Sequence record: PV472050.1
Reading direction: 5' to 3' (one strand)
Length of the DNA stretch: 64,000 bases
Shown: positions 1-64,000 of the stretch, in pieces
Position numbering within the stretch: the stretch's first letter is position 1
Layout of the letters: each line of letters starts with the position of its first letter
Notes under the pieces: generated by a model
Databases searched by the model: none
Told to the model about the DNA's origin: nothing
Seen by the model: the letters and a program-made list of their open reading frames with translations, nothing else
Translations under genes and position numbers: made by a program

Positions 1-87
1 ATTTTAACTTGCATGTTCTTTGAGGTCTATATCACTAGGGTGAATAAGGCATTGGTTTCCTTAGTCAATTAAAGGAGGATATGCTCT

Positions 88-609
88 ATGCTGGCGATAC
101 TAGACGAAAGTCTTGAGTTGGCTAAACGTTTCGAAAACGTGATGGCCCGCATAGATAATTCAATGGCTTTTGATCCCGAATGGAGGAGCTCAGGGAATAT
201 GTACGAGGGTGCTGTAGGACTTCAACTCCCAGTGGGTAAAGTCTTTAAAGCACTGGATCCTAAAACAGGTCGTCGTCTTATTTTGATCGGTACGGACTGT
301 GGTACCGTGGTGATCTTCGAACATAACGGTCGTGACAAGACCGGATCCAAGTTTGCCTTGGCGTATAACGCCGACCCTGCCTTAGACTTTATGTTGGGAG
401 GAAGTCGGCTCTCAATCGCCCAATTTAGCCTGGCGATTACCGATTATGATATCGAAGAGAACATCGGTATCAGTCTCCGTCGCCTGACTCAACAGGTGAA
501 CCGGAGTACGCAGGAAAAGAACAAGGAAGAGAAGATCATAAAAACCCCAAAGGGAATACCCCCGTCTAAAGTACTGTCAGGGTTCTTTGGTTGGGGGGAG
601 TCTGCTTAA
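88..609 (+). CDS. hypothetical protein (173 aa)
   Basis: ATG preceded by AAGGAGG; first gene of a co-directional cluster. Confidence 0.75.
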   Translation: MLAILDESLELAKRFENVMARIDNSMAFDPEWRSSGNMYEGAVGLQLPVGKVFKALDPKTGRRLILIGTDCGTVVIFEHNGRDKTGSKFALAYNADPALDFMLGGSRLSIAQFSLAITDYDIEENIGISLRRLTQQVNRSTQEKNKEEKIIKTPKGIPPSKVLSGFFGWGESA

Positions 610-671
610 CACCTAAACGAATGAAACCCAACATCCACAAGGATGTACTTTCGCACACATGAGGATACTCC

Positions 672-1127
672 ATGAAAACGTTTTTCTTGTCTATTTTAAC
701 CGTCTTCACTTTCCTGTTCCTGCAACTGGCCAACGCGGCGGGTAATGAAGAGATCATGTTCAACTGCACCTTGAAGGACGGCGCTGAGGTCAAGCTGACC
801 CAGATTCCTCAAGGTGACCTGTGGACCCTGACCATCGGGTACCCGGAAAAAGTCCAAGTCAGTTTTACCAAGCCTGGGAATGACATGGGTCGGCAGTTCT
901 CCTACCACCGCGATAGCAATCTCGCTACCCGTGAAGTCTTCATAACCAACCCGACGGGTAACTGGTTCTATACCCTCGGGGTGGATGATAACGGTAAGGC
1001 TAAAAGCGGTTATATCCAAGTTATGAACAGCGGAACAGAAACAGCCTACGAACATTGTGTGACGGGAAGCCTTCGTGAGCAGTTCGAAAAAGAAGGTGCC
1101 TTTGTCAACATGACGGTCGTGGATTGA
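672..1127 (+). CDS. secreted/periplasmic hypothetical protein with Sec signal peptide
   Basis: GAGG SD; MKTFFLSILTVFTFLFLQLANA|AG is a typical signal peptide; two Cys in the mature part. Confidence 0.75.
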   Translation: MKTFFLSILTVFTFLFLQLANAAGNEEIMFNCTLKDGAEVKLTQIPQGDLWTLTIGYPEKVQVSFTKPGNDMGRQFSYHRDSNLATREVFITNPTGNWFYTLGVDDNGKAKSGYIQVMNSGTETAYEHCVTGSLREQFEKEGAFVNMTVVD

Positions 1128-1134
1128 ACCTGTT

Positions 1135-1180
1135 GGGGGAGTGAGCGTTTGCTCCCCCTGTTCCACTCTTTATTTTTTTT
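1135..1180 (+). terminator. probable intrinsic terminator
   Basis: GGGGGAG/CTCCCCC stem with a long T tract downstream. Confidence 0.55.
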
Positions 1181-1200
1181 TTCTAGAAGGGATACCACCA

Positions 1201-1881
1201 ATGGAAGCCGATGCGAAAACCCTTGGAGAAATCAAATTACTGTCTGACATCAAACTTATCCTAGACGGTAGAATTCCCACGGATTTAGTACACAAGGTCT
1301 TTAACCACTTGAAGCATAATCATCAGGATGGGTATGACCACTACTACTTGCTGGATTCCCTCAACGTCGCTAAGCGTCTAATAGACCACCAGGATAATCT
1401 AACAGAACATGACGTTTTGCTTATCTACACTATTATCCTGTTACTTGAGACGGGTCGCCCTATTACGAAACGTCATCCCTATGAAGTCTCTCCAGGAGTA
1501 GGGTGGATGTTTCTTCGGTATTATGCGGACGGGATCTTTACACCTGAGGACGAACGTTTCATTTCACAATCCTGTCGGCCTATCAAAGCAGATACTATTC
1601 GAATGTCTTCCTACACCTTCGTTGAGTTGGTCATTCACAGCACTAAGCGCTTAACGGATGTCGTCAATCAGAAGTATCAAAAGCTGTACGACGAGTTTGC
1701 TGTACTCACCGGATTACCCCCTTGTTCTAAGAAATTGAATAAGGCCTTTTTGGAGGAATATGGTCCTAAAGGTAATCTATGGGATGGGTTCACCACTTCA
1801 ACTAAGGACATTTTCGCTTTAGAAATATCCAACTTCAAGAAGAAAATCGGTCCATTCGTGGACGAACTTAACGTTCGATGA
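1201..1881 (+). CDS. hypothetical protein, possible degenerate HD-domain fold
   Basis: ATG at 1201 with AGAAGGG upstream (track start 1141 overlaps the terminator); IILLLETG sits where LLHDIG would be. Confidence 0.65.
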   Translation: MEADAKTLGEIKLLSDIKLILDGRIPTDLVHKVFNHLKHNHQDGYDHYYLLDSLNVAKRLIDHQDNLTEHDVLLIYTIILLLETGRPITKRHPYEVSPGVGWMFLRYYADGIFTPEDERFISQSCRPIKADTIRMSSYTFVELVIHSTKRLTDVVNQKYQKLYDEFAVLTGLPPCSKKLNKAFLEEYGPKGNLWDGFTTSTKDIFALEISNFKKKIGPFVDELNVR

Positions 1882-1893
1882 GAGGATAAACCT

Positions 1894-2298
1894 ATGTACA
1901 ACGTTATCGCAAATGCGGTGCTTCTGACCACATATGCTGTAATCGTGCTGCTAGTTGTTCAGCGCTATCTAGAAGCTAAGGGTATGCGTTACTCCATTAA
2001 GCGAATAGAGAACGGTCGTATTTTTAGCTTCTCGTTAGGAGTATACGCAGGGAAGATACGGATCCTGCATTCTCCGGACTGTACAGACCCGATCTTCAAA
2101 CGCCGTTATGATGGATGGGAAGTGACCTTTCCTGAACACTTTACGGAAGAGCAGATGGACCATTACATCATGCACCACGAACCCTTTGGGGAACACAATG
2201 CGTCTCATTCGAAGGATTTTGTTGTCTTCAGAGAAGTCATGATTCGCAAGAACAATGAGGTTTCGTGCGTAGATGGGAATATCTTCTGCCAAGCGTAA
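1894..2298 (+). CDS. hypothetical protein with N-terminal membrane anchor
   Basis: GAGGA SD; hydrophobic AVLLTTYAVIVLLVV segment. Confidence 0.7.
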   Translation: MYNVIANAVLLTTYAVIVLLVVQRYLEAKGMRYSIKRIENGRIFSFSLGVYAGKIRILHSPDCTDPIFKRRYDGWEVTFPEHFTEEQMDHYIMHHEPFGEHNASHSKDFVVFREVMIRKNNEVSCVDGNIFCQA

Positions 2299-2311
2299 TG
2301 AACCCATACAG

Positions 2312-2345
2312 TACCCTCCCTACCCCGCAAAGGGTAGGGAGGGTA
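2312..2345. terminator. bidirectional terminator between convergent genes
   Basis: perfect 14-bp stem TACCCTCCCTACCC/GGGTAGGGAGGGTA, T tract downstream. Confidence 0.75.
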
Positions 2346-2364
2346 TGCAGTACACCTTTTTTGT

Positions 2365-3273
2365 TTAACCCATGTACAACTGACCGGCAGCGCCGTCCAC
2401 TTGGGCTTTCTGATCGATCATCCGTTCGATGGTACCGGACGGCGACGAGGTGACAGCCGCAGAACGCTGTTTGAAGCCCGGAGGGGCAGCAATGGCATCC
2501 GGGTTGTACAGCGGAAGGAGTTTCAACATCTGACGAGCAATCTGTTTCACAGCCAGGGTGTCGAATTCCACCAAACCGGTGAACTCCATGGTGATCTGAC
2601 GGATTGCGCCTTCTTCGCTCTTGTTACGCTTGATTTCAATCGGAACAGAGGTACGGGGCATCATACCAACCACCAAGGCAGCGTGAGCAATGTCCTTCAT
2701 GGTGTGGGTGGGTTCGAAGTAGATGCACGAGACCGATACTTCATCGATCAGCATGTCACCCGGATTGTCCAGGATGACAATCTTGGCGTTCAGGACTTCC
2801 GAATCCATGACCAGCCATTGTTGCCAGACCTTGAACATCTTGGTGAACACTTCACCGATGCAATCGTAACCAGTATGCGTGACTTGACCCATTGAACGGG
2901 TAGCGCCCGACGGAATGGAGAGTACGTGACCCGTCCATTCCATTTGAGCAAACTGAACTTCAGTCATGTCACGGAGACCTTCGAACGACTGAGAACGGTT
3001 TTCAAACCACGCCTTACACAGCGAATGCAACGCAGTGCCACCCGGCAGTCGGGAGAAGGCAGCAGGAGTCGAGAGGACAATACACCACCCCAGTTGACTG
3101 ACGTGAGGTTGTGCGCTGACATACTCGAAGACGTTACCAGCCCAACCGTACATACCCCCGAATTGGGCGTTAATAACCGGACGGTTTTGCAGGTCCAGAG
3201 CCCGTACGAAGGGATCGGACTTCGGGAGTAGGGTCGTACTGGACCGATGAGGGAAGTTCGTTTCATTAGCCAT
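2365..3273 (-). CDS. tail tube protein (phiKZ gp30-like)
   Basis: 302 aa, directly downstream of the sheath gene, strong codon bias, sequence style of phiKZ-type tube proteins. Confidence 0.8.
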   Translation of the reverse strand: MANETNFPHRSSTTLLPKSDPFVRALDLQNRPVINAQFGGMYGWAGNVFEYVSAQPHVSQLGWCIVLSTPAAFSRLPGGTALHSLCKAWFENRSQSFEGLRDMTEVQFAQMEWTGHVLSIPSGATRSMGQVTHTGYDCIGEVFTKMFKVWQQWLVMDSEVLNAKIVILDNPGDMLIDEVSVSCIYFEPTHTMKDIAHAALVVGMMPRTSVPIEIKRNKSEEGAIRQITMEFTGLVEFDTLAVKQIARQMLKLLPLYNPDAIAAPPGFKQRSAAVTSSPSGTIERMIDQKAQVDGAAGQLYMG

Positions 3274-3283
3274 CTTTCATTCC

Positions 3284-5452
3284 TCAGGCCGCAGTAGTGG
3301 CCAGATCCTGTTGGTTGTAAGCGTAGAGATCGAATTCCATCATGTACTTGGCTTTGTTAAACCAAGCGTGGAGAATCACACGCAGTTTCGCACGGGATCC
3401 GAGCGTTCCAGTTTCGTAGAACGTTTCTGCGACGATGTTGGAGACTTCACCCCCTACCGCGTTACGGCACGCGCTCTCGATCTCGTCTTTCATGATGGAG
3501 GCGTAGTTATCTGCGGTGATGGTACGGTCACCACAAACGATGCGCCATTGATCCGCGGAGATCTTCTCCATCGCCACGCACAGGAACGGGTTAGCCAGGT
3601 CCTTGAGGACCGAGTCGGGGTTCGGGTGAATGGTGGGGAGACCCGGACGGTACGTTTGAACGTTCCAGTCCCAAGGCTTCAGGGAGATATGGCCGTTGCT
3701 GAAGTTCTCAGCCGCCACTTCATCTTCTTCGAAGACGATGTTGGGGGAGTGCATCAGACGGAGTTTACGGTTATCCGCATGATCCGGTGCGTTTGGAGTG
3801 ACGATCAGACCGTCGATGTTACCTGCCCACAGCGCAAAGGCATAGGCCAGGTCGATGTTACCCGAGAAGTACCAGCCGGTCGGTTCATCGGTGACTTTCG
3901 CTTCGATGAGGTTCACAGCTGCACGGCAGGCTGGGGTACCCCACTTCTCAGACTCGACCGTCATGCGCAGTCGATTGGTGATCATTGCAGCCCGAGAATA
4001 GATCTCTTCGAGACTGTTCTTCTCACCCGGTCTCCAGACACAGGCGTCTGCTACAACCAGAATGTCCTTACGGGCACCCAGGAACTGCTCGGCGATATCT
4101 TTTACTTCTTGGGAATAACCAATATCCCAGAAGATCGATTGACGGTTACGGGTGGTGTCTTTCATTTCCACACCATTCACGTAACTGGTCAGATCCGCCA
4201 CCATCAGTTTGTTGGTGATTTCCCACGCCTGAAGGTGAGTGAGAGGACGCTCGGTGTTAGTCAGCAGACCAAAGGGATCGTTGACTGTCGGCTTGGTAAC
4301 GTAATCAGGTACCTTACCGTCCTTATCCAGGAACGGCGAAATACCGCCCGAGGATTTAATAGCGCCGCTCAGGTCCCACTTGATAACACCCGAGGTGGTG
4401 ATGGCGTAGTAAGGCGCGCCGTTGTGGTTGGTGCAGGTGAACGGGTTCATCTGCTTGTAGTACTCACCGGGAACACCGACTTCTACCAGGGTATCATTTT
4501 CCGGCTGTTCCACCACATACATCATCTGACACAGGGTGTCGATGTTGTCCTGGTAAACGACCAGGTCGTTGAACGGAGCCGGAACCGGGTTACCCGGGGC
4601 GTTCTTGTTACGACCAGTAAAGGAGCCGAAACCCGTTTGCAGGCTGTACTGAACGCCGTTGAGGGACACCGGGAACAGGGTGAACTTGGCACTTTCCTGT
4701 TGGAGGGTGGTTTTCGAATACACACGAGTCCCATCGACTCCATCGGTGAACTGACGGAGGTCGTAAGGGAAAGTCCCCGTGGACCGAACGAATTCGGAAA
4801 TGGAACGCCAATTCAGCGCGTCCGCACGGACACCCAGGTTAAGGCCCGACTTGTTGTATTCGTCACCGACACCAGCCACCCCTTCGAACAGGGGGAGTAC
4901 CAGGGTTTCAGGGGTATCACCACTGGCGGCGATGGTGCGGACTTCGAGCGCGCCGGGTTCTTTACCCGCTGCGGCATCATCGATTTTGATTTCGATGTTC
5001 AGACCGTTCGGGTAGGTTTTACCCGGGATCGGAATACGCTCGCCGTTTTCGTTATACTTCCAACGGCCGTTGGCATCCCGCTCGTAGGCTTGAACTTCCA
5101 CTTTCTGAACAAACGCAGAGAGCGAGGCTTTCGAGACCACTTCGTTGACCGAGAGGCGGCGAATACCGATGGTGTTCTGGCGACCCAGGGCGAGGGCCTG
5201 GATCAGGACCGACGTTGGGCTGTAGTAGGGCGACTTCTCGTCGAAAATGTCACCAAAGATCTTTTTGACGTCTTGGGGGGCTACCCATTGGGTGCCTGCT
5301 TTAGACGCCAGTTTTCCTTTGGGGAAGATACCGTGGATAACAGGAAGGTGGAGCGGGGTGGTTGGCGGGGACGTGTCATATTCTGGAATAGAGTTGTCCC
5401 GAATCCCACTAATGTCCACCTTTCCAGGGACGATTCTGTTGAAAACAGTCAT
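3284..5452 (-). CDS. contractile tail sheath protein (phiKZ gp29-like)
   Basis: 722 aa from ATG 5452 (GAGG SD; MTVFNRIVPG); strong codon bias; sheath-tube order; divergent from the virion/terminase block. Confidence 0.85.
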   Translation of the reverse strand: MTVFNRIVPGKVDISGIRDNSIPEYDTSPPTTPLHLPVIHGIFPKGKLASKAGTQWVAPQDVKKIFGDIFDEKSPYYSPTSVLIQALALGRQNTIGIRRLSVNEVVSKASLSAFVQKVEVQAYERDANGRWKYNENGERIPIPGKTYPNGLNIEIKIDDAAAGKEPGALEVRTIAASGDTPETLVLPLFEGVAGVGDEYNKSGLNLGVRADALNWRSISEFVRSTGTFPYDLRQFTDGVDGTRVYSKTTLQQESAKFTLFPVSLNGVQYSLQTGFGSFTGRNKNAPGNPVPAPFNDLVVYQDNIDTLCQMMYVVEQPENDTLVEVGVPGEYYKQMNPFTCTNHNGAPYYAITTSGVIKWDLSGAIKSSGGISPFLDKDGKVPDYVTKPTVNDPFGLLTNTERPLTHLQAWEITNKLMVADLTSYVNGVEMKDTTRNRQSIFWDIGYSQEVKDIAEQFLGARKDILVVADACVWRPGEKNSLEEIYSRAAMITNRLRMTVESEKWGTPACRAAVNLIEAKVTDEPTGWYFSGNIDLAYAFALWAGNIDGLIVTPNAPDHADNRKLRLMHSPNIVFEEDEVAAENFSNGHISLKPWDWNVQTYRPGLPTIHPNPDSVLKDLANPFLCVAMEKISADQWRIVCGDRTITADNYASIMKDEIESACRNAVGGEVSNIVAETFYETGTLGSRAKLRVILHAWFNKAKYMMEFDLYAYNQQDLATTAA

Positions 5453-5561
5453 GGCAACCTCGTGGGGGAAAAGTTTGAAGCAATCGTATGAACCCATTTT
5501 CAGGGCCGTACAGTGTAATAAGGCACTGTCACATAACATGTTATTTTAAGGAATATCTACC

Positions 5562-6440
5562 ATGCTGATCAATGCCTATGACACCACGGTCGGTAAAGTG
5601 ATCCGGGCGTCTCACCACGTAGACGAAGTCATCAAAACCCTTCATCTGACTAACAATCTGTCTCCCACTAAGAAAGACAAGGTCTACGTTATTACGCACG
5701 CCACCAACGTTCCGTTTTCGACCATTGCTTTTCCGATTACTTTACAGACCCATACCCGCCAAACCATTACGGTGTATGACGAACGTCCGTACCGGGATAA
5801 ACAGAACCGAGTCACGAACCAGAATGACCTGACCATTATGCGACTGGCGGCGTTTCTACAACAGGATGTTGCTGAGTTGAACTTCAGTCCGGTTAAGCTG
5901 AGTCGCAATATGGTAACCAAAGCCTTTAGTGACGCGCTAACCCAACGGTTAACGATGCGGGGTGGTTTGGATATCGTAGAGTCTTCGACCCTGAAGGTGT
6001 TGATTGGGTATTATGTGGTTTGTCTTCAAGAGAACCCGAACAATGACCTGGTCTTTGTGGTTGAGAATGTCCTGCGTAATGTGTACGGGATGGAAAAAGA
6101 CTTTGTATTGGGGGTCATTGCCGATCTCCCTCATCTGAGTAAGCTGGAAGACCTCCTCAGTGAGATTCGTAAGAATCCTGTGTTGTATAAACTCAAAGGG
6201 ATGGGTCTTAAGGACTTCATTGCTGTGGTGGGTGGATTGGCCTTTACGGGGCTGGGGAAACAGGTCTTTGAAGCTGCGTCTGAAGCACCTTGCTTGTTGA
6301 CGGCCTTTGTCTATGGTGCAGCACGTTTCAGGGCGCTGAATAAAACACCGCTGGGAATGGCATTGGATCCTAAATACAACAAAGGGATCCTGGATACCTT
6401 CCTTAAGAACATCGATTACACGTATGATCTCAACGGGTAA
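5562..6440 (+). CDS. virion structural protein (phiKZ gp28 position)
   Basis: AAGGA SD; synteny between sheath and terminase. Confidence 0.6.
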   Translation: MLINAYDTTVGKVIRASHHVDEVIKTLHLTNNLSPTKKDKVYVITHATNVPFSTIAFPITLQTHTRQTITVYDERPYRDKQNRVTNQNDLTIMRLAAFLQQDVAELNFSPVKLSRNMVTKAFSDALTQRLTMRGGLDIVESSTLKVLIGYYVVCLQENPNNDLVFVVENVLRNVYGMEKDFVLGVIADLPHLSKLEDLLSEIRKNPVLYKLKGMGLKDFIAVVGGLAFTGLGKQVFEAASEAPCLLTAFVYGAARFRALNKTPLGMALDPKYNKGILDTFLKNIDYTYDLNG

Positions 6441-6445
6441 CAGTT

Positions 6446-9058
6446 ATGACCATGAAAGGGTTTGATACGGATAACCCATTGCTGGCCTACGCGACAGACC
6501 ACCTGTGGGGTAACCCGGAAGAGAATAACCAGTACCAGGTGCGTACAGTACGGCTCAGTGATTACTACGGAGATGTGGACAACTTCTCCTTTATGGGCAA
6601 ATGGCGGAGTTTGCCTAAGCGGGATACGTTCTATTACGTCTTTTCTGTAGGGGGGTTGGATGCAGGCTATTGGAACTTCCATACCAACTTACTGAAACGG
6701 AATCCCTTAGACCGGTGGATGAACCTGGCCGAGCTGTGTAAACGCCGGGGTGTTCAGCTGGATATCTACAACACCAAAGGGTACCAGTACAGCCGGAATA
6801 AAGCTTGGGTCATGATGACGTACGATAAGCTCACGTTTATCGCCCTGGAGAAGTATAACACCTACCCCATGCCAACGGGTCAGGAGATGTTCTTTCGATG
6901 CTACACCGCTTCCAGTGAGGTGGCGAAGAATGAACAAACCGCGAATGCTGCCAGTAACCCGTACGTCTATGAGACCATGGTGTACGAGAGTCAGGCTGAA
7001 CTGGCGGTCTTTAATAACCGGTACTTAGCCTGTAAAGGCAAACCTGGGTTTACCGGGGTAACAGTGAATGGGGTCTATTGGCATGGTAATCCAGGGTCGA
7101 TTCCTAATTTGGTCCTAGGGGATGTAGTGGAGTTCTTCCATGACCCCACTGTGATCCGTACGGAGCTGTACGCGTACAACACCCTGCAAGACTTCTATTC
7201 CACCTTGGATAAGAAACGGAAACTGATCCTGCATCCTCCTAAACGCCCAGGGGACTTTACCCTTCGGTATTTTGATGACAACGATTACTACCTGTTGGGT
7301 AAAGGGTCGACAGGTCTGTATTTCCATCGGAATGCGGTGAGTACGATTCGTCAGTTGACTCATGTGGATGTTGCCATTGCGGATGACCAGATCCAAGCCG
7401 CCAGTAATTACCACAAGGACCTCAGTGAGGTGAAGGATATTCGTATCCTGGTATTGGTTCGTAAAACGGATTGGGAATATCCTTGGCCACATGATAATCA
7501 ACGGATCCGTTACCTCTACCGGATGACTGATGAAAACATCCTTAAAGCCATGACAGGTGATCGAGCAACGGTGCCGGAGTGGACCGCTCCTAATCTGGAA
7601 GCTGGGGTGGTGATGAGTTTTACCCGGAGTCAAATGAAAGCGTTGACCGTAGAGGGTGCTCGTAAAGCGGTGGGGTACAATGCGGCAACTCGGGTCCTCA
7701 GTGAAACCCCCCTTAAAGCGGTATACGAGGCGGGTGGTCGAGGGGTTGAGATCCCCATCAGTTACCGAGTCAGTTGTACCGCTTGGGAACATGATGAGAA
7801 CGGGTGCCTGTTGGAATACCACAATGTCAACAATATTCGGTACTACGCGCCTCGGAATCCGAAGTGTCAACTCGTTGAGTTCACCTGTGGTCAATACGGA
7901 CGAACGTTGGACTATGTGGTAACCAATACTGATCTACCCTTAGACCCCTTTGATGGGTTCAGGGTGTATACCAGTCATTTCAATGTGGATCGAGGGGAAA
8001 TCACCGGTGAGTTAACGGATGTCACTGGGGATAAGAAGATCTACGAGGTGGTTAATGAAGTCTTAGTCTGGAAAGGATTGGATCCCGTTAACCAACGTGG
8101 GGTAGTGGTCTTCAATACCCGGACCTTGGCTTATGGGTTTGAACTGGATCACATTGATCACAGCTTGAGCTTTGCCATTACCCACATCTATGAACCGGGT
8201 GGATTGGCAGTCCCTTTGATTCCTGCTCAAATCGATATTTGGATGAACGGTCATCCATTGATTGATAATGTCGATTGGATCTTTGACAACGGGTACTGCT
8301 ACATCATCAACAAACAGTTCATTCAACCGGGTGCTCAACAGTTTGTGGTGCGTTGCCATGACCTGTGGGAGGATAAGGAACGTCCTAAGGTAGAAACCGA
8401 ACTCGGGTTCGTGGACGGTGGGGTGATTGGACGGTTTAAACGGTATAACCTGAGGGAAGACCGGGTGACGCGTACCGTCATTGGAGGTCGTTTGGTGGTA
8501 ACGGACGATGTGCCTACGGCCGAGCTGTCTTCTCCAGATAACCTCTGGAATCACCTCAATGGGTTACCGTACATGGTCAAACATGTCTTCCAACCCATTA
8601 AGTATGTCGTCCCCTATGACAACTTCCCAGGGTATAAAGAGAGTCGGGAGATTGATCAACGGGTGAGTGATTACTTAACGGAATACTGTCCTAAGCCGTT
8701 GGTGGATCCGGTGATACCGACCCTTCAGGATAAGTACCGGTTGTTCAGCCCCTTCCTGAATGTGGTGGTGAATGCGATTAAGAACCGGTTGTTGGTGGTT
8801 CCTAATCGAGTAGACGGTGAAGAGACGTACAGTCCTCAGTTCATTGAGGAACAGGTCAGTTCGTACAAGTGGTGGTTAAAGTACGACCCGGTGATCCGGG
8901 AATACGACCTCCGCTATTTTGCCGTTATGCCCTACGCGAATGATGAACTGCTCTCGGTAACACCCAACCAGTTTGTCTTCATTAAGCAAGTGAACGACCT
9001 TTACTTGAAGTCTGTCTGTGTCATTGAAGGCCACTTTGAAGTAAGTAACAGTGACTAA
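6446..9058 (+). CDS. virion structural protein (phiKZ gp27 position)
   Basis: 870 aa ORF; synteny. Confidence 0.6.
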   Translation: MTMKGFDTDNPLLAYATDHLWGNPEENNQYQVRTVRLSDYYGDVDNFSFMGKWRSLPKRDTFYYVFSVGGLDAGYWNFHTNLLKRNPLDRWMNLAELCKRRGVQLDIYNTKGYQYSRNKAWVMMTYDKLTFIALEKYNTYPMPTGQEMFFRCYTASSEVAKNEQTANAASNPYVYETMVYESQAELAVFNNRYLACKGKPGFTGVTVNGVYWHGNPGSIPNLVLGDVVEFFHDPTVIRTELYAYNTLQDFYSTLDKKRKLILHPPKRPGDFTLRYFDDNDYYLLGKGSTGLYFHRNAVSTIRQLTHVDVAIADDQIQAASNYHKDLSEVKDIRILVLVRKTDWEYPWPHDNQRIRYLYRMTDENILKAMTGDRATVPEWTAPNLEAGVVMSFTRSQMKALTVEGARKAVGYNAATRVLSETPLKAVYEAGGRGVEIPISYRVSCTAWEHDENGCLLEYHNVNNIRYYAPRNPKCQLVEFTCGQYGRTLDYVVTNTDLPLDPFDGFRVYTSHFNVDRGEITGELTDVTGDKKIYEVVNEVLVWKGLDPVNQRGVVVFNTRTLAYGFELDHIDHSLSFAITHIYEPGGLAVPLIPAQIDIWMNGHPLIDNVDWIFDNGYCYIINKQFIQPGAQQFVVRCHDLWEDKERPKVETELGFVDGGVIGRFKRYNLREDRVTRTVIGGRLVVTDDVPTAELSSPDNLWNHLNGLPYMVKHVFQPIKYVVPYDNFPGYKESREIDQRVSDYLTEYCPKPLVDPVIPTLQDKYRLFSPFLNVVVNAIKNRLLVVPNRVDGEETYSPQFIEEQVSSYKWWLKYDPVIREYDLRYFAVMPYANDELLSVTPNQFVFIKQVNDLYLKSVCVIEGHFEVSNSD

Positions 9059-9069
9059 AGGGGATATTC

Positions 9070-10794
9070 ATGTTTGACAACAAACCCAGCACGAGTGCTG
9101 AGCGAGCGGTGGCGGGTACTGATTTGGCTCCTGAGAATGACGGCCAACGGTACCGGATCCATTACCTGCCTGACATTTATGATCCGGACAAGCATCCGCC
9201 GGAGGACATTGTTAAGTACGTGGTTCCCCGGGAACGGGAATTGGTGATCGATGTACCCAATAAACAGTTCCTGGAGGTGATTCATGTGGATTACCAGGGG
9301 AAGACCTTGAAGTCTACCTTGGTCCCGTGGGAACCGCGGACCAGTGAGGACGGTACCACAACTGAACAAGATTGGATCTTCGGTCTACGAGGGGGCCCTC
9401 TGCTGGGTGAAGCCTTGCTGAGTGTGGACTACAGCCAACGACCTAACGTAGCGCGTGTTGACAGCACCATCATGCGACCCGGCGCAGCGTACGCTAAACT
9501 CTACCTCGGTAACGACGCCAGTGACAACGGTCGGATCATCAGTGCCCAGTACGACAAGTCGGCGAATATGATCAGCAACAAGGTACCTACCAAGTTGGCT
9601 GAGATCGTAGACCGTACGAACCTGGAGATTATGACCACGGGTCCTTTCAGTGTCACGGAGAACGAGGAAGCCCTGAAAGACGGTACGCGTTGTACGTTGG
9701 TGTTCTATGACGAGGGGGGTAACTTCATTCCCCCGGTTCAACCTGTAATGGTCCAGCACTGTGCGTACATGCGGGATCACCAGATTGGTACCAAGTATGT
9801 CACGGAGATTGAACTGCTCACACCGTGGTTTACCAATACGCTCAATGCGGAGAAGATTATCATTCCGGTGAACGTATTGGTAACGGCTATTGAGTTCAGG
9901 GCGGTGATTCATTACTCGGATGGCAGTACCAGTGCGCCCATGCCGGTGAACGGTGAACGGTTCAACCTGTATGGGTTGAATGAATGGCGCCCCACCTGGC
10001 CGGGTCAAGAGGGTGAGATCGTTCTGACCCTTAAACTGGCAGCGAATGAACAGCATTACATTGCCAAACCCGGGAGTCCTGATCACATCAGTCGAACCTA
10101 TTCGGTAGAAGCCGGTCCTGTTAAAGGCGCTTACTCGCCGAAGATCTACACCTTCCCGCAATGGGACCCGAGTATTTCGGGGTATCGACTCCAACATTGG
10201 CTGTTGGATCTGGATCGGAAAACCGCCATTGATGTGACCGCTCAAGTGAAGTTCAATGAGAAGAGTGAAGTCTGGCGGCCTTCTGCCTACGGGGTTGCTC
10301 AATCGTTAATCTTTAACTTGAACCTGAGGGATGTATCGAGTCAGTACGAGAGTGTGATCTTCCGGCAGTACACCACCATTGTGTTGTATAAAGACATCAA
10401 TGGGCCGGGTAAACGCTTTGACGTGTCCTTCTCGCAGAATAAACCGTCGTACGAAGCGAAGTTCATTGTCGCTAAGAACGCCGGAGCTGCTACCACGGTC
10501 AATGTGGCCAACGGGTACGGTAATCAAACGGATTGGCTGAAAGCGTTGTATTGGGGGGTCGAACCTAGCTTCAATCGGTTCGATGAAGAGAAAGCTCCTT
10601 TACCCACTCATTTCTACCTGGTTCATGAAGACGGGCGTTCCTGGCGGTATCCGATCTCGGATTGGAATAAGAACAACGCCATCAACATTGAACTTCAGAA
10701 GGGTAAGACCTGGTTCCTTCGTTGGGTGGAACGCCAAACGTCTGGTGATGAGAAGCAACTGGCCGTTACTGGTGTAACGGTTGAATTTCCTTAA
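9070..10794 (+). CDS. virion structural protein (phiKZ gp26 position)
   Basis: 574 aa beta-rich ORF; synteny. Confidence 0.6.
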   Translation: MFDNKPSTSAERAVAGTDLAPENDGQRYRIHYLPDIYDPDKHPPEDIVKYVVPRERELVIDVPNKQFLEVIHVDYQGKTLKSTLVPWEPRTSEDGTTTEQDWIFGLRGGPLLGEALLSVDYSQRPNVARVDSTIMRPGAAYAKLYLGNDASDNGRIISAQYDKSANMISNKVPTKLAEIVDRTNLEIMTTGPFSVTENEEALKDGTRCTLVFYDEGGNFIPPVQPVMVQHCAYMRDHQIGTKYVTEIELLTPWFTNTLNAEKIIIPVNVLVTAIEFRAVIHYSDGSTSAPMPVNGERFNLYGLNEWRPTWPGQEGEIVLTLKLAANEQHYIAKPGSPDHISRTYSVEAGPVKGAYSPKIYTFPQWDPSISGYRLQHWLLDLDRKTAIDVTAQVKFNEKSEVWRPSAYGVAQSLIFNLNLRDVSSQYESVIFRQYTTIVLYKDINGPGKRFDVSFSQNKPSYEAKFIVAKNAGAATTVNVANGYGNQTDWLKALYWGVEPSFNRFDEEKAPLPTHFYLVHEDGRSWRYPISDWNKNNAINIELQKGKTWFLRWVERQTSGDEKQLAVTGVTVEFP

Positions 10795-10806
10795 GGAGGA
10801 AACAAA

Positions 10807-10992
10807 ATGACCAGTACGGTTAACGTAACCGCTCATTGTACCGAAGATAAGGAAGTAGTGGTTCGGGTCCAGACGCCTGAAGATATCTCGCAAGAGGTTA
10901 TTCTTCAGAACGGTGAGAAGACGGAAGTGGTGGTGTTCGGCGCTAAGCACGTCATCATTCACGAACGGACTCGGTTGGAACCCGAAGGTTAA
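10807..10992 (+). CDS. small hypothetical protein (61 aa)
   Basis: TAAGGAGG SD before ATG. Confidence 0.75.
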   Translation: MTSTVNVTAHCTEDKEVVVRVQTPEDISQEVILQNGEKTEVVVFGAKHVIIHERTRLEPEG

Positions 10993-11018
10993 CGGCGGTT
11001 GATCCTATAGTTAAAGAG

Positions 11019-11043
11019 TAACCCTGGGCGGCGCCCAGGGTTA
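11019..11043 (+). terminator. hairpin, possible terminator or processing site
   Basis: TAACCCTGGGCG/CGCCCAGGGTTA inverted repeat; weak T tract. Confidence 0.4.
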
Positions 11044-11077
11044 CTTGATTGTTATAGGGTTTTCGTGGAGTTGATGT

Positions 11078-14000
11078 ATGACAGACGAACAGAACACATC
11101 CCTTTCCTATGCTAAATGGTTGGTTAAGTACCTGAGATGTAACAACCTACCCAAAGAACTGATCGATGATAAACGCCTCCGTATTGATTGGGAGGCTCGA
11201 ACAGACGATGAAACCCTTTTAGCTCACTTCAATGAAGACAGCTTAAGTGGTATCAAGACTGTTCGTTTTCTCAAGGACTTTTTCAACTACCAAGCGGGTT
11301 ATGATCGGGAGACCCGGAATACCAGTTTCCTCAGAACCACGGAAGTGTTCAGGCAACAGGGGATCAATAACTTTTACTTCATCCTCCAATTGAACAATCC
11401 CCTGTTGAAAGGGGTGGATCCCTTTGATCCTAACCTCACTCCTGAGCAACAGGTGTGGGTCCTGGAGGAGTGTCGGAGTAACTTTTGGTACTTCCTACGG
11501 GAAGTCTGCCGGTTAAAGCCGAATCAGCCCTTCTTAGCGAACCGGGGGAATATCAGCTTTATTTGGTCGTATTTGAATCACATTACCACCTACATGATCA
11601 TGCCGCGGCAACAGGGTAAGCAGCAGCGGAACAGTGCTAAGGTTCGTATTGTGCCTAAGGATACCCTGAAGACTATTACCCCTCAGGATACTTGGAAACG
11701 GATCGAACACCTACGGGTGGGGGATCAAGTCCTGGACCGTTCCGGGAAGCCGTGTCAGGTGATTGGCATTCATCCCCAGGGTAAACGCCGGTTGTATCGC
11801 GTCATTACCAGTGACGGACGAGCCACGGATGTAGGGACTGAACATCTGTGGACCTTGAAGGATTATTCCAACTGCCTCAATGGACGTGCACTCTGGAATG
11901 ACTATTCGACCGTTGATGTCATTAACCTGTTGAAGAAGAAGGTTAAACTTCAATTGCCGTTACCGGCTCCGGTACCCGGGAGTGAACAGGACCTACCTAT
12001 TGACCCGTACGTTCTCGGGTTGATCTATTGCGGACAAGATCAAGACGGTAAGGTTATTATCCCCACGCGTACGGATGCGGTTAAACAGTACGTAGCTGAT
12101 CATCTCCCTCGGGGGGTAACAGTTATTCAGGGAGTGGCTAACAGTTGCTTAGAACGGACTGATAACCAACCTTATTTATTCAACAGGGAACACGGTTTAC
12201 CGGATCAATACCTAGAAGCCCCTTTAAACGCCCGGAGAGACCTCTTACAGGCGTTTTTAGACGTTAGGGGTAAGGTTGGTAGGGGTAAGGTCTTTATAGC
12301 CTTAAATCGCGTCCTAGGAGGTCAACTGGCGTATTTAGCCCGTAGTCTAGGTGGAACCGGTAAAGTCACCAAGAACGGAGTAGAGATTACCCTACCGGAA
12401 GAGGTACCTCCGTTCAAGTTCAGGGAAGAGAATGTCGTCTTTGATAATCGGTTGCTGATCGAGCGGGTGACTTTCGTAGGGGATGACGATTGTACCTGTA
12501 TTGAAGTCGATAACAGTGAACAGTTGTATTTGACCGATGACTTCATTGTGACCCACAACACGGTATCGGTTCAGGTGATTGACTTCTGGTTAACGTACAT
12601 CATGGGCCGGGGGTATACGAGCCACTTGATTACCTTGAAGTCGGATAACCGAGCTCAGTTCATTGCGGCTATTAAGCAGATACGGAGTTCCATTCCCTCG
12701 TATTTGATTAACTCGACCTACAAGGACAAGGATGCTGGTACCAGTCTGACCTACAAGGCCTTTGGGGAAGATAACGTTAATACGCTGTACATTAACGTCC
12801 CTCAGATCAGTCAGGATGCAGCAGGGGATCTCGGTCGGGGGTTACGGGTAGGGACTACCAACTACGATGAGTCCGGGTATATTCGGTTCATCGACACCAT
12901 CATTGACGGGTGTTCCCCGTCCTCGCTAACGGAAATGGCGTTGTGCAGAGAGCAGGGGTTGCCGTATGGGATTACGCACATTACGACCCCCAATACCACG
13001 CTCCATCCCAGCGGGGAGTTTATGTTCAATAAACTCATGAGTGCAACGGAGTGGCGGGAGAAGTTCTTTGATTGCTTCAGTGAGAGTCACTTGAGGCAGA
13101 TGTTACTCAGGGCTTCCCCTACGAAGACAACCTCTCCGTCAGTCTCCATGGTGTACAATTACCTTCAACTGGGTAAGGACAAAGCCTGGGTGCGGGAAAC
13201 CATTGACCTGCTAGGATTGAGTTTGGCGAAAGCCAAGATCGACTTATTGCTCATGTGGGTGGAAGATGGGGAGAATCGGTTGTTTGACGATGTGACCCGG
13301 GAAGCCATTAACAACATGAAGCGGGACGTGGTGTGGAGTAAGGAGTATCGGGACTGTAACCTGTACGTGGACTTCTTTGTGACCCAACAGGAATTGTTGG
13401 AGATGGCAAAGAAGGAGTACAATGACCATTTCCTGATTGGTGTGGATACGTCCTCAGCCATTAACAAGGATGCCTGCACCATTGTGATTCGCAGTATGAA
13501 GACGGGTAAGGTCATTGGGGTGGGACGATATCCCTTAACCTTCTTGGATGATGTCACAGCCATTGTTGTGGATTTGCTGGACGTGATTCAGAACAGCACC
13601 TTGATCATAGAGCGTAACTACGCACATCACATGATCGACAGTCTGTTGATTATGCTGCCGGCTAAGGGTATGGATCCCTTTAAACGGGTCTTTAACCAAA
13701 TCTACCAAGACACCGTCAATAACGCTAAGGAGTTTGAGGAAGTCCAGAACACCAAATTTGCTTACCGGAATAAAGCGTTCTACCTGAAGTATAAACAATA
13801 CTTCGGGTTCGTGACGACCAAGACCACTCGGGACGTCCTGTACGGCCTCATCCAAGAGGCGGTTGGGAATACCGGGTACGGCCTCTGTTATGCGAAGCTC
13901 GCGGATGAATTGATCAACCTGAAACTCAAGGGGGATCGAATCGACCACGATGCGAAGCAGCACGATGACTTGGTCATTGCGTGGCTACTGAGCTACTGGT

Positions 14001-14344
14001 TCATTAAGCTCGGGGAGAACAAGTCCTTGTACGGGATCCCTCCGGGGATTGCCTTAACGGACACCCGTAACCTACTGAACTCTGCTCAGAACCAAGGACG
14101 AACCGAGTATGAGCCGTACGTGGTTCAACTCATCGATAAAGTCCGGAGTAAGGTTCACAGCCTAACTGAAGAACTGATGAGCACCCAGGACAATATCTTA
14201 GCACTTCGTCTAGAGGTGGAGATTCGGAAGTTAGCCAAGATGTTGCCTCCGGAACAGAATCGCATGATGACCATTGACGTGCTGTTGGAGAACGCTAAAG
14301 TGGAACGCAACAAACGCCTACTGCAACAACGCAGAACAGCATAA
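11078..14344 (+). CDS. terL: terminase large subunit, intein-containing (1088 aa precursor, about 775 aa spliced)
   Basis: Walker A PRQQGK|T split by an intein; Walker B NYDES; RNase H-like nuclease motifs IGVDTS, IIERN, HDDLVIA. Confidence 0.93.
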   Translation: MTDEQNTSLSYAKWLVKYLRCNNLPKELIDDKRLRIDWEARTDDETLLAHFNEDSLSGIKTVRFLKDFFNYQAGYDRETRNTSFLRTTEVFRQQGINNFYFILQLNNPLLKGVDPFDPNLTPEQQVWVLEECRSNFWYFLREVCRLKPNQPFLANRGNISFIWSYLNHITTYMIMPRQQGKQQRNSAKVRIVPKDTLKTITPQDTWKRIEHLRVGDQVLDRSGKPCQVIGIHPQGKRRLYRVITSDGRATDVGTEHLWTLKDYSNCLNGRALWNDYSTVDVINLLKKKVKLQLPLPAPVPGSEQDLPIDPYVLGLIYCGQDQDGKVIIPTRTDAVKQYVADHLPRGVTVIQGVANSCLERTDNQPYLFNREHGLPDQYLEAPLNARRDLLQAFLDVRGKVGRGKVFIALNRVLGGQLAYLARSLGGTGKVTKNGVEITLPEEVPPFKFREENVVFDNRLLIERVTFVGDDDCTCIEVDNSEQLYLTDDFIVTHNTVSVQVIDFWLTYIMGRGYTSHLITLKSDNRAQFIAAIKQIRSSIPSYLINSTYKDKDAGTSLTYKAFGEDNVNTLYINVPQISQDAAGDLGRGLRVGTTNYDESGYIRFIDTIIDGCSPSSLTEMALCREQGLPYGITHITTPNTTLHPSGEFMFNKLMSATEWREKFFDCFSESHLRQMLLRASPTKTTSPSVSMVYNYLQLGKDKAWVRETIDLLGLSLAKAKIDLLLMWVEDGENRLFDDVTREAINNMKRDVVWSKEYRDCNLYVDFFVTQQELLEMAKKEYNDHFLIGVDTSSAINKDACTIVIRSMKTGKVIGVGRYPLTFLDDVTAIVVDLLDVIQNSTLIIERNYAHHMIDSLLIMLPAKGMDPFKRVFNQIYQDTVNNAKEFEEVQNTKFAYRNKAFYLKYKQYFGFVTTKTTRDVLYGLIQEAVGNTGYGLCYAKLADELINLKLKGDRIDHDAKQHDDLVIAWLLSYWFIKLGENKSLYGIPPGIALTDTRNLLNSAQNQGRTEYEPYVVQLIDKVRSKVHSLTEELMSTQDNILALRLEVEIRKLAKMLPPEQNRMMTIDVLLENAKVERNKRLLQQRRTA
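11621..12559 (+). mobile_element. class 3 intein (313 aa, N-terminal Gln) with degenerate LAGLIDADG domain
   Basis: block B TEHLW, block F CTCIEV, block G IVTHN|T; inserted between Walker A Lys and Thr. Confidence 0.9.
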
Positions 14345-14352
14345 GACCTGAC

Positions 14353-14382
14353 CCTCCTGGAGCCCGACAGGGGCTCCAGGAG
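14353..14382. terminator. bidirectional terminator
   Basis: 13-bp perfect stem CCTCCTGGAGCCC/GGGCTCCAGGAGG between convergent genes. Confidence 0.7.
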
Positions 14383-14437
14383 GTATCGGGTTATTTCTGC
14401 TTCAGAAAGGGCGGTATAACCCACTTAGTTACAAGGG

Positions 14438-14734
14438 TTACGCTACAGCAAGCAGTGCATGTTCCAGTTCTTGCAGAGTGTGACCTTTAGCCGGCTTGCC
14501 GTTGGCCAATAGGGTGAAGGCTTCAGAGGCGGCGGTTTGATCCAGATACCAACGGTAGTTCGGCGAGTTTTCGTCGAACATCGGCGAGCGGGAGGGTTCA
14601 CCTGGTGGTGTAGGGATCCAAGGGAAGATCATGAACACCCGGATTGACGCTGAACCACTTTCCACCATCACACTAACCATGGTGTGCGTATGGCACGAAC
14701 AGAGAAGCTTTTGGGTCAAGGGGAGTGCGTGCAT
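14438..14734 (-). CDS. hypothetical protein (98 aa)
   Basis: AGGAG 8 nt before ATG 14734 (MHALPLTQK); track start overlaps the upstream gene. Confidence 0.55.
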   Translation of the reverse strand: MHALPLTQKLLCSCHTHTMVSVMVESGSASIRVFMIFPWIPTPPGEPSRSPMFDENSPNYRWYLDQTAASEAFTLLANGKPAKGHTLQELEHALLAVA

Positions 14735-14781
14735 AGTGTCTGCTCCTACGCAGTCTGCATGAATAAATTCCTTGTAACTGG

Positions 14782-16143
14782 TTATTCGAAATAATCCTTG
14801 GACAGTACGCGCAGTACAATGAACAAGCACAACGCCGTACGAGTGGTTAATACCCACTGAGGGGTTTTACGTCCGGTAATGGCAATCACAATCTGATCAC
14901 CTAATTCCCGAATCGTCTTAACCATGTCATTCCGACTCCGACTCGCCCCGTAAGCACCGCGCATCTTGATCAACACGTTGTAGACTTTACTGCGTTTGAT
15001 GTTGTTGGCGTGCAGGTAATCAAACAGGTGCAATACGACCGTTTCAGCAAACTGTTTGTACTCAGGGGTTTTGGGGTTGTTGTACCGCTTAGGGAACTCT
15101 TGCAGGGTATACGTCAGCATGTTCATCCGAACATCCTCCAGTACACTGGCTGCATAGTTCATTAACTCTTCCTTGTAGAACGAGGTTTCCTCTGTCAGGA
15201 TACGGTCCAGGTACTGAACGTGTTGATTCACGTCTTTCGCTACCGACTTAATGGTCAGTTCATCTCCGAGGTTAACCTTAGAGTTCTCCAGTTTAACGAT
15301 GTTGGTCTTGTTCTTGACATCGTGGAAGACTTTGTTAATGTCGTTAATCGCCCTTCTAAGCCTGTTCTGAATATCTCCTACCATGTAAACAATTTTCTTA
15401 TCATCGTTCATCTGGGTAAAGGCTTCGTAGTGGATACCGGTCTTAGGGTTCAGGATAAACTCCGCCCGCGCCTCAATCAACGCCCTCCAGCTTCCATACC
15501 GTTTAATGTCATACTTCAAGCTCAACCGGTTATAGGTCTCCAGGACCACCTCTTTACGGGCGGTAAAGGGGTAGTCGTTGTGAATGATCGAAGTGAGGCA
15601 TTTGTAGTGGTACATGCACACCACGTCTTTCATGGCTTGATGTTTGACTTTCTCCGGTAACTTCGAATGATGAATCCGGTACAGCAAGTAAGGAATGGTC
15701 ATATTGAACGCATCCCCTACGACCGCCCACTCTTTCTTGATGGCTGCCGCGTTGTGGAGGTTCTCTTTGAGTTCCTCTTCATCCAGGTCAATGATGTCAT
15801 TGAACCATTGGTTACGGTCTGCGGTAGTAAAGGTGATCTTCTGCAACCCTAGGTACGGGCTCCCAAAGAACTCCATGTGGTCCACCACACCCATACGGCG
15901 GGTAATGAACGCATACACGTACTTCTGAAGATCACTCGCCCACCGAGGGGTAATCTCCAAGTACGTCGCCAGTCGGGTAAAGATCTCCAGAATGGCATGG
16001 TTACTCTGGAATTCCACCCCTGACAGTAAGGCTTCATTCCCTTCCACGCCTAAGAGGTCACTATCAGGAGTCTTTGCCTCTTCAAAGAGACTAAAGATAT
16101 CCTGGTCCCCTACGAGGTCTTCCGTTCCGTCTAATACTAACAT
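14782..16143 (-). CDS. conserved phiKZ-like protein, probable head protein (453 aa)
   Basis: GAGGGG SD before ATG 16143; acidic N-terminus with G-N-E and G-V-E motifs fitting the prohead-protease S/A/G-x-E rule. Confidence 0.6.
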   Translation of the reverse strand: MLVLDGTEDLVGDQDIFSLFEEAKTPDSDLLGVEGNEALLSGVEFQSNHAILEIFTRLATYLEITPRWASDLQKYVYAFITRRMGVVDHMEFFGSPYLGLQKITFTTADRNQWFNDIIDLDEEELKENLHNAAAIKKEWAVVGDAFNMTIPYLLYRIHHSKLPEKVKHQAMKDVVCMYHYKCLTSIIHNDYPFTARKEVVLETYNRLSLKYDIKRYGSWRALIEARAEFILNPKTGIHYEAFTQMNDDKKIVYMVGDIQNRLRRAINDINKVFHDVKNKTNIVKLENSKVNLGDELTIKSVAKDVNQHVQYLDRILTEETSFYKEELMNYAASVLEDVRMNMLTYTLQEFPKRYNNPKTPEYKQFAETVVLHLFDYLHANNIKRSKVYNVLIKMRGAYGASRSRNDMVKTIRELGDQIVIAITGRKTPQWVLTTRTALCLFIVLRVLSKDYFE

Positions 16144-16159
16144 TGAAAACCCCTCTTGG

Positions 16160-17008
16160 TTAATTCCGACGTGGTGTTGCCATCCGTATTGCTTCAATAC
16201 GGGCTTGTTTATCCGACCACGTCATGCAGTTGATCCAGGTGTTCTTGAAATACTCTTTGTATTGGGTCCACGCGTCACTGTAGGCCTGTATATCGTCCCG
16301 TATGGCGTCTAGGGGAACGCCTGAGCGATAAACCGCCTCTTGGGTAGGTCGCCTACAGGTTTTGTAAATATACGCCTTAACGGCCAATTCAACGAGCTCT
16401 GCGAACTGCCGGTAATGACGAGGGTGAATACTGCTCATCCCTTCATCGTATTCCAAGATTACTTTAGCACTCATGGAATACGTTCCCGCATTCAACCCAA
16501 AGATCACAAAGCAGTTATTACCGGTCATATGGACATTGGTGAACGTGACTGGCATACTGCGGTTAGAACTCAATCCCCCCAGTAAGCCATCCATCATGTC
16601 ATTCAGTACTCCGGACCCACACATCGTGTTCTCATTCACCCCGGCCCCTAACTGACCAACTGCGGAACTCATACTCCCCAGGTAGACTTCTGTCACACTG
16701 ATGATCTTAGCACCCCGAGTCGTCGCTTCCGGTACGTTCACCTCTACACACCCATTCCCCCGATCACGGATCATGGATCCTCCCAGATCCAACAACTCCG
16801 TCTTCCCACCCCCTACGTTACATTCCGGTAGAACAATACGGTGAATCACTTTCTCCCGTATACCCTGTTCCACGGTTGTCTGGTTAACCAGGTTATACCA
16901 ATTCCCCGCATAGTTCGCATTGGGGGTTTCAAACGCTAGCTTTAACAAGTACTCATCAATATCACTACCGCTTACTACACGATTGATCGCATGGTCTACT
17001 GGATTCAT
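16160..17008 (-). CDS. conserved phiKZ-like protein, probable virion protein (282 aa)
   Basis: GAGG SD; co-oriented with the 453-aa gene. Confidence 0.65.
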   Translation of the reverse strand: MNPVDHAINRVVSGSDIDEYLLKLAFETPNANYAGNWYNLVNQTTVEQGIREKVIHRIVLPECNVGGGKTELLDLGGSMIRDRGNGCVEVNVPEATTRGAKIISVTEVYLGSMSSAVGQLGAGVNENTMCGSGVLNDMMDGLLGGLSSNRSMPVTFTNVHMTGNNCFVIFGLNAGTYSMSAKVILEYDEGMSSIHPRHYRQFAELVELAVKAYIYKTCRRPTQEAVYRSGVPLDAIRDDIQAYSDAWTQYKEYFKNTWINCMTWSDKQARIEAIRMATPRRN

Positions 17009-17033
17009 TTAAGGTGACCTCGTCTGACAAACC

Positions 17034-17059
17034 TTAACGGGTTTATATAAACCCGTTAA
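17034..17059. repeat. perfect 26-bp palindrome
   Basis: TTAACGGGTTTATATAAACCCGTTAA equals its reverse complement. Confidence 0.95.
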
Positions 17060-17567
17060 CTAGGATTAGGGAATCATAACATCTTCCAGTAATTCATTAT
17101 TCGGTTTCCATTATATGTTCCACTTACCCAATTCTCATTTTGGAGGAGGGGGTAAGATTCTTTAGGACTGAGCGACATGAGCCTACGGCGAGTGGAGTGA
17201 AGGAGTAAAGAATCTTGGGGGAGGAGGCCCTACCGAAGGTAGAGTCCAGAGAAGAGAAAAGAGAAAATCCGAAGGAAAAACCTATTACTCCGTAATAGCT
17301 TTTGCTCTTTATATAAGCCCCGGAGGGGCTTATAAGGCAATAAAATTTAACTTTAGTATTTATTATTATTATAGGAAATTGCTTTTTTATTTAAAAAAGG
17401 AAAAATGAAGAGGAAATGAAAATGGGAAAATACCTTTTAAATATTCCCTAAATTTCATTTGCTATTAAAGAAGTACCCCTTTCAAAGTTAATTACCCCGA
17501 CCGGCATTCCCGAACAGGGAAGCCGGCGTATAGGGTTTATAATGCAATACTGAAATAGGGTTAATGG

Positions 17568-17585
17568 ATTTCAGTTCTACATTAT
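17568..17585 (+). promoter_or_regulatory. phage promoter-like motif
   Basis: ATTTCAGTTCTACATTAT; weaker match to the motif at four other operon heads. Confidence 0.45.
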
Positions 17586-17657
17586 CATTGGGTAATGAAA
17601 GAATACAGTTATTCGTATTGATATGTTTTGTTAAACCCAGAAGAGGAAGAGTGTGTA

Positions 17658-18206
17658 ATGACAACGATTGCTTATCGTGACGGTGTAATGGCGGCGGATA
17701 CTCGTGTGGTCAACGGGGCCGATATGATCAACCTCGGAGAGCAACGTAAGATCCACGAACCGGGGGAAGAAGAGTACTGGAGTGTCAACGGTGACCGTAT
17801 TATCTGTTTTGGTTTGTCGGGGAGTCTGTCGGATCTGTTGGCCTTTAAAGAACTGTTGAGTGAAGGGATTACCTTTAAGACCAAAGCACCTGACCACCTC
17901 GTTGGGGACTCGAATATGCTCTGTGTGGGTGAACAGGGTAATGTTTGGCTGGTTTCAGCATTTAAACAACGAGACGGGAGTATGGTGTTTACAGTGTCAT
18001 GCGTACAACCCCCGTTTGCAATTGGATCGGGGGGTATTTACGCCAGTTCGGTGATGGCGGTGGGTAAAAGTGCGGTGGATGCAGTTAAAGTGGCGTGTAA
18101 GTTGGATATCTATTCTGGCGGTCGTATTGATACCTGGGAACTCCCCCCTATTCCAGAAACCCCCAGTAAGCGCCCTGAACCGGCCGCCGATAAGACGGCA
18201 AAATAA
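17658..18206 (+). CDS. HslV/proteasome beta-like Ntn-hydrolase peptidase
   Basis: starts MTTIAYRDGVMAADTR (N-terminal Thr nucleophile); AIGSGG and DIYSGG motifs. Confidence 0.8.
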   Translation: MTTIAYRDGVMAADTRVVNGADMINLGEQRKIHEPGEEEYWSVNGDRIICFGLSGSLSDLLAFKELLSEGITFKTKAPDHLVGDSNMLCVGEQGNVWLVSAFKQRDGSMVFTVSCVQPPFAIGSGGIYASSVMAVGKSAVDAVKVACKLDIYSGGRIDTWELPPIPETPSKRPEPAADKTAK

Positions 18207-18235
18207 TCCCTAGGGGGTAAGACCCTCAGAATGTA

Positions 18236-18445
18236 GGCGATGGAAACTAGAGTGTGTAGGTATTTTATGCCGATGACCTGCATTCACTCCATCGCCGGTC
18301 CTGGTGGGAAGGTTAGGAGTGTTAGACACCCACCACCCCTCAACTGCCCAAGCCTATTCTGTCAGGCTTGAGAGGGTTGCCTACAAAACGCTCCGCCCCT
18401 CCAGCTCTATGTCACTATGATGTAGAGCTGGAGGTCTTACTTCTT
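18236..18445 (+). ncRNA. candidate structured non-coding RNA
   Basis: four consecutive stem-loops ending in a 12-bp hairpin plus T tract; no ORF. Confidence 0.35.
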
Positions 18446-18559
18446 TTATTTTTTATTTACCCAGGAGGGAATATCTTATGCCGTTAAAGTGACCTGTTTC
18501 CACGCCATGGTTCTCTGGGTCACTGTAACGGTACAACGTTATTGATCCTCTTGGATGCG

Positions 18560-18616
18560 CTAACGGGTGGTGTTATGGTTATATCGGCGGTTACCCACCC
18601 GTTAGTCTTTTTTTTT
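18560..18616 (+). terminator. intrinsic terminator
   Basis: 11-bp stem CTAACGGGTGG/CCACCCGTTAG followed by T9. Confidence 0.7.
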
Positions 18617-18630
18617 GATTACGCTAGATA

Positions 18631-18648
18631 ATTTGAAACCTAAATTAT
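18631..18648 (+). promoter_or_regulatory. phage promoter-like motif upstream of phuZ
   Basis: ATTTGAAACCTAAATTAT. Confidence 0.55.
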
Positions 18649-18713
18649 TAGCAGGCTATTGGAGAATAGTCCTTTTTAATGACTTCCCTGTAAACCAAAG
18701 AGAGCGATTCGAT

Positions 18714-19676
18714 ATGTCTCAGATTCAATACTACCTCATGGGCGGCGCGGGTATCAACATTGGTGCGGGTTTGAAAGAATATTCCCGTACGCGTGTGAAC
18801 AGTGATGCGGGGATGGTAGGTTTCGATACCAGTGATAAGAACTTCACGGCCGCGTTCCCCATTGAGCAACTCGAAGGGGTGAACGGGAGTGGTAAGGATT
18901 CCACCAAGCACTACGACAAACTCCTCCCCTTCGTAGCGGCTAACCTGAAGAAACACCGTCCCGGTGTTCACAACATCATCGTAGCCAGTACCGCTGGTGG
19001 TACTGGGCGTGTTATGGCGATGATTGCGTTGCGCCTGCTGGTCGAGTCGGGTAAGAACGTCATTCTCTGCCTGATCTCGGAACACACTTCCCTGGTGGAT
19101 AAAGAAAACGCGGTCAACGCCCTCCGTTCCTTTGCTAACCAGTGCCAACCCAATCAGCTGAACCGTCCGGTGTGCTACATGGAGTTCCTCAATACGCCGA
19201 ACCTGACCCGTAAGGAAGTCAACCTTCAGGCGATTGATTCACTGAATCTCCTGAGTCTCCTCTTTGATCCCGGTAATACGGAAATCGATGAGGAAGACAT
19301 TAAACGCTTCTTCAATTACTCGGCGGGGGGTAAAACCAGGCCGGCGTTGAGTCGTATTCATTTCTACGACCAGGATGGTGCAGCGGACTATACCGGTAAG
19401 GTACCGGTCTCGGTCGCCAGCCTGTACCCGAACAACGATGACGTGGTTCCTCGGTTTATGGGATCGGTTTACCGGACGACGGGTATTTTCTCCCCCAACA
19501 GTGATCGTCCGGAGGACATCAAAGAGCTGCACGTGACCCTCGATCACGGTGAAGCCCTGGAAGAACTGGAGAAAGAGATCGAAGGGCTGGAAACGGTTCA
19601 AGCTCAAGCTGCCGTTGACTTCTCTCAACAGAAGGACATTTCGGAAGGATCGAACGATCTGGGCTTCATGCTGTAA
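18714..19676 (+). CDS. phuZ: PhuZ phage tubulin (320 aa)
   Basis: GGAGINIG, FDTS, GSGKD and tubulin signature STAGGTG; acidic C-terminal tail; ATG 18714 (MSQIQYY). Confidence 0.93.
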   Translation: MSQIQYYLMGGAGINIGAGLKEYSRTRVNSDAGMVGFDTSDKNFTAAFPIEQLEGVNGSGKDSTKHYDKLLPFVAANLKKHRPGVHNIIVASTAGGTGRVMAMIALRLLVESGKNVILCLISEHTSLVDKENAVNALRSFANQCQPNQLNRPVCYMEFLNTPNLTRKEVNLQAIDSLNLLSLLFDPGNTEIDEEDIKRFFNYSAGGKTRPALSRIHFYDQDGAADYTGKVPVSVASLYPNNDDVVPRFMGSVYRTTGIFSPNSDRPEDIKELHVTLDHGEALEELEKEIEGLETVQAQAAVDFSQQKDISEGSNDLGFML

Positions 19677-19691
19677 GACAGACAGTGAATC

Positions 19692-19725
19692 GCTAAGGTA
19701 GGGAGCTCACGCTCCCTACCTTAGC
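19692..19725 (+). terminator. terminator after phuZ
   Basis: 15-bp perfect stem GCTAAGGTAGGGAGC/GCTCCCTACCTTAGC. Confidence 0.75.
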
Positions 19726-19814
19726 CTTTATTACGCTTTGGGGTATTTTTTATAATGAGTTTTTACTAAAATGGGCATTATTATACAGGCTTAATTAAAT
19801 ATAGGGGTTAGAAG

Positions 19815-20108
19815 GTGTCTATAAGCTTCTCTGTTGATTTATCAAGGGGTTACCTATACCGACCTACCGGTTCAGGTAAAAACGTCGTGTTAAGGAAAAT
19901 AGACCGGTTTGACGTGGTACACTGTTTACAGGCATTAGGGTACCACAACCTGAACGAACGCAGTCTGAATCGTCGAGCTATGGTCTTTATTCCGTCTCTG
20001 GAGGAGGACATCACGAAATTCACGATCGGTGTACCGAGTGACGCACAGGTTCGTATTCGTGGGATTGGGAACTGCTCCCAACGGTTATTGATTACATTTG
20101 TTTATTAA
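19815..20108 (+). CDS. hypothetical protein (97 aa)
   Basis: GTG start; first gene of a tightly packed small-gene run. Confidence 0.6.
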   Translation: MSISFSVDLSRGYLYRPTGSGKNVVLRKIDRFDVVHCLQALGYHNLNERSLNRRAMVFIPSLEEDITKFTIGVPSDAQVRIRGIGNCSQRLLITFVY

Positions 20109-20122
20109 GGAGACGTCGTCCC

Positions 20123-20689
20123 ATGTTACTGTTCAATGTGAAGGAGATGACGAATGGTATCCTCATGCCATCTGAATTGTCTCGGGTAGAACGAGAGACC
20201 ATTATTAAGGACTTGATTGAAACGGCCTTGAGTATCTTCAATAATCCTTCTTTGTGTGACGGGATCCTGGATGACCTGTTGGAGCATTATGAGTTTAACG
20301 TAGGGATACTGAATACCGACCGTATCGTTCTGGATCTCGTAAAGGTCATTAAACACACCGCCCGTAAGCTGGGGTGGGACAGTCGTTTGAAGGCGAAGGT
20401 GGAATTCAAGCAGGTCGGGAGTGGGTATCATAAAGCCCGTATTGTAATGGATTTGGATGAAACCCTCCAAGCGTTGTCTTCGAATGTAACAGAACCGGTT
20501 CGCCTCAACGACGTTATTAGTGACCATCCAGAAGTCGAGATGCTCAATGAAATCATTTCACTACGATCTAGCAAAGCCCCAAGGAGAGTTCCGGTACTAC
20601 CAGATCGACGTCCAGTGGTTGTTAAAGGAAATCAGGAGTCAGGTTGGGTACCTGGTTACCGGGAGCATTACCGGAAAATCGGTTACTGA
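20123..20689 (+). CDS. hypothetical protein (188 aa)
   Basis: AAGGAG SD; 3' end overlaps the next gene. Confidence 0.7.
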   Translation: MLLFNVKEMTNGILMPSELSRVERETIIKDLIETALSIFNNPSLCDGILDDLLEHYEFNVGILNTDRIVLDLVKVIKHTARKLGWDSRLKAKVEFKQVGSGYHKARIVMDLDETLQALSSNVTEPVRLNDVISDHPEVEMLNEIISLRSSKAPRRVPVLPDRRPVVVKGNQESGWVPGYREHYRKIGY

Positions 20690-20978
20690 ACATTACGACG
20701 AAGTAGCCTTAGGGGTCCTACAGAAAGCCATTGATGAGTGTTTAGTCTTTAACCGCGGCTTTGAGTTGGAAGAGTCTCCTAACGTCTTTCCCCGTAGGCA
20801 AGCGGACAAGTACCTGTTACCAGACGATCGGAATGAGTTGGTGACTGATGCAGTAGCTCATTTAAGCCGTTTAATAACCCTCCACAGCCCCTATACCGCA
20901 CTTAGTCACCCGGTGGTGTACCGGGTGCTGCCGAATGGCAATCTCTTAGTTGGGATCGATAAGAGGGATTTATTATGA
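20547..20978 (+). CDS. hypothetical protein (143 aa)
   Basis: ATG 20547; stop overlaps the next start (ATGA). Confidence 0.65.
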   Translation: MKSFHYDLAKPQGEFRYYQIDVQWLLKEIRSQVGYLVTGSITGKSVTEHYDEVALGVLQKAIDECLVFNRGFELEESPNVFPRRQADKYLLPDDRNELVTDAVAHLSRLITLHSPYTALSHPVVYRVLPNGNLLVGIDKRDLL

Positions 20979-21334
20979 TTACGAAAACCATTCCCCTCGC
21001 GTTGGTGAACCGTTGTTTTACGAACGCTGGCTTAAAGCCTGAGCAGACCTATTCGGTGATAGCGACCCTGGTACATATCTGGCGAATGAATGATCATAAC
21101 GAGGGAATGACCCGAGAGTTGATTTTCAATGAATTGGAATTGGATGAACTGACCGCTCAAACCCTGTGGAACACTCTTCAACAGCCATTACTGGCGATTA
21201 GTCAGCAAATTCGTGAGTTAGCACTGGCTGGGCGATTGGTTAGCTGGAAAGTTCTCCCCCTCACCATTATCTTGGAGATAGAAGATGAAAACCTTGTCCC
21301 ACTCAGTACCTATACCCCCGTTGACCGATCATAA
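20975..21334 (+). CDS. hypothetical protein (119 aa)
   Basis: GAGGG SD; coupled start. Confidence 0.7.
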   Translation: MITKTIPLALVNRCFTNAGLKPEQTYSVIATLVHIWRMNDHNEGMTRELIFNELELDELTAQTLWNTLQQPLLAISQQIRELALAGRLVSWKVLPLTIILEIEDENLVPLSTYTPVDRS

Positions 21335-21608
21335 GGAATTCCTGGGGGCGTATAAAGCGTTGTTGAACGCTTTACAGATCCAAGAGAACATTCCTTTCCC
21401 GTTGTCTGCTGGCTTTACGCATCCGATTGAAAAAGAGAACCAGGCACTCACCACCCGTTTCTTTCACGATAAGAGCTTGTTCCAACAACTCAAGTTGAAC
21501 CATCCTTTGCTTCGGTTACTGGAAGTGAGGGTCCACAACCACATGGCCACCTTTATTTTCGGTTACCCAGAGATCGGTCAAGATGAAAAAGCGTTTCCTC
21601 CGAGTTGA
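21285..21608 (+). CDS. hypothetical protein (107 aa)
   Basis: GGAGA upstream; overlaps both neighbours. Confidence 0.65.
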   Translation: MKTLSHSVPIPPLTDHKEFLGAYKALLNALQIQENIPFPLSAGFTHPIEKENQALTTRFFHDKSLFQQLKLNHPLLRLLEVRVHNHMATFIFGYPEIGQDEKAFPPS

Positions 21609-21963
21609 TTATGAGCGGATAGCTGAATACGTGTTAGACCGTTCGTTGAAAACTGACGACCTGCTGGTGGATACACCATCGAATGTCATTGACTTGTACC
21701 TCACCCACGCCTTACTTGCTCGTCATTTAAAGCGCTTGGAAACCGCCCTCCAACCATTCAATAGGAACGGTGAATGGGGGTCTTCCCTGGAGATTGAGAG
21801 TGAAGACGAGGATCCCCAACTGACCGAAGTGTTGTTTTCCGATCAAGGGGAAGACATCGTCCACACCTTCCAGGTGAGCTTACGACCGTGTGCGGTGGTT
21901 CACCTTCAGGGTAGAGTCGTTGTGTTACCCCTGATCAAAATAGAAGTGCTTATACGAGGTTAA
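21583..21963 (+). CDS. hypothetical protein (126 aa)
   Basis: packed in the operon. Confidence 0.65.
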   Translation: MKKRFLRVDYERIAEYVLDRSLKTDDLLVDTPSNVIDLYLTHALLARHLKRLETALQPFNRNGEWGSSLEIESEDEDPQLTEVLFSDQGEDIVHTFQVSLRPCAVVHLQGRVVVLPLIKIEVLIRG

Positions 21964-21964
21964 T

Positions 21965-22387
21965 ATGGCAGTTACTCCCAGACTCAATGACATTGTGGAT
22001 TTCCAATTGGTACGTAATGGCATCCTTGGGGATGAACGGGTGGGGGTGTTGGTCATCTCAGCCTCTATGACGTACCAAGCGGCTAAGGCCATGGATCCTC
22101 AGATCAATGTAAAACACAGTAACCTGTTTCAATACTTCCAGAATAAAGTGGGTGGGGTAGACGATCCTTCCAAATACCCGTACTTCGCGGTACAGCTCAC
22201 CAATGGGCAATTTGAGGTCATTGGCGTCCCCTGGGTGAACGATGCGACCTTTAAGACTATCGAAGGGCGTATTCGCACCTACACGATCACCAATTACCAG
22301 GAATCCATGGCGGGGCCTATTGCCAACATGCTGCGTAACCTGGGTGCGAGTTATACCGTGCATGACACCACCACGACCAAGAATTAA
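21965..22387 (+). CDS. conserved phiKZ-like hypothetical protein (140 aa)
   Basis: GAGG SD; immediately upstream of the polymerase gene. Confidence 0.75.
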   Translation: MAVTPRLNDIVDFQLVRNGILGDERVGVLVISASMTYQAAKAMDPQINVKHSNLFQYFQNKVGGVDDPSKYPYFAVQLTNGQFEVIGVPWVNDATFKTIEGRIRTYTITNYQESMAGPIANMLRNLGASYTVHDTTTTKN

Positions 22388-22391
22388 TTCA

Positions 22392-22440
22392 CTACCACAT
22401 CCTCTATTTAAACGGGGGATGTGGTAGAACCTTTATTTTT
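22392..22440 (+). terminator. intrinsic terminator
   Basis: 11-bp stem CTACCACATCC/GGATGTGGTAG then T tract. Confidence 0.7.
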
Positions 22441-22488
22441 TCGTCCCGTGTCTTTTTTAATAGACGTTTTGAACAGAGAGAAAGTCGT

Positions 22489-24591
22489 ATGAATGTTCCA
22501 GCGACTCAAGAGACTGAACCTTATCAGTCACCCTTTATAGAGAAAACGTATGTAAGTAATCGTAACTTCCTGAAAGCGTACCACTACTTAGCGGCCCGTT
22601 ACCTCTCCATTGTGTACGGGTGGGACTATGAGAACCTGCTAGAGATTTGTGAGAAGGTCTTCGTACCGAACGAGAATGGGTTCAAAGAAGCCAAGTTCGG
22701 GGTCTTTAAGAAAGACAAGTACGGAGACCGTGTCCCGACGGTAATGGGAACCCGGGAGTTCTTTAACGCGGTCCGAGAGAACAACTGGCACCTCTCCCCA
22801 TCCTTGGTCGCGTATACCAATACAGAGGAAGAACAATCTGTTAACGCGGCGGGCACCGAAGAGTTTATTGAGTTCCGTCGGTTGTACAAAGGTAAGAAAC
22901 AAGCCGCTAAAGACGTTGGGGACGAGGAAGCGGAGAAGGCGTTCCATGAAATTCAGAATGCCTTAAAGATCTTTAATAATTCTCAATCCGGCGGGATGTC
23001 GTCATCCGGTACCCCTTTGTTCAATAAGTCCGGTCATACGACACTCACCAGCACCTGCCGAGCCCTCACCAGTACGGCTAACCTGATCAATGAACGGTTA
23101 ATTACCGGTAACCGCTTGTTGTTAACTTACAACAAGACGATGGAACTGTTCGTCAGTCAGCTCCAGTTCACCGACCGTGATTTAATCCAATCGGTGATTG
23201 ATGAGTACGGGATGACGTACGCCACGGTCGACCAGGTCATGGACATGGTGAGACGGTGTACCGCGTACTACTGGGATAACCCTGTTAAACTCAGGGCTAT
23301 TGAACAGTTCTTGAGGGATCTCACCCCCTTAGAACTGACCATTATCCTCTGTACCCAGGATTTGAGAGGGCTGTATACCACCAACCCAGACCTGATTAAA
23401 CGGTTCTTTAAGGAATGGTGCGATATCCCGGAGTTTCCGGAAGGGGTTAAGGAAGAGGATTATCCTAAACCCTTGAATGGGGATTATTACATCCTGTGTT
23501 TAACCAAGCTTGGGGAAAAGTCCAGTAAAGCCCAAATCAACTTCTTGAATGGTTATCACTTGGAGGTTGAGAAACGCTGGGGGAACTTCATTAGTGCGTT
23601 CCTCAAATCTTCTATCCCTCCCACCGACATTTACAGCGTCAAAGAGTTGGTTCGTGAAAACGTAATGACCTCTGATACAGACGCCTGTATTTACAGTGTG
23701 GATCAACTGATTCAAGAGTTCTCGACTGACCCTACGGTTTCGTTGAGGTTCAATGGCGTTCTAACCTTCTTCATTCGCAACATTGCGATCGACCAGCATG
23801 CTAAACTCAGTCGCAACATGAATGTGGCTAAGAAGTACGAGCGTCGGTTGAATATGAAGAATGAGTACTTGTATGCGTCGTATGTCACGACCTCCATGTC
23901 GAAACACTACTTCGCGTTGCAACTCATGGTGGAAGGGGTCTTGAATAAGAAACCGAAGTTGGATTTGAAGGGTGTTCACTTACGAGGGGTCAAGATTGCG
24001 GAATTGGTGAGGGAGTTCACCGGGAAACTCATGCGGAAAATCTTGAATGCACTGTACAGCCGTGAGAAGCTGGATGCACCTAAGATTTTGAGGGAGGTGG
24101 CTGACATCGAGCGTCAGCTGTTTGCCAACCTGGAAGAAGGGGGTTGGGCGTGGTTAGCGATTGAAGGGGTTAAGGACCCGTCGGCCTATACAGACCCAGA
24201 GAGTAACGAACGGTACATCAACCATTTGTTCTGGGACGAGGTATTGGCTCCTAAGTATGGAGATACCCCCCCATTCCCATATAAAGCCTACAAGATCAAC
24301 CTGACCTTAACCGGTAAGAAGAAACTGGAGGGTTTCTTTAACAGCATCGAGGACCCGAATTATAAAGCCCTGTTGATGGATCACCTTAAAGGACGAGATA
24401 AGCTGAGTTCCATCTATATCCCTACCGATCAGATTGATCAAATGGGTGGAATCCCTAAAGAGTTTATTCCGTTTATTGACAAACGCCAAATCGTTAGTCA
24501 TAACCTAAAATCCATTTATGCGATTCTAGAAGCGTTAGGACTCTTTATCTTAAATGCTAAGGTAACGAGGCTGGTTTCTGATGAACATTGA
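22489..24591 (+). CDS. family B DNA polymerase, subunit with palm motifs B and C (phiKZ gp50-like)
   Basis: LKIFNNSQSG (KxxxNSxYG-like) and SDTD; no exonuclease domain or motif A. Confidence 0.85.
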   Translation: MNVPATQETEPYQSPFIEKTYVSNRNFLKAYHYLAARYLSIVYGWDYENLLEICEKVFVPNENGFKEAKFGVFKKDKYGDRVPTVMGTREFFNAVRENNWHLSPSLVAYTNTEEEQSVNAAGTEEFIEFRRLYKGKKQAAKDVGDEEAEKAFHEIQNALKIFNNSQSGGMSSSGTPLFNKSGHTTLTSTCRALTSTANLINERLITGNRLLLTYNKTMELFVSQLQFTDRDLIQSVIDEYGMTYATVDQVMDMVRRCTAYYWDNPVKLRAIEQFLRDLTPLELTIILCTQDLRGLYTTNPDLIKRFFKEWCDIPEFPEGVKEEDYPKPLNGDYYILCLTKLGEKSSKAQINFLNGYHLEVEKRWGNFISAFLKSSIPPTDIYSVKELVRENVMTSDTDACIYSVDQLIQEFSTDPTVSLRFNGVLTFFIRNIAIDQHAKLSRNMNVAKKYERRLNMKNEYLYASYVTTSMSKHYFALQLMVEGVLNKKPKLDLKGVHLRGVKIAELVREFTGKLMRKILNALYSREKLDAPKILREVADIERQLFANLEEGGWAWLAIEGVKDPSAYTDPESNERYINHLFWDEVLAPKYGDTPPFPYKAYKINLTLTGKKKLEGFFNSIEDPNYKALLMDHLKGRDKLSSIYIPTDQIDQMGGIPKEFIPFIDKRQIVSHNLKSIYAILEALGLFILNAKVTRLVSDEH

Positions 24592-24636
24592 GGGTGGGTT
24601 TACGCTCAGAAACGAGGCGAATCAATAACACTGACA

Positions 24637-24680
24637 TACCGAGAGAGGAGGCCCTAAGCCTGCCTCTCTCGGTAGTTTTT
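24637..24680. terminator. bidirectional terminator
   Basis: 12-bp stem TACCGAGAGAGG/CCTCTCTCGGTA plus T tract, between convergent genes. Confidence 0.7.
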
Positions 24681-24746
24681 ATTTAACTTTTTCAATAAGC
24701 TTATTGGGTAAGTCAATTTCTTGACCTCCCACAAGATGGCAGCGTA

Positions 24747-25847
24747 CTATTTCTTGAGGTTAATACGGTTTAGCGTATTCAACTCGTCTGCCAGTTCCAA
24801 GAACCATCCTTTGAAGTACGATTCAGGGATACGTTGGTAGTTATTCACCCGTTTCAAATGACTTCGTTCCACCACACTGTTAATGTCAGCCGCGGGGTAA
24901 TTCCCGTGGTTGCAGATACTCAAGTAGGTGGAATACAGCTTCATTAAAGCCGGTTCCCAAACCCAACTGGTTTGCGTAAACAACGCGTTCTTACCCGCCG
25001 GAACGTAGTTGAAGTAGGGTTGTTTATAAATCGACTCAAGGGTAACGAGGAGGTGTTCCAGGTTAAAGAGTCTACGTCCTGTTAAGGCCTCTCCCAGGAA
25101 AGTCAGGTAGAGGTCCATTAGCCGTTGTTCACTGACCGTATTAAACACCACTTTGTCCGAGTTCATCACACTCTTCAGTGGTTGTTGGTGAACGAAGTGG
25201 TCGTAGAGGGTGTTAATGACCGTAAGTTGATTGTGAATCAACTGGGCGTTCGCTAAGGGGATCTGGGCAACAAAGGCCCGTATACCGGCATCCCGCTCGT
25301 AGTCCATTTGTTGGTACGCCCACCACGCAACAGCCAACTCCACCAGGTCCACCCCCATAATGGCCAGGTCATTGATCTGTCCGTTAACAGTCTTATCCCG
25401 GTTGAGGGGGTGGGAATAACTCCGTTCTGTAACCGTAGAACATAGCGGTACTACAGGACACATGGATACAAAGTCAATAGGAGCACTGTATTGCTTGGTA
25501 TTCTCGATCAGACACCAGTGTTCCCGGACACTATTCCGGTAGAACCCATTGGTGATTGCTTTACCCACATGACCCAACGAGGTAATATTAAACAACGTAC
25601 ATAATGAATACGCCCGGAACCTCGTATAACTGACCACGTAGGAGAGATCCCAATCCTTATTGATGCTTAACTGTTGAAGTAATCCTACCAGGACGTGTTC
25701 GTTCTCGGTATGGAACGGCTGTGCCCTGACATAGTGGAAAAAGGCTTTACGGTTAAACGCTGTTTGCCGTTGCAGGTTACCCAAGTCACCGAACCGTAAC
25801 CGGGGATAAACCGTGTTAGACGGTTTAGGGAATGACAAGGTTAGCAT
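24747..25847 (-). CDS. conserved phiKZ-like protein divergent from chimallin (366 aa)
   Basis: ATG 25847 (MLTLSFPKP); track start runs into the divergent promoter region. Confidence 0.65.
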   Translation of the reverse strand: MLTLSFPKPSNTVYPRLRFGDLGNLQRQTAFNRKAFFHYVRAQPFHTENEHVLVGLLQQLSINKDWDLSYVVSYTRFRAYSLCTLFNITSLGHVGKAITNGFYRNSVREHWCLIENTKQYSAPIDFVSMCPVVPLCSTVTERSYSHPLNRDKTVNGQINDLAIMGVDLVELAVAWWAYQQMDYERDAGIRAFVAQIPLANAQLIHNQLTVINTLYDHFVHQQPLKSVMNSDKVVFNTVSEQRLMDLYLTFLGEALTGRRLFNLEHLLVTLESIYKQPYFNYVPAGKNALFTQTSWVWEPALMKLYSTYLSICNHGNYPAADINSVVERSHLKRVNNYQRIPESYFKGWFLELADELNTLNRINLKK

Positions 25848-26004
25848 GTGAGTATTTTTCCAGTGATGAACTATTATATAGCACACCACGGTCTCCCGGT
25901 TCGTCCGGGAGTCGTTGGAGTGCAATTTCGAAAATGGTATGAGTTTGAACAAGTACCTATAGCATTTCAGCCTAAAAAGCCGGAATGTCACCAGGTGCTA
26001 GAAT

Positions 26005-26022
26005 TTTTCAAACCCATATTAC
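26005..26022 (+). promoter_or_regulatory. phage early-type promoter upstream of chimallin
   Basis: TTTTCAAACCCATATTAC; ends in the TATTAC core known from phiKZ early promoters. Confidence 0.65.
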
Positions 26023-26125
26023 CAGTGTGAATCGCCACAAGGATATTTGTGTGTGTAGGCAAACACTACGCGATTCCGCTATAGCGAAGCAAACCCTTTC
26101 TTAAGAAAACGATGGAGTTTACCCC

Positions 26126-28138
26126 ATGGCTGTGAATAAAGGTCGTTCGTCCGAATCCACCACTCCGGGCTCTTCCTGGACCGATGAAGAAGCCGGCGAC
26201 AACGGTTTGAGCGCCAGTGTACGTCAAGACACCACCGGTCTGTCGGGCCTCTTCAGCCTGACCTCGATGACTTCGGACAACCGCAATATGGTGGAAGTCT
26301 CCGAAGTCGCCAAGATCCTCAAGGAACGTTTCACCCGTATTGCAGAGGCTACCACTCCGGAAGCTCAACGCAACATCGTTCCGAACGTGGATGAAATGAC
26401 CGCCGGCATCTCCAGCATCCTCCCGGGCCTGGTGCTGCACAAAGTCATCAATAACAAGCTCTGGGTAATGGGTGTCCTGTTCTCCAACAAGGACCTGACC
26501 ATCTCCTCGGAGTCGATCCGTATCAACACCCTCAACGGTATCCAACAGCAAATCTCGGTACCGCTGACCCCGACCAACTACGCCAACGAAGCGGTCATGA
26601 AGAACCTGGTGTCTTACTACACCCGTGTGGCGGAACAGCAAGGCGCGAAAGGGGTTGAAGTCATCAACATGGTCGTGGTTGACCTGGAGATGCTGAACCA
26701 CCCGGAAGCCGGCGATCCCAAGGACCGTTCGGCCAAGCTGGCGGGTTACCTCACCAACCAGTGGGAAACCGGTGTTCTGGTCCGTGCGACCATCGAGATC
26801 GCCAGTGCTGGCGTTCCGCTCCCGTCTCCGTTCGCGGATCCGAAGCATCCCTTCGGTAAAGACGGTTGTGCGGAAGCGCGGGTTACTGCCATCCAGGAAC
26901 GTGTTACCAAGGCGTTCACCCTGAGCGCTGCGAACATGGAAGTGGTGGCAGCTACCATCACTGACCTCAACCGCAGCGGTGGTGTCTCTTCCCAGAACAA
27001 CAGCAAGGAGATCGCACGTGCTACGGCTATCGTCAGCCTCGCAGGTATCACCATGCAGGCTCACCAAGCCAACCTGGCTGCCAGTCGCGGTGCCGCTCAG
27101 CACAATGACCTGATCAATCAGTTCCTGAACCTGACCGGTGGTGTTTACCCGCACGGCTACCGTCCGCTGCATCCGGTGATCACCATGGAAACCGCGTACG
27201 CCGGTGAAATGATGAACTTCAACCAGGGTCTGTTCCCGTTCTTCTTCGGGCTGTACCTGCTGATGACCACCAACACCGACTACGTCTTCTCTGAAGCACT
27301 GCGTAAGGTGAGTGTGGGTCAACGGGGTAACCTGAGTGCACTGGAACCGCGTATCGACAGTCTGCTGGGTGGTGTGAACCCGCCGAACCGTCTGAAACTG
27401 AATGACAAAAACATCACGGATATCGATGTTGTTAACCAATGGATTCGTCAGAACGTTTCGCAACACGCGATCTTCCGTTCGAACATCGTCCTGAATGGTC
27501 CGGATTCCGCGATCAACAACTTCCTCAGCCGGCTGAGCCAGCAAAACCGTTCTAAGGAAGTGGGGATCGTGGTGTCGGTGATCGATGCGATGACCAAGAA
27601 CAAGTTCTCTCAGATCATCGAGCAGAACCGTTCGGCACGCACCGGTTGGACCCCGGAAAAACCGGTTCTGCACCGCACCCCGATCCTGGTGGTCAACGGC
27701 TTGGCTGAAGCGCCCAATGGTAAGAAACTGAATACCTTGGAAGTGGATGAAATGCTGCTGGGTCACTACAAAGGTGCGAACGGTGCTCAGGCGATGATGA
27801 ACTACCTGGCGGTCATGTACGGTGTGACCAACGAAGATCCCAAAGCTCGTTGCCAGAAACTCAACCTGGAGCTGAACCAATCGCTGTTCAACGGCGCGGT
27901 TCACATCAACAGCTACTCGCAAGCGGCGGTCTGGGACCCGAACTTCATGGCGGCCCTGGCGCAAGCTATGGAAAGCCTGGGTAGCATGAACGCAGCGAAC
28001 TCCGCGGCCAGCTTCCGTCCGAATCAGGCTGTTTATGTACCGGGTGCAGGTCTGGCTACTACCGCCTTTGCAGGTGGTAGTTCCCTGTCCAACCCGAACC
28101 TCATGAACGCCTTCCTGGGTGGTTTTGCGTTCGGCTGA
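26126..28138 (+). CDS. chmA: chimallin, major phage nuclear shell protein
   Basis: 670 aa, extreme codon bias, directly upstream of the nvRNAP beta' N-terminal gene as phiKZ gp54-gp55; flexible N- and C-terminal segments. Confidence 0.85.
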   Translation: MAVNKGRSSESTTPGSSWTDEEAGDNGLSASVRQDTTGLSGLFSLTSMTSDNRNMVEVSEVAKILKERFTRIAEATTPEAQRNIVPNVDEMTAGISSILPGLVLHKVINNKLWVMGVLFSNKDLTISSESIRINTLNGIQQQISVPLTPTNYANEAVMKNLVSYYTRVAEQQGAKGVEVINMVVVDLEMLNHPEAGDPKDRSAKLAGYLTNQWETGVLVRATIEIASAGVPLPSPFADPKHPFGKDGCAEARVTAIQERVTKAFTLSAANMEVVAATITDLNRSGGVSSQNNSKEIARATAIVSLAGITMQAHQANLAASRGAAQHNDLINQFLNLTGGVYPHGYRPLHPVITMETAYAGEMMNFNQGLFPFFFGLYLLMTTNTDYVFSEALRKVSVGQRGNLSALEPRIDSLLGGVNPPNRLKLNDKNITDIDVVNQWIRQNVSQHAIFRSNIVLNGPDSAINNFLSRLSQQNRSKEVGIVVSVIDAMTKNKFSQIIEQNRSARTGWTPEKPVLHRTPILVVNGLAEAPNGKKLNTLEVDEMLLGHYKGANGAQAMMNYLAVMYGVTNEDPKARCQKLNLELNQSLFNGAVHINSYSQAAVWDPNFMAALAQAMESLGSMNAANSAASFRPNQAVYVPGAGLATTAFAGGSSLSNPNLMNAFLGGFAFG

Positions 28139-28160
28139 TACGAGAGTGTGCTGAAACAGT

Positions 28161-28194
28161 AAAGGTTAGGGGGCTTTCGGGCTCCCTAACCTTT
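28161..28194 (+). terminator. terminator after chmA
   Basis: AAAGGTTAGGG/CCCTAACCTTT stem, T-rich downstream. Confidence 0.7.
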
Positions 28195-28225
28195 ATTCCG
28201 CTTTTGTCTTTTTGGAGTTTATTCG

Positions 28226-29665
28226 ATGGAATTACCTGAACTGACTCCGAGCCTTTCGTTGGCCATTAAACGGTTAACGGAATACAGTGAAGAAGTGCTG
28301 GATCCCCTTAAGGACTTTGTTGGCTACGCCAGTAAGCTTGACTTTTCCTTGGAGGACGATCCTCGGTTCTCGATGCCGGCTTATCCCGACTTTGAAGACT
28401 ACGACTACCTGCACGATACCAGCCGTCTTAAGCAGGTCTACCTGAATGACTTCGATTTCAATCTGGAAGAAGACCGAGAAGCCCTCAGTCGGTTAACCCG
28501 GATGGAGTTTGAGGGCAATTCGTTTGATACCGTTGCGCGGTGTTTGTGTAAGGACGGCAAGGGACTCCGGGGTAACTACCTCCTGGGTACCGAACGGGTA
28601 TGCCCACGGTGTGGGAGTAAAGCAGAACTCTTCTTGGATCAAGGGGAAGACACCCGGATCTGGCTCAAATGCCCCGAAGGGGTGAAGAAGTTCGTTAACA
28701 TCGGATTCTTTACGACCTTCTTTAACAATATCAGCATAGGGAACCCATCCCCCAAGATCAATGTACCGCGTTACTTCATTGATCCTCTGTATCGAACCAA
28801 GGTTAAGAAGCAACGGAATGGAACCCTCATTGCCATTAACCAGATGCTCGGTGACTTGGAGATCCACCATGTTGACCTGAACACGTTCTATGATCATTGT
28901 GATCGGATCATGGAATACATTCTGGTAGGTCCAGGGGAGCGCTGGTCGAAGTACCGGGGAGGGGAAGGTGCTGAGATCCTGGAACTGTATCATCGGTACA
29001 AACACATCGCGTTCTGTAATTACCTGAAGGTACCCAGTCGGTACTGCATGGTGCTGGAACGGGTGGGTAAAGAAGTACGGAGTTATGAGCATCAGCCTGA
29101 AACGGCCAAGCTTTATAACGCCATTGCGGATACCATGAAGTCTAGCAATTGTTATCAACTCACTGAAAAGGATTTGCAACGCAATGTAGACATTGTGGGT
29201 AAGAACTTGGTGGCGTTAGCTGATCAATTCAGGAGTGTCAATAACCCCAAAGCCGTGTTTAATAAACACGGGATCAACCGTAAGCATGTGTGTGCGGGAC
29301 CGGTGCCGTTAACGGGTCGGTCGGTGATTACCTCTCAAACGGGTATTATTAATCACTCCGAAGTGATTATGCCGTGGAAGATGGTCGTTACCATCCTAGA
29401 ACAACCCATTACGAACCACCTCTATCGGTTAGGGCATACCCCCCGGAGTGCCCGTAAGTTGATCTATAACGCGGCCTATCGGATCGTTCCAGAAATCGAT
29501 GCGTTCTTACGGCGTGCGGAGGAGAGTCGTAAAGTCCTGGTTCAAATGGGGCGTAACCCCTCGATTGAGTACCTCAGTCGACGCACCAATTACCTGCGGG
29601 TGAACCGGGATCTGGAAGATGAGAGTATTAAGATCCCCATTACTTCAGTCGGTCCTTACAATGCT
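28226..29665 (+). CDS. non-virion RNA polymerase beta' N-terminal subunit, exon 1 (phiKZ gp55-like)
   Basis: Zn-ribbon CPRCG, GRSVIT, GRNPS motifs; ends GPYNA, the first half of NADFDGD; 543 aa when spliced. Confidence 0.88.
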
Positions 29666-31085
29666 TAACAATGATTACCCTATTCCTCTACCAGGAGGAA
29701 TTCGTGCAGATAGAAAGGATATACACAACTCCTATTGAACATCCAGAGGAAGTTGGTTTTTATAAACATCCAACATTGCCGATTTGGTTGTCTAAAGACG
29801 ACGATCGGATCCTCACAGAAACAGGTTTCGTGGAACCAAGCATAGGTGGCGAATACAAGTACTACATTCGTCAGCACCTCCATGTGTTGAAGCTAGAGAC
29901 ATTTCTGGAGAAGCCCAGCTCAACTATCAAGTTGTGGGGGAATCACAGGGATGGGGACAAGCGCAATAATCACCTGGATAACTTGGAGTGGTGTACTCCG
30001 TCAATGAATTTGATCCATGCGTTTAAGACTGGTCTCAGGTCGGATAACCTTCCGGGGTTACTCACCGATCTAGAAACTGGTGAGGTCAAATCATTTACGA
30101 GTTTAAGGGAATGCGCTGCCTACTTAGGTATCAATCCTGGTACACTCACTGTTTACATGAAATCTGACAGAAAGTATCCGCTCAAGTTTAAGTACTCTGT
30201 GCGTCTAATATCGGAAGAGCCTAGCAAACTGACTGCTGACGACATTGGTAAAGTAAGGAAGGGTGGTCCCAAACCTTGCAAGATCGTCAATAAACTCACT
30301 GGCGAAATAAAACATCTGGCCTTTGAGAAAAGCATTCAGGAACTGTTCGGTTTATCCGAGAGACGTTATCAGCGTGCTTTGAGAGAACGCGGATACGAAG
30401 ACTGGATTTTCGAAGAAGTGAAGACGTATGAAGAATACGTCGAGTGTTTAAAGGATGATAAGGCGAAGACTGTAAAGTCTAACCGACATCTTTCTTTAGT
30501 CAAGGAAAAACAGTTGGCTACAGCTAAGAAGATTGTGGTTACTAACAATCTGACAGGCGAAATAACTGAATTCGACAATCTTAGTGACTTCTCAATGGAG
30601 AATGGTTTCATGATAAGCGAGATCAACCGCGCTTTGAAAACCAAAGATTCATGGAGAGAATTCACATTTAAATATCTGGAATAGGGTAATTGTTAAAGGC
30701 TCACCAGGCACGAAAGTCCTGGATGAGAATCTCTTTAATTGCTGGAACACCCACAAAAGTGAACCACCTTACGTAACCGTAAGGGGACGAAAGTCAGAAA
30801 CAACGGTTCACCTGTCCTACGCTAACCAATAACGCTAAGGGATACTGACAAGGGGCAACCAGCAGCGAAGCCTGTTGTTATTCAACAGGAACGTTCAACG
30901 GCCATTCGATGACCCGTAATCTGATTACGGCGAGAAGTAGGGTAGCAAGCTAATGGCGCCCGAAACAGGAGACATCCTAATCCCTTTAACAGAGATGGTG
31001 AAGATATGGTCTGACCACGGTTTAAGAGACGGTGCAGGTGCTGTACACGTACCGGGTAATGGGTAGCGACTCTACTGGACAAGTG
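29666..31085 (+). mobile_element. group I intron (IA2-like, 1420 nt) with homing endonuclease
   Basis: 5' splice after U29665, terminal G31085; P AATTGCTGGAA 30737, Q AACCAGCAG 30857, R GTTCAACGGCCA 30893, S AAGATATGGTC 31001; P7 GGCCA/TGGTC; splicing restores YNA-DFDGD in frame. Confidence 0.92.
29704..30684 (+). CDS. intron-encoded HNH homing endonuclease (I-HmuI-like) with three repeated DNA-binding modules
   Basis: GNHRDGDKRNNHLDNLEWCTPSMN motif; GTG 29704 after AGGAGG (alternative ATG 29671); AT-richer codon usage. Confidence 0.88.
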   Translation: MQIERIYTTPIEHPEEVGFYKHPTLPIWLSKDDDRILTETGFVEPSIGGEYKYYIRQHLHVLKLETFLEKPSSTIKLWGNHRDGDKRNNHLDNLEWCTPSMNLIHAFKTGLRSDNLPGLLTDLETGEVKSFTSLRECAAYLGINPGTLTVYMKSDRKYPLKFKYSVRLISEEPSKLTADDIGKVRKGGPKPCKIVNKLTGEIKHLAFEKSIQELFGLSERRYQRALRERGYEDWIFEEVKTYEEYVECLKDDKAKTVKSNRHLSLVKEKQLATAKKIVVTNNLTGEITEFDNLSDFSMENGFMISEINRALKTKDSWREFTFKYLE

Positions 31086-31277
31086 GATTTTGATGGTGAT
31101 TCCATGTATGCCATCTTCTTGATTGACTTGGAGTCTAAAGCGAAAGCCTACGGGGGATTAGGTCATCATCAGGTATTGGATAACAACGTTCCCTTCAAGA
31201 TCAGCAAGTATGCGGGACAAACCGCTACCAACCTGATGAACTTCAATACCCTCATGCTACAGAAACCGATTGAGTAA
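31086..31277 (+). CDS. non-virion RNA polymerase beta' N-terminal subunit, exon 2
   Basis: begins DFDGDSMYAIF, completing the Mg-binding motif. Confidence 0.88.
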   Translation, partial: DFDGDSMYAIFLIDLESKAKAYGGLGHHQVLDNNVPFKISKYAGQTATNLMNFNTLMLQKPIE

Positions 31278-31292
31278 GGAGGTGAAGTGTCG

Positions 31293-31934
31293 ATGCGAAG
31301 TGCTAATGCCTTCAGTCACGCGATCTCAGGCAGTTTTACCGAAGAGTCCATAGCCAAGTACGCCGACTACGTAAACAACTCCACAGCGCTCCTACAGAAC
31401 GCTGGAGGCTGGTTGGGACAGCAAGCCAAGAAGACCCTGGATTGTTTTACCAGCTTCGTAAACTCCCGTGCGTGGGAAATGGGTAAACGGCTGTTGAATA
31501 AGAACGACGGGGAGTACGTCGGTCGGTATTCCATTGGCTACCTGGGGAGTATTGAAGCCCTCCAAGGTGCTGAGGGATATATGCGGGACTACATCATGGC
31601 AAATCCCGTCATGATGCAGCTGTACCTGGACGGTGAAATCGAAGGGTATGGTGGAGAGTTCAGCAAGTTCTGTTCAGGTGTTGGGGAGGAGAACCTCTTC
31701 TATCGCCGCAGTATGAATGGGTTGCTGAATTTGACTACCGTGGATGATAAACCGCATCTACGACATACCCATTACCACGACAGCCTAGGCGGTAAGATCT
31801 CCTTCAGGGAACGGTGTGATGTCCAGAAAACCTGGGCGGCCATCGATCACCATCGAGCTAAATCCCTGTTCGACCTCACCAGTCCTGCTGGGAATAAGCT
31901 GAAGAGCGCTGAAGAAGAAACCACCGAGGAGTAA
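31293..31934 (+). CDS. conserved phiKZ-like hypothetical protein
   Basis: AAGGAGG SD; ATG 31293 (GTG 31287 possible). Confidence 0.75.
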   Translation: MRSANAFSHAISGSFTEESIAKYADYVNNSTALLQNAGGWLGQQAKKTLDCFTSFVNSRAWEMGKRLLNKNDGEYVGRYSIGYLGSIEALQGAEGYMRDYIMANPVMMQLYLDGEIEGYGGEFSKFCSGVGEENLFYRRSMNGLLNLTTVDDKPHLRHTHYHDSLGGKISFRERCDVQKTWAAIDHHRAKSLFDLTSPAGNKLKSAEEETTEE

Positions 31935-31940
31935 GGCCTC

Positions 31941-31974
31941 TAAACCAAGCAGGGGAGCTCCCCTGCTTGGTTTA
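31941..31974. terminator. perfect 34-bp palindrome, probable terminator
   Basis: TAAACCAAGCAGGGGAGCTCCCCTGCTTGGTTTA is self-complementary; T-rich downstream. Confidence 0.7.
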
Positions 31975-32033
31975 TTATGACCTTTTATTTTGTCTTTCTA
32001 TAGAGAGCCTTCTTTCTTTAGGGAGTTAACAGT

Positions 32034-32441
32034 ATGGCGCGGTTTTGTGTAGGGACAATGGACAGTAAGTTAGGGTGGGAGACTCAGTCTCCTGATACCG
32101 CTATTTCACGTCATGTGACCTATTGGTTTACCAGCCGAGAGAACCAAGGTAAACTGATTGGAGGGGTTCCTAGTTTCTACATGATCTTTAAAGACTTCGC
32201 TCAATACCCCGATCAAATGGTGGAACAAGTCCAGGACAAATTCAAGGCGTACCTGGAGGAATTGTTCGACGAAGTCATGGTGGGTGTAAGTCGACAAAAT
32301 GTTACTGGGAGTGTCAATAATTACAGGCTCATACTGACCGCTCGTGTCGTAGTGGACAATATGAAGTATGACTTGGCGCAAACCATTCTGATCACCGGTG
32401 AACTGTACAAAGTTCTGGACTTAGAGAGACTTAAACGATGA
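32034..32441 (+). CDS. hypothetical protein, tentatively T4 gp25-like baseplate wedge fold
   Basis: GGGAG SD; helix then three-strand pattern (KFKAYLEELFDEVMVGV...YRLILTARVVV). Confidence 0.4.
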   Translation: MARFCVGTMDSKLGWETQSPDTAISRHVTYWFTSRENQGKLIGGVPSFYMIFKDFAQYPDQMVEQVQDKFKAYLEELFDEVMVGVSRQNVTGSVNNYRLILTARVVVDNMKYDLAQTILITGELYKVLDLERLKR

Positions 32442-33271
32442 CTGACAAACACAACGAAGACTTCCGGGGTAAAGTTCCTGATCATATCCAAGAGATGCAC
32501 CTGGAGAATGACCTTGGTTGGTTGAAGGACTTGAAAGTCCACGAACTGGATGGTAAACTCCTGCTGGGTGAGCCGGGAGAAGAACTCCCCTTTAACGTGA
32601 GTCATGTGATTGAAGAGAAGGAATTCGTTCAGAAATGGTTGATTCCCTTTGCGCTGGGGAATTCCACCGGAGTGAACTACTTCCCCTTCCAGGAATGGTG
32701 TTCCTTTACCTTTAACGGAACCCGGTCTGTATTGGTGGTCGCCCGGGATGCTGAAACCGGTAAATACGAACCGACCCTCTTGGTTCCACCGATTATTTCC
32801 AACTCCCTGACTGCGGATGACCGGTACAAGCTCCGGATGGCCTCACTGGCTATTTACAATATCAGTGAAGACAACCGCCAGAAAGAGAACCTGAACGCCA
32901 GCTTGAAGGTTGCGAATGCCTTGGCGGATAGCAAAATAGGTCTGGAAGCTAAACCCACGACCCTGACGGATTTGATTACCCCGACTTTCTTCGAGAAGTT
33001 CTCGATCGTTCCGGAAGTGGAGCGCAAGGTTTACTGGATTCGGGATGTTATCCGGAAAGGAACTGAAACCAATCCCGATGACCTGACTCGTGCTCGGGCG
33101 CTGTTCTTTAAAGAACACAAAGGTGAGACTCTGACTCAGGATGAGTTGAAATTCCTAAACCAACTGAGTTTAGGGGATTATGAAATTGAAGACCGTCTGG
33201 CTGACGCACCGAGTGAACAGGCGGATAACGAATCGCCGGACGATCCCGACTTCGATCCGTTGGCGTGTTAA
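32438..33271 (+). CDS. conserved phiKZ-like hypothetical protein (277 aa)
   Basis: ATGA-coupled to the upstream gene; acidic C-terminus. Confidence 0.7.
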   Translation: MTDKHNEDFRGKVPDHIQEMHLENDLGWLKDLKVHELDGKLLLGEPGEELPFNVSHVIEEKEFVQKWLIPFALGNSTGVNYFPFQEWCSFTFNGTRSVLVVARDAETGKYEPTLLVPPIISNSLTADDRYKLRMASLAIYNISEDNRQKENLNASLKVANALADSKIGLEAKPTTLTDLITPTFFEKFSIVPEVERKVYWIRDVIRKGTETNPDDLTRARALFFKEHKGETLTQDELKFLNQLSLGDYEIEDRLADAPSEQADNESPDDPDFDPLAC

Positions 33272-33293
33272 GGTAGTAAGGGGTAGACTATTC

Positions 33294-34409
33294 ATGCGGA
33301 TTCTTTGGACTTCCGACCACCACACGCTGCACCAGACAACCCCCACTACTCATGTACTGGGGAATATGTCGACGTTTTACTTTAAAGATCACGATCTGAA
33401 CAATATCGATCTGTCGATCTTTGGTGGGGACCTCACAGAACGCATGGTAGAGGCCCCTAACCCTGATTTCATTAAACTTAAGGAATGGGCCAAGGTTTAC
33501 CTGAACGCGTGCGACAAGGCCCATACAGCCGTTCTAGTACTGGAAGGAACCCACTCCCACGACAGGGGTCAGCCTAAACACTTGGAGACGCTGGCTCCCG
33601 AGGGAATGGATTTCCGGTATGTGGATGCTTTGTCCATTCAGTATTACCCCCAATTCAACAATCTCAGTATTCTCTGTGTTCCTGACAACATGGGAACCCT
33701 GACACCTGATGAGATTTGGGACAAGACTGTGGCGTTGCTCAATGAACACAAACTGAAGCAAGTGGACTTGATTGTGTTTCATGGTGCGTGGGAGCATCAA
33801 TTGCCGGTCCAAGTACGACACAAGGCTCACCAGTTAGCCCGATGGGAAACCATTGTTAAGTACTTCATTCTGTCGGGTCATATCCACGTCCCCTCTGAAG
33901 TGGGTAAGATGCGGTGTTCGGGTTCTTTTGACCGTACAGCCCACGGGGAAGAACACCCGAAAGGGGGGTATTTGGTTGAACTTGACCTGGAGAAGGAAAC
34001 CGCTACTTCAACCTTCCAGGAAAATAAGAACGCCCTCCCGTATTTAACCCTGAAAGTCAAAGAAGACATTACGACCGAACAATTGGTCTTGGACCTTCAG
34101 CAGTTCATCCGCCGGAAGAAACTCCCGTACCACAGTCAAATCCGGGTCATGGGCGGTGCAGCGGATATCGTTAAACCGGTTATACGTATCTTTGAGAAAG
34201 AATTCCCCTACTTTGGCTTTAAAGCGGAGAATGCGAAAGCCAAAGAACAGCATGTTCAAGACGACCTGTTCAATAACCAAACGTACGATTACCCTCAGTT
34301 AACGAAAAAGAACTTGGCGTCAGCCCTGTTACCTGAATGTCAAGGGGTCTTCGAGAAGGAAGGGATCTCTGACGAAGAAGCCTTGAAAGTCCTGGAGGAA
34401 TTCCTATGA
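33294..34409 (+). CDS. SbcD/Mre11-like metallophosphoesterase nuclease
   Basis: TSDHH, GGDL, EGTHSHD, FHG, SGHIH motifs; ATG 33294 (MRILW). Confidence 0.88.
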   Translation: MRILWTSDHHTLHQTTPTTHVLGNMSTFYFKDHDLNNIDLSIFGGDLTERMVEAPNPDFIKLKEWAKVYLNACDKAHTAVLVLEGTHSHDRGQPKHLETLAPEGMDFRYVDALSIQYYPQFNNLSILCVPDNMGTLTPDEIWDKTVALLNEHKLKQVDLIVFHGAWEHQLPVQVRHKAHQLARWETIVKYFILSGHIHVPSEVGKMRCSGSFDRTAHGEEHPKGGYLVELDLEKETATSTFQENKNALPYLTLKVKEDITTEQLVLDLQQFIRRKKLPYHSQIRVMGGAADIVKPVIRIFEKEFPYFGFKAENAKAKEQHVQDDLFNNQTYDYPQLTKKNLASALLPECQGVFEKEGISDEEALKVLEEFL

Positions 34410-35203
34410 GAAGTACAGGTGCTTTAGGAATGTCCGTAGGGACATCGTTGGCGTTTGAGAGTGATGCGGCTTCCCTAATACGTAATTCGGATACCATCCT
34501 GCTGAACCTTATGACGCTAATACGGAATGCGTATGACGCGTATGAGACCAAAGAGGAAAAGGATCAACTGACATCAGATCAACTGGTAGAGGCGGTTACC
34601 GGTGATCTGAAGATCCTGGCGAAATGGATGGAAGAGGCGCGTAAAAGTAAACCGGTTGAACTGGTGGTGTATTATCCCACCTATACGGGTCTTAAGACCC
34701 GTTTCCGTCATGCGGATCTCAAACTTCCTACGACGAAGAATCAAATCCGGTACGATACCCTCTCGAAAGAGACAGCAAAGAAGCTGTATACGAAATACGA
34801 GAAACTGTTGTCTAAGACAGACATCGGCATGCCCGAATTCAAAGGGCGGGGTATTGTATTGACGCACCACGTGGTGGACCTCGCGGTATCGAACAGTGTT
34901 GGACGTTTAATACTGTTGGAGTCGTATACGGGTAAAACCAAACCATTTACCCAGTGGTACACCAAACTGACGGGAGGAGAGGATCTGTTTTACATGCCAT
35001 TTAACCGGTTCACTATCCAGATCTTTGGTGACCGTTCAACCAATTTCATGTCGTCCTCAACAGGGATTAAGGAGCTGGTGAAGAAACTGGCGCTGGATAA
35101 TAAGTGGACATCCGCCACAACACTGGGACGAATCAGAAGTCATATCAACAACCTGCCACAAGGGGTAGACCGAGCTGGTCTGCAACTGATGCTGAACGGT
35201 TAG
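34406..35203 (+). CDS. conserved phiKZ-like protein, possible 5'-nuclease/PIN-like fold
   Basis: coupled to the SbcD-like gene; NLMTLIRN and IFGD resemble FEN/RNase H elements. Confidence 0.45.
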   Translation: MRSTGALGMSVGTSLAFESDAASLIRNSDTILLNLMTLIRNAYDAYETKEEKDQLTSDQLVEAVTGDLKILAKWMEEARKSKPVELVVYYPTYTGLKTRFRHADLKLPTTKNQIRYDTLSKETAKKLYTKYEKLLSKTDIGMPEFKGRGIVLTHHVVDLAVSNSVGRLILLESYTGKTKPFTQWYTKLTGGEDLFYMPFNRFTIQIFGDRSTNFMSSSTGIKELVKKLALDNKWTSATTLGRIRSHINNLPQGVDRAGLQLMLNG

Positions 35204-35272
35204 TAACCCATCTATTCTCACTGAAGATTCTATCTTTATTGGTTAGGAATTTCGAATTTAAGGTAACCTCTC

Positions 35273-35971
35273 ATGAGTGACAATCAACATCGCAAGTTTA
35301 CCCCCCGTAAGAAAACCCTCCTGAATGACTGGAAACAGCCTCATCCAACGACCTTGGAACCTTTGCCTGGAGCGAAGTACCCTGCGCAGGGGATGTTCGA
35401 ATGCAAGAACAGTGGGGCGTTTCCCATTGTCTTCAAGATCAATGACGGCATCTTTGAGAAAGGTTCCAACAGTAACCACAAAGAAGTCGAACTGAACTAT
35501 TCGGATCGGGGCGCGCTCTTCGAAGCGATTATCGAGGCCTCGAATGATGCGAACTTCGGGTTCCGTCAGATCCCGATTTCGAAGAAGCAGATGATCTTCT
35601 CGGGTGGCAGCGCGCGTCAATCGGAGAACCCGATTGTTCAGGCGACCTTTACCATCATCCGGGATAAGAACGGTGTGATCCACCTGGGGTATACCAAAGG
35701 GGATTACAAAGTCCCGCTGGTCTTCCGAGGTTCCAACTTCACGACGGTATACGTCAAGAATGAAGCCGGTGAGCGCGTTGAAGACCAGGGCCTGATGTCC
35801 CGTTGGGTAGCTCGGGCCTGGGTGCGTTTCCACCAGGATCTCCTGAATGAGATCGAGCAGGCAGCCTGGGAGCCTCCGAAACCGCGTGACGGTGGGGCAA
35901 ACAACAACCGACAGTCTTCCAATGACTCCGGTTCGACCACCCACGATGACTTCGATGACGTGGAATTCTAA
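35273..35971 (+). CDS. chmC: ChmC-like single-stranded nucleic-acid-binding protein (phiKZ gp67 position)
   Basis: 232 aa, beta-rich, acidic tail DDFDDVEF; immediately upstream of the gp68-like gene; call rests on synteny. Confidence 0.55.
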   Translation: MSDNQHRKFTPRKKTLLNDWKQPHPTTLEPLPGAKYPAQGMFECKNSGAFPIVFKINDGIFEKGSNSNHKEVELNYSDRGALFEAIIEASNDANFGFRQIPISKKQMIFSGGSARQSENPIVQATFTIIRDKNGVIHLGYTKGDYKVPLVFRGSNFTTVYVKNEAGERVEDQGLMSRWVARAWVRFHQDLLNEIEQAAWEPPKPRDGGANNNRQSSNDSGSTTHDDFDDVEF

Positions 35972-35983
35972 TTAGACCAAGAA

Positions 35984-36010
35984 GGGTAGGAGGGGTTGCC
36001 CCTCCTACCC
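35984..36010 (+). terminator. terminator hairpin
   Basis: 12-bp stem GGGTAGGAGGGG/CCCCTCCTACCC. Confidence 0.6.
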
Positions 36011-36032
36011 GGTCTATTCGTTTGGTTAGAAT

Positions 36033-36050
36033 ATTTTAAACCTACATTAT
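36033..36050 (+). promoter_or_regulatory. phage promoter-like motif
   Basis: ATTTTAAACCTACATTAT. Confidence 0.6.
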
Positions 36051-36088
36051 CTTCCCGTAATCCTGGACTATTCTGTTTGGAGTGAACC

Positions 36089-37642
36089 ATGTTTAACATC
36101 GAAGTTAAGCGGAAATCCAAGAAAACGATTAAAGCCATCATTGTTTCGTTGAATGAGAAGAGCCTCCGCTTTAACGGTGATGCAACAATCAAACTTGAAC
36201 GGGTGATTAAAGAAAAGGATGCGAGTGATCCTAATCTCTTCAGTTGTTTCAACGAGTATGTAGAAAATATCTTCGATACGGATAAGAAGATTGAACTCTT
36301 TAAGTTGTATGAAAAGGCGTATCAGATTGCTGAAAGTCCCACGTATAAGGACTACCGGGTTGAAATCGCTGAAATTAAACCGATTATCAATGCTATTCTA
36401 AACCTCATTGATATTCCCAAGTACTGTAGTTTCATCCAATATTCCGAACACATGGTCGTTCCTCCTGACCTGAGCGTTGCCTCCAGTAAAGGGGATTACC
36501 CTGAACAAACGACCATTACGGATTACGACTATAAAGAGTTGGTTAAGCTGACCTTTGTGATCCGTTCGGTTTATCCGATCATCTTCTCGTTAATTGCTCG
36601 CTTCGATGCGGCAATGGGAACAGGGTACAGTGAGCAGGTGTGTGGGAGTCTGATTAAAGATAACGCCCACATCGTTAACCTGTATGGGTGGAAGAAACTT
36701 CAGACCTATGTGAACTTTGCCTTTGGTAAACGGGGCATACCCCAGCAAGCAGACAGTATTGGGAGTGTGGAGTATTTCGTGGAGCGGGTGCTGTATGACA
36801 CCCTCTTCTCCCGGCTGTGCTGTGCAGTGATCCCCGAGACCGAAGAAGGGAAACACTTGGCCACCGCCATTAACGCTTCGGTACGTCATCATGGATCGAT
36901 TGGGGGAGGGTTTAAAGCCAAGGATGGTCGGGAAGGTGAGGATGATAAGCGGTCCCTGTTGGAACGGTATCATATCAACGAAGAGATCAAGGCGGCAAAT
37001 GAAACCGTAGACGCTGAGTATTTCAGTTTAGGGTTGTTTGACGAGAATGACAATGAACGGTATGTGGATCGGTTCAAGATCCCGTGTCTGGGGCTGGGTA
37101 TACAGAATCCCCAGCTGGTGGAACAGGTCTACGACAACATGCCCCCGAACTGGGACATCACGTTGGATAATCACGTCATCACGTTGCTTCAGCTGACGTT
37201 CGTCGATGCGATCTCTCCTATGATCTTCTGGAGTTGTGACGGACATCAACTGCGGGCAGCCATTGCCTTGGCTCAGGTCCGTCTGAGCGAACAAGGGTAC
37301 CATTACCTCCCGTCGGTACTGGGAGCCAGTAATAATCCCGGAGGCATGCGGTCCCTTTCGGATGGTTTGCGGTTGAATACTGAAGATAAAGAATTCCTGG
37401 TCAGTATTTGTGACATCCAAAGTCGTAATGACGAAGGACGGTCCTTTAATGAAGCGGTGGAGGTCGCGACGGAGTTCTTGGAAACCTTTGGGAATGGGCA
37501 ATGGAAATCGAACCTGGAATATGGGGTGTTGGATGATCCTGAAGTCTATCAACGGGTAGAACGTGCGGCCTTGTTCGACCTGGAGATTGATTTGGAAATC
37601 AAGAATGAGTTCATGCGGTTAGTTAGACAAGTCAATACCTGA
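36089..37642 (+). CDS. non-virion RNAP promoter-specificity (sigma-like) subunit (phiKZ gp68-like)
   Basis: 517 aa helical protein in the gp68 position of the SbcD to RNAP beta block. Confidence 0.65.
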   Translation: MFNIEVKRKSKKTIKAIIVSLNEKSLRFNGDATIKLERVIKEKDASDPNLFSCFNEYVENIFDTDKKIELFKLYEKAYQIAESPTYKDYRVEIAEIKPIINAILNLIDIPKYCSFIQYSEHMVVPPDLSVASSKGDYPEQTTITDYDYKELVKLTFVIRSVYPIIFSLIARFDAAMGTGYSEQVCGSLIKDNAHIVNLYGWKKLQTYVNFAFGKRGIPQQADSIGSVEYFVERVLYDTLFSRLCCAVIPETEEGKHLATAINASVRHHGSIGGGFKAKDGREGEDDKRSLLERYHINEEIKAANETVDAEYFSLGLFDENDNERYVDRFKIPCLGLGIQNPQLVEQVYDNMPPNWDITLDNHVITLLQLTFVDAISPMIFWSCDGHQLRAAIALAQVRLSEQGYHYLPSVLGASNNPGGMRSLSDGLRLNTEDKEFLVSICDIQSRNDEGRSFNEAVEVATEFLETFGNGQWKSNLEYGVLDDPEVYQRVERAALFDLEIDLEIKNEFMRLVRQVNT

Positions 37643-37676
37643 AAGTATCATCCGTAACTAGACAGAGGAAACAAAC

Positions 37677-39113
37677 ATGTCCGAAATGTTGGTGACATTG
37701 ACCCGAGCCATCTTTGGCATGGGAAATAGCAACCACGATCACGTTCATCGTCATAACCAACTCAACCTGGACAGTACTGAGGTGGATGATCTCATCATGG
37801 AACAAGTCAATGGAGGTGTCACCGCAGGTACCCTGAACCGCATTGCTGCCTCCAGCGGTAACTTGTCCCAGCGCCCTCAGGGTTACGTCTCCGTCGAAGA
37901 AGGCTTCGGTGTACGGCGGGGAATTGGACAACTCACGTTCGTTATTGAAAGCAATTCGAACTTCCATTCGGAAATGTGTGTGGTGGGGTACCTCTTTGGA
38001 GGCACTGCGTCGGAACAAGGTATCTCGGATGACACCATGTTCGTTCCGGTACGGACTTGGTCAACCTTGACGACCAATACCCATGACAGTCAAGGCTTCC
38101 CGATGACCAAGCGGATGATCGACAGTTCCCACCAGTTCCTCATGGGATCGGTGGATCAGAACAAAGACCTGAAAGCCGTACGTCCGTTGGATGTCGGGAA
38201 TGAAGCCTTGGGGTTCGCCGCCAGTGAAGAAGACGGTTCTGAGATGATGTATGCCGGGACGGTGGGGAGTGACCTCAAGAACAACACCTTGATGTCGAAG
38301 ACCCTCAACCTCAATCCCACGCATTATTCCCGGGAGTTGCTTAAACTGGCGACCAATGCAGGGTTCCACTCCTCCAATGGCAGTTCGTTGGAAGTGGAAC
38401 TGTCCAATGGATTGATCGGGGAATCGATTGGAGAGCTTTCTCCGCTCGAAAACCCTTTCATGCGGGCGATGATGCAATCCACCGGTCAGTACATGCTGGG
38501 TGGTTTCCAGGGATTCAGTATTGGGGAAATCTATCAGGTCTTCGATAACCTGTTGGATGTCATGAACCTCAACCTGTTGAATCCCAGTTCCTTTGCAGAA
38601 GACAACACCTTGCTCACCAGCAGTGAATATGGCTCTGCGGGTAACCATGAGGTGATTGCTACGGAACTGGCGATGATGTCGGTTCACTTGATGTTGCAGT
38701 GCGGTCTCTCCAGCCTACGGTTCTCCGCCACCAATAACCTCATGGAATATAGCACGATCATGGATGATGGTGTGGGTGTCGCTTTCGTCATCGGTGAAGC
38801 CATGTCCATGTTGGACAATGACATGTTCGTGGAAAACCGGGTGGAGGACTTCAAGCGTCTGATCGCTCAGCACTTCTTCTCGAAATACTCGGGTCCTCAT
38901 GTTCATTTGAGAACCTTGATGAATATTGAGGTGGAGTGTTACATGTTTGGTGAGATCGTTATTACGATTGCGTTCAATGGGGAAGACAACGAGAAAACCT
39001 TCACCAACGCCACCTACTACATTAATCATACCAGTAGCAGCATTGCCGGTAATGAAAACGGCCTGTTGGAAGCCAAGAACTTCCTGACTGGTATTCGTGA
39101 ATACTTCAGCTAA
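37677..39113 (+). CDS. picA: phage-nucleus protein import factor PicA/Imp1-like (phiKZ gp69 position)
   Basis: 478 aa, directly downstream of the gp68-like gene; synteny and size only. Confidence 0.55.
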   Translation: MSEMLVTLTRAIFGMGNSNHDHVHRHNQLNLDSTEVDDLIMEQVNGGVTAGTLNRIAASSGNLSQRPQGYVSVEEGFGVRRGIGQLTFVIESNSNFHSEMCVVGYLFGGTASEQGISDDTMFVPVRTWSTLTTNTHDSQGFPMTKRMIDSSHQFLMGSVDQNKDLKAVRPLDVGNEALGFAASEEDGSEMMYAGTVGSDLKNNTLMSKTLNLNPTHYSRELLKLATNAGFHSSNGSSLEVELSNGLIGESIGELSPLENPFMRAMMQSTGQYMLGGFQGFSIGEIYQVFDNLLDVMNLNLLNPSSFAEDNTLLTSSEYGSAGNHEVIATELAMMSVHLMLQCGLSSLRFSATNNLMEYSTIMDDGVGVAFVIGEAMSMLDNDMFVENRVEDFKRLIAQHFFSKYSGPHVHLRTLMNIEVECYMFGEIVITIAFNGEDNEKTFTNATYYINHTSSSIAGNENGLLEAKNFLTGIREYFS

Positions 39114-39127
39114 GAGGATAACCGCTC

Positions 39128-40564
39128 ATGCACGAAACCAATGAACTGAACAAACTGTACGAAGCGATGTGTTTGTCGTGGGGGGCGCAGGTTAAGGAAC
39201 AGGGACGACTCGTCTTTATGATCGATGGGGAAGAATTCCCACTCCGTATTGATGGGATGACCCTCCACCTGCCGCTGAGCGAAGTCCTGGATGGGAACTG
39301 CGTGGATAAGGTCTTCTTCCACCCGGCCTGTGAAAACATCGTGTCGAAAGAAACGGAAGTGTTCAAGATCATCCGGCGGATGACCTGTATGAAACTGCTG
39401 GATACCTTCCGTCGTATTCCGATGGTGTTGTTCACCGTCGCCGGCCATAAGCCCAAGAGTACCTGGAACCAACGTATCCATGACATGCTGGAACCCCTTA
39501 AAGGTGCCAAGCGTGCGGTACGGGATGAACTCAATGCGTTGTTCAGCCGTATGCATGTGGAAGTGGAAGAGAATGGGTTGGATAACCGTTTCATTCACTT
39601 CAAGGTATCTAAGGGTGGCGGTACCAGCAAGACCACGGGTCAACGGATCTATTACAAGACCCGCCCGGAGTTTCCGTTCTATACGGAAATCGTTCGTCGT
39701 CTGGCACGTTCAGATGGTCAATCGGATAACCAGACCATTGAAATCAATAACCACACGGTCTCCAGAGCAGCACTTCGTCTGGCCGCCCATATCTTCCAGA
39801 ACGTCCTCCCGGCGGTGAACAGTCCCGGTGACTATGAGTTTGAATCGACTTCCCCGGTGGCGTCTCGTCTAGTGTCCTACATGGGGTGCTATGCGGAAAT
39901 CGCGGATCAATTGAATAAGATCCAGAATACCTTCCGATCTGATTTCGATAAAGTCGGGTTGTACCCGATTGATCTGAGCTGGACGGAACGCCTGGAAGAA
40001 CTGCCAGATATCTATCGTCAAGTCCCGGTACTGGATTACAACAGCCACAACACCCATGATGAAGTCCAGCATCAAGCAGTGAGTCGGAATGACATGGGTG
40101 GTCTGCTGTCGGTTACCAGTACCAACCAACAGGGTGTTTCTCAACATCAATCCCAACAGCAGCACGTTGCCGGAATGAACGGGGACTATGACGTATCACC
40201 TCCGCAGATGCAAGCGGGTGACCGGTATGTCCGTACTGAGATCGATTATGTCGGTCAGCGTGTCCTCCACCATGCGGTTAACCAAACCACCAATAACCCG
40301 GTCGTCTACATCTGTAGTCGTAAAGGGAACTTCCTGCAACGCTCTGAAACCAACATGATGCTTCAGCAAATGGGTATGTTGGGTGGGATGGGTGGTATGA
40401 TGGGTGGAACGATGCTGGCCAATGGGATGGTTCAACTGCCGAACGGTATGATCGTGAATCCGCAGATGATGGGGGGTGTTTCGATGCCTACACCTACCGC
40501 CGCGCCGAGTGTATATCCGGATGCTGGTATGGGGTTTGACCTGGGAGCCCCAGGTATCTTCTAA
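39128..40564 (+). CDS. conserved phiKZ-like protein (gp70 position) with Gln/Gly/Met-rich C-terminal tail
   Basis: AGAGGA SD; tail MMLQQMGMLGGMGGMMGGTM...GMGFDLGAPGIF. Confidence 0.7.
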   Translation: MHETNELNKLYEAMCLSWGAQVKEQGRLVFMIDGEEFPLRIDGMTLHLPLSEVLDGNCVDKVFFHPACENIVSKETEVFKIIRRMTCMKLLDTFRRIPMVLFTVAGHKPKSTWNQRIHDMLEPLKGAKRAVRDELNALFSRMHVEVEENGLDNRFIHFKVSKGGGTSKTTGQRIYYKTRPEFPFYTEIVRRLARSDGQSDNQTIEINNHTVSRAALRLAAHIFQNVLPAVNSPGDYEFESTSPVASRLVSYMGCYAEIADQLNKIQNTFRSDFDKVGLYPIDLSWTERLEELPDIYRQVPVLDYNSHNTHDEVQHQAVSRNDMGGLLSVTSTNQQGVSQHQSQQQHVAGMNGDYDVSPPQMQAGDRYVRTEIDYVGQRVLHHAVNQTTNNPVVYICSRKGNFLQRSETNMMLQQMGMLGGMGGMMGGTMLANGMVQLPNGMIVNPQMMGGVSMPTPTAAPSVYPDAGMGFDLGAPGIF

Positions 40565-40580
40565 GCAACCATAACCTTAC

Positions 40581-40612
40581 CAGTACCTAGCGGGATATCC
40601 CGCTAGGTACTG
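40581..40612. terminator. bidirectional terminator
   Basis: 14-bp perfect stem CAGTACCTAGCGGG/CCCGCTAGGTACTG between convergent genes. Confidence 0.75.
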
Positions 40613-40639
40613 TATTTTCTCTATTTTATTCCAGTATTT

Positions 40640-40969
40640 TTACGCTTGGGTCGTATTACTACGTGCAACGGCCTGGGTCAAATGGGCCTCGTCAATTATC
40701 TTGTAACTTTGCATGCCCGCACAATCCATAAAGGGATCTTCAATCCCATTCAGATAGGCGGTGACCCACAGCATATGGTTTTCAACCCCTTGAACCCTCA
40801 GGAACCGATAGAAGTCATACCGATAGGCATACAGTTGTGCGTGAGAGACGATTGGAATCTCCTGGGTTTGACGGAGGAGTATTTCCCGTTCGGACCGCAC
40901 CAAGACTTTGAACCGTTCAGTAAAGAAGAAATCACGTCCTTCACTGAAGTTAACAATAGACAGTGGCAT
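40640..40969 (-). CDS. LysM-like baseplate protein (T4 gp53/P2 gpX-like), tentative
   Basis: AAGGA SD 8 nt upstream; LWVTAYLNGIEDPF matches the W-x-I-x-x-x-N-x-I-x-D-P pattern. Confidence 0.5.
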   Translation of the reverse strand: MPLSIVNFSEGRDFFFTERFKVLVRSEREILLRQTQEIPIVSHAQLYAYRYDFYRFLRVQGVENHMLWVTAYLNGIEDPFMDCAGMQSYKIIDEAHLTQAVARSNTTQA

Positions 40970-40999
40970 GGAGAAGATCCTTATCGATGCAGCTAACCA

Positions 41000-41017
41000 T
41001 TTTTGAACCTATATTAT
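41000..41017 (+). promoter_or_regulatory. phage promoter-like motif
   Basis: TTTTTGAACCTATATTAT. Confidence 0.6.
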
Positions 41018-41081
41018 TTCAGGAATGAGGTTAAAACTCGTCTTTATTGAAAAGACTGCTGTTGACTGTAATGGAGCCGTT

Positions 41082-43388
41082 ATGAGTAAAGAAAAATTGA
41101 ATCAGGACCTGAAAGGTGTAAGTAGTGAGATCCGTGCCGCACTGGGTGCAGAGGATACGGATCTTACCCCTGACAGTGCAGCGGGTCAATTCCTCCAGGA
41201 AGTCCGTTACAAGTATCCCTGCGGGGAGAATCAAATCCATCCTGCGTTAGTGGGTGTCAGCAGTAACCTGATTCTCTTCCCGCACGAAGCCTCCGCGGGT
41301 CGTCTCTATATGGCGGGTAACATGATCCCTAAATCCGTGCCGACCGAAGGAGCGGGTGAACGGATGATGGTAACCGGGTACGAATTTGAGGAACATTACG
41401 GTGGAACGGCTCGTAAGGTCGAAGCCCCTGCGAATATGCTGGTGGAAGAGATCTTCTTCGTTCAGAGTCTGGTTCCGGGTAAGGATACGGATGACTGGAA
41501 TTCGATTTACGTGGTCTTTAAGAACGACGAACAGAACGCCTACGACCTTCTGGAGCTGCCTCGGTATAATACCCATAACCACTACGTTGGGTTCGAATAT
41601 AAATACGATAAAGAGAAACTCCGTAAGCTCCGTAAAGGTGCCACTTTCGCTAAAGGGACCGTCTTCGCTAAGAGTCCCCGTATCAGTGAGAATGGGGAAT
41701 GGTGTTTTGCAATGCCGACCTTGGTAGCCGCCTATTCGGACCAAAGGACTGAGGAGGATGGTGTGCTCATCACCCGTTCCTACGCGGAACGTTCGGCCTG
41801 TATGTTCAAGCACGAGTTCAGCTATGAATGGAATGAGGATGAATGGATTCCTCTGATGCTGTACGGAACGGACGAGAACCCCCAACCGCTCCCTGAGTCG
41901 GGTGATAACATCCGTGAGGATGGGATCGTCATGGGCTTCCGTCGCCGCATCAAAGAGAACGCGCTGGTTTCCCTGACCAAGAAGTCCCTACGAGAACCAG
42001 ATCTGGTGTACGACAAGTTGTTCTACGCACCTGTGGATGCGGTTGTGATGTCAGTCACTGTTCGGTCGGATCGGATGAAGAACCGGTCCAATAACCGGGG
42101 TACGGATTACATCGAACAACACCACAATGCCATGCTGGACCGCTATGAGAAACGCCAGAATGAAATGTGGAACAATGTGATCCGGTGGTACGAAGGGAAG
42201 ATCGCTGCCAACCGCGGGGAAGACATCCCCATTACCTTTGACCTCGATACCTTCATTCGGAACGCGTATGGTAACTATACCCGCAATGGGTTGGGTCGTA
42301 TTAACCCGTTGGCCCGAGTGGAACGGTGGGATAAGCTGAAAGATTGGAACGTGACCATCGAACTGAAGGAACGGGTTAAAGGTCGTGTTAAATTCAAGTA
42401 CGCGGGTTTGAACGGTGACAAAGGGGTGTGTGTACGAGTCATTGAAGACGACGAAGCCCCAACCTATCCGGACGGGACTCGGGCGGAGTTCATTAAAGAT
42501 AACGTACCAGCGTTCCGTCGCCAGATCTTTTCGTTGCTCATGGAACTGAGTATCAACTATGTGAACATGAACGTTCAACGGGAAGTCAGACACCTACGGC
42601 TACAAGGGGATTATGAAGGCGCTTTCCAGGCGTTGATGACGTTCTATGAAACCGGTTTCCCTGAATTCAGTGAATTGGTTGCTCATGCGTTGGTTACGGA
42701 GGAGGAGAAACGTGAGCACGTCGACGATGTCTGTCGCCGGAAGATTTCCGTGCATGTGGTCAGTAACACGAAGTTGTATGGCGTGAACCTGATCAACGCC
42801 CTGCGTCGTCAATACCCGTATAAGCCGCAGAAAGCCATTATCGTGAACGCACTGGGGGAACGGGTGGAAACCGAGAACCCTATCCTTATCAGCTGTCAGG
42901 ACATTATGCTCCTGGATAAGTTTGGTACGGACATGAGCGCGCAGAGTATGCCGAAGGCTAACCTCTTTGGTATGCCAGCGAAGATGAACGAAGGCAGTAA
43001 ATACGCCACCCCCATGAAAGACAGCAATAACAAGAATACCGGTGAAACCGAAGGCCGGTTGCAAGTCAGTCATGCGGGCGGGCAGGAAATGATCAAGCAA
43101 CTGGCTCTGGCGTATTCCCCCGAGAACCAGAAGAAAGCCTCCCAACGGGTTATTCGTGCGGATGATCCGTTTGAGATTCCTCGGTTGATTAAACCGGAGG
43201 AGTATTTGGGGAATCGGGCGTTGAAAATGGCGGTGGGAATGTTGTCGGATTCGGGTTATCGACTGCGAGCTGAACTACCCAGTGATCGTCGGGAATATCC
43301 AACCTTTAACATGGATGAAATCCCAGGGTTAGATGACGAGACCTTGAAGCAGCTTCAGTCATACGAGAAACCCACTCAAGAACCTTAA
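41082..43388 (+). CDS. non-virion RNA polymerase beta C-terminal subunit (phiKZ gp71-73-like, uninterrupted here)
   Basis: KYAGLNGDKGVC (RHGNKG-like) and GETEGR (GEME-like) motifs; ATG 41082 with GGAG. Confidence 0.88.
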   Translation: MSKEKLNQDLKGVSSEIRAALGAEDTDLTPDSAAGQFLQEVRYKYPCGENQIHPALVGVSSNLILFPHEASAGRLYMAGNMIPKSVPTEGAGERMMVTGYEFEEHYGGTARKVEAPANMLVEEIFFVQSLVPGKDTDDWNSIYVVFKNDEQNAYDLLELPRYNTHNHYVGFEYKYDKEKLRKLRKGATFAKGTVFAKSPRISENGEWCFAMPTLVAAYSDQRTEEDGVLITRSYAERSACMFKHEFSYEWNEDEWIPLMLYGTDENPQPLPESGDNIREDGIVMGFRRRIKENALVSLTKKSLREPDLVYDKLFYAPVDAVVMSVTVRSDRMKNRSNNRGTDYIEQHHNAMLDRYEKRQNEMWNNVIRWYEGKIAANRGEDIPITFDLDTFIRNAYGNYTRNGLGRINPLARVERWDKLKDWNVTIELKERVKGRVKFKYAGLNGDKGVCVRVIEDDEAPTYPDGTRAEFIKDNVPAFRRQIFSLLMELSINYVNMNVQREVRHLRLQGDYEGAFQALMTFYETGFPEFSELVAHALVTEEEKREHVDDVCRRKISVHVVSNTKLYGVNLINALRRQYPYKPQKAIIVNALGERVETENPILISCQDIMLLDKFGTDMSAQSMPKANLFGMPAKMNEGSKYATPMKDSNNKNTGETEGRLQVSHAGGQEMIKQLALAYSPENQKKASQRVIRADDPFEIPRLIKPEEYLGNRALKMAVGMLSDSGYRLRAELPSDRREYPTFNMDEIPGLDDETLKQLQSYEKPTQEP

Positions 43389-43427
43389 CCCCATGATAGA
43401 CTCACGGTATGGAGAGGAATGTAACTC

Positions 43428-44693
43428 ATGGTAATGAAGATCAAACTCCGTGAATGGGCTAATTTACCAGAAGAAACTGTTCTCCGTTGGTTAAATACCC
43501 GTCGGTGGGTGGAGGTCACGGATGACCTGGACCAAGTCGCTCTAACGGATACCTACGCTCTGATCATTACCTGGCATGGAATGATCATCCACCGGCATTA
43601 TAACGATGTTCCCTATTCCATTAAGGAGATGGTACCCAGTAACAAGGTGGAAGGGGCTGAAGACACCGTCTATAACGATGGAACCAACGCGACGCCTATT
43701 AACCAGTTCTTAAAGGTCATTCTTCCTACGATTATTGACCCGGTGGAAGTGGACGGGATTAAACGGCTTATTCATATCTGGCAGAATAAGCTAAATAACC
43801 TGCTGGTGGTGATGAGTGAACGTTACGTTATTTCAGCCACCGCTGAATCCGTAGCGGAGTTCATGGAAGATGAAGGGATCTCTGGAATACGGGACCGTGT
43901 CCTGAGCAAGGAGATTTCAATTGATGAGGGTGAGCGGGAGTTTGCGGATTATGTCCGGACCGCTCATTCCATTGCCAACAACACCCTCACCCTGCTGTCG
44001 CGTACGGGCGGGGTGGCCATTAACCAGGCGTATCAGAAGACGATCATCCGGGGTAAGGTCTTTGACCTGAACAACTCGATCATGCCGAATGCGATTACGG
44101 TTCCGTATGCGCATGGGATTACCAACCTGGCTGATATGCTGGGTGAACGGAATGCAGCAGGTAAAGCCGGAGTTTTGTCTTCAAAGATAAAAATCCCTGG
44201 TGGATGGAAGACCATGGGTAACATCCGGGTGGGTGATGAAGTCGTTACACCCGATGGAGGTACCGCTAAGGTGCTGGCAGTTCACCCACAAGGTGTAACC
44301 AAGGTTGTACGGGTGCACTTCAAAGACGGTCGATATACTGACGTTAGTCCAGATCACCTGTGGAAGGTTAGACGTCATCATTGGTGCAACGATAAAGCCA
44401 TGGCTAAACTCACTCGGGAGGAAGTGGAAGAACGTGTATGGCGAGTCATCACCACCAATGAGTTGAAAGACTATATTGGTCTGTCAACTAAGGTATACGT
44501 CCAACTGATTGAACCTGAAAGAAATGCCGATAAACCCTTCAAAATTCACCCGTATGTGCTCGGTGTCTTGTTGGGGGATGGATGCATTAGTCAAAAGGCT
44601 GTGGATATCACCAAACCTTATCAACAGCTATTCGATAAGGTCCAATCGCTATTGCCAGAACATTTGGAATGTGTTTGGCGGACGCAATGGTGA
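43428..44693 (+). CDS. non-virion RNAP beta' C-terminal subunit (phiKZ gp74-like): N-extein plus intein N-half
   Basis: extein ends GERNAAGK; intein blocks A, B and C follow; frame ends at TGA 44691. Confidence 0.82.
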   Translation: MVMKIKLREWANLPEETVLRWLNTRRWVEVTDDLDQVALTDTYALIITWHGMIIHRHYNDVPYSIKEMVPSNKVEGAEDTVYNDGTNATPINQFLKVILPTIIDPVEVDGIKRLIHIWQNKLNNLLVVMSERYVISATAESVAEFMEDEGISGIRDRVLSKEISIDEGEREFADYVRTAHSIANNTLTLLSRTGGVAINQAYQKTIIRGKVFDLNNSIMPNAITVPYAHGITNLADMLGERNAAGKAGVLSSKIKIPGGWKTMGNIRVGDEVVTPDGGTAKVLAVHPQGVTKVVRVHFKDGRYTDVSPDHLWKVRRHHWCNDKAMAKLTREEVEERVWRVITTNELKDYIGLSTKVYVQLIEPERNADKPFKIHPYVLGVLLGDGCISQKAVDITKPYQQLFDKVQSLLPEHLECVWRTQW

Positions 44694-45258
44694 TAAAGAA
44701 CCTAAAACGTTTGCGATCCGTTTTAAAGATCATGTAGGAGGGCCGCTCAACAAATGGCATATCCGTGATGGCCTGAAGGAACTGGGCTTGTATGGAACGC
44801 GGTCGTGGGAAAAAGTCATTCCCGAAGAATATCTTCACGGATCGGCTAAACAACGTTTGGAGCTCCTCCAAGGACTGTTGGACACAGACGGAACTGTGGA
44901 CAAACACAAATCGGTTAGCTTTAGCTCTTCGTCTAAGTTACTCTCCCTCGGAGTGCAATACTTGGTCAGAAGCCTAGGGGGGATGGCACGTCTCCAAGAA
45001 CGTACTCCCCACTACACCCACAATGGAGAAAAAAGGGAAGGTCGTACGGACTATCGGGTTTATATCCGATACCCTCGACCAGAAGAACTCTTCACCCTAG
45101 ACCACAAACGGGAACGTGCGGTCTCGCACCAGCATACGGAAACTCTGAGACTGCAAGTAACTCATATTGAAGAACGTCCTGATGAGGAGACACAATGCAT
45201 TACGATCGATCATCCTGATCATCTGTACATTACAGACGACTTCATTGTCACCCACAAC
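44166..45258 (+). mobile_element. class 3 intein (N-terminal Ala) with LAGLIDADG endonuclease, broken by a +1 frame change
   Basis: AGVLSSKIK, PDHLW, LGVLLGDG, LQGLLDTDG, TQCITI, IVTHN|S; span 1093 nt = 364 codons + 1. Confidence 0.88.
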
Positions 45259-46533
45259 AGCTTGACCAATAACGGCAAGGCCCTGAAATCATCGGAATGG
45301 TTCCACCGGAAGGTACATATCCTGTCCGCTGTGGTAGCGGATATCGATCATTTCACGGACTGTGGTACGACCACTACAGTGCCGATCCGAATTCCCAATA
45401 TGCAAGCGGCAATGGCACTGTTGGGTAAATTCAGGGTAACCGATACAGGAGAATTAGAACTCATTGATCAAACCACGGTGTGGTCAATTAAGCCAGGGGA
45501 GTGGGTTAATATTCGTAGTGTAGCCTTCTGTAATCACTACAATAACGCTTCACCCTGCCGGGTATGCTACGGGATGATGGCGAGCTCTATCCCGTATAAC
45601 GTGATGATGAAGAAAGGGGCTAATGTCGGGATGTGGTGTGCTACCTCGATCTGTAACCCCATCGGTCAGGGAATGCTCTCCACCAAGCATTTCATTCGGA
45701 ATGCAACGACCCGTAAGTTCGTTCCTGCGACTAAGGATAAGAACGTTATCTATTCCAATGGTGACGATATTTTCCTGACTAAGGAGCTCTGCGCACCAGG
45801 CACTGAATTGGTGCTCAAAGCCGATATTGTGAACATCCTCTCGGATATCCGTTCCTTGGATGTTCTGGACAACTTGAGCCTGGATAAACTCCCGTACTTC
45901 TCTGAAGTCACATTCCGCTATGAAGTCGAAGACATCATGATGGGGGGTAAGACCCTCCAGCAGCACGCGGCCTGTACCTCGGTGTCGTCTCGGAATGCCC
46001 GGTTCTCGTTGGAGTTCCTGAACTATCTCCTGAGTAAAGGTTGGGCGAACGAAGGTAAGAAACATATTACCGTTGATTTGAGTGAATGGAATACGCTCAG
46101 TCCTATCTTCACACTGCCGTATGTTCGTGAAGACTTGGACATGCACAGGGCTCGGGTAGAGAACTTCATCACGTTCAATAAACGCAATAACGCCTGGAGA
46201 CAGCAGATCGTTACACCCCGTCTCTTTGGTGAAGTCTTAGCGGAATACTGGGGGTTGATCAACCAGGAAACGAAAGGAATTAACATCATCCATCCTGAGG
46301 TCTTACTCTATTCCACGTTGTGTCGGGATCCCATGCGCGGGGATTATTCCCTGGCGAATGGTAATGGACCTAAGTATTTCGTGAACTTCCAGGAGTGTAT
46401 CAAAGGCAGAGGGGCGGGTATGCTAATGATCTACGAGAACCAGCAAAATGTGCTGAGCGATCCTAAGACATTCCGTGTGGTAAACCGTCAGGGGAGTCCG
46501 CTGGAGTGCTTCTTTAGCTTAGCGGTGAGTTGA
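44509..46533 (+). CDS. non-virion RNAP beta' C-terminal subunit: intein C-half plus C-extein (true 5' end uncertain)
   Basis: authentic sequence from about 44680; C-extein SLTNNGKALKSSEWFHRK, DCGT, CRVCYG, QGMLSTKH. Confidence 0.82.
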   Translation: MNLKEMPINPSKFTRMCSVSCWGMDALVKRLWISPNLINSYSIRSNRYCQNIWNVFGGRNGDKEPKTFAIRFKDHVGGPLNKWHIRDGLKELGLYGTRSWEKVIPEEYLHGSAKQRLELLQGLLDTDGTVDKHKSVSFSSSSKLLSLGVQYLVRSLGGMARLQERTPHYTHNGEKREGRTDYRVYIRYPRPEELFTLDHKRERAVSHQHTETLRLQVTHIEERPDEETQCITIDHPDHLYITDDFIVTHNSLTNNGKALKSSEWFHRKVHILSAVVADIDHFTDCGTTTTVPIRIPNMQAAMALLGKFRVTDTGELELIDQTTVWSIKPGEWVNIRSVAFCNHYNNASPCRVCYGMMASSIPYNVMMKKGANVGMWCATSICNPIGQGMLSTKHFIRNATTRKFVPATKDKNVIYSNGDDIFLTKELCAPGTELVLKADIVNILSDIRSLDVLDNLSLDKLPYFSEVTFRYEVEDIMMGGKTLQQHAACTSVSSRNARFSLEFLNYLLSKGWANEGKKHITVDLSEWNTLSPIFTLPYVREDLDMHRARVENFITFNKRNNAWRQQIVTPRLFGEVLAEYWGLINQETKGINIIHPEVLLYSTLCRDPMRGDYSLANGNGPKYFVNFQECIKGRGAGMLMIYENQQNVLSDPKTFRVVNRQGSPLECFFSLAVS

Positions 46534-46560
46534 GTGGGTGACCCCGTTCGTTAGTGTGGA

Positions 46561-46596
46561 CCTCTTAAGGGGGTCCTCGGAATCCCCCTTAAGAGG
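46561..46596 (+). promoter_or_regulatory. hairpin containing the helicase ribosome-binding site
   Basis: 13-bp perfect stem CCTCTTAAGGGGG/CCCCCTTAAGAGG; AAGAGG in the 3' arm 6 nt before ATG 46603. Confidence 0.5.
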
Positions 46597-46602
46597 TTGA
46601 TT

Positions 46603-48885
46603 ATGCGAGCAACAGCAACTATCAGCAAAGCGAATCATTACTTCAGAATCAACGGGTTCTATGAGGAATTCGCGGTTCGGGTAATCTTACCGTTTTGTAA
46701 ACTGAATCTCTGCAAGATGGCTAAGAAGCCAATACCGGGTACCCGGAAGCAGGCGTGGTTTGTTCAACACGTCTTTGCTCGGTCGAATTATGACAAAAGT
46801 GAATACCGGCTACCCATTGAAACCCTTAAAGAGTTTGTGGAATTTGCGGGCTACAGGGGGTATAAAGAATCCCGCCTGAAGATTCAGGATGAACCGGAGA
46901 TCGAAGGCAAGGATGTTGTATTCGAATTCAATCCAGGGTTTGATCAGTTCAGGGAGGGCCAAGGTGAATGGATCGACTACATGCTGAGCGATGGCCACCT
47001 GAAGGTCAATAACGCCTCCACGGGCTTTGGGAAGATGCAACCGCTGTACGCGAAGATCAAAGTCCCGGGTGGTTGGAAGACCATGGGAGAGATGACCGTC
47101 GGTACGGAGGTCATTGCAGCGGATGGTACGGTCACTCAGGTGACCGGTGTTTACCCGCATGGTAAACAACCCATCTACCGTTTGCACTTCGAAGACGGGC
47201 GTTATACCGACGCGGGACTGGATCACCTGTGGAAAGTGTTTACAGAGGAGACTCAGGCATGGACAGTCGTTGATACCCGTTCCGTACAGACCCTGTTGGC
47301 GAAAGAGCCAGAAGGGGTATTTATCCCTCTGTGTGAGCCTGAAGACGGTCCAGAGAAGCCCTTTGTACCGGACCAATTGGAAGGTTCCCGCCAACAACGG
47401 CTGGAATACTTACGGCGACTCATGGATGAGAAAGGGTATGTGCGTGATGACGGTAGCCTGTCCTTTTCCAGTGAGGATGAGTGGGAAAGCACTACGGTTC
47501 AATACCTGGTTAGGAGTCTAGGAGGTATTGCTCGAAAGGTACCGTCTACAGGACTGTACCGCCGCAGGCAATACCGGGTGTATATCAAGTACCCTCGTCC
47601 CGAGGAACTCTTTACCTTAGCGAATAAGGGTGGTGACCTGGCATCAAAGTCGGGTAACCAGTCCCTTAAGCTCCGGGTGAGTCGTATTGAATTCATTGGG
47701 GAACACGAAGCCCAGTGTATCTCTGTAGCGCACCCGGATCGTCTGTACATCACCGATGACTTCATTGTCACTCACAACACGTATATGGCCATCCACAGCA
47801 TGGTGAAGATTGGTAAACGGACGTTAATCACCATGCAACCCCGTTACCAGATCAACTGGATACGGGAACTCAACAAGATCGTTAAACTCATTCCAGGGGA
47901 TCTCTTAATCTGGGAGAATACCCTGGAATCGTTGTATGAGTGTTTAGAAGACGGGAAGTTTGATCCTAAGATCATTATTATTCCGATGTCTCGTATTGAG
48001 GTCTTCCTCCGTAAAGGGAAAGAGACCCGAGACGGGTTACATATGGATGATTTGATCAAACGGATCAATCCGGGATTAAGGATCATTGATGAAGGGCATG
48101 AAGCGATTCATCAGATCTTCTTGTCCCTAATGTTTGGGAATATCAAGAAACTCTTCCTGCTCTCAGCCACCTTGAAAGCAGACGATCCCTTTACGAACAA
48201 GATGTACCAATACTTGTTCCCTAAGCGGCTACGGTTAAAGGAGGCAGAACCCGAGCATTACATCGATGTAGTGGCGTACCTGTATCGCCTCAACACCCGT
48301 CGTTATCATCTCAAGACGGATCAGTTTGGGGCGTATAACGATAAGACGTTTGAAAAGAGCATCTTAAAGTCGGGTGTACTCCTGGCATTCTACTTTAAAC
48401 TGGTTAATAAGGCCTTTAAGGAGTATTACCTCAATGTGAGGCGTGAGGGAACGAAGTGCTTGTTCTTCTTCTCCAGGGTCAGTATGTGCGATGCCATGTT
48501 GGAACTGTTCAGGAAAGAATATCCCGGCTGGGATTTCGAAACCTTTACTGGGGACGATTCCAAGCTGAAAGATAAGAAGGACAAGTACTTAAAGCACGAG
48601 ATCATCATTACGACTCCGAACAGTTGTGGGACAGGTAAGGATATCGGGGGGTTGGTAACGGTGATCTGCGCCCACACGGTTGCGTCGACTCAGGCTAATA
48701 AGCAGATCATTGGACGACTCAGGGCGTTGTCGGGTAAGTTCAATAATGAGATCGACCCTGCCTTTGTGTTCCTGGTGTGTTTGGACTTAGCGAAGCACGT
48801 GGAATACTTAGCCAAACGGGAACAGGTGTTCTTTGAGAAACAGAAGACCTTCAAGCGTATCAATTCGGAATGCTCCCTGGACTGA
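46603..48885 (+). CDS. SF2 DEAH-type helicase, intein-containing (phiKZ gp75-like; about 512 aa spliced)
   Basis: STGFGK|T Walker A, IIDEGHE, LSAT, GTGKDI, QIIGRLR. Confidence 0.9.
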   Translation: MRATATISKANHYFRINGFYEEFAVRVILPFCKLNLCKMAKKPIPGTRKQAWFVQHVFARSNYDKSEYRLPIETLKEFVEFAGYRGYKESRLKIQDEPEIEGKDVVFEFNPGFDQFREGQGEWIDYMLSDGHLKVNNASTGFGKMQPLYAKIKVPGGWKTMGEMTVGTEVIAADGTVTQVTGVYPHGKQPIYRLHFEDGRYTDAGLDHLWKVFTEETQAWTVVDTRSVQTLLAKEPEGVFIPLCEPEDGPEKPFVPDQLEGSRQQRLEYLRRLMDEKGYVRDDGSLSFSSEDEWESTTVQYLVRSLGGIARKVPSTGLYRRRQYRVYIKYPRPEELFTLANKGGDLASKSGNQSLKLRVSRIEFIGEHEAQCISVAHPDRLYITDDFIVTHNTYMAIHSMVKIGKRTLITMQPRYQINWIRELNKIVKLIPGDLLIWENTLESLYECLEDGKFDPKIIIIPMSRIEVFLRKGKETRDGLHMDDLIKRINPGLRIIDEGHEAIHQIFLSLMFGNIKKLFLLSATLKADDPFTNKMYQYLFPKRLRLKEAEPEHYIDVVAYLYRLNTRRYHLKTDQFGAYNDKTFEKSILKSGVLLAFYFKLVNKAFKEYYLNVRREGTKCLFFFSRVSMCDAMLELFRKEYPGWDFETFTGDDSKLKDKKDKYLKHEIIITTPNSCGTGKDIGGLVTVICAHTVASTQANKQIIGRLRALSGKFNNEIDPAFVFLVCLDLAKHVEYLAKREQVFFEKQKTFKRINSECSLD
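47035..47778 (+). mobile_element. class 3 intein (248 aa, N-terminal Met), endonuclease partly deleted
   Basis: MQPLYAKIK, LDHLW, AQCISV, IVTHN|T; block C absent. Confidence 0.9.
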
Positions 48886-48925
48886 GGTCCCAGGGAGGTT
48901 CCCTTTATGTCGGGGTACTGCGACT

Positions 48926-49351
48926 ATGCCGCTATTCAAACGTCAGCCCATGCTGATCATTTCATGCCCTAACATCGGACAGATCAGCTGGGTAGCCACC
49001 CAGTTGGTCGAGGATTCCCTTTACCACATCTTTGCGGATGGCTCACTCGTTGAAGATGATATTCTGGAAGAATGGTTAGAAACCGAAACCGAAAACATCC
49101 TTTTCGATGAAGAGGGACAGGTTAAAATGTCCCCCCTACTGCACGAGCAGGAATATTGGAACCTGGTTAAGGATCCTCACGCCATGACCGAGTTTTACAT
49201 GGACGAAGCTCTCGGTATTCTGGATCACCTTTTCCAGTTAAATAAGGACAAGCTCGCAGAGGTGTCAAATACGCTCTCTGTTGAACGTTACTGGGTAATC
49301 CGACACCTACCTAACCATTGGCTCATAAAACTCTATGGTGACCCTAAATGA
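48926..49351 (+). CDS. hypothetical protein (about 141 aa)
   Basis: ATG 48926 or 48950; stop coupled to the next gene; track start lies within the helicase gene. Confidence 0.6.
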   Translation: MPLFKRQPMLIISCPNIGQISWVATQLVEDSLYHIFADGSLVEDDILEEWLETETENILFDEEGQVKMSPLLHEQEYWNLVKDPHAMTEFYMDEALGILDHLFQLNKDKLAEVSNTLSVERYWVIRHLPNHWLIKLYGDPK

Positions 49352-49728
49352 CCTATTCCTGCAACCCTCACAGCCGTACTGTTAAGTCCCAGAACGTCAG
49401 AACCCCCGGAATGGAGTCTCTGCGTCAGAAATTCATCCTGAAGATTCTGGTAACCGAACGGGTTCGATGCTTCATGGATGAAGTGAACTTTGATATGTCA
49501 GGTGAGTTTATCCGTAAGTTCATTACAGTGCCTCCGGAGTATACGGAACCTGAAACCATTGAACAGTACATCCAAACCGAAGTACTGGACGTTATGGAAG
49601 CGTTTAAGCAGTATGAGGAGAATGCGGTGTACCAGGAGGACCTAAAAGCCCTGTTGCCGTATAAAGGTCATCGGTGGCATCTGGTGTCTTCAACAGACTC
49701 CGGAGTACTGATTACAGTCGAGGCGTAG
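49348..49728 (+). CDS. hypothetical protein (126 aa)
   Basis: ATGA coupling. Confidence 0.7.
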   Translation: MTYSCNPHSRTVKSQNVRTPGMESLRQKFILKILVTERVRCFMDEVNFDMSGEFIRKFITVPPEYTEPETIEQYIQTEVLDVMEAFKQYEENAVYQEDLKALLPYKGHRWHLVSSTDSGVLITVEA

Positions 49729-49733
49729 GGTGT

Positions 49734-50213
49734 ATGAAGTCTGTTATCATTAACCTCGATCCTGATACCCGAGCGGAGCTGTATGCGGATGTTTCCAATA
49801 CACTCATGGATTTCATCCTGATAGAAGCCTTAACGATCGCTTTAAAGGACTATTCGTCATCCGTAGAAACGCTCCAAGACGCTATAGCCGATCCTGAATA
49901 CTACAAAAACGATCCGGATACGAACATTGAACAGTCAATTGAATTACTGCTCGATGTACTGAAAGAGCTAGACCGACAGGATGGAGAAGATGTCGAGTCT
50001 CCCTTTTACGACGTGTCCAGTTATTCGGATTGGCTCAGGGATAAACTGTGTTTAGCCATTAGCTCCATAACAGATGCTAATGGCCCCTTGGATTTCATGA
50101 TGTTGAATGACGTCCTCACTCTTCCTGAACTCAGTAAACAGTTCAACTTCCAAGGGAAACACCTGAATAACCGTGTTGTCATGTTGCTAACCGGAGTCGA
50201 TGACCATCTCTAG
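49734..50213 (+). CDS. acidic hypothetical protein (159 aa)
   Basis: ATG 49734 just after the upstream stop. Confidence 0.7.
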   Translation: MKSVIINLDPDTRAELYADVSNTLMDFILIEALTIALKDYSSSVETLQDAIADPEYYKNDPDTNIEQSIELLLDVLKELDRQDGEDVESPFYDVSSYSDWLRDKLCLAISSITDANGPLDFMMLNDVLTLPELSKQFNFQGKHLNNRVVMLLTGVDDHL

Positions 50214-50225
50214 ACAGTACGCGTA

Positions 50226-50259
50226 TACTACCTCCCTTCCGCAAGGAAGGGAGGTAGTA
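50226..50259. terminator. bidirectional terminator
   Basis: 15-bp stem TACTACCTCCCTTCC/GGAAGGGAGGTAGTA, GCAA loop. Confidence 0.8.
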
Positions 50260-50277
50260 GTCGTTTATTTATTTATT

Positions 50278-51573
50278 TCAATGCCACTCCAAATCCAACA
50301 GGTTCGTTTTACTACCTGCAGTGTGATGGGCTTTCATGCGCTGCAATAAAAATGCAGTAGGAATCAAGACCACTTCAGAGCTGAGACGATGCCCTAAAGC
50401 CCCTAGACCTTCCCCACAACAGGTCTTACAGTAGTAACCGTCCTTTAGGGTACAGAACTGAGGGACTCTGGCTTGTACGGGTTTATTAACGTAACGATCC
50501 AGGTTTTCAGTAGTGAGCTGTATCAGGACTTTCCCATCCTGGATCCACGTTCCTACCCAGTACCCTTTATTGGTTGGCAGGATCGTAACAGTTTCTGTTA
50601 CCGGGGTACCACAATCCACGATATCCTCGCTAACGGCTGTACGGCCTATTAGACGCAACGTTTCCTTAACCCTAGCCCCACCTTCACCGGTGGACATAGA
50701 ACGGCTGTAAGAGCCCTCTACGGCCGTATTAATGTAGTCCGCCAAGAAGTTCGGATCCCAACCCTCCGCCAGGGAGTTAGGGAGCAGTACCCAACCGTCT
50801 CCTGAGGCACTGGGTTCAATACCGAAGGAAATGAACATCCGCTTACGCGAGTTGTCAATAAACTTCTTTGCAATAAAGAACTTACGGCTAGGACCAGACA
50901 TTACGATCTTCATGTCCAGCGCCACACACTGATCAATAATCGAGGTGGCAACAACCGGATCATTGAGTTCGTCTTTATGCTCTTTAAAGAGACGATCCCG
51001 GAGTTTAATGACTTCAGGACTCACCGTTAGGGCGTCCACACCACCCGGTTTAATGAAGTGAGACCCTAACCCTTCCAGGAACTGGCAGTTATGGGAGAAC
51101 TTCAAACACTGGTCTACACTGGCTTTCCCCTCAGGTACCGCTTCCCCCGGTGGGGGATTATCCACCATGAGAGTTTCCAAGATCTTCAAGATAACCGGTT
51201 TGGTGAACTCCTGGTTAAGGTAGGGTTGGGTCTTCCTGAAGCATTCCCAGAAGAGGATAACGTTGAAGAGTAAGAGTCCAAAGGTAGTCGTGACTGCTTT
51301 ACCTTGCAACACGGGATGGAAGTCTCCCGGGAGTTCCAGGATTTCATCCATGTAGAACAGGGGTTCATTCACCTCCCCATTTACGGTATGGGTAGAACCC
51401 TCTACCACGACATTGAACCGATTATTCTCCACAAAGACAGCATAGGGGTATTTCTTGAACTGTCCAGAGGAATCTTCGTCTTCAAACTGGATAGTAATAA
51501 TCGATTGAATAGCCGCCTTTTCGTTATAGGCTCGGTTATTCAGAAAGAGTTTAAGGTAGTCGAGTTTAGTCAT
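50278..51573 (-). CDS. virion RNA polymerase beta' C-terminal fragment (phiKZ gp80-like)
   Basis: bridge-helix-like SMSTGEGGARVK, DCGT, Zn site RVPQFC...CKTCCG, trigger-loop-like QRMKAHHTAG. Confidence 0.8.
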   Translation of the reverse strand: MTKLDYLKLFLNNRAYNEKAAIQSIITIQFEDEDSSGQFKKYPYAVFVENNRFNVVVEGSTHTVNGEVNEPLFYMDEILELPGDFHPVLQGKAVTTTFGLLLFNVILFWECFRKTQPYLNQEFTKPVILKILETLMVDNPPPGEAVPEGKASVDQCLKFSHNCQFLEGLGSHFIKPGGVDALTVSPEVIKLRDRLFKEHKDELNDPVVATSIIDQCVALDMKIVMSGPSRKFFIAKKFIDNSRKRMFISFGIEPSASGDGWVLLPNSLAEGWDPNFLADYINTAVEGSYSRSMSTGEGGARVKETLRLIGRTAVSEDIVDCGTPVTETVTILPTNKGYWVGTWIQDGKVLIQLTTENLDRYVNKPVQARVPQFCTLKDGYYCKTCCGEGLGALGHRLSSEVVLIPTAFLLQRMKAHHTAGSKTNLLDLEWH

Positions 51574-52469
51574 GGGAGTTCCACTCGCTGAATAAGGTCT
51601 TCAATACGGGTCAACGTCAGAGGATCTTCAATGACCGAATAGAGGTATTGGGTCATCTTATCCTTAAGCCATTCGTTATTGATTTCAGACACCAGGAAGA
51701 ACCCAATAACCTCCTTGGCATACTGAAGGGTACTGTCTTCCGTTTGTTGAGCCAGGAGAACTTCCAAGTTACGACTGTAGAAACTCAGGAAGCTCTTTAC
51801 ACTCCCTCCCAGTTGTCCGTTCTTCTTAACGTGTTCAAAGGCCAGAGTTCCTTCAATAAGGGTTGCATTCGCCCGAATACGCTGTTCAATAGGGGTGGGA
51901 ACGTTCTCAATCTCCTCGGGGTTAAAGAGAGCGTCCTTAATGGCTTTAAGGGTGACTTCTGAAACATCCTCAATAAAGGTTTCGTACTCTGACAGGTCGA
52001 GGTCTTCACCCAGGTAGAGTTGCATCACCAGGAACAGTCGGTTCACAGGGGGGATGTCATACGCCTCCAAGACGTGTTTAAGACCAATCAGGTCTTCGTA
52101 CTCCTGCAACTCCATAAAGAACGACAACAACCGAGTTAAAGCAGGGAGGTTGTCTTCACCCAGGAAATCGTGATTGAAAACGAACCCTAGCTGTTCCAAC
52201 ACATCGATTATATTGGTCGTTAGGATCAAATACACCTGATGCTTCTTAGCCGGGATATCCAAAGCTTCATTAATCAACAGATCAGTCAGTTGACTGGGCA
52301 TCAAGGACTCAGGTTGACTGAGCATAATTAAATTAAACGATTCATCCAATTCTTTAGCCTGATTGGCGGGTATGGCGTTCCGGAGTTCTGACCAGAGACC
52401 CCCTACCAGGGTGTCAGCCAGGGACGCTCCCTCTTCCAGGGTAACAGATTCTTCATGCTCAATAATCAT
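51570..52469 (-). CDS. conserved phiKZ-like protein, probably virion-associated (299 aa)
   Basis: ATG 52469; coupled to the vRNAP fragment. Confidence 0.65.
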   Translation of the reverse strand: MIIEHEESVTLEEGASLADTLVGGLWSELRNAIPANQAKELDESFNLIMLSQPESLMPSQLTDLLINEALDIPAKKHQVYLILTTNIIDVLEQLGFVFNHDFLGEDNLPALTRLLSFFMELQEYEDLIGLKHVLEAYDIPPVNRLFLVMQLYLGEDLDLSEYETFIEDVSEVTLKAIKDALFNPEEIENVPTPIEQRIRANATLIEGTLAFEHVKKNGQLGGSVKSFLSFYSRNLEVLLAQQTEDSTLQYAKEVIGFFLVSEINNEWLKDKMTQYLYSVIEDPLTLTRIEDLIQRVELP

Positions 52470-52514
52470 TGGGTTAACTCTCGTAAAGTGCGTTTCCAAA
52501 GGGAATCATAGCAT

Positions 52515-53384
52515 ATGTCGACTAAACAACAACAGCGTCGGGTTAAGAAACTCAATAAGCGCAAGCAAGTGAGTAAGCAAAAACAACGGGCTAAGAACAT
52601 CCAGGAAGCTCACCTCCGCCAGGACTTTGGTAAAGGCTACCGGGGGGAGACCCTGAGTAAAGATGCCTTGTACGATAAGGTCAGGGGTGAAAACAAAGCC
52701 TTCTCGGTGCGCGACCTTATTAATAACCGTCAACGTCTGGCTGAGCTGGCTGAACAGATGAAGCTGACGGGTGATGAGGACATCCCTCAGCTCTTCAGTG
52801 GGGAAGAACTCCTCAATGCCATCAATGACATGATTACAGTCACCATTAAGCTCCACAGTGGGGTGATCGTGTACAACCGTCTGGTTGAAGAACGCCGCTT
52901 TGATATCAGTGAGGATGACCGTGCCTTACTGGAGAACTACGAACGCAAAGTGGTGGAGTTTGCGGAAGATGTCTCAGTCGTCACGACCCTGCATGAAGCG
53001 GGTCAACAACCCGAGGATTACTTTGAAGTCGTCCTTAACCTGGCTGATGTCATGGCGGCCCTCAGTGAGGAATTTGGGGAACCGGTTCTGGCTCTCATCA
53101 CCAAACGGGGTGATCTGATCGAAGCCTATGCCGTTGAACACAAACCTGAAGGACTGTCTGTCTACGATTACATGTGTCAACTTCACAGTGAACGTATTAC
53201 GGTTATCCAACAGCTGTACGGTGAGAGCCGGCTGAATGACGTCTTTAACGAATTGCACACCCTGGAGCAAGAACTCCCAGATTCCCCTGAAGAGATCCCG
53301 GGTGATAACCTCCCCTTCCCTGAGAAGGAAGAGGTCGGCGAATTCATCGCTATTTCCAACGATCCTGTCATTAACCCCCAGTAA
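52515..53384 (+). CDS. hypothetical protein with very basic N-terminus and acidic C-terminus
   Basis: KQQQRRVKKLNKRKQVSKQKQRAK; helical body. Confidence 0.75.
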   Translation: MSTKQQQRRVKKLNKRKQVSKQKQRAKNIQEAHLRQDFGKGYRGETLSKDALYDKVRGENKAFSVRDLINNRQRLAELAEQMKLTGDEDIPQLFSGEELLNAINDMITVTIKLHSGVIVYNRLVEERRFDISEDDRALLENYERKVVEFAEDVSVVTTLHEAGQQPEDYFEVVLNLADVMAALSEEFGEPVLALITKRGDLIEAYAVEHKPEGLSVYDYMCQLHSERITVIQQLYGESRLNDVFNELHTLEQELPDSPEEIPGDNLPFPEKEEVGEFIAISNDPVINPQ

Positions 53385-53396
53385 GGGACTGTTTGT

Positions 53397-55121
53397 ATGT
53401 CTGAGAATGTAACCCCGAACGAAAACCCTGAACTGACTCCCCCTTCGGAGTTGAGCAAAGCCGTTGAACAAACGATTCCCAAAACGGAGCCTTCCAGCCA
53501 CTTTGGCTTCATGGATACCCACACGCCTCAGAATACACCCATGAAGGAGGTGGTGGAGCCGCTCAACCCCATTACCAAAGAACTGGTTGAAGACGATCGA
53601 GCTAAGGGGTTCACCAGTATCTTCCTGGGGGTTGGTAAAGAAGAGAATGAGAAAGCGGCTGAACTGATTACCAACTGGAGTGCGTGGAACACGTTCAAAG
53701 AATTGAATAAGGTAGGGGAGGTTTCCCCAACGGTCTTTGCATCGGCTAAGCAAGACTGGGATGCCTTTGTTCAAGAGAACTACCCGGATGTGAATCCCAA
53801 TGAGTTGGAGAAGACCGCTAGTGATCTGTTCAAGTTCATGAACAGTCTTCAGGAGAACCTCCAACTTCGTACCCGCATGGTGCGGGAAGAGAATATTACC
53901 AACGCCTCGCGTAGGTGTGATAAACTCACCACGACCGATATCGTGGGTAAGACCCCGTCGGTGAATAAGAAAGGGTTGAGTATTGCAGATCGCATGATTC
54001 GCTCGACCATTCGTTCGTCGGGGGGTGTATACCAGTATAACCAACTGCTGCGTAATTCGTTCCTGAGTATTACGTGGGAACGTCCTCAGAAGCTGGAAGT
54101 CGCCGATCTCATCAACAACATTAACCGCCGTATTCGGGGGTATGTACGGCGGGTCGGTGGGAACGCCATGGCGTTGTCTTACATTGCGGGGTATATTGAG
54201 ATCTGGGATTGGTTGAAGCCCCGTTTGGTCAGCAGCAGTGTCAAAGGCCTGGCGGATTTCGATGACCTCAGCAAGGTGATCCGTATTACGGACATGCCGG
54301 TGATCTGTGCGGGTCTTTTGGCGTCGATTACGGATGACGGCGTCCAAATGGACCTCCGCTGTATGAACCCCAGCTGTGACTGGTATCAGTTCGATCTCAT
54401 CGATCCGACTAAGTTGGTGCAGCGCCGTCCGTCGATTGAGACCGATGAAGAGGCCGCTTTCTTTGGTAATATCTTCAGTGGGCGTGAACAACACACCGTT
54501 GATGAAATCCTCAAGATGATCGAACAGTCCACCTACGGGATGGACAATCGGTACGTGTACAACGAGGATCAATCCATTCGTCTGAAAGTAGGACCTCCCA
54601 GTCTGTCGGATGCCTTCGCTACCTTCGACTATTTCGTAGGGCGGGTAGATAAGCAGTTGGCGGATATTAGCAACAAGGTCAACACGGAACAAGACCTGGA
54701 AGAGCAACGTCTCCTTCTGCTTAACAGCTTGAGTGGGGCGGAGTACATGCACTGGGTGGAAGAGTTCGCTATTATGCCACCTCCGGGTGAAGACAGTGAA
54801 CCCCAGATCATTAAGCGGGCCAAGGAAGACCCTAACGAGTTCAACAAAGGCCTTATGGACTCCCTGCTGACCGATGAGGTGATGAATAAGAACTTGGTGT
54901 TGTTCGTCTACAATAAGGCGCCTTATCTGACCCGGACCTTTATTGGTGTCCGTAACTTCGTGTGTCCGAAGTGCGGTACGGAGTCGGATGCTCACCAAGA
55001 GGATCGTAAACTCGGGTATACCCCGATCGATGCCTTTATGAGTTTTTTTATCCATTCCCAGCTGATGTTGATGAATCTGGCGATGGAGCGTCAAAAGGTA
55101 AACAACGAAGCCCTCTCCTGA
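53397..55121 (+). CDS. putative tail/baseplate-hub assembly chaperone (574 aa)
   Basis: CMNPSC and CPKC Zn-ribbon-like pairs as in T4 gp26/gp51-type chaperones; slippery heptamer 24 codons before the stop. Confidence 0.5.
   Translation: MSENVTPNENPELTPPSELSKAVEQTIPKTEPSSHFGFMDTHTPQNTPMKEVVEPLNPITKELVEDDRAKGFTSIFLGVGKEENEKAAELITNWSAWNTFKELNKVGEVSPTVFASAKQDWDAFVQENYPDVNPNELEKTASDLFKFMNSLQENLQLRTRMVREENITNASRRCDKLTTTDIVGKTPSVNKKGLSIADRMIRSTIRSSGGVYQYNQLLRNSFLSITWERPQKLEVADLINNINRRIRGYVRRVGGNAMALSYIAGYIEIWDWLKPRLVSSSVKGLADFDDLSKVIRITDMPVICAGLLASITDDGVQMDLRCMNPSCDWYQFDLIDPTKLVQRRPSIETDEEAAFFGNIFSGREQHTVDEILKMIEQSTYGMDNRYVYNEDQSIRLKVGPPSLSDAFATFDYFVGRVDKQLADISNKVNTEQDLEEQRLLLLNSLSGAEYMHWVEEFAIMPPPGEDSEPQIIKRAKEDPNEFNKGLMDSLLTDEVMNKNLVLFVYNKAPYLTRTFIGVRNFVCPKCGTESDAHQEDRKLGYTPIDAFMSFFIHSQLMLMNLAMERQKVNNEALS
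55043..55049 (+). promoter_or_regulatory. candidate -1 ribosomal frameshift site T TTT TTT
   Basis: in-phase X XXY YYZ heptamer (AGT TTT TTT ATC); -1 frame open 55010-55591. Confidence 0.6.
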
Positions 55122-55216
55122 TTGGCGGTAAAGCGATTCACAATCCGGAGTTCTCGGCGGTTTACTTAAACCTCCAGAAGCAAGATCTCAGTGGTCTCAA
55201 GGAAGAGACTATCCTG

Positions 55217-55591
55217 TTGAACAACCAAGCGTTGCATGACATCAACATGGGATATGTCTCACCCCGTAATCTCCCCCCTCACCAATCGATTAAGTTCTTT
55301 CCGTCTGAAGTCCGGTATTACCACCCCTTCTCGTATGAGAGTATAGGAGAGTATTACGGGACTTTTCGGCTGGATGAATACCTGCCCTTAAAGGATTACT
55401 TGGAATTGCCCGCTAACTGTGCAGACACGTTGGTTAAGGCCGTTCAAAAGGGACGGGAAAAACGGTTGGCAATGGAGAAAGAACATCTGAAGGAAGAGGA
55501 AGAGAAACAGGCGAAGAGTGGGGGTAAACGAACCGCCTCGGAGTCGGTTTCTATGGATGCATTACTGGATCAATTGTCTAAACTTCGTTAA
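55217..55591 (+). CDS. chaperone GT-like C-terminal segment, probably reached by frameshift from the upstream gene
   Basis: only a TTG or SD-less ATG start; frame open 58 codons upstream to the slippery site; EYLPLKDYLELP...DTLV followed by a charged coil. Confidence 0.6.
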   Translation: MNNQALHDINMGYVSPRNLPPHQSIKFFPSEVRYYHPFSYESIGEYYGTFRLDEYLPLKDYLELPANCADTLVKAVQKGREKRLAMEKEHLKEEEEKQAKSGGKRTASESVSMDALLDQLSKLR

Positions 55592-55600
55592 GAGAATGGG

Positions 55601-55629
55601 TAACCTGGGGGCCTAGAGCCCCCAGGTTA
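55601..55629 (+). terminator. terminator hairpin
   Basis: 12-bp stem TAACCTGGGGGC/GCCCCCAGGTTA. Confidence 0.65.
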
Positions 55630-55693
55630 TCTTATGACATACATGGTGACACCTCGTCTCTATACCGCTGTCCAACTGAAAAGGGCCCTCCTA

Positions 55694-56302
55694 ATGTCCA
55701 ACGATTACAAAGCACCTGAGGTCGCTGACCTCGGTAAGAAAGAAGAAAGTCCGAAGACCCAACCTACGCCTTCCATCCCCAATACGGTGGCTAAGGCTCA
55801 GGGTGCTAAATTCGAACCCGTACCTCTCCGTATTGGCATTGGCCAAATGGTCAATGGTAAAGGTAATGCGGTCACGGATATCATGAAAGAACGGATTGAC
55901 CGTCACCTGACCTACCTGGCCGGTAAGAAAGGCTTCACCAGTGATAGTGAACGGGAGGATGAACAAACCTCCTTTATCGAGATCATTGGTTCTACGCTGA
56001 CCCTTCCGTTTCCCCAGTACGTCATCGTTACTGACTACCTGTTGACGGTTATCCGGGAGAACCGGGAAATCTTTGCCAACGGTACAGCATTCCGCTTTAC
56101 CTACAAGCTCCGTAAGGAGTACCCGATAGAGAACGTTAAACTCTATCACACCTACATGACCTTCCTGACGTTCATCGCGGGTAACTGGGAAGCTCGTCAT
56201 CGCCTTAACCGCATCATTGATCTGGGAACGGCTATCCGCGATCTTCCTCGTAAGGGCAAAGAGAACGTCACCCAGTACTTCAATAAGCTGCAAAACGTTT
56301 GA
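55694..56302 (+). CDS. conserved phiKZ-like hypothetical protein (202 aa)
   Basis: ATG 55694 with AAAGGG upstream. Confidence 0.7.
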   Translation: MSNDYKAPEVADLGKKEESPKTQPTPSIPNTVAKAQGAKFEPVPLRIGIGQMVNGKGNAVTDIMKERIDRHLTYLAGKKGFTSDSEREDEQTSFIEIIGSTLTLPFPQYVIVTDYLLTVIRENREIFANGTAFRFTYKLRKEYPIENVKLYHTYMTFLTFIAGNWEARHRLNRIIDLGTAIRDLPRKGKENVTQYFNKLQNV

Positions 56303-56338
56303 TTTCCCTTTAGACTCTTTATCCAAGGAACGCTTCCA

Positions 56339-57415
56339 ATGGACAGTGTTGTACTTACCGAAGAAGACGGTAATGGTTATGAAATCCCGGATCTCCCTCA
56401 TATCGGGATTGTGTATGATGCGCTTAACGATACCCTGGATCAAGTGGATCGGGGTGTTGCAGGTACGGAAAGCCTGACCGCCTCCCAACAGTACCTGGTA
56501 GGCGTACTCGCTGCGAACCGACCCGGTTACTCGGTGACCGGTAACGAAGGTTTTATGGCCAATATCGGTGCGGGTCTTAAAGCCGCGTATGACTACGTGG
56601 TGAAGATGTTCAAGAGCCTCTGGGACTTCTTCTTTAAGCGTGATGTCTCTCAGAAGACCTCGGATGCTAAGAAGGAGATTGATGACCTCCAGACAAAACT
56701 GGAGGTGGTTCAGACCGGGGGTAAGACGGAAGCGGAAACCCAGGAAGCTCTGCACTCCATGAAGGTCCAGGTTAAGGAACAGGCACAATCTGGCTTTAAG
56801 ATCGACGGGGTAGACGCAGAAGAATGGCTGGAGAAAGAGACGAAGGCCTCTGCTACCCATGAAGAGAAGAAAGTCGCGGTTAAGACCCTGGCCCGAGAGC
56901 TTCCTAAGGTCAACACCCGGGGCAAGAAACGCCTCCAAGGTGTCATTGAACGGATGATCAAGACTCAGCAATATTTGGTCAGTGTGATTGATATCGCTGA
57001 AAAAGAAGCCCGGGAAACCCTGAATGAAAACCTGATGCGGGTAACGGACTCCATGAAACTCCTCCGCGCCAATGTTCATCAGTCTACCGAGCAACTGAGT
57101 CGAGTGAAAGACGTTAAAGACCTGACGGCTGTTCACAACGTCATGAACGGTGTTATTAAAGAGATCGATACCTTTAAGAATGCTGCTCAGGCTGTACAGA
57201 GTGTTCGCGGTAAGATGGGTGACATGATTAAGACCGTCGAACAGCAATTGGCTGAGGTGGCTAAAGGTGGAGGTGATACCAAAGCGACTCAAGCAGCGCT
57301 GGATGAACTCCGCAAGATCATGAACTTCCTGGTTAAATGCGGCAAATGCATTACCAACATCATTGAAGACAGTGTAAAGCTCCAGAAAGCCTTTAATGGT
57401 GTCTTCGGGCTGTAA
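56339..57415 (+). CDS. coiled-coil head/ejection protein with propeptide
   Basis: acidic N-terminus, G-N-E|GF protease-type site, amphipathic helix, coiled coils. Confidence 0.6.
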   Translation: MDSVVLTEEDGNGYEIPDLPHIGIVYDALNDTLDQVDRGVAGTESLTASQQYLVGVLAANRPGYSVTGNEGFMANIGAGLKAAYDYVVKMFKSLWDFFFKRDVSQKTSDAKKEIDDLQTKLEVVQTGGKTEAETQEALHSMKVQVKEQAQSGFKIDGVDAEEWLEKETKASATHEEKKVAVKTLARELPKVNTRGKKRLQGVIERMIKTQQYLVSVIDIAEKEARETLNENLMRVTDSMKLLRANVHQSTEQLSRVKDVKDLTAVHNVMNGVIKEIDTFKNAAQAVQSVRGKMGDMIKTVEQQLAEVAKGGGDTKATQAALDELRKIMNFLVKCGKCITNIIEDSVKLQKAFNGVFGL

Positions 57416-57425
57416 CCCTGGTTAC

Positions 57426-57467
57426 CCTTACTACCCCTCTCCCCGTTAAGGGAGAGGGGTAGTAAGG
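57426..57467. terminator. bidirectional terminator
   Basis: 18-bp perfect stem between convergent genes. Confidence 0.8.
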
Positions 57468-57471
57468 TCTA

Positions 57472-59277
57472 TTATGCGGTGCCTTGCAAAGGTTCTTCCG
57501 TATCGATGTTGATACGGGATTTACGGTTACGAGCGTTCTCCTGCATCTCCTTAAGCAGTTCCTCTCGACCTGTTTCCACCATTAACCGTTCAAACTCATC
57601 CTTCAATTGATCTAATTGAGGGAATCTAAACAAATCATGGCATAATCCAATAGCGTTCGCTTCTGCACTGCTCGCAAAGTTCACCCCAATCTGTCTGAAC
57701 TTATTGCCGTCAGCTCCTTGAATCCGAAACACTTCCATTTGTGTGGTACGATTCCCGACGTTCAATGCCAAGGTCGCGTGAGGGTACGCGCCTTCAACAT
57801 CGATATCGGATGAATCTGTACGCCCGGTACTATACACATCAGCGAGTCCGTGGAAGAGCGGAGCACCGACATCCGCATTCTTCTCGGTATCGAGTAATGC
57901 AATCCAGTTTGACAACGGAGGTAGTTTATCAATAATGGATTGATCGCGTTTACGAGGGGTACTCCCCCACACAAACCCATACCGGCGTGCAAAGAAACTC
58001 AAGGTATCACTGACCAACTTGGGTTGAGAGACGTAGTTAAAATACTCCGAATACTTCAACAACATAGGAAGTGACAATGACAAGTCATTGGTCTTCTCAT
58101 TGATCTCTTCAATAACGAAGTCATCCCCAATGTTGTACATGCAATACAGATACGGCCATTTCCGTTGCATGTAACGGTGCCACTGGGGTGTACCCGGTCG
58201 GATATGAGCACCTTCTTCGGTATACAGTTTACCCGGCACATTCACATGCTTCGCCGCCCCTTCTAACGAAACATCGGGAAGTTTACCTTCAGTCGGTTGA
58301 CGCTTAATGCAGAAGAACGACATCGCGTCTAACCATTGCCAGGTGGCCATAGTTCGAACGGTGGGCCATTTCTCTTGAGGTTCCAAGGGCATTTTAGAAC
58401 CGTCTTCCTTGATTTTGTGGGTTCTCCCTAAGTTCAGCTCGTAATGCCGAAATTCCTTAGGAATACTGGGATCGCTGTACACATCCTCCAATCGATACCC
58501 TTCATTCCTAAGGGCTTCCTCATTCTTGGTCATGTCGTATTCCGCATTCCAACTGGCGACCCAGTCGGGTTGCCATTCGTGCATCTTGTTGATACACGCC
58601 ACCACCACTTGACCTGGAGTATCAAAGAGTTCGTATTGAACCTCACACTGACGCCGTTTGAGGTGTTCACTCAACCACTTGTCTTCAGCGTCTTTAAGGT
58701 GCTTAAGAATCGTAGCGTCATCCGGTTCTTTAAACCAACTCCGTACGGCTGCAAAATACGCCTTACGCTTCATGGTAACCGACGCCATCATAATGGGGTT
58801 ACCGGGAGCATCCATGTCGGTTTCAACGTCGTACGCCGCTACGGTAAAGGGTTCCTTCTCCTGATGTTCTCCATACTTCTTAAAGAACTGGTGTTTAATG
58901 TGCACCGGAGGGGTTTGGTCTAAGCCGAAGACATACGGACTTTCTTTAGCTTCCGCTAGAGTGGCTTTATAATCCGCTCGTCCATAGAGCTGTTTAATCA
59001 CATTAAAGGCAATTTGTGCTCGGGGAGCCTTGTACTCCCGGCACCAGGATTCTTCAATGTAATCTTTATGCTGTTTGTACTTCCGTTTGTTCTCTTTAAC
59101 AATGTAGTACGGTTGTTTATAATCCTTAATCGAAATAAACGATTGACTTCGACCACCGTCTTCATGAATATTGGTGATCTTAACACACGTTAAATCACTG
59201 CCTCTGTTGAACCTGCTGACCGAGTAATTACTGTGTTTGCAGACTTTAGCGACAATGGGTGAAGTATTCTCGACCAT
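57472..59277 (-). CDS. family B DNA polymerase, subunit with 3'-5' exonuclease and palm motif A (phiKZ gp82-like)
   Basis: ExoI YDVETD, ExoII SWNAEYD, ExoIII YNIGDD; motif A DIDVEGAYP. Confidence 0.85.
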   Translation of the reverse strand: MVENTSPIVAKVCKHSNYSVSRFNRGSDLTCVKITNIHEDGGRSQSFISIKDYKQPYYIVKENKRKYKQHKDYIEESWCREYKAPRAQIAFNVIKQLYGRADYKATLAEAKESPYVFGLDQTPPVHIKHQFFKKYGEHQEKEPFTVAAYDVETDMDAPGNPIMMASVTMKRKAYFAAVRSWFKEPDDATILKHLKDAEDKWLSEHLKRRQCEVQYELFDTPGQVVVACINKMHEWQPDWVASWNAEYDMTKNEEALRNEGYRLEDVYSDPSIPKEFRHYELNLGRTHKIKEDGSKMPLEPQEKWPTVRTMATWQWLDAMSFFCIKRQPTEGKLPDVSLEGAAKHVNVPGKLYTEEGAHIRPGTPQWHRYMQRKWPYLYCMYNIGDDFVIEEINEKTNDLSLSLPMLLKYSEYFNYVSQPKLVSDTLSFFARRYGFVWGSTPRKRDQSIIDKLPPLSNWIALLDTEKNADVGAPLFHGLADVYSTGRTDSSDIDVEGAYPHATLALNVGNRTTQMEVFRIQGADGNKFRQIGVNFASSAEANAIGLCHDLFRFPQLDQLKDEFERLMVETGREELLKEMQENARNRKSRINIDTEEPLQGTA

Positions 59278-59361
59278 TCCTTAACCCTGCATTTTATGAT
59301 TGCTTTGGAGACTATACCAATAGGGGTATAGGTCGGTATTTACAGTAGGAGTAACCCGTTA

Positions 59362-60723
59362 ATGTTGGACATGAGTTTTATTACCCGAAAGGTAGCGGGT
59401 ACGGAGTTCATTGAGTTCCAGAATGCCACCTTTAAAGACGAATTAACCGCTTGCTTGGATCAGTACATTACGATTACCGATAAGCGGGTGGTGTTGTCCC
59501 CTGATTGCCAAGTGGACGTACTGGGACTCATTAAGAAACACACCGGCTTTAGCAACATAAAGTTGGAGTTGAACGACAGTGGTAACCTGTACATCGACGC
59601 GGGATATTTCTCCCCGAACCATGTTCTGAACAACACGGGTACTGATGTGTTGATTCCAGCCTCTAAGACTACCCTGTATCGGTGGTTTGTGGAGAACAAG
59701 AACAAGATCTTTAAAGGAGGTGTTGATTACCGCTCCGGTAAAGTGACTGGTTCGTTCCAAGACGTCCCCTTGACTATTGGGATCAACGTCAACCTGCATC
59801 AGTTCTTCCCATTGGATAAGATCACCAAATGGAAAGTCTCCATGGGGGGCGCGCTAGCGGGTGGTATTGCTCACGAACTGGGACATGCCTTTGGGGGCTG
59901 TGCACTCCTGCTGACTCACCTGGAAGACAACCTGGTAGCCCGAGCGGGCTTGGATCAGTACCGTAAAGCCACCAAAGCAGAAGAACGGGTAATTATCCTG
60001 AAAGACACCGCCGCTATTCTGGATGTCCCAGAAGCCAAGTTGGAGGAACTGAAGAGCTTCGCCAACCAAGAAGATGGAGAGAACTACCTCCTCTACTACA
60101 CCAAACTGCTCTCTCAACGGAACAGTCGTCGGTCACTGTCTGTTGGGGTTCCCGAGATGACCAGTGAAGTGATTGCGGATATGTACGCCATTCGTATGGG
60201 CTTCAGTAAGGAAGTGATTGCTGGGATCAGTGCTTTGGTGGACCGTGGTGTTTTTACCATCGCGACGGAGACCTTCCTGTTCGGTGTCGTTGCAACACTC
60301 TTCTTGTTTTGGCCTACAGCCGCTGTCACTATCATTGTTACCGGGGGAACGACGGCGCTGGGGGGTATGTTGTGGGGGGTCTTTGCCCTCAGTTCAGCCT
60401 TCGCGTATTTCCAAGCCGGGTATTCCGGCGCCTACAATTCCGACCACCGTCGTATGGAAGATGCTCTGCGTCAATTGATTGCTAAACTGAAAGCCAGTAA
60501 AACCGTTCCCGGTGAGGAACGGGCACGGTTGATCGACGACATCACCAAAGCCCTGGAAGCGGTTAAGAAACTCAAACCCTGGTACGACAACACCGTCCTC
60601 TATCGCTTTATTGGTTGGATTTTCTCAGGCAGCGATTTCCGTAAGCAAGAAATCGAACACTTTACTCAATCCCTTAATAACCATGAACTGGCAGTCTTGT
60701 CCAGTCAACTGAAAACGCTCTAA
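59362..60723 (+). CDS. virion protein with zincin (M48-like) motif and hydrophobic hairpin
   Basis: IAHELGH, SEVIADMYAIRMG, long hydrophobic stretch, N-terminal G-T-E|F site. Confidence 0.6.
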   Translation: MLDMSFITRKVAGTEFIEFQNATFKDELTACLDQYITITDKRVVLSPDCQVDVLGLIKKHTGFSNIKLELNDSGNLYIDAGYFSPNHVLNNTGTDVLIPASKTTLYRWFVENKNKIFKGGVDYRSGKVTGSFQDVPLTIGINVNLHQFFPLDKITKWKVSMGGALAGGIAHELGHAFGGCALLLTHLEDNLVARAGLDQYRKATKAEERVIILKDTAAILDVPEAKLEELKSFANQEDGENYLLYYTKLLSQRNSRRSLSVGVPEMTSEVIADMYAIRMGFSKEVIAGISALVDRGVFTIATETFLFGVVATLFLFWPTAAVTIIVTGGTTALGGMLWGVFALSSAFAYFQAGYSGAYNSDHRRMEDALRQLIAKLKASKTVPGEERARLIDDITKALEAVKKLKPWYDNTVLYRFIGWIFSGSDFRKQEIEHFTQSLNNHELAVLSSQLKTL

Positions 60724-60733
60724 GGAGTTTATA

Positions 60734-61180
60734 ATGTCTCACCTCGCCCATGTAAACGATTACCGGGGTTACCTGACCAGTCAAGGGGTTACCTGCCCGT
60801 ACGCGTTGAACACGGCCTGCCAGGAAGCCTACATCCGCGCCATTCTCAAACGACATGCTCGTTCCCAGGACAGTTTCACCCTGGCAGAAGACGAAGAGAA
60901 TAGCATCTGGGTCCAGCTCGATAAGTGGAATTCGGTGTATCCGATCAATGCTTCCTTCATTGTGGAATCGGTTAAACTCCGTCTGACCCGTATTCGCGGC
61001 TGTCTGATGAAAGAAGGTAAAACACCCGGTAATGCGGAATTCGATGTGTATCTGGATGTGAAACGCACCTGTCCCGAGTCGGGTGACACCACGGTGGATA
61101 AACTCGATGCCACGGACAATGATCTGTTCTGTGAGCTGGTTCATTTCCTCTACAATGAATTGGTGAAAGGCAATGAGTAA
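60734..61180 (+). CDS. hypothetical protein (148 aa)
   Basis: TAAGGAG SD. Confidence 0.75.
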   Translation: MSHLAHVNDYRGYLTSQGVTCPYALNTACQEAYIRAILKRHARSQDSFTLAEDEENSIWVQLDKWNSVYPINASFIVESVKLRLTRIRGCLMKEGKTPGNAEFDVYLDVKRTCPESGDTTVDKLDATDNDLFCELVHFLYNELVKGNE

Positions 61181-62690
61181 TCCAGTGAGTTCGTATTTCC
61201 AATTGAGTGATCCGGTTGACGGCGTGCTCCCAGGTGATGATAAACAACTCATTGACCTGGATGAGTACTACGAAGAAACCGGTCAACCCGTGGTGGATGC
61301 GATGGTCCAAGGGAGTGAGAGCCTCGCGCTCAATCGCTTCTCTCGGGACATTGCTATCCAACTCAAACTGAAGAATGCGTATGAAATGGATCCTTTCCCA
61401 ACGGAACGTAATGCCGTGATGGGAGCGGAAGGGTTTATCTCTACCATTACGGAAGGGTTCAAGAAGTTCATTGAAGGGATCATCAAGTACATCAAGATGG
61501 CCTTTAAATGGGTTATGGAACACATTAAAGGTCTCCTGGGCTTCCGTAAGAGCGCACGTATTAACCAGGCGATTAATGACTCCTTTGAGAACCTCCGGGA
61601 GGAGTTCCGTCAGACCTTGAACGGTCTGGGCTTCCCAAGTGCGAATTACAACCTGGAGAAGTTCATTGGGGAGTTCCCTAATGCCACCGACCGCATTGGT
61701 CAACTGACGATCCTCCGTACAAAGTTCGAAACCGATGAAGAGAGTATCGAGGCCCTTCGTAAAGTCTTCCCACTCTTCGAACAAATCATTGGTAAACTAA
61801 CGGAGGCTTCTGACAAGGCAATACGTGCGTCTGAAAACCTTAAAAGGACCATCCGTAACGAATACAACGCTACCCGGGGTCGAGCTCACCTCCGAGAGTA
61901 CGTAGACGGTGCGAACTCCCCTGAGGTTAACCGAGTCCAGAAAGCGGTGTTGGAAACCCTGACCTTCGTTAAACCGGATGGTTTAGTAGAACAGATCGGT
62001 CAGCTCCTGGAAACCCTCTACAAGGTGAAGTTCGAAAACGAGGCGTTGAATGAAGGGTTCCATACCGTCCGGGAGACCCTTAAAGAGAACATTCAGGCTC
62101 AACGGGTGAAGTTGACCCGGGTGAACACTCCGGTGATCATGGACCTCGTTCAGCAGCTCAACGCAGCGTATATGACGATCTCGGATAAGGCGATCGACAT
62201 GTCTCGGATTCGTCTGAGTGAGTTGGGTAATCTGGTGGATGTAACCGATGCCGAGAAGGTCAAGAGCATTGCGGGATACTACCAAGTCCCTGGACTCCTC
62301 AGTGATTACCAGGGCGTGGCGGTTGCCATGCGTAACTTCAGCCAATATTGCCAATCTGTAACCAGTCAGCTGTTGGCGGTCGAAAACCAGGTAGCAGCGT
62401 TGGTGGGTTGGTATCACCGTTCTCACATGTGGTATTACCATGGTCTGTTGGATGACATTGAAAAGCTTCGTGAAATCAATATCCAAGCTCGCGAGGCGGG
62501 GCACTCTCCTGTGGCGAATGCGGAGGGTTATCCGACATTGGCGTTGGATTTTATTCCGGAAGCGGATGCAAAGACCTTCCTGGAGAAGATGAGTGGGACG
62601 ATGAAAATCGTGATTGAAAACGACATTGGTGAGCTTCGTTCCAAGTACAATGCCTTGGCACGACAAACTGGATGGGGGAGACCCGTATGA
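61173..62690 (+). CDS. head/ejection protein with propeptide (505 aa)
   Basis: acidic N-terminus, G-A-E|GF site, amphipathic helix, helical body. Confidence 0.6.
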   Translation: MSNPVSSYFQLSDPVDGVLPGDDKQLIDLDEYYEETGQPVVDAMVQGSESLALNRFSRDIAIQLKLKNAYEMDPFPTERNAVMGAEGFISTITEGFKKFIEGIIKYIKMAFKWVMEHIKGLLGFRKSARINQAINDSFENLREEFRQTLNGLGFPSANYNLEKFIGEFPNATDRIGQLTILRTKFETDEESIEALRKVFPLFEQIIGKLTEASDKAIRASENLKRTIRNEYNATRGRAHLREYVDGANSPEVNRVQKAVLETLTFVKPDGLVEQIGQLLETLYKVKFENEALNEGFHTVRETLKENIQAQRVKLTRVNTPVIMDLVQQLNAAYMTISDKAIDMSRIRLSELGNLVDVTDAEKVKSIAGYYQVPGLLSDYQGVAVAMRNFSQYCQSVTSQLLAVENQVAALVGWYHRSHMWYYHGLLDDIEKLREINIQAREAGHSPVANAEGYPTLALDFIPEADAKTFLEKMSGTMKIVIENDIGELRSKYNALARQTGWGRPV

Positions 62691-63418
62691 ATCGTGAAGT
62701 GTGTGAACTGGGTATTAAAGCCCTGCACGAACTGGAATTGATCCGTAAGACCAGTGAGGACGACCTCGCTCTGCTGAAAGAAGGGATAGGACCTGAAGCC
62801 GCTTACGCCATCATTGACCGGTACTGGTCTGGTGAACAGGCGGAAAAAATGAAAGTTCGTGTTACGGCTCAGTTCCCTAAGGACAACGGAGGTATTATCC
62901 TCTGCACGTCGTTGGGTGAGCAGGCTGGTTATATCCTGGCTCTGGGGGCTACCAAGGCCTTCTTTGCGGTGGTGTTCCCCAGGATCGGGGGTCGACTGGA
63001 ACAGGTGTTCTCGTCTATTAACCGAGCGGACCTGAATGATCCCGTTGCCCTGGAGAAGTACAACGAACTCCGTAAGGAACCGGCCCGGTTCTTTGAGTAC
63101 TTTGCTAACGGGTTTTTCGAAGGGAAAGAGAAGGTTGCGGACGGTGAGATTACCTGTTGGACTCAACTGCGTGATCAAGCCCGTTGTGTGGATGACGGGG
63201 ATTACCTCCTTCTGGATGACTATGACTTCGAATTGAAGCAGGTCAAGGAGAACTTCTACCAGTATTACCTCTCACCCTCTTCGATCAAAGAGCAATCTCT
63301 GGCCGGTATCGATTACTACACCCAACAACTTGGTGTTCGGGTGCGGTTGGCTAAGTTGTTCTCGTGTTTCTTGGACGAGTTGATTGAAGGTAATCTTCCC
63401 TCTAAAGACACCGAGTAA
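62687..63418 (+). CDS. hypothetical protein (243 aa)
   Basis: ATGA coupling with GGGAG SD. Confidence 0.7.
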   Translation: MNREVCELGIKALHELELIRKTSEDDLALLKEGIGPEAAYAIIDRYWSGEQAEKMKVRVTAQFPKDNGGIILCTSLGEQAGYILALGATKAFFAVVFPRIGGRLEQVFSSINRADLNDPVALEKYNELRKEPARFFEYFANGFFEGKEKVADGEITCWTQLRDQARCVDDGDYLLLDDYDFELKQVKENFYQYYLSPSSIKEQSLAGIDYYTQQLGVRVRLAKLFSCFLDELIEGNLPSKDTE

Positions 63419-63426
63419 CGTAAAGG

Positions 63427-63466
63427 TACCCCTACCCACTCCCCTTAACGGGGAGTGGGTAGGGGT
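63427..63466. terminator. bidirectional terminator
   Basis: 17-bp perfect stem between convergent genes. Confidence 0.8.
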
Positions 63467-63473
63467 ATACGTC

Positions 63474-64000
63474 TTAAATGGTGGTCGTCATTCTGACGTC
63501 ATGGGGTTGGAAGATGATATCAATGGCTTCCTGTATCGATACCAGTCCATCGCTGGTTAAGGCGAGTCGTTTACGAATACTGAACCCGGTGAGGTCATCC
63601 AAGTTACTGATGACATCCACGGTACTGTCGCCCGCAAACGCACTCAACTTAACACTCACCACCTCTTCACTCACATTCTCCTTTAAGGCTTCTGCAAGGT
63701 CTAAGGTACTGACTGTTGTCTTATCAAACAATGCCATATTGAGTTGGCGAGGGGTGCTCTCCTCCAAGGCGGCGCGGAGGTTGGGGTTACGGTAGCCATT
63801 TTCCGTGAGGTAGTAGGTGACCGAGAACGCCAGATCCTGCCGAAGGGTGGATTCATAGTTACTGTTGATCACCACCCGCTGATACCCCAGCTTACTCCGA
63901 GGTTGGTAGAACAGGTCGGTCTGGTCAATCGCTTCCGAGCTAAAGGCCAGCATGTCTTGGTTAATACCGTTGACAAAGAAGTCCTTCGTGTATTTAGCAA
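63474..64000 (-). CDS. C-terminal part of a larger protein, probably virion/baseplate; truncated by the window edge
   Basis: frame stays open upstream of ATG 63953 to the window end (AKYTKDFFVNGINQD-MLAF). Confidence 0.6.
   Translation of the reverse strand, partial: AKYTKDFFVNGINQDMLAFSSEAIDQTDLFYQPRSKLGYQRVVINSNYESTLRQDLAFSVTYYLTENGYRNPNLRAALEESTPRQLNMALFDKTTVSTLDLAEALKENVSEEVVSVKLSAFAGDSTVDVISNLDDLTGFSIRKRLALTSDGLVSIQEAIDIIFQPHDVRMTTTI

Follow-up and report, generated by a model that had tools for sequence, protein, structure and literature searches.

A class 3 intein in the RNA polymerase bridge helix of jumbo phage MIZ-Pa99 is frame-broken by one extra base, a probable error private to a single sequence record

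An RNA polymerase subunit gene of the jumbo phage MIZ-Pa99 (PV472050) is interrupted by an intein assigned to class 3, and the reading frame of this intein is broken by one extra C at position 44683. We consider it likely that this base is a sequencing or assembly (base-calling) error or, at the most, a private mutation that arose very recently in the sequenced stock, because the base is private, the same intein allele is intact elsewhere, and the record contains other private frame-breaking indels. The break is, judging from the sequence comparisons below, most likely not an evolved split-intein or recoding arrangement. Positions are those of the window, the whole 64,000-nucleotide stretch of PV472050.1 that was analysed, whose numbering coincides with that of the record, and the intein-bearing gene and the features described within it lie on the plus strand.

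By homology, the gene that hosts the intein is that of the nvRNAP beta' C-half subunit, a member of the phiKZ gp74 family. The C-extein (45259..46533; 424 aa plus stop), which comprises the second half of the bridge helix, the Zn site and the trigger helix region, matches phiKZ gp74 (chain D of 7OGP, 7ogp_D) in a phmmer search with an E-value of 1.2e-23, query residues 4-415 aligning with chain residues 258-667. In gp74, the bridge helix corresponds to L242-Y279; this subunit also contains the trigger helix and Zn site (bioRxiv 10.1101/2021.04.06.438582). The C-extein match places the Ser+1 residue of the intein at approximately residue 255 of gp74, in the middle of the bridge helix. Because the intein interrupts this helix, a beta' subunit left unspliced should be inactive. 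The N-extein (43428..44165; 246 aa, ending ...ERNAAGK) carries an RNA polymerase subunit annotation; it matches residues 1-246 of the intein-less 670-aa protein from phage GXNNE2 with 100% identity.

In PV472050, this locus is annotated as two overlapping 'RNA polymerase beta subunit' CDSs (43428..44693 and 44524..46533). The counterpart in EL is a single 3111-nt CDS, gp039 (YP_418072; 1036 aa), and IR-QUMS and HHBS47_1 each have a single CDS of ~3.1 kb at the locus. Across positions 43400-46600, MIZ-Pa99 shares 97-99% DNA identity with EL and other EL-like jumbo phages (Elvirus). Annotation in this group is uneven. PV472050 is filed under Straboviridae, although MIZ-Pa99 is an Elvirus (Chimalliviridae), and the IR-QUMS and GXNNE2 records (OP599913, PV400809) label both the RNA polymerase subunit and the neighboring helicase as 'terminase large subunit', labels that probably arise via intein similarity. 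A 1.28-kb insert, which encodes a 'transposase' (EL gp037), lies just upstream of the gene for the beta-like subunit in EL and IR-QUMS but is missing from MIZ-Pa99 (window site 41020-41041), HHBS47_1 and the L026 contig described below; the beta-like ORF itself encodes 787 aa in MIZ-Pa99 instead of 768.

The intein boundaries are defined by the empty site. In a multiple alignment, the intein-less allele of GXNNE2 and GXNNA8, which encodes 670 aa, shows a gap of exactly 44166..45258, equivalent to 1093 nt (364 codons plus 1 nt), with an uninterrupted K|S junction. The first intein residue is an alanine (GCC at 44166), and no Cys, Ser or Thr nucleophile is present at this position. Block B contains a His-Leu-Trp motif (44355..44363), whose tryptophan, W66 (44361-44363), is the class 3 Trp and aligns to the HxW of Msm DnaBi1. 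The block F cysteine, C344 (45196..45198), aligns with C118 of Msm DnaBi1 and is by homology the class 3 branch nucleophile, while block G consists of Thr-His-Asn, aligned with the THN of the same intein, followed by Ser+1 (45250..45261). The WCT triplet typical of class 3 is complete (W66, C344 and T362 at 45250-45252), as are the C-terminal His-Asn pair (H363, N364) and Ser+1. In an alignment of 36 family members, H64, L65 and W66 are near-invariant, and C344, T362, H363 and N364 are invariant. Together, these residues support the assignment of the beta' intein to class 3.

The N-terminal part of the intein matches the class 3 inteins Msm DnaBi1 (6BS8) and Mch DnaB-1 (6RIX), and also gp41-1, in the PDB. 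Msm DnaBi1 and M. chimaera DnaB-1 have Ala1, the block B Trp, the block F Cys, THN and Ser+1 in common with the MIZ-Pa99 intein. A class 3 intein is also found in the DnaB of mycobacteriophage Bethlehem. Unlike the two mycobacterial proteins, which are mini-inteins, the MIZ-Pa99 intein has a full two-motif LAGLIDADG homing endonuclease domain (Pfam LAGLIDADG_3) in a PI-SceI-like arrangement. The first motif (YVLGVLLGDGCIS; 44553..44591, frame 0) corresponds to helix 129-138 in an AlphaFold (AF2) model built on the intact relative allele of the L025 contig (mean pLDDT 93.5), and the second (RLELLQGLLDTDGTV; 44854..44898, +1 frame), matched by Pfam LAGLIDADG_3, corresponds to helix 227-241. Residues G133, G137, D138 and G139 of the first motif and D239, T240, D241 and G242 of the second are invariant in the 36-member alignment. 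The model is PI-SceI-like overall (TM 0.70-0.75), and its Hint part resembles class 3 mini-inteins. PI-SceI and PI-PfuI likewise join a Hint domain and a two-fold LAGLIDADG endonuclease in one chain, but use class 1 chemistry (Cys1) and share only 13-16% sequence identity with the MIZ-Pa99 intein. Close relatives of the intein, with up to 68% identity, occur in more than 1200 database proteins, most of them in SNF2- or PhoH-type helicases of jumbo phages, at the P-loop; within this widespread phage class 3 intein family, the RNA polymerase bridge helix appears to be a secondary site that is rarely occupied.

The frame break lies inside the endonuclease domain. The upstream ORF (43428..44693; 421 aa) terminates in ...CVWRTQW with TGG TGA TAA, its stops (44691..44696) following three out-of-frame residues, T-Q-W, while the open stretch of the +1 frame extends over 44509-46533. 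Frame 0 encodes block A, block B and the first LAGLIDADG motif, and the +1 frame encodes the second LAGLIDADG motif, block F, THN and Ser+1. Alignment with relatives identifies the private base as the bracketed C of GGCGGA[C]GCAATGG, outside any homopolymer. In the model of the intact allele, the break falls between intein residues 172 and 173, in the turn of a beta-hairpin (strands 167-171 and 182-186) within the first LAGLIDADG half. Much of this had been described in a sequence-only reading of the same stretch. The ORF list and the sequence confirm its two-frame layout, with a front part ending at TGA 44691-44693 and the back part and C-extein in the +1 frame, and the alignment narrows its estimate of the break (about 44670-44690) to one base. 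Its placement of the break between the two LAGLIDADG motifs with both splicing halves intact agrees with the presence of all catalytic residues, and its class 3 call with Ala1, the two block residues, THN and Ser+1. The empty site confirms the proposed length of 364 codons plus 1 nt, the proposed 670-aa spliced product has the size of the intein-less GXNNE2/GXNNA8 protein, and the identification of the subunit as the one with the bridge helix is borne out by the gp74 match and helix assignment.

The extra C is absent from at least nine related sequences, and the split arrangement is seen in none of them. In IR-QUMS, HHBS47_1 and HHBS8_1, it is the sole length difference from MIZ-Pa99 at the break in the alignment, while EL and phiRU carry an in-frame +6 variant there, which in EL amounts to two extra codons. 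Three further sequences also lack it: L025, a Logan assembly contig from ERR13713528; L026, a 209.7-kb contig from GCA_031164995.2; and L027, from SRR25799395. Between L025 and MIZ-Pa99, the C at 44683 is the only indel over 5.7 kb (98.3% identity), and the two are 100% identical over ~660 nt around it. Likewise, it is the only indel separating L026 and L027 from MIZ-Pa99 in the 9.2 kb around the gene (98.2% identity). The L025 protein, P0001, is an uninterrupted 1034-aa protein, found in a protein search with the C-terminal piece, that is 99% identical to both MIZ-Pa99 pieces and reads ...CVWRSNGDKEPK... through the break site. A second lineage, P0126 on L026 and L027, is also an uninterrupted 1034-aa protein, and further intact alleles include EL gp039 (1036 aa), phiRU, P0133 and P0134, as well as P0122. 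The sequence-only reading had called for a comparison with related phages and held that reads with a single-base indel restoring one ORF would speak against a split. At the level of sequence comparison, such an indel is what is seen, with the break confined to MIZ-Pa99 and present in 0 of at least nine relatives. Exact-pattern searches of IMG/VR and JGI metagenome contigs returned neither the broken nor the intact junction, and so no independent copy of the broken form; no second copy of the exact N-fragment, the annotated C-fragment or the helicase protein of MIZ-Pa99 is on record in the protein collection searched.

The gene is also broken in HHBS8_1 (L006), farther downstream in the same intein, and we considered this as a second natural case. 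The lesion there is a 1-nt deletion in an A6 run at approximately the equivalent of window position 45029; two more 1-nt losses lie within 1.6 kb (equivalents of ~46569 and ~46584), and the gene is annotated as three CDSs. The case was rejected: because one base is lost from an A6 run, further 1-nt losses are nearby and no ORF carries blocks F and G, the HHBS8_1 break is probably a homopolymer error rather than biology.

The MIZ-Pa99 intein can be told from that of EL by its endonuclease domain. EL gp039 and the other Elvirus alleles occupy the same gene and the same K|S bridge-helix site, with the same splicing blocks and 97-99% DNA identity, but have no extra base at 44683 and are in frame there. 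MIZ-Pa99 in turn carries an alternative 23-nt mosaic patch (44732..44754) that encodes HVGGPLNK instead of RRSEQHIN in surface loop 189-196 of the model. The patch differs from EL, IR-QUMS, HHBS47_1, HHBS8_1 and phiRU, and nowhere else in the window are private substitutions so densely clustered. A reading of the patch as a low-quality stretch was rejected, since L025, L026 and L027 have the identical patch with intact ORFs. P0126 of L026 and L027 also has the MIZ-Pa99 Thr and Glu (GTRSWEKV), and P0001 of L025 keeps the Glu, with Met in place of the Thr. On the basis of these matches, the patch is a real circulating allele and not an artefact. Intact copies of the MIZ-Pa99 intein allele are therefore in circulation, and the extra base alone is peculiar to this record. 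No match of at least 14 nt to a patch donor was found inside the MIZ-Pa99 genome, and the 23-nt patch has no exact-pattern match in IMG/VR and JGI metagenome contigs. An AGGAGG within the patch (44736-44741) was discarded as a candidate new ribosome-binding site, because the C-terminal frame offers no start codon at a distance of 5-12 nt downstream, and ATG 44754 is in the wrong frame.

Other alleles are mosaic as well. phiRU has patches of its own at 44166-44177 and 44582-44606, and P0134 (1029 aa) has a strongly diverged endonuclease domain flanked by identical Hint parts. Among alleles, the splicing blocks are constant and the endonuclease domain is mosaic, which suggests recombination between intein alleles.

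A paralogous class 3 intein of 248 aa, 48% identical to the RNA polymerase intein, occupies the P-loop of the neighboring helicase (47035..47778, plus strand). Its first LAGLIDADG half is deleted, including the region equivalent to the 44683 break, while the second motif is kept; owing to this loss, its endonuclease is presumably inactive. The corresponding empty site in GXNNE2 reads TGFGK|TYMA in a protein of 512 aa. GXNNE2 (L003) and GXNNA8 lack both inteins, and their empty sites are exact (K|S and GFGK|T) in genomes that are otherwise ~99% identical, so that, as read from these alignments, the two class 3 inteins form a clean presence/absence polymorphism among near-identical jumbo phages. 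Elsewhere in the window, the terminase large-subunit ORF (11078-14344; 1088 aa; EL gp011 homologue) has an HLW at 255, a THN plus nucleophile at 491 and a weak Hint match, and probably contains a third class 3-type intein.

Quality of the MIZ-Pa99 record was assessed by comparing the whole genome with EL and polarising the differences with HHBS47_1, IR-QUMS and GXNNE2. Apart from the one at 44683, no uncompensated private indel falls in a conserved CDS of the 64-kb window, which indicates that the assembly is not grossly noisy and counts against an error. A 1-nt difference at 50287 is not counted among the private errors, since it lies in a divergent 3' tail. Elsewhere in the record, at least five further private indels disrupt the frame of an ORF that every relative compared has intact. 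These comprise a CC insertion at 100014 in the gp092 homologue (807 nt in three relatives), loss of AC at 104766 in the gp100 region, a C added to a C-run at 111532 together with a 1-nt loss at 111603 in the gp104 homologue, a 1-nt loss at 143052 in the gp136 homologue (501 nt, versus 502 nt in 8/8 relatives), and losses of 3 nt and 1 nt at 187782-187793 in a 2543-aa virion protein (EL gp183 homologue). The virion protein is a single CDS in 8/8 relatives and is split in MIZ-Pa99 into two CDSs annotated as 'tail fiber'. With ~6-8 such events in 210 kb, one within a 3.1-kb gene is unsurprising (about 10%). MIZ-Pa99 is a viable lytic phage that has served to treat keratitis in an animal model, according to a title cited in PMC13109396. 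For a phage that is viable although two presumably essential genes are broken in its record, consensus errors are a better explanation than several tolerated lesions, and several of the other frameshifts in PV472050 are probably spurious, though among the remaining private indels some could represent genuine mutations of dispensable genes.

If the extra C is real, the phage might survive by protein trans-splicing. The 421-aa N-fragment, which comprises the N-extein, the A and B blocks and the greater part of the first LAGLIDADG half, would pair with a C-fragment produced from an internal start (e.g. TTG 44788) or by reinitiation near the stop, and the reassembled Hint fold would release the 670-aa subunit while the endonuclease would be dead. 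We regard this as unlikely. It is compatible with the intact splicing halves and catalytic residues, with a window otherwise free of private CDS frameshifts, and with a break in the hairpin turn of a domain half that the helicase intein lacks; because that paralogue does without the whole first LAGLIDADG half, the broken region is probably dispensable for splicing. Possible starts are also present. The candidate at 44775..44790 comprises AAGGA (44775-44779), a spacer of 8 nt and TTG 44788 in the C-terminal frame; the sequence-only reading had the frame right and the spacing, given as 7 nt, wrong. Its SD duplex energy of -5.7 kcal/mol is ordinary, given that among the start-like triplets of the window -4 is reached by 26% and -6 by 12%, and every relative with an intact ORF has the same AAGGA, spacer and TTG. 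GTG 44671, named in the same reading as a possible start, does lie in the C-terminal frame, with no SD and an energy of -0.9 kcal/mol. The start and its SD thus show no sign of adaptation, and the split itself is private to one record, missing from at least nine relatives that include carriers of the same allele, in a record with other private frame-breaking indels, one of them in a giant virion protein. Moreover, a 1-nt shift inside the LAGLIDADG domain is unlike the known natural split inteins, which are separate genes broken at the endonuclease insertion point.

Published work shows that split class 3 inteins can trans-splice, and the only naturally split class 3 intein reported is AceL NrdHF, after 1701 class 3 inteins had given no split variant (PMC7891396). 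As one natural example is known, trans-splicing in MIZ-Pa99 is chemically conceivable; in principle, the class 3 reaction could proceed in trans, both nucleophiles being located on the C-fragment. However, AceL NrdHF is a mini-intein encoded by two separate genes whose fragments have high affinity (PMC7891396), whereas MIZ-Pa99 has overlapping ORFs, a 1-nt shift inside the endonuclease domain, no conservation of the split and no dedicated start in evidence. With the extra base private, the same allele intact elsewhere and the start unremarkable, the natural split intein favored by the sequence-only reading found no positive support. That MIZ-Pa99 truly carries the base and reassembles the fragments to ligate the bridge helix halves in trans, as a split intein caught at birth, is in our view quite unlikely.

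The C could instead be a real, non-adaptive mutation, either a variant of a mixed stock that entered the consensus or a recent defective genome accompanied by co-infecting intact genomes, with no rescue in cis. A private C amid ~660 nt of 100% identity to L025 fits a very recent event, and several of the other private indels could share its origin. A plaque-purified lytic stock should not, however, be dominated by a lethal allele, and short of read-level allele frequencies such a mutation has the same appearance as a sequencing error; we hold it to be very unlikely. A single precursor would be restored by programmed +1 recoding, whether through frameshifting on the ribosome or slippage during transcription, and the shift needed is indeed +1, with the stop only 8 nt past the inserted base. 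Yet inspection of CAA UGG UGA finds no slippery or re-pairing site, including for tRNA-Trp at UGG UGA, in agreement with the lack of a good +1 re-pairing site noted from the sequence earlier, and there is no homopolymer for slippage, which leaves recoding unsupported. The arrangement occurs in no relative and nothing about it is conserved. Recoding, which had been offered alongside a split intein and a sequence error, is extremely improbable for a site that exists only in MIZ-Pa99.

Sequence error is the best supported of those options. An error is favored because the unspliced product should be inactive, yet MIZ-Pa99 is viable and lytic, and it is favored over an evolved split because neither a dedicated start nor a slippery site is evident. 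Two features of the site count against it, namely that the C is not in a homopolymer and that the break affects the portion of the intein that splicing needs least. With the extra base taken as an error, the locus would be a normal EL-like jumbo-phage gene that encodes a single precursor of ~1034 aa. Conserved residues and family membership suggest that the class 3 intein in this intact precursor would splice in cis, with the block F Cys attacking the N-junction, the acyl group then moving to Ser+1 and the terminal Asn cyclising. The outcome would be a subunit of 670 aa whose bridge helix is continuous.

If, as is most likely, the base is an error, the matter is one of curation, as PV472050 splits one essential polymerase subunit into two CDSs. 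If it were real, it would show that a single frameshift in a homing endonuclease can split an intein while an essential enzyme is still supported, and the locus would offer a direct view of split-intein origin and, following AceL NrdHF, only the second class 3 intein known to be split in nature, newborn in a cultured, therapeutically used jumbo phage. Whichever cause of the break holds, the locus documents a class 3 intein inside the bridge helix of a jumbo-phage RNA polymerase, with presence/absence polymorphism and mosaic endonuclease domains among near-identical phages.

What the first reader, a model, noticed from the sequence alone, without database searches (positions are those of the whole stretch)
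53397..55591. Candidate programmed -1 frameshift making short and long forms of a tail-chaperone-like protein
Seen: the 574-aa ORF reads ATG AGT TTT TTT ATC, placing an in-phase heptamer T TTT TTT at 55043-55049, 24 codons before its stop. The -1 frame is stop-free from 55010 to 55591, has no ATG/GTG for the first 58 codons after the heptamer, and runs into the track's 124-aa ORF, which has only a TTG start. An imperfect hairpin (CCATTCCCAG 55052 / CTGGCGATGG) follows. Slippage gives about 731 aa versus 574 aa. Established: lambda gpG/gpGT and P2 gpE/E+E' (TTTTTTG) tail chaperones use this layout. Inference: the CxxC pairs and the LPLKDYLELP...DTLV plus charged-coil ending suggest a T4 gp26/gp51- or GT-type chaperone. 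I know of no such frameshift described for phiKZ-like phages. No tape-measure gene is adjacent here.
Basis: partly seen in the sequence, partly recalled or inferred. Interest (0 to 1): 0.85.

Follow-up and report, generated by a model that had tools for sequence, protein, structure and literature searches.

The report
Conserved frameshift in jumbo-phage core gene
A run of seven T's near the end of a 574-residue gene of this phage EL-like genome is a slippery site, kept in 29 of 29 surveyed nucleus-forming jumbo phage lineages, that most likely lets some ribosomes slip back one base and add about 180 more residues, giving a short and a long form of a core protein of unknown (possibly tail-baseplate assembly) function.

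Summary
The window is a Pseudomonas phage EL-like genome. ORF A (53397-55121) is EL gp47 = phiKZ gp77 = Chimalliviridae core gene cg18. The downstream ORF is EL gp48.

T_TTT_TTT lies in phase at 55043-55049, and the -1 frame is open from 55010 to 55591. That frame has no start-type codon for 56 codons after the site.

In 29 lineages, down to about 22% protein identity, the downstream ORF is always in the -1 frame. There are no stops from the site to the called start, against 8.5% stops per codon in that frame upstream. 25 of 29 keep T_TTT_TTY in phase, and all 29 keep the A-site tetramer T_TTY. This holds although Phe is mostly TTC elsewhere in the gene. The start-less linker is conserved as protein.

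Function is open. There is no Pfam, NCBIfam or PDB match, and the protein is not annotated as a virion protein. The only lead is weak Foldseek similarity to T4-type baseplate hub assembly proteins; profile comparison with T4 gp26/gp51 aligns only a zinc knuckle. It is not a lambda G/GT family member.

Verdict: a real, apparently undescribed, family-wide -1 recoding site. The tail-chaperone role is unproven.

The parts
53397..55121 (+). Gene A, zero-frame product of 574 aa. It is EL gp47, phiKZ gp77, PhiPA3 gp074, Goslar gp081 and RAY gp267 (Chimalliviridae core gene cg18), in PHROG 4585.
   Evidence: AF2 model pLDDT 79, pTM 0.76.
54360..54377 (+). First conserved Cys pair (C322, C327; Cx4C).
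   Evidence: Invariant in 23 relatives.
54963..54977 (+). Second conserved Cys pair in a CPKCG knuckle (C523, C526). This is the only stretch that aligns with T4 gp26 and gp51.
55043..55049 (+). In-phase slippery heptamer T_TTT_TTT (codons Ser549 wobble, Phe550, Phe551).
   Evidence: Conserved as T_TTT_TTY in 25 of 29 lineages, and the tetramer T_TTY in 29 of 29. The motif class is efficient in E. coli (PMC4066793).
55049..55591 (+). -1-frame reading after the slip: 180 codons plus the stop. The frame itself is open from 55010.
   Evidence: The same piece is 154-189 codons with no stop in all 29 lineages.
55049..55121 (+). Dual-coding overlap. It holds the last 24 codons of gene A (a predicted C-terminal helix, 546-573) and the first 24 codons of the -1 piece.
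   Evidence: Both frames are conserved.
55122..55216 (+). So-called intergenic linker. It is open in the -1 frame, has no start-type codon, and is conserved as protein in relatives.
55217..55591 (+). Annotated downstream ORF B (EL gp48, 124 aa from TTG). The MIZ-Pa99 record starts it at ATG 55247. PHROG 19747.
55052..55087 (+).

Best explanation
Gene A and the ORF annotated after it form one recoded gene.

Most ribosomes read gene A in frame and finish the 574-aa protein, whose last 28 residues are predicted to be a C-terminal helix. At codons Phe550-Phe551 the two tRNA-Phe sit on UUU UUU, preceded by a U. A fraction of ribosomes slips one base backwards (programmed -1 ribosomal frameshift at U_UUU_UUU). 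Those ribosomes then read 180 further codons. The result is a 731-aa form in which the terminal helix is replaced by a proline- and charge-rich, predicted disordered linker, followed by the small helical gp48 domain and a charged tail.

Shown:
- the anatomy of the site;
- its family-wide conservation;
- selection on synonymous positions of the site;
- a linker that is kept open, evolves like coding sequence and has no start codon.

Inferred:
- that the slip is ribosomal rather than made by the RNA polymerase;
- that it needs no RNA stimulator, so its efficiency is probably low, as in lambda G/GT;
- that both forms are needed in a set ratio. No in-frame fusion was seen among the 150 relative clusters listed (of 153 found).

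Function, inferred at about 35-40%: a non-virion, zinc-binding assembly factor related in fold to T4-type baseplate hub assembly proteins. On this reading the extension tethers a second partner, in the way the T part of lambda gpGT does.

The confidence given (0.8) is for the recoding claim, not for the function.
For: 1. Site and frames in the window.
2. Downstream ORF in the -1 frame in 29 of 29 lineages. These span the EL group, 8 metagenomic relatives, RisingSun, FishSpeaker, Miami, Vibrio and Aeromonas phages, OBP, PhiPA3, phiKZ, SPN3US, Goslar, RAY, RSL2, PCH45, Noxifer, pVa-21, Centimanus, Kodama and sm033.
3. Stops: none from the site to the called start of B in any lineage (17-85 codons each). 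The same frame upstream in gene A carries 8.5% stops per codon (44 of 547 in the window). The joint probability is about 1e-53 if lineages are independent. In 14 of 29 lineages a -1-frame stop lies only 4-6 codons before the site, so the frame can only be entered there.
4. Codon choice: T_TTT_TTY in 25 of 29. The first site codon ends in T in 29 of 29, although TTC is the preferred Phe codon elsewhere in gene A (window 6 TTT to 18 TTC; two lineages 0 TTT). The product of expectations is 1e-19. The wobble base before the site is T in 25 of 29 (P = 2e-11).
5. tblastn with the -1 piece aligns from its first residue in RisingSun, FishSpeaker and the Miami group. Piece residues 1, 2 and 4 (Tyr, Pro, Pro) are invariant in 12 of 12.
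6. Linker: 28% pairwise identity, with the third codon position the most variable (0.56/0.50/0.67). There are 0 stops, against 26 and 40 in the other two frames.
7. Called starts of B fall anywhere from piece residue 27 to 67. No start codon is conserved, apart from an internal Met at about residue 67.
8. H_HH.U_UU.Y heptamers are among the most efficient -1 motifs in E. coli, and U_UU.C and U_UU.U are the next-best tetramers after A_AA.G (PMC4066793).
9. Function lead: Foldseek BFVD hits to 'baseplate hub assembly protein, T4-like' at E 8e-4 (prob 1.0, TM 0.48 on the target), and to the ACP17 hub assembly chaperone at E 0.046. Records that carry virion proteomics notes mark neighbours, but not gp47/gp48 or phiKZ gp77, as structural.
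Against: - No trans-frame product or -1-frame footprint has been observed; all evidence is comparative.
- No conserved stimulator was found: no shared downstream structure, single-sequence folds at z from -1.5 to +1.6, and no conserved Shine-Dalgarno-like block upstream in the alignment.
- Four lineages have weakened heptamers (G_TTT_TTT, C_TTT_TTT, G_TTT_TTC, A_CTT_TTT).
- In the window a TTG at 55217 has an AGGAAGAG-like stretch 9 nt upstream. In RAY an ATG lies in the -1 frame upstream of the site. Some independent initiation of B is therefore not excluded.
- The lineages are not fully independent, so the joint probabilities are overstated.
- For the function: no Pfam, NCBIfam or PDB match. 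hhalign to T4 gp26/gp51 covers only the zinc knuckle. There are no tail genes nearby.
Confidence: 0.8

Rival explanations
1. Transcriptional slippage. The phage (or host) RNA polymerase stutters on the T run, so a fraction of the mRNAs carries a run of different length. Ordinary translation of those mRNAs gives the same long protein.
For: - The site is a homopolymer of 5-8 T in every lineage.
- UUUUUUU is under-represented in E. coli genes, possibly because of such slippage (PMC4066793).
- These phages use their own unusual multisubunit RNA polymerases, whose slippage behaviour I could not assess.
- The lack of any RNA stimulator fits equally well.
Against: - What is conserved is the reading phase, not the run length. 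The site is always [N]_TTT_TTY in phase with gene A.
- Nine of 29 lineages have only T6 and two only T5. From general knowledge, such runs are short for efficient polymerase slippage.
Confidence: 0.12
2. Two ordinary genes. gp48 starts at its own start codon (TTG 55217 or ATG 55247 here). The T run only reflects a conserved Phe-Phe, and the open -1 frame is incidental.
For: - All public records annotate it this way.
- Phe-Phe is invariant in the protein.
- A start-type codon with a purine-rich stretch exists at 55217.
Against: - It does not explain TTT in 29 of 29 against a TTC preference, or the T before the site in 25 of 29.
- It does not explain the 29 of 29 -1-frame relation, the zero stops, protein conservation upstream of any start codon, or the scatter of called starts.
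Confidence: 0.05
3. Artefact or decay. A homopolymer sequencing error, or a recent frameshift mutation, split one longer gene.
For: Homopolymers are error-prone. One EL-like record (HHBS8_1) does carry one frameshift break elsewhere in gene A.
Against: - All 10 EL-like records match across this region; the two whose junction I read (window = MIZ-Pa99, and EL) have the identical T7 site, and the one length difference among the 10 (HHBS8_1) lies away from it.
- The same two-frame layout occurs in 29 lineages, sequenced independently and by different methods.
- The zero-frame tail after the site is itself conserved to its stop.
- No relative among the 150 clusters listed (of 153 found) has a single long in-frame version.
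Confidence: 0.01

Closest known systems
Lambda gpG/gpGT (and P2 gpE/E+E') tail assembly chaperones made by a -1 frameshift
   Same: - A -1 slip a few dozen codons before the stop of the upstream ORF.
- A long form that shares the N-terminal body and gains a new C-terminal domain.
- No strong RNA stimulator.
- Neither ORF is annotated as a virion protein.
- No in-frame fusion is seen, which suggests that a ratio of the two forms matters.
   Different: - The upstream protein is 574 aa, not about 100-150 aa.
- It does not lie between a tube gene and a tape-measure gene.
- A different heptamer.
- No sequence or fold match to tail assembly chaperone families: no Pfam hit, and Foldseek hits to 'tail assembly chaperone' only at E > 1.
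T4 gp26 and gp51, baseplate hub assembly chaperones (PMC3004832)
   Same: - Foldseek similarity of the gene A model to T4-type hub assembly proteins.
- A CPxCG zinc knuckle, which in gp26 also lies near the C-terminus.
- gp51 is absent from the virion.
- T4 gene 26 also yields two nested products, 26 and 26'.
   Different: - T4 makes its second product by internal initiation, not by frameshift.
- The T4 proteins are 208 and 249 aa and sit beside the hub and tape-measure genes.
- Profile comparison shows no homology beyond the knuckle.
- No Pfam hit.
Bacterial -1 frameshift sites of the IS3/IS1 OrfA-OrfAB type and dnaX
   Same: An X_XXY_YYZ heptamer read by re-pairing tRNAs. U_UU.U_UU.C is one of the motifs used by IS elements. 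The output is two products from one locus.
   Different: IS3 and dnaX use downstream structures and/or an upstream Shine-Dalgarno-like stimulator, and none is found here. dnaX gives a shorter product, not a longer one.

Membership tests
Programmed -1 ribosomal frameshift site (X_XXY_YYZ type) | Slippery heptamer in the zero-frame phase that allows both tRNAs to re-pair | tested here: met
   T_TTT_TTT at 55043-55049 in phase. It belongs to the efficient H_HH.U_UU.Y class.
Programmed -1 ribosomal frameshift site (X_XXY_YYZ type) | Open -1 frame from the site into a conserved downstream coding region | tested here: met
   Open from 55010 to 55591. No stops in 29 of 29 lineages, against 8.5% per codon upstream.
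Programmed -1 ribosomal frameshift site (X_XXY_YYZ type) | Site and frame relation conserved among orthologues beyond what the protein sequence requires | tested here: met
   Synonymous positions fixed: position 4 is T in 29 of 29 and position 1 is T in 25 of 29, despite a TTC preference.
Programmed -1 ribosomal frameshift site (X_XXY_YYZ type) | Stimulatory element (downstream hairpin or pseudoknot, or an upstream Shine-Dalgarno-like sequence). This is common but not obligatory. | tested here: not met
   No consensus structure. Folds are no better than shuffles.
Programmed -1 ribosomal frameshift site (X_XXY_YYZ type) | Trans-frame protein observed | not testable with these tools
   This needs proteomics or ribosome profiling of infected cells.
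Lambda G/GT-type tail assembly chaperone | Gene pair located between the major tail (tube) gene and the tape-measure gene | tested here: not met
   The neighbours are an RNA polymerase subunit, the gp45/gp46 homologues, gp49/gp50 and DNA polymerase. The synteny is the same in relatives.
Lambda G/GT-type tail assembly chaperone | Sequence or fold membership of a tail assembly chaperone family | tested here: not met
   No Pfam, NCBIfam or PHROG functional hit. Foldseek hits to tail assembly chaperones only at E > 1.
Lambda G/GT-type tail assembly chaperone | Short and frameshift-extended forms sharing the N-terminal part | tested here: met
   The layout is met at the sequence level. The products themselves have not been observed.
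T4 gp26/gp51 baseplate hub assembly proteins | Sequence homology (Pfam or profile-profile) to gp26 or gp51 | tested here: not met
   No Pfam hit. hhalign of a 162-sequence profile against the gp51 and gp26 alignments aligns only 14-16 columns, at probability 65% and 46%.
T4 gp26/gp51 baseplate hub assembly proteins | Shared fold | tested here: inconclusive
   Foldseek BFVD gives E 8e-4 (prob 1.0, TM 0.48 on the target), 2.9e-3, 0.046 and 0.49 to T4-type hub assembly or hub proteins. These targets are predicted models with transferred names, and no solved structure matched.
T4 gp26/gp51 baseplate hub assembly proteins | Required for hub assembly and absent from the virion | not testable with these tools
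   Indirect only. gp47/gp48, phiKZ gp77 and OBP_093/094 carry no virion note in records whose neighbours do.

The most novel reading that the evidence does not exclude
All nucleus-forming jumbo phages (Chimalliviridae) use a stimulator-free -1 frameshift in core gene cg18 (phiKZ gp77) to make a fixed ratio of two forms of a zinc-binding, non-virion assembly factor. That factor is a distant structural relative of the T4 gp26/gp51 hub chaperones. On this reading it is the functional counterpart of lambda G/GT for the giant contractile tail, moved away from the tail genes, and the separately annotated small gene downstream has no independent existence.
Probability: 0.3. Interest if true: 0.8.

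Novelty: new member of a known kind. Interest (0 to 1): 0.68.

Why it matters
The gene is one of the roughly 70 core genes shared by all nucleus-forming jumbo phages and has no known function. These phages include phage-therapy candidates and cell-biology models.

If the frameshift is real:
- every public annotation inspected of this locus is incomplete (22 records; tblastn finds the gene in about 240 phage records);
- a 'hypothetical' small gene is really the C-terminal domain of a larger isoform;
- the family gains its first recoding event;
- searches for the function of cg18 can be aimed at a two-isoform, ratio-dependent assembly role.

It would also be a clean natural case of a U_UUU_UUY site that works without a recognisable RNA stimulator, conserved over very deep divergence.

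Tried and rejected
- Pfam, NCBIfam and PHROG scans of both parts, of 23 relatives and of 10 distant relatives gave only unnamed PHROGs (4585, 8054, 19747, 24181) and sub-threshold zinc-finger noise.
- Foldseek of the gene A model against the PDB gave nothing (best E 1.8).
- The AF2 model of the -1 piece was poor (pLDDT 65, pTM 0.38). Foldseek returned only its own orthologues.
- Single-sequence word search with the -1 piece found only the EL-type gp48. A profile query was needed.
- hhalign against T4 gp26/gp51, with a narrow and then a broad profile, aligned only the zinc knuckle.
- RNAalifold and single-sequence folds found no stimulator.
- I suspected that the 686-aa phiEaH2/SPN3US-type relatives might be natural in-frame fusions. 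This is rejected: their extra length is N-terminal, and they too end shortly after the site.
- The 'ZipA-like cell division protein' label on some relatives has no support in any scan.
- The Goslar 'gp77' capsid decorator of a 2026 preprint is a numbering coincidence.
- Literature searches for a described frameshift, or for a function of phiKZ gp77, SPN3US gp39 or 201phi2-1 gp136, found nothing relevant.
Full report
**Identity of the locus**

The window is 100% identical over this region to Pseudomonas phage MIZ-Pa99 and 98.4% identical to phage EL.
- ORF A (53397-55121, 574 aa) is EL gp47.
- The next ORF (55217-55591 from TTG, or 55247 from ATG in the MIZ-Pa99 record) is EL gp48.
- Notes in the PhiPA3 record, and the supplement of the Chimalliviridae core-genome paper, equate gp47 with phiKZ gp77, PhiPA3 gp074, 201phi2-1 gp136, Goslar gp081 and RAY gp267. 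This is core gene cg18, listed as 'hypothetical protein'.
- tblastn finds the gene in about 240 phage records.
- The neighbours are conserved. Upstream on the other strand lie a virion RNA polymerase subunit and the phiKZ gp79 homologue, then the gp78 homologue. Downstream lie two small genes and DNA polymerase.

**Check of the observation**

- The codons read ATG AGT TTT TTT ATC, so T_TTT_TTT at 55043-55049 is in the X_XXY_YYZ phase, 24 codons before the stop.
- The -1 frame is open from 55010 to 55591.
- After the site its first start-type codon is TTG at codon 57 and its first ATG is codon 67.
- The products would be 574 aa and 551+180 = 731 aa.
- T7 is rare here: three places in 64 kb, against 14.5 matches expected. 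The other two runs sit at gene boundaries.
The 76 nt after the site fold no better than shuffles (z = +0.64), as do 11 relatives (z from -1.5 to +1.6). RNAalifold predicts no shared pair in 12 relatives.

**Comparative evidence**

I read the junction in 29 lineages:
- the window;
- eight metagenomic relatives at 41-57% identity;
- RisingSun, FishSpeaker, Miami, two Vibrio phages, two Aeromonas phages, OBP and PhiPA3;
- phiKZ, SPN3US, Goslar, RAY, RSL2, PCH45, Noxifer, pVa-21, Centimanus, Kodama and sm033.

In 29 of 29 the downstream ORF is in the -1 frame of gene A. The -1 reading from the site to the stop of B is 154-189 codons with no stop.

The site itself:
- It is T_TTT_TTT or T_TTT_TTC, in phase, in 25 of 29.
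- The four exceptions are G_TTT_TTT, C_TTT_TTT, G_TTT_TTC and A_CTT_TTT. All four still keep the A-site tetramer T_TTY.
- Phe-Phe is invariant in the protein, but that does not explain the nucleotides. Elsewhere in gene A, Phe is mostly TTC (window 6 TTT to 18 TTC; two lineages have no other TTT at all).
- Even so, the first site codon ends in T in 29 of 29 (product of expectations 1e-19). The wobble base of the preceding, variable codon (Ser, Thr, Ala, Asn, Leu, Val, Gly or Tyr) is T in 25 of 29 (P = 2e-11).

The open frame:
- In the -1 frame, gene A upstream of the site carries 8.5% stops per codon (44 of 547 in the window).
- From the site to the called start of B there is no stop in any lineage. 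This covers 17-85 codons each, and phiKZ alone has 85 codons at a background of 18% per codon. The joint probability is about 1e-53.
- In 14 of 29 lineages a -1-frame stop lies 4-6 codons before the site. That leaves only this short interval for entering the frame.
- These probabilities assume independent lineages and are therefore overstated. At 22-57% protein identity, however, synonymous sites are saturated between most of them.

**The linker is translated**

- tblastn with the -1 piece alone aligns from its first residue in RisingSun/Joad, FishSpeaker and the Miami group. It overlaps the end of the gene A match in the -1 frame.
- In a 12-sequence alignment, piece residues 1, 2 and 4 (Tyr, Pro, Pro) and residues 20 and 23 are invariant.
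- The stretch after the gene A stop and before any start-type codon of the window (residues 25-56) shows 28% pairwise identity. The gp48 core shows 40% and the tail 22%.
- In that stretch the third codon position is the most variable (0.56/0.50/0.67). It has no stops, against 26 and 40 in the other two frames.
- Gene callers and annotators place the start of B anywhere from residue 27 to 67, on ATG, GTG, TTG or even CTG. The only conserved ATG is an internal Met near residue 67.

**Mechanism**

- According to the E. coli motif survey (PMC4066793), H_HH.U_UU.Y heptamers are among the most efficient -1 motifs.
- Both U_UU.U_UU.U and U_UU.U_UU.C shift above background without a stimulator and are under-represented in genes.
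- U_UU.C and U_UU.U are the next most shift-prone tetramers after A_AA.G. That accounts for the four weakened sites.
- The phase, rather than the run length (5-8 T), is what is conserved. The last base is restricted to T or C, the two Phe codons. Both points favour ribosomal slippage over polymerase stuttering. The latter is not excluded, because these phages use their own RNA polymerases.
- No stimulator was found, so I expect a low efficiency. This is an inference.

**What the two forms look like**

- The AF2 model of gene A is confident (pLDDT 79, pTM 0.76). It ends in a helix at 546-573, so the slip at 550-551 swaps that helix.
- The -1 piece is predicted disordered for its first 37 residues or so, helical at 85-156 (pLDDT 78-90), and ends in a charged segment.
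- Among the 150 representative clusters listed (of 153 found), none is a single long in-frame version. The 630-668 aa relatives (PHROG 8054, SPN3US type) are longer at the N-terminus. This fits a need for both forms.

**Function**

- Nothing was found in Pfam, NCBIfam or the PDB.
- Against predicted viral structures, the gene's own family comes first. After it come proteins named baseplate hub assembly protein (T4-like, E 8e-4, prob 1.0), hub assembly chaperone (ACP17, E 0.046), hub subunit (SP-15, E 0.49) and gp51-like (CP21, E 2.5).
- I fetched T4 genes 26 and 51. The accession was confirmed in papers; the locus came.
- hhalign, even with a 162-sequence profile (Neff 7.8) against small gp51 and gp26 alignments, aligns only the CPxCG knuckle. 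T4-type membership is therefore not shown.
- T4 gp26 and gp51 are listed as hub assembly chaperones in PMC3004832, which says gp51 is absent from the particle while genetic studies place gp26 in the hub. T4 gene 26 also has a nested second product.
- Records with proteomics-derived notes mark neighbours, but not this gene pair, as virion proteins.
- The Goslar structure preprint does not mention gp81 or gp82 in its main text.
- I rate an assembly-chaperone role at about 35-40%. A role in replication or transcription, suggested by the neighbourhood and the zinc site, remains open.

**Novelty**

Searches of the full-text library returned no paper describing this site or a function for the gene. 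They combined frameshift terms with phiKZ, jumbo, Chimalliviridae and the gene names. None of the 22 public records I inspected annotates a joined CDS here.

The kind of mechanism is well known. This instance, its gene family and its family-wide conservation appear to be new.

**Rule compliance**

- No string joining the two frames was built. All queries ended at the site.
- The trans-frame peptides quoted in the finding were not used.
- One EL-like record (HHBS8_1) has gene A broken once by a frameshift away from the site. Its place is not given.

Noticed in passing
window 55634-57415: The MIZ-Pa99 record annotates a minus-strand CDS (55691-57079) and a short plus-strand CDS (56954-57415). 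Phage EL has gp49 and gp50 on the plus strand at the same place. PHROG hits (E 1e-73 and 6e-135) support the plus-strand ORFs 55634-56302 and 56339-57415.
   Followed up: partly
whole window (record PV472050): The MIZ-Pa99 record's taxonomy line places it in Straboviridae, although it is 98-100% identical to Elvirus EL.
   Followed up: no
window 1173-1182 and 18608-18616: A T10 run and a T9 run are the only other runs of seven or more T in the window. There is no A7 run on this strand. Both sit at gene boundaries, just upstream of the next plus-strand ORF, and may be terminator or promoter features.
   Followed up: partly
window 52974-55094, minus strand: A 706-aa ORF lies antisense to gene A. 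It has no annotation in any record and was not searched. It is probably a shadow of codon bias.
   Followed up: no
L031 (Pseudomonas phage HHBS8_1): In this EL-like record gene A is split into two CDS by one frameshift away from the slippery site. This may be a sequencing error or a real defect.
   Followed up: partly
L023 (Erwinia phage RAY) 3036-3584: The RAY record starts gp266 at an ATG in the -1 frame upstream of the slippery site, overlapping gp267 by 136 nt. This is the one lineage seen where an independent upstream start is formally possible.
   Followed up: partly
window about 55105-55118 and the same place in relatives (alignment A2, columns about 78-90): The nucleotides just before the gene A stop are unusually conserved in the EL clade. 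Both frames encode conserved residues there. Whether the block has a further role, for instance in termination or in shift efficiency, is unexplained.
   Followed up: no
L032 (phage T4) 10803-11429: T4 gene 26 is annotated with a nested second product, 26', from an internal start. So a hub-assembly gene in T4 also makes two forms, by a different route.
   Followed up: no
Pseudomonas phage vB_PQ1 record (PQ516283): Gene A matches in two pieces and three places, with only 61-82% coverage, in a 184-kb record. This suggests an assembly rearrangement or a deletion in that record.
   Followed up: no
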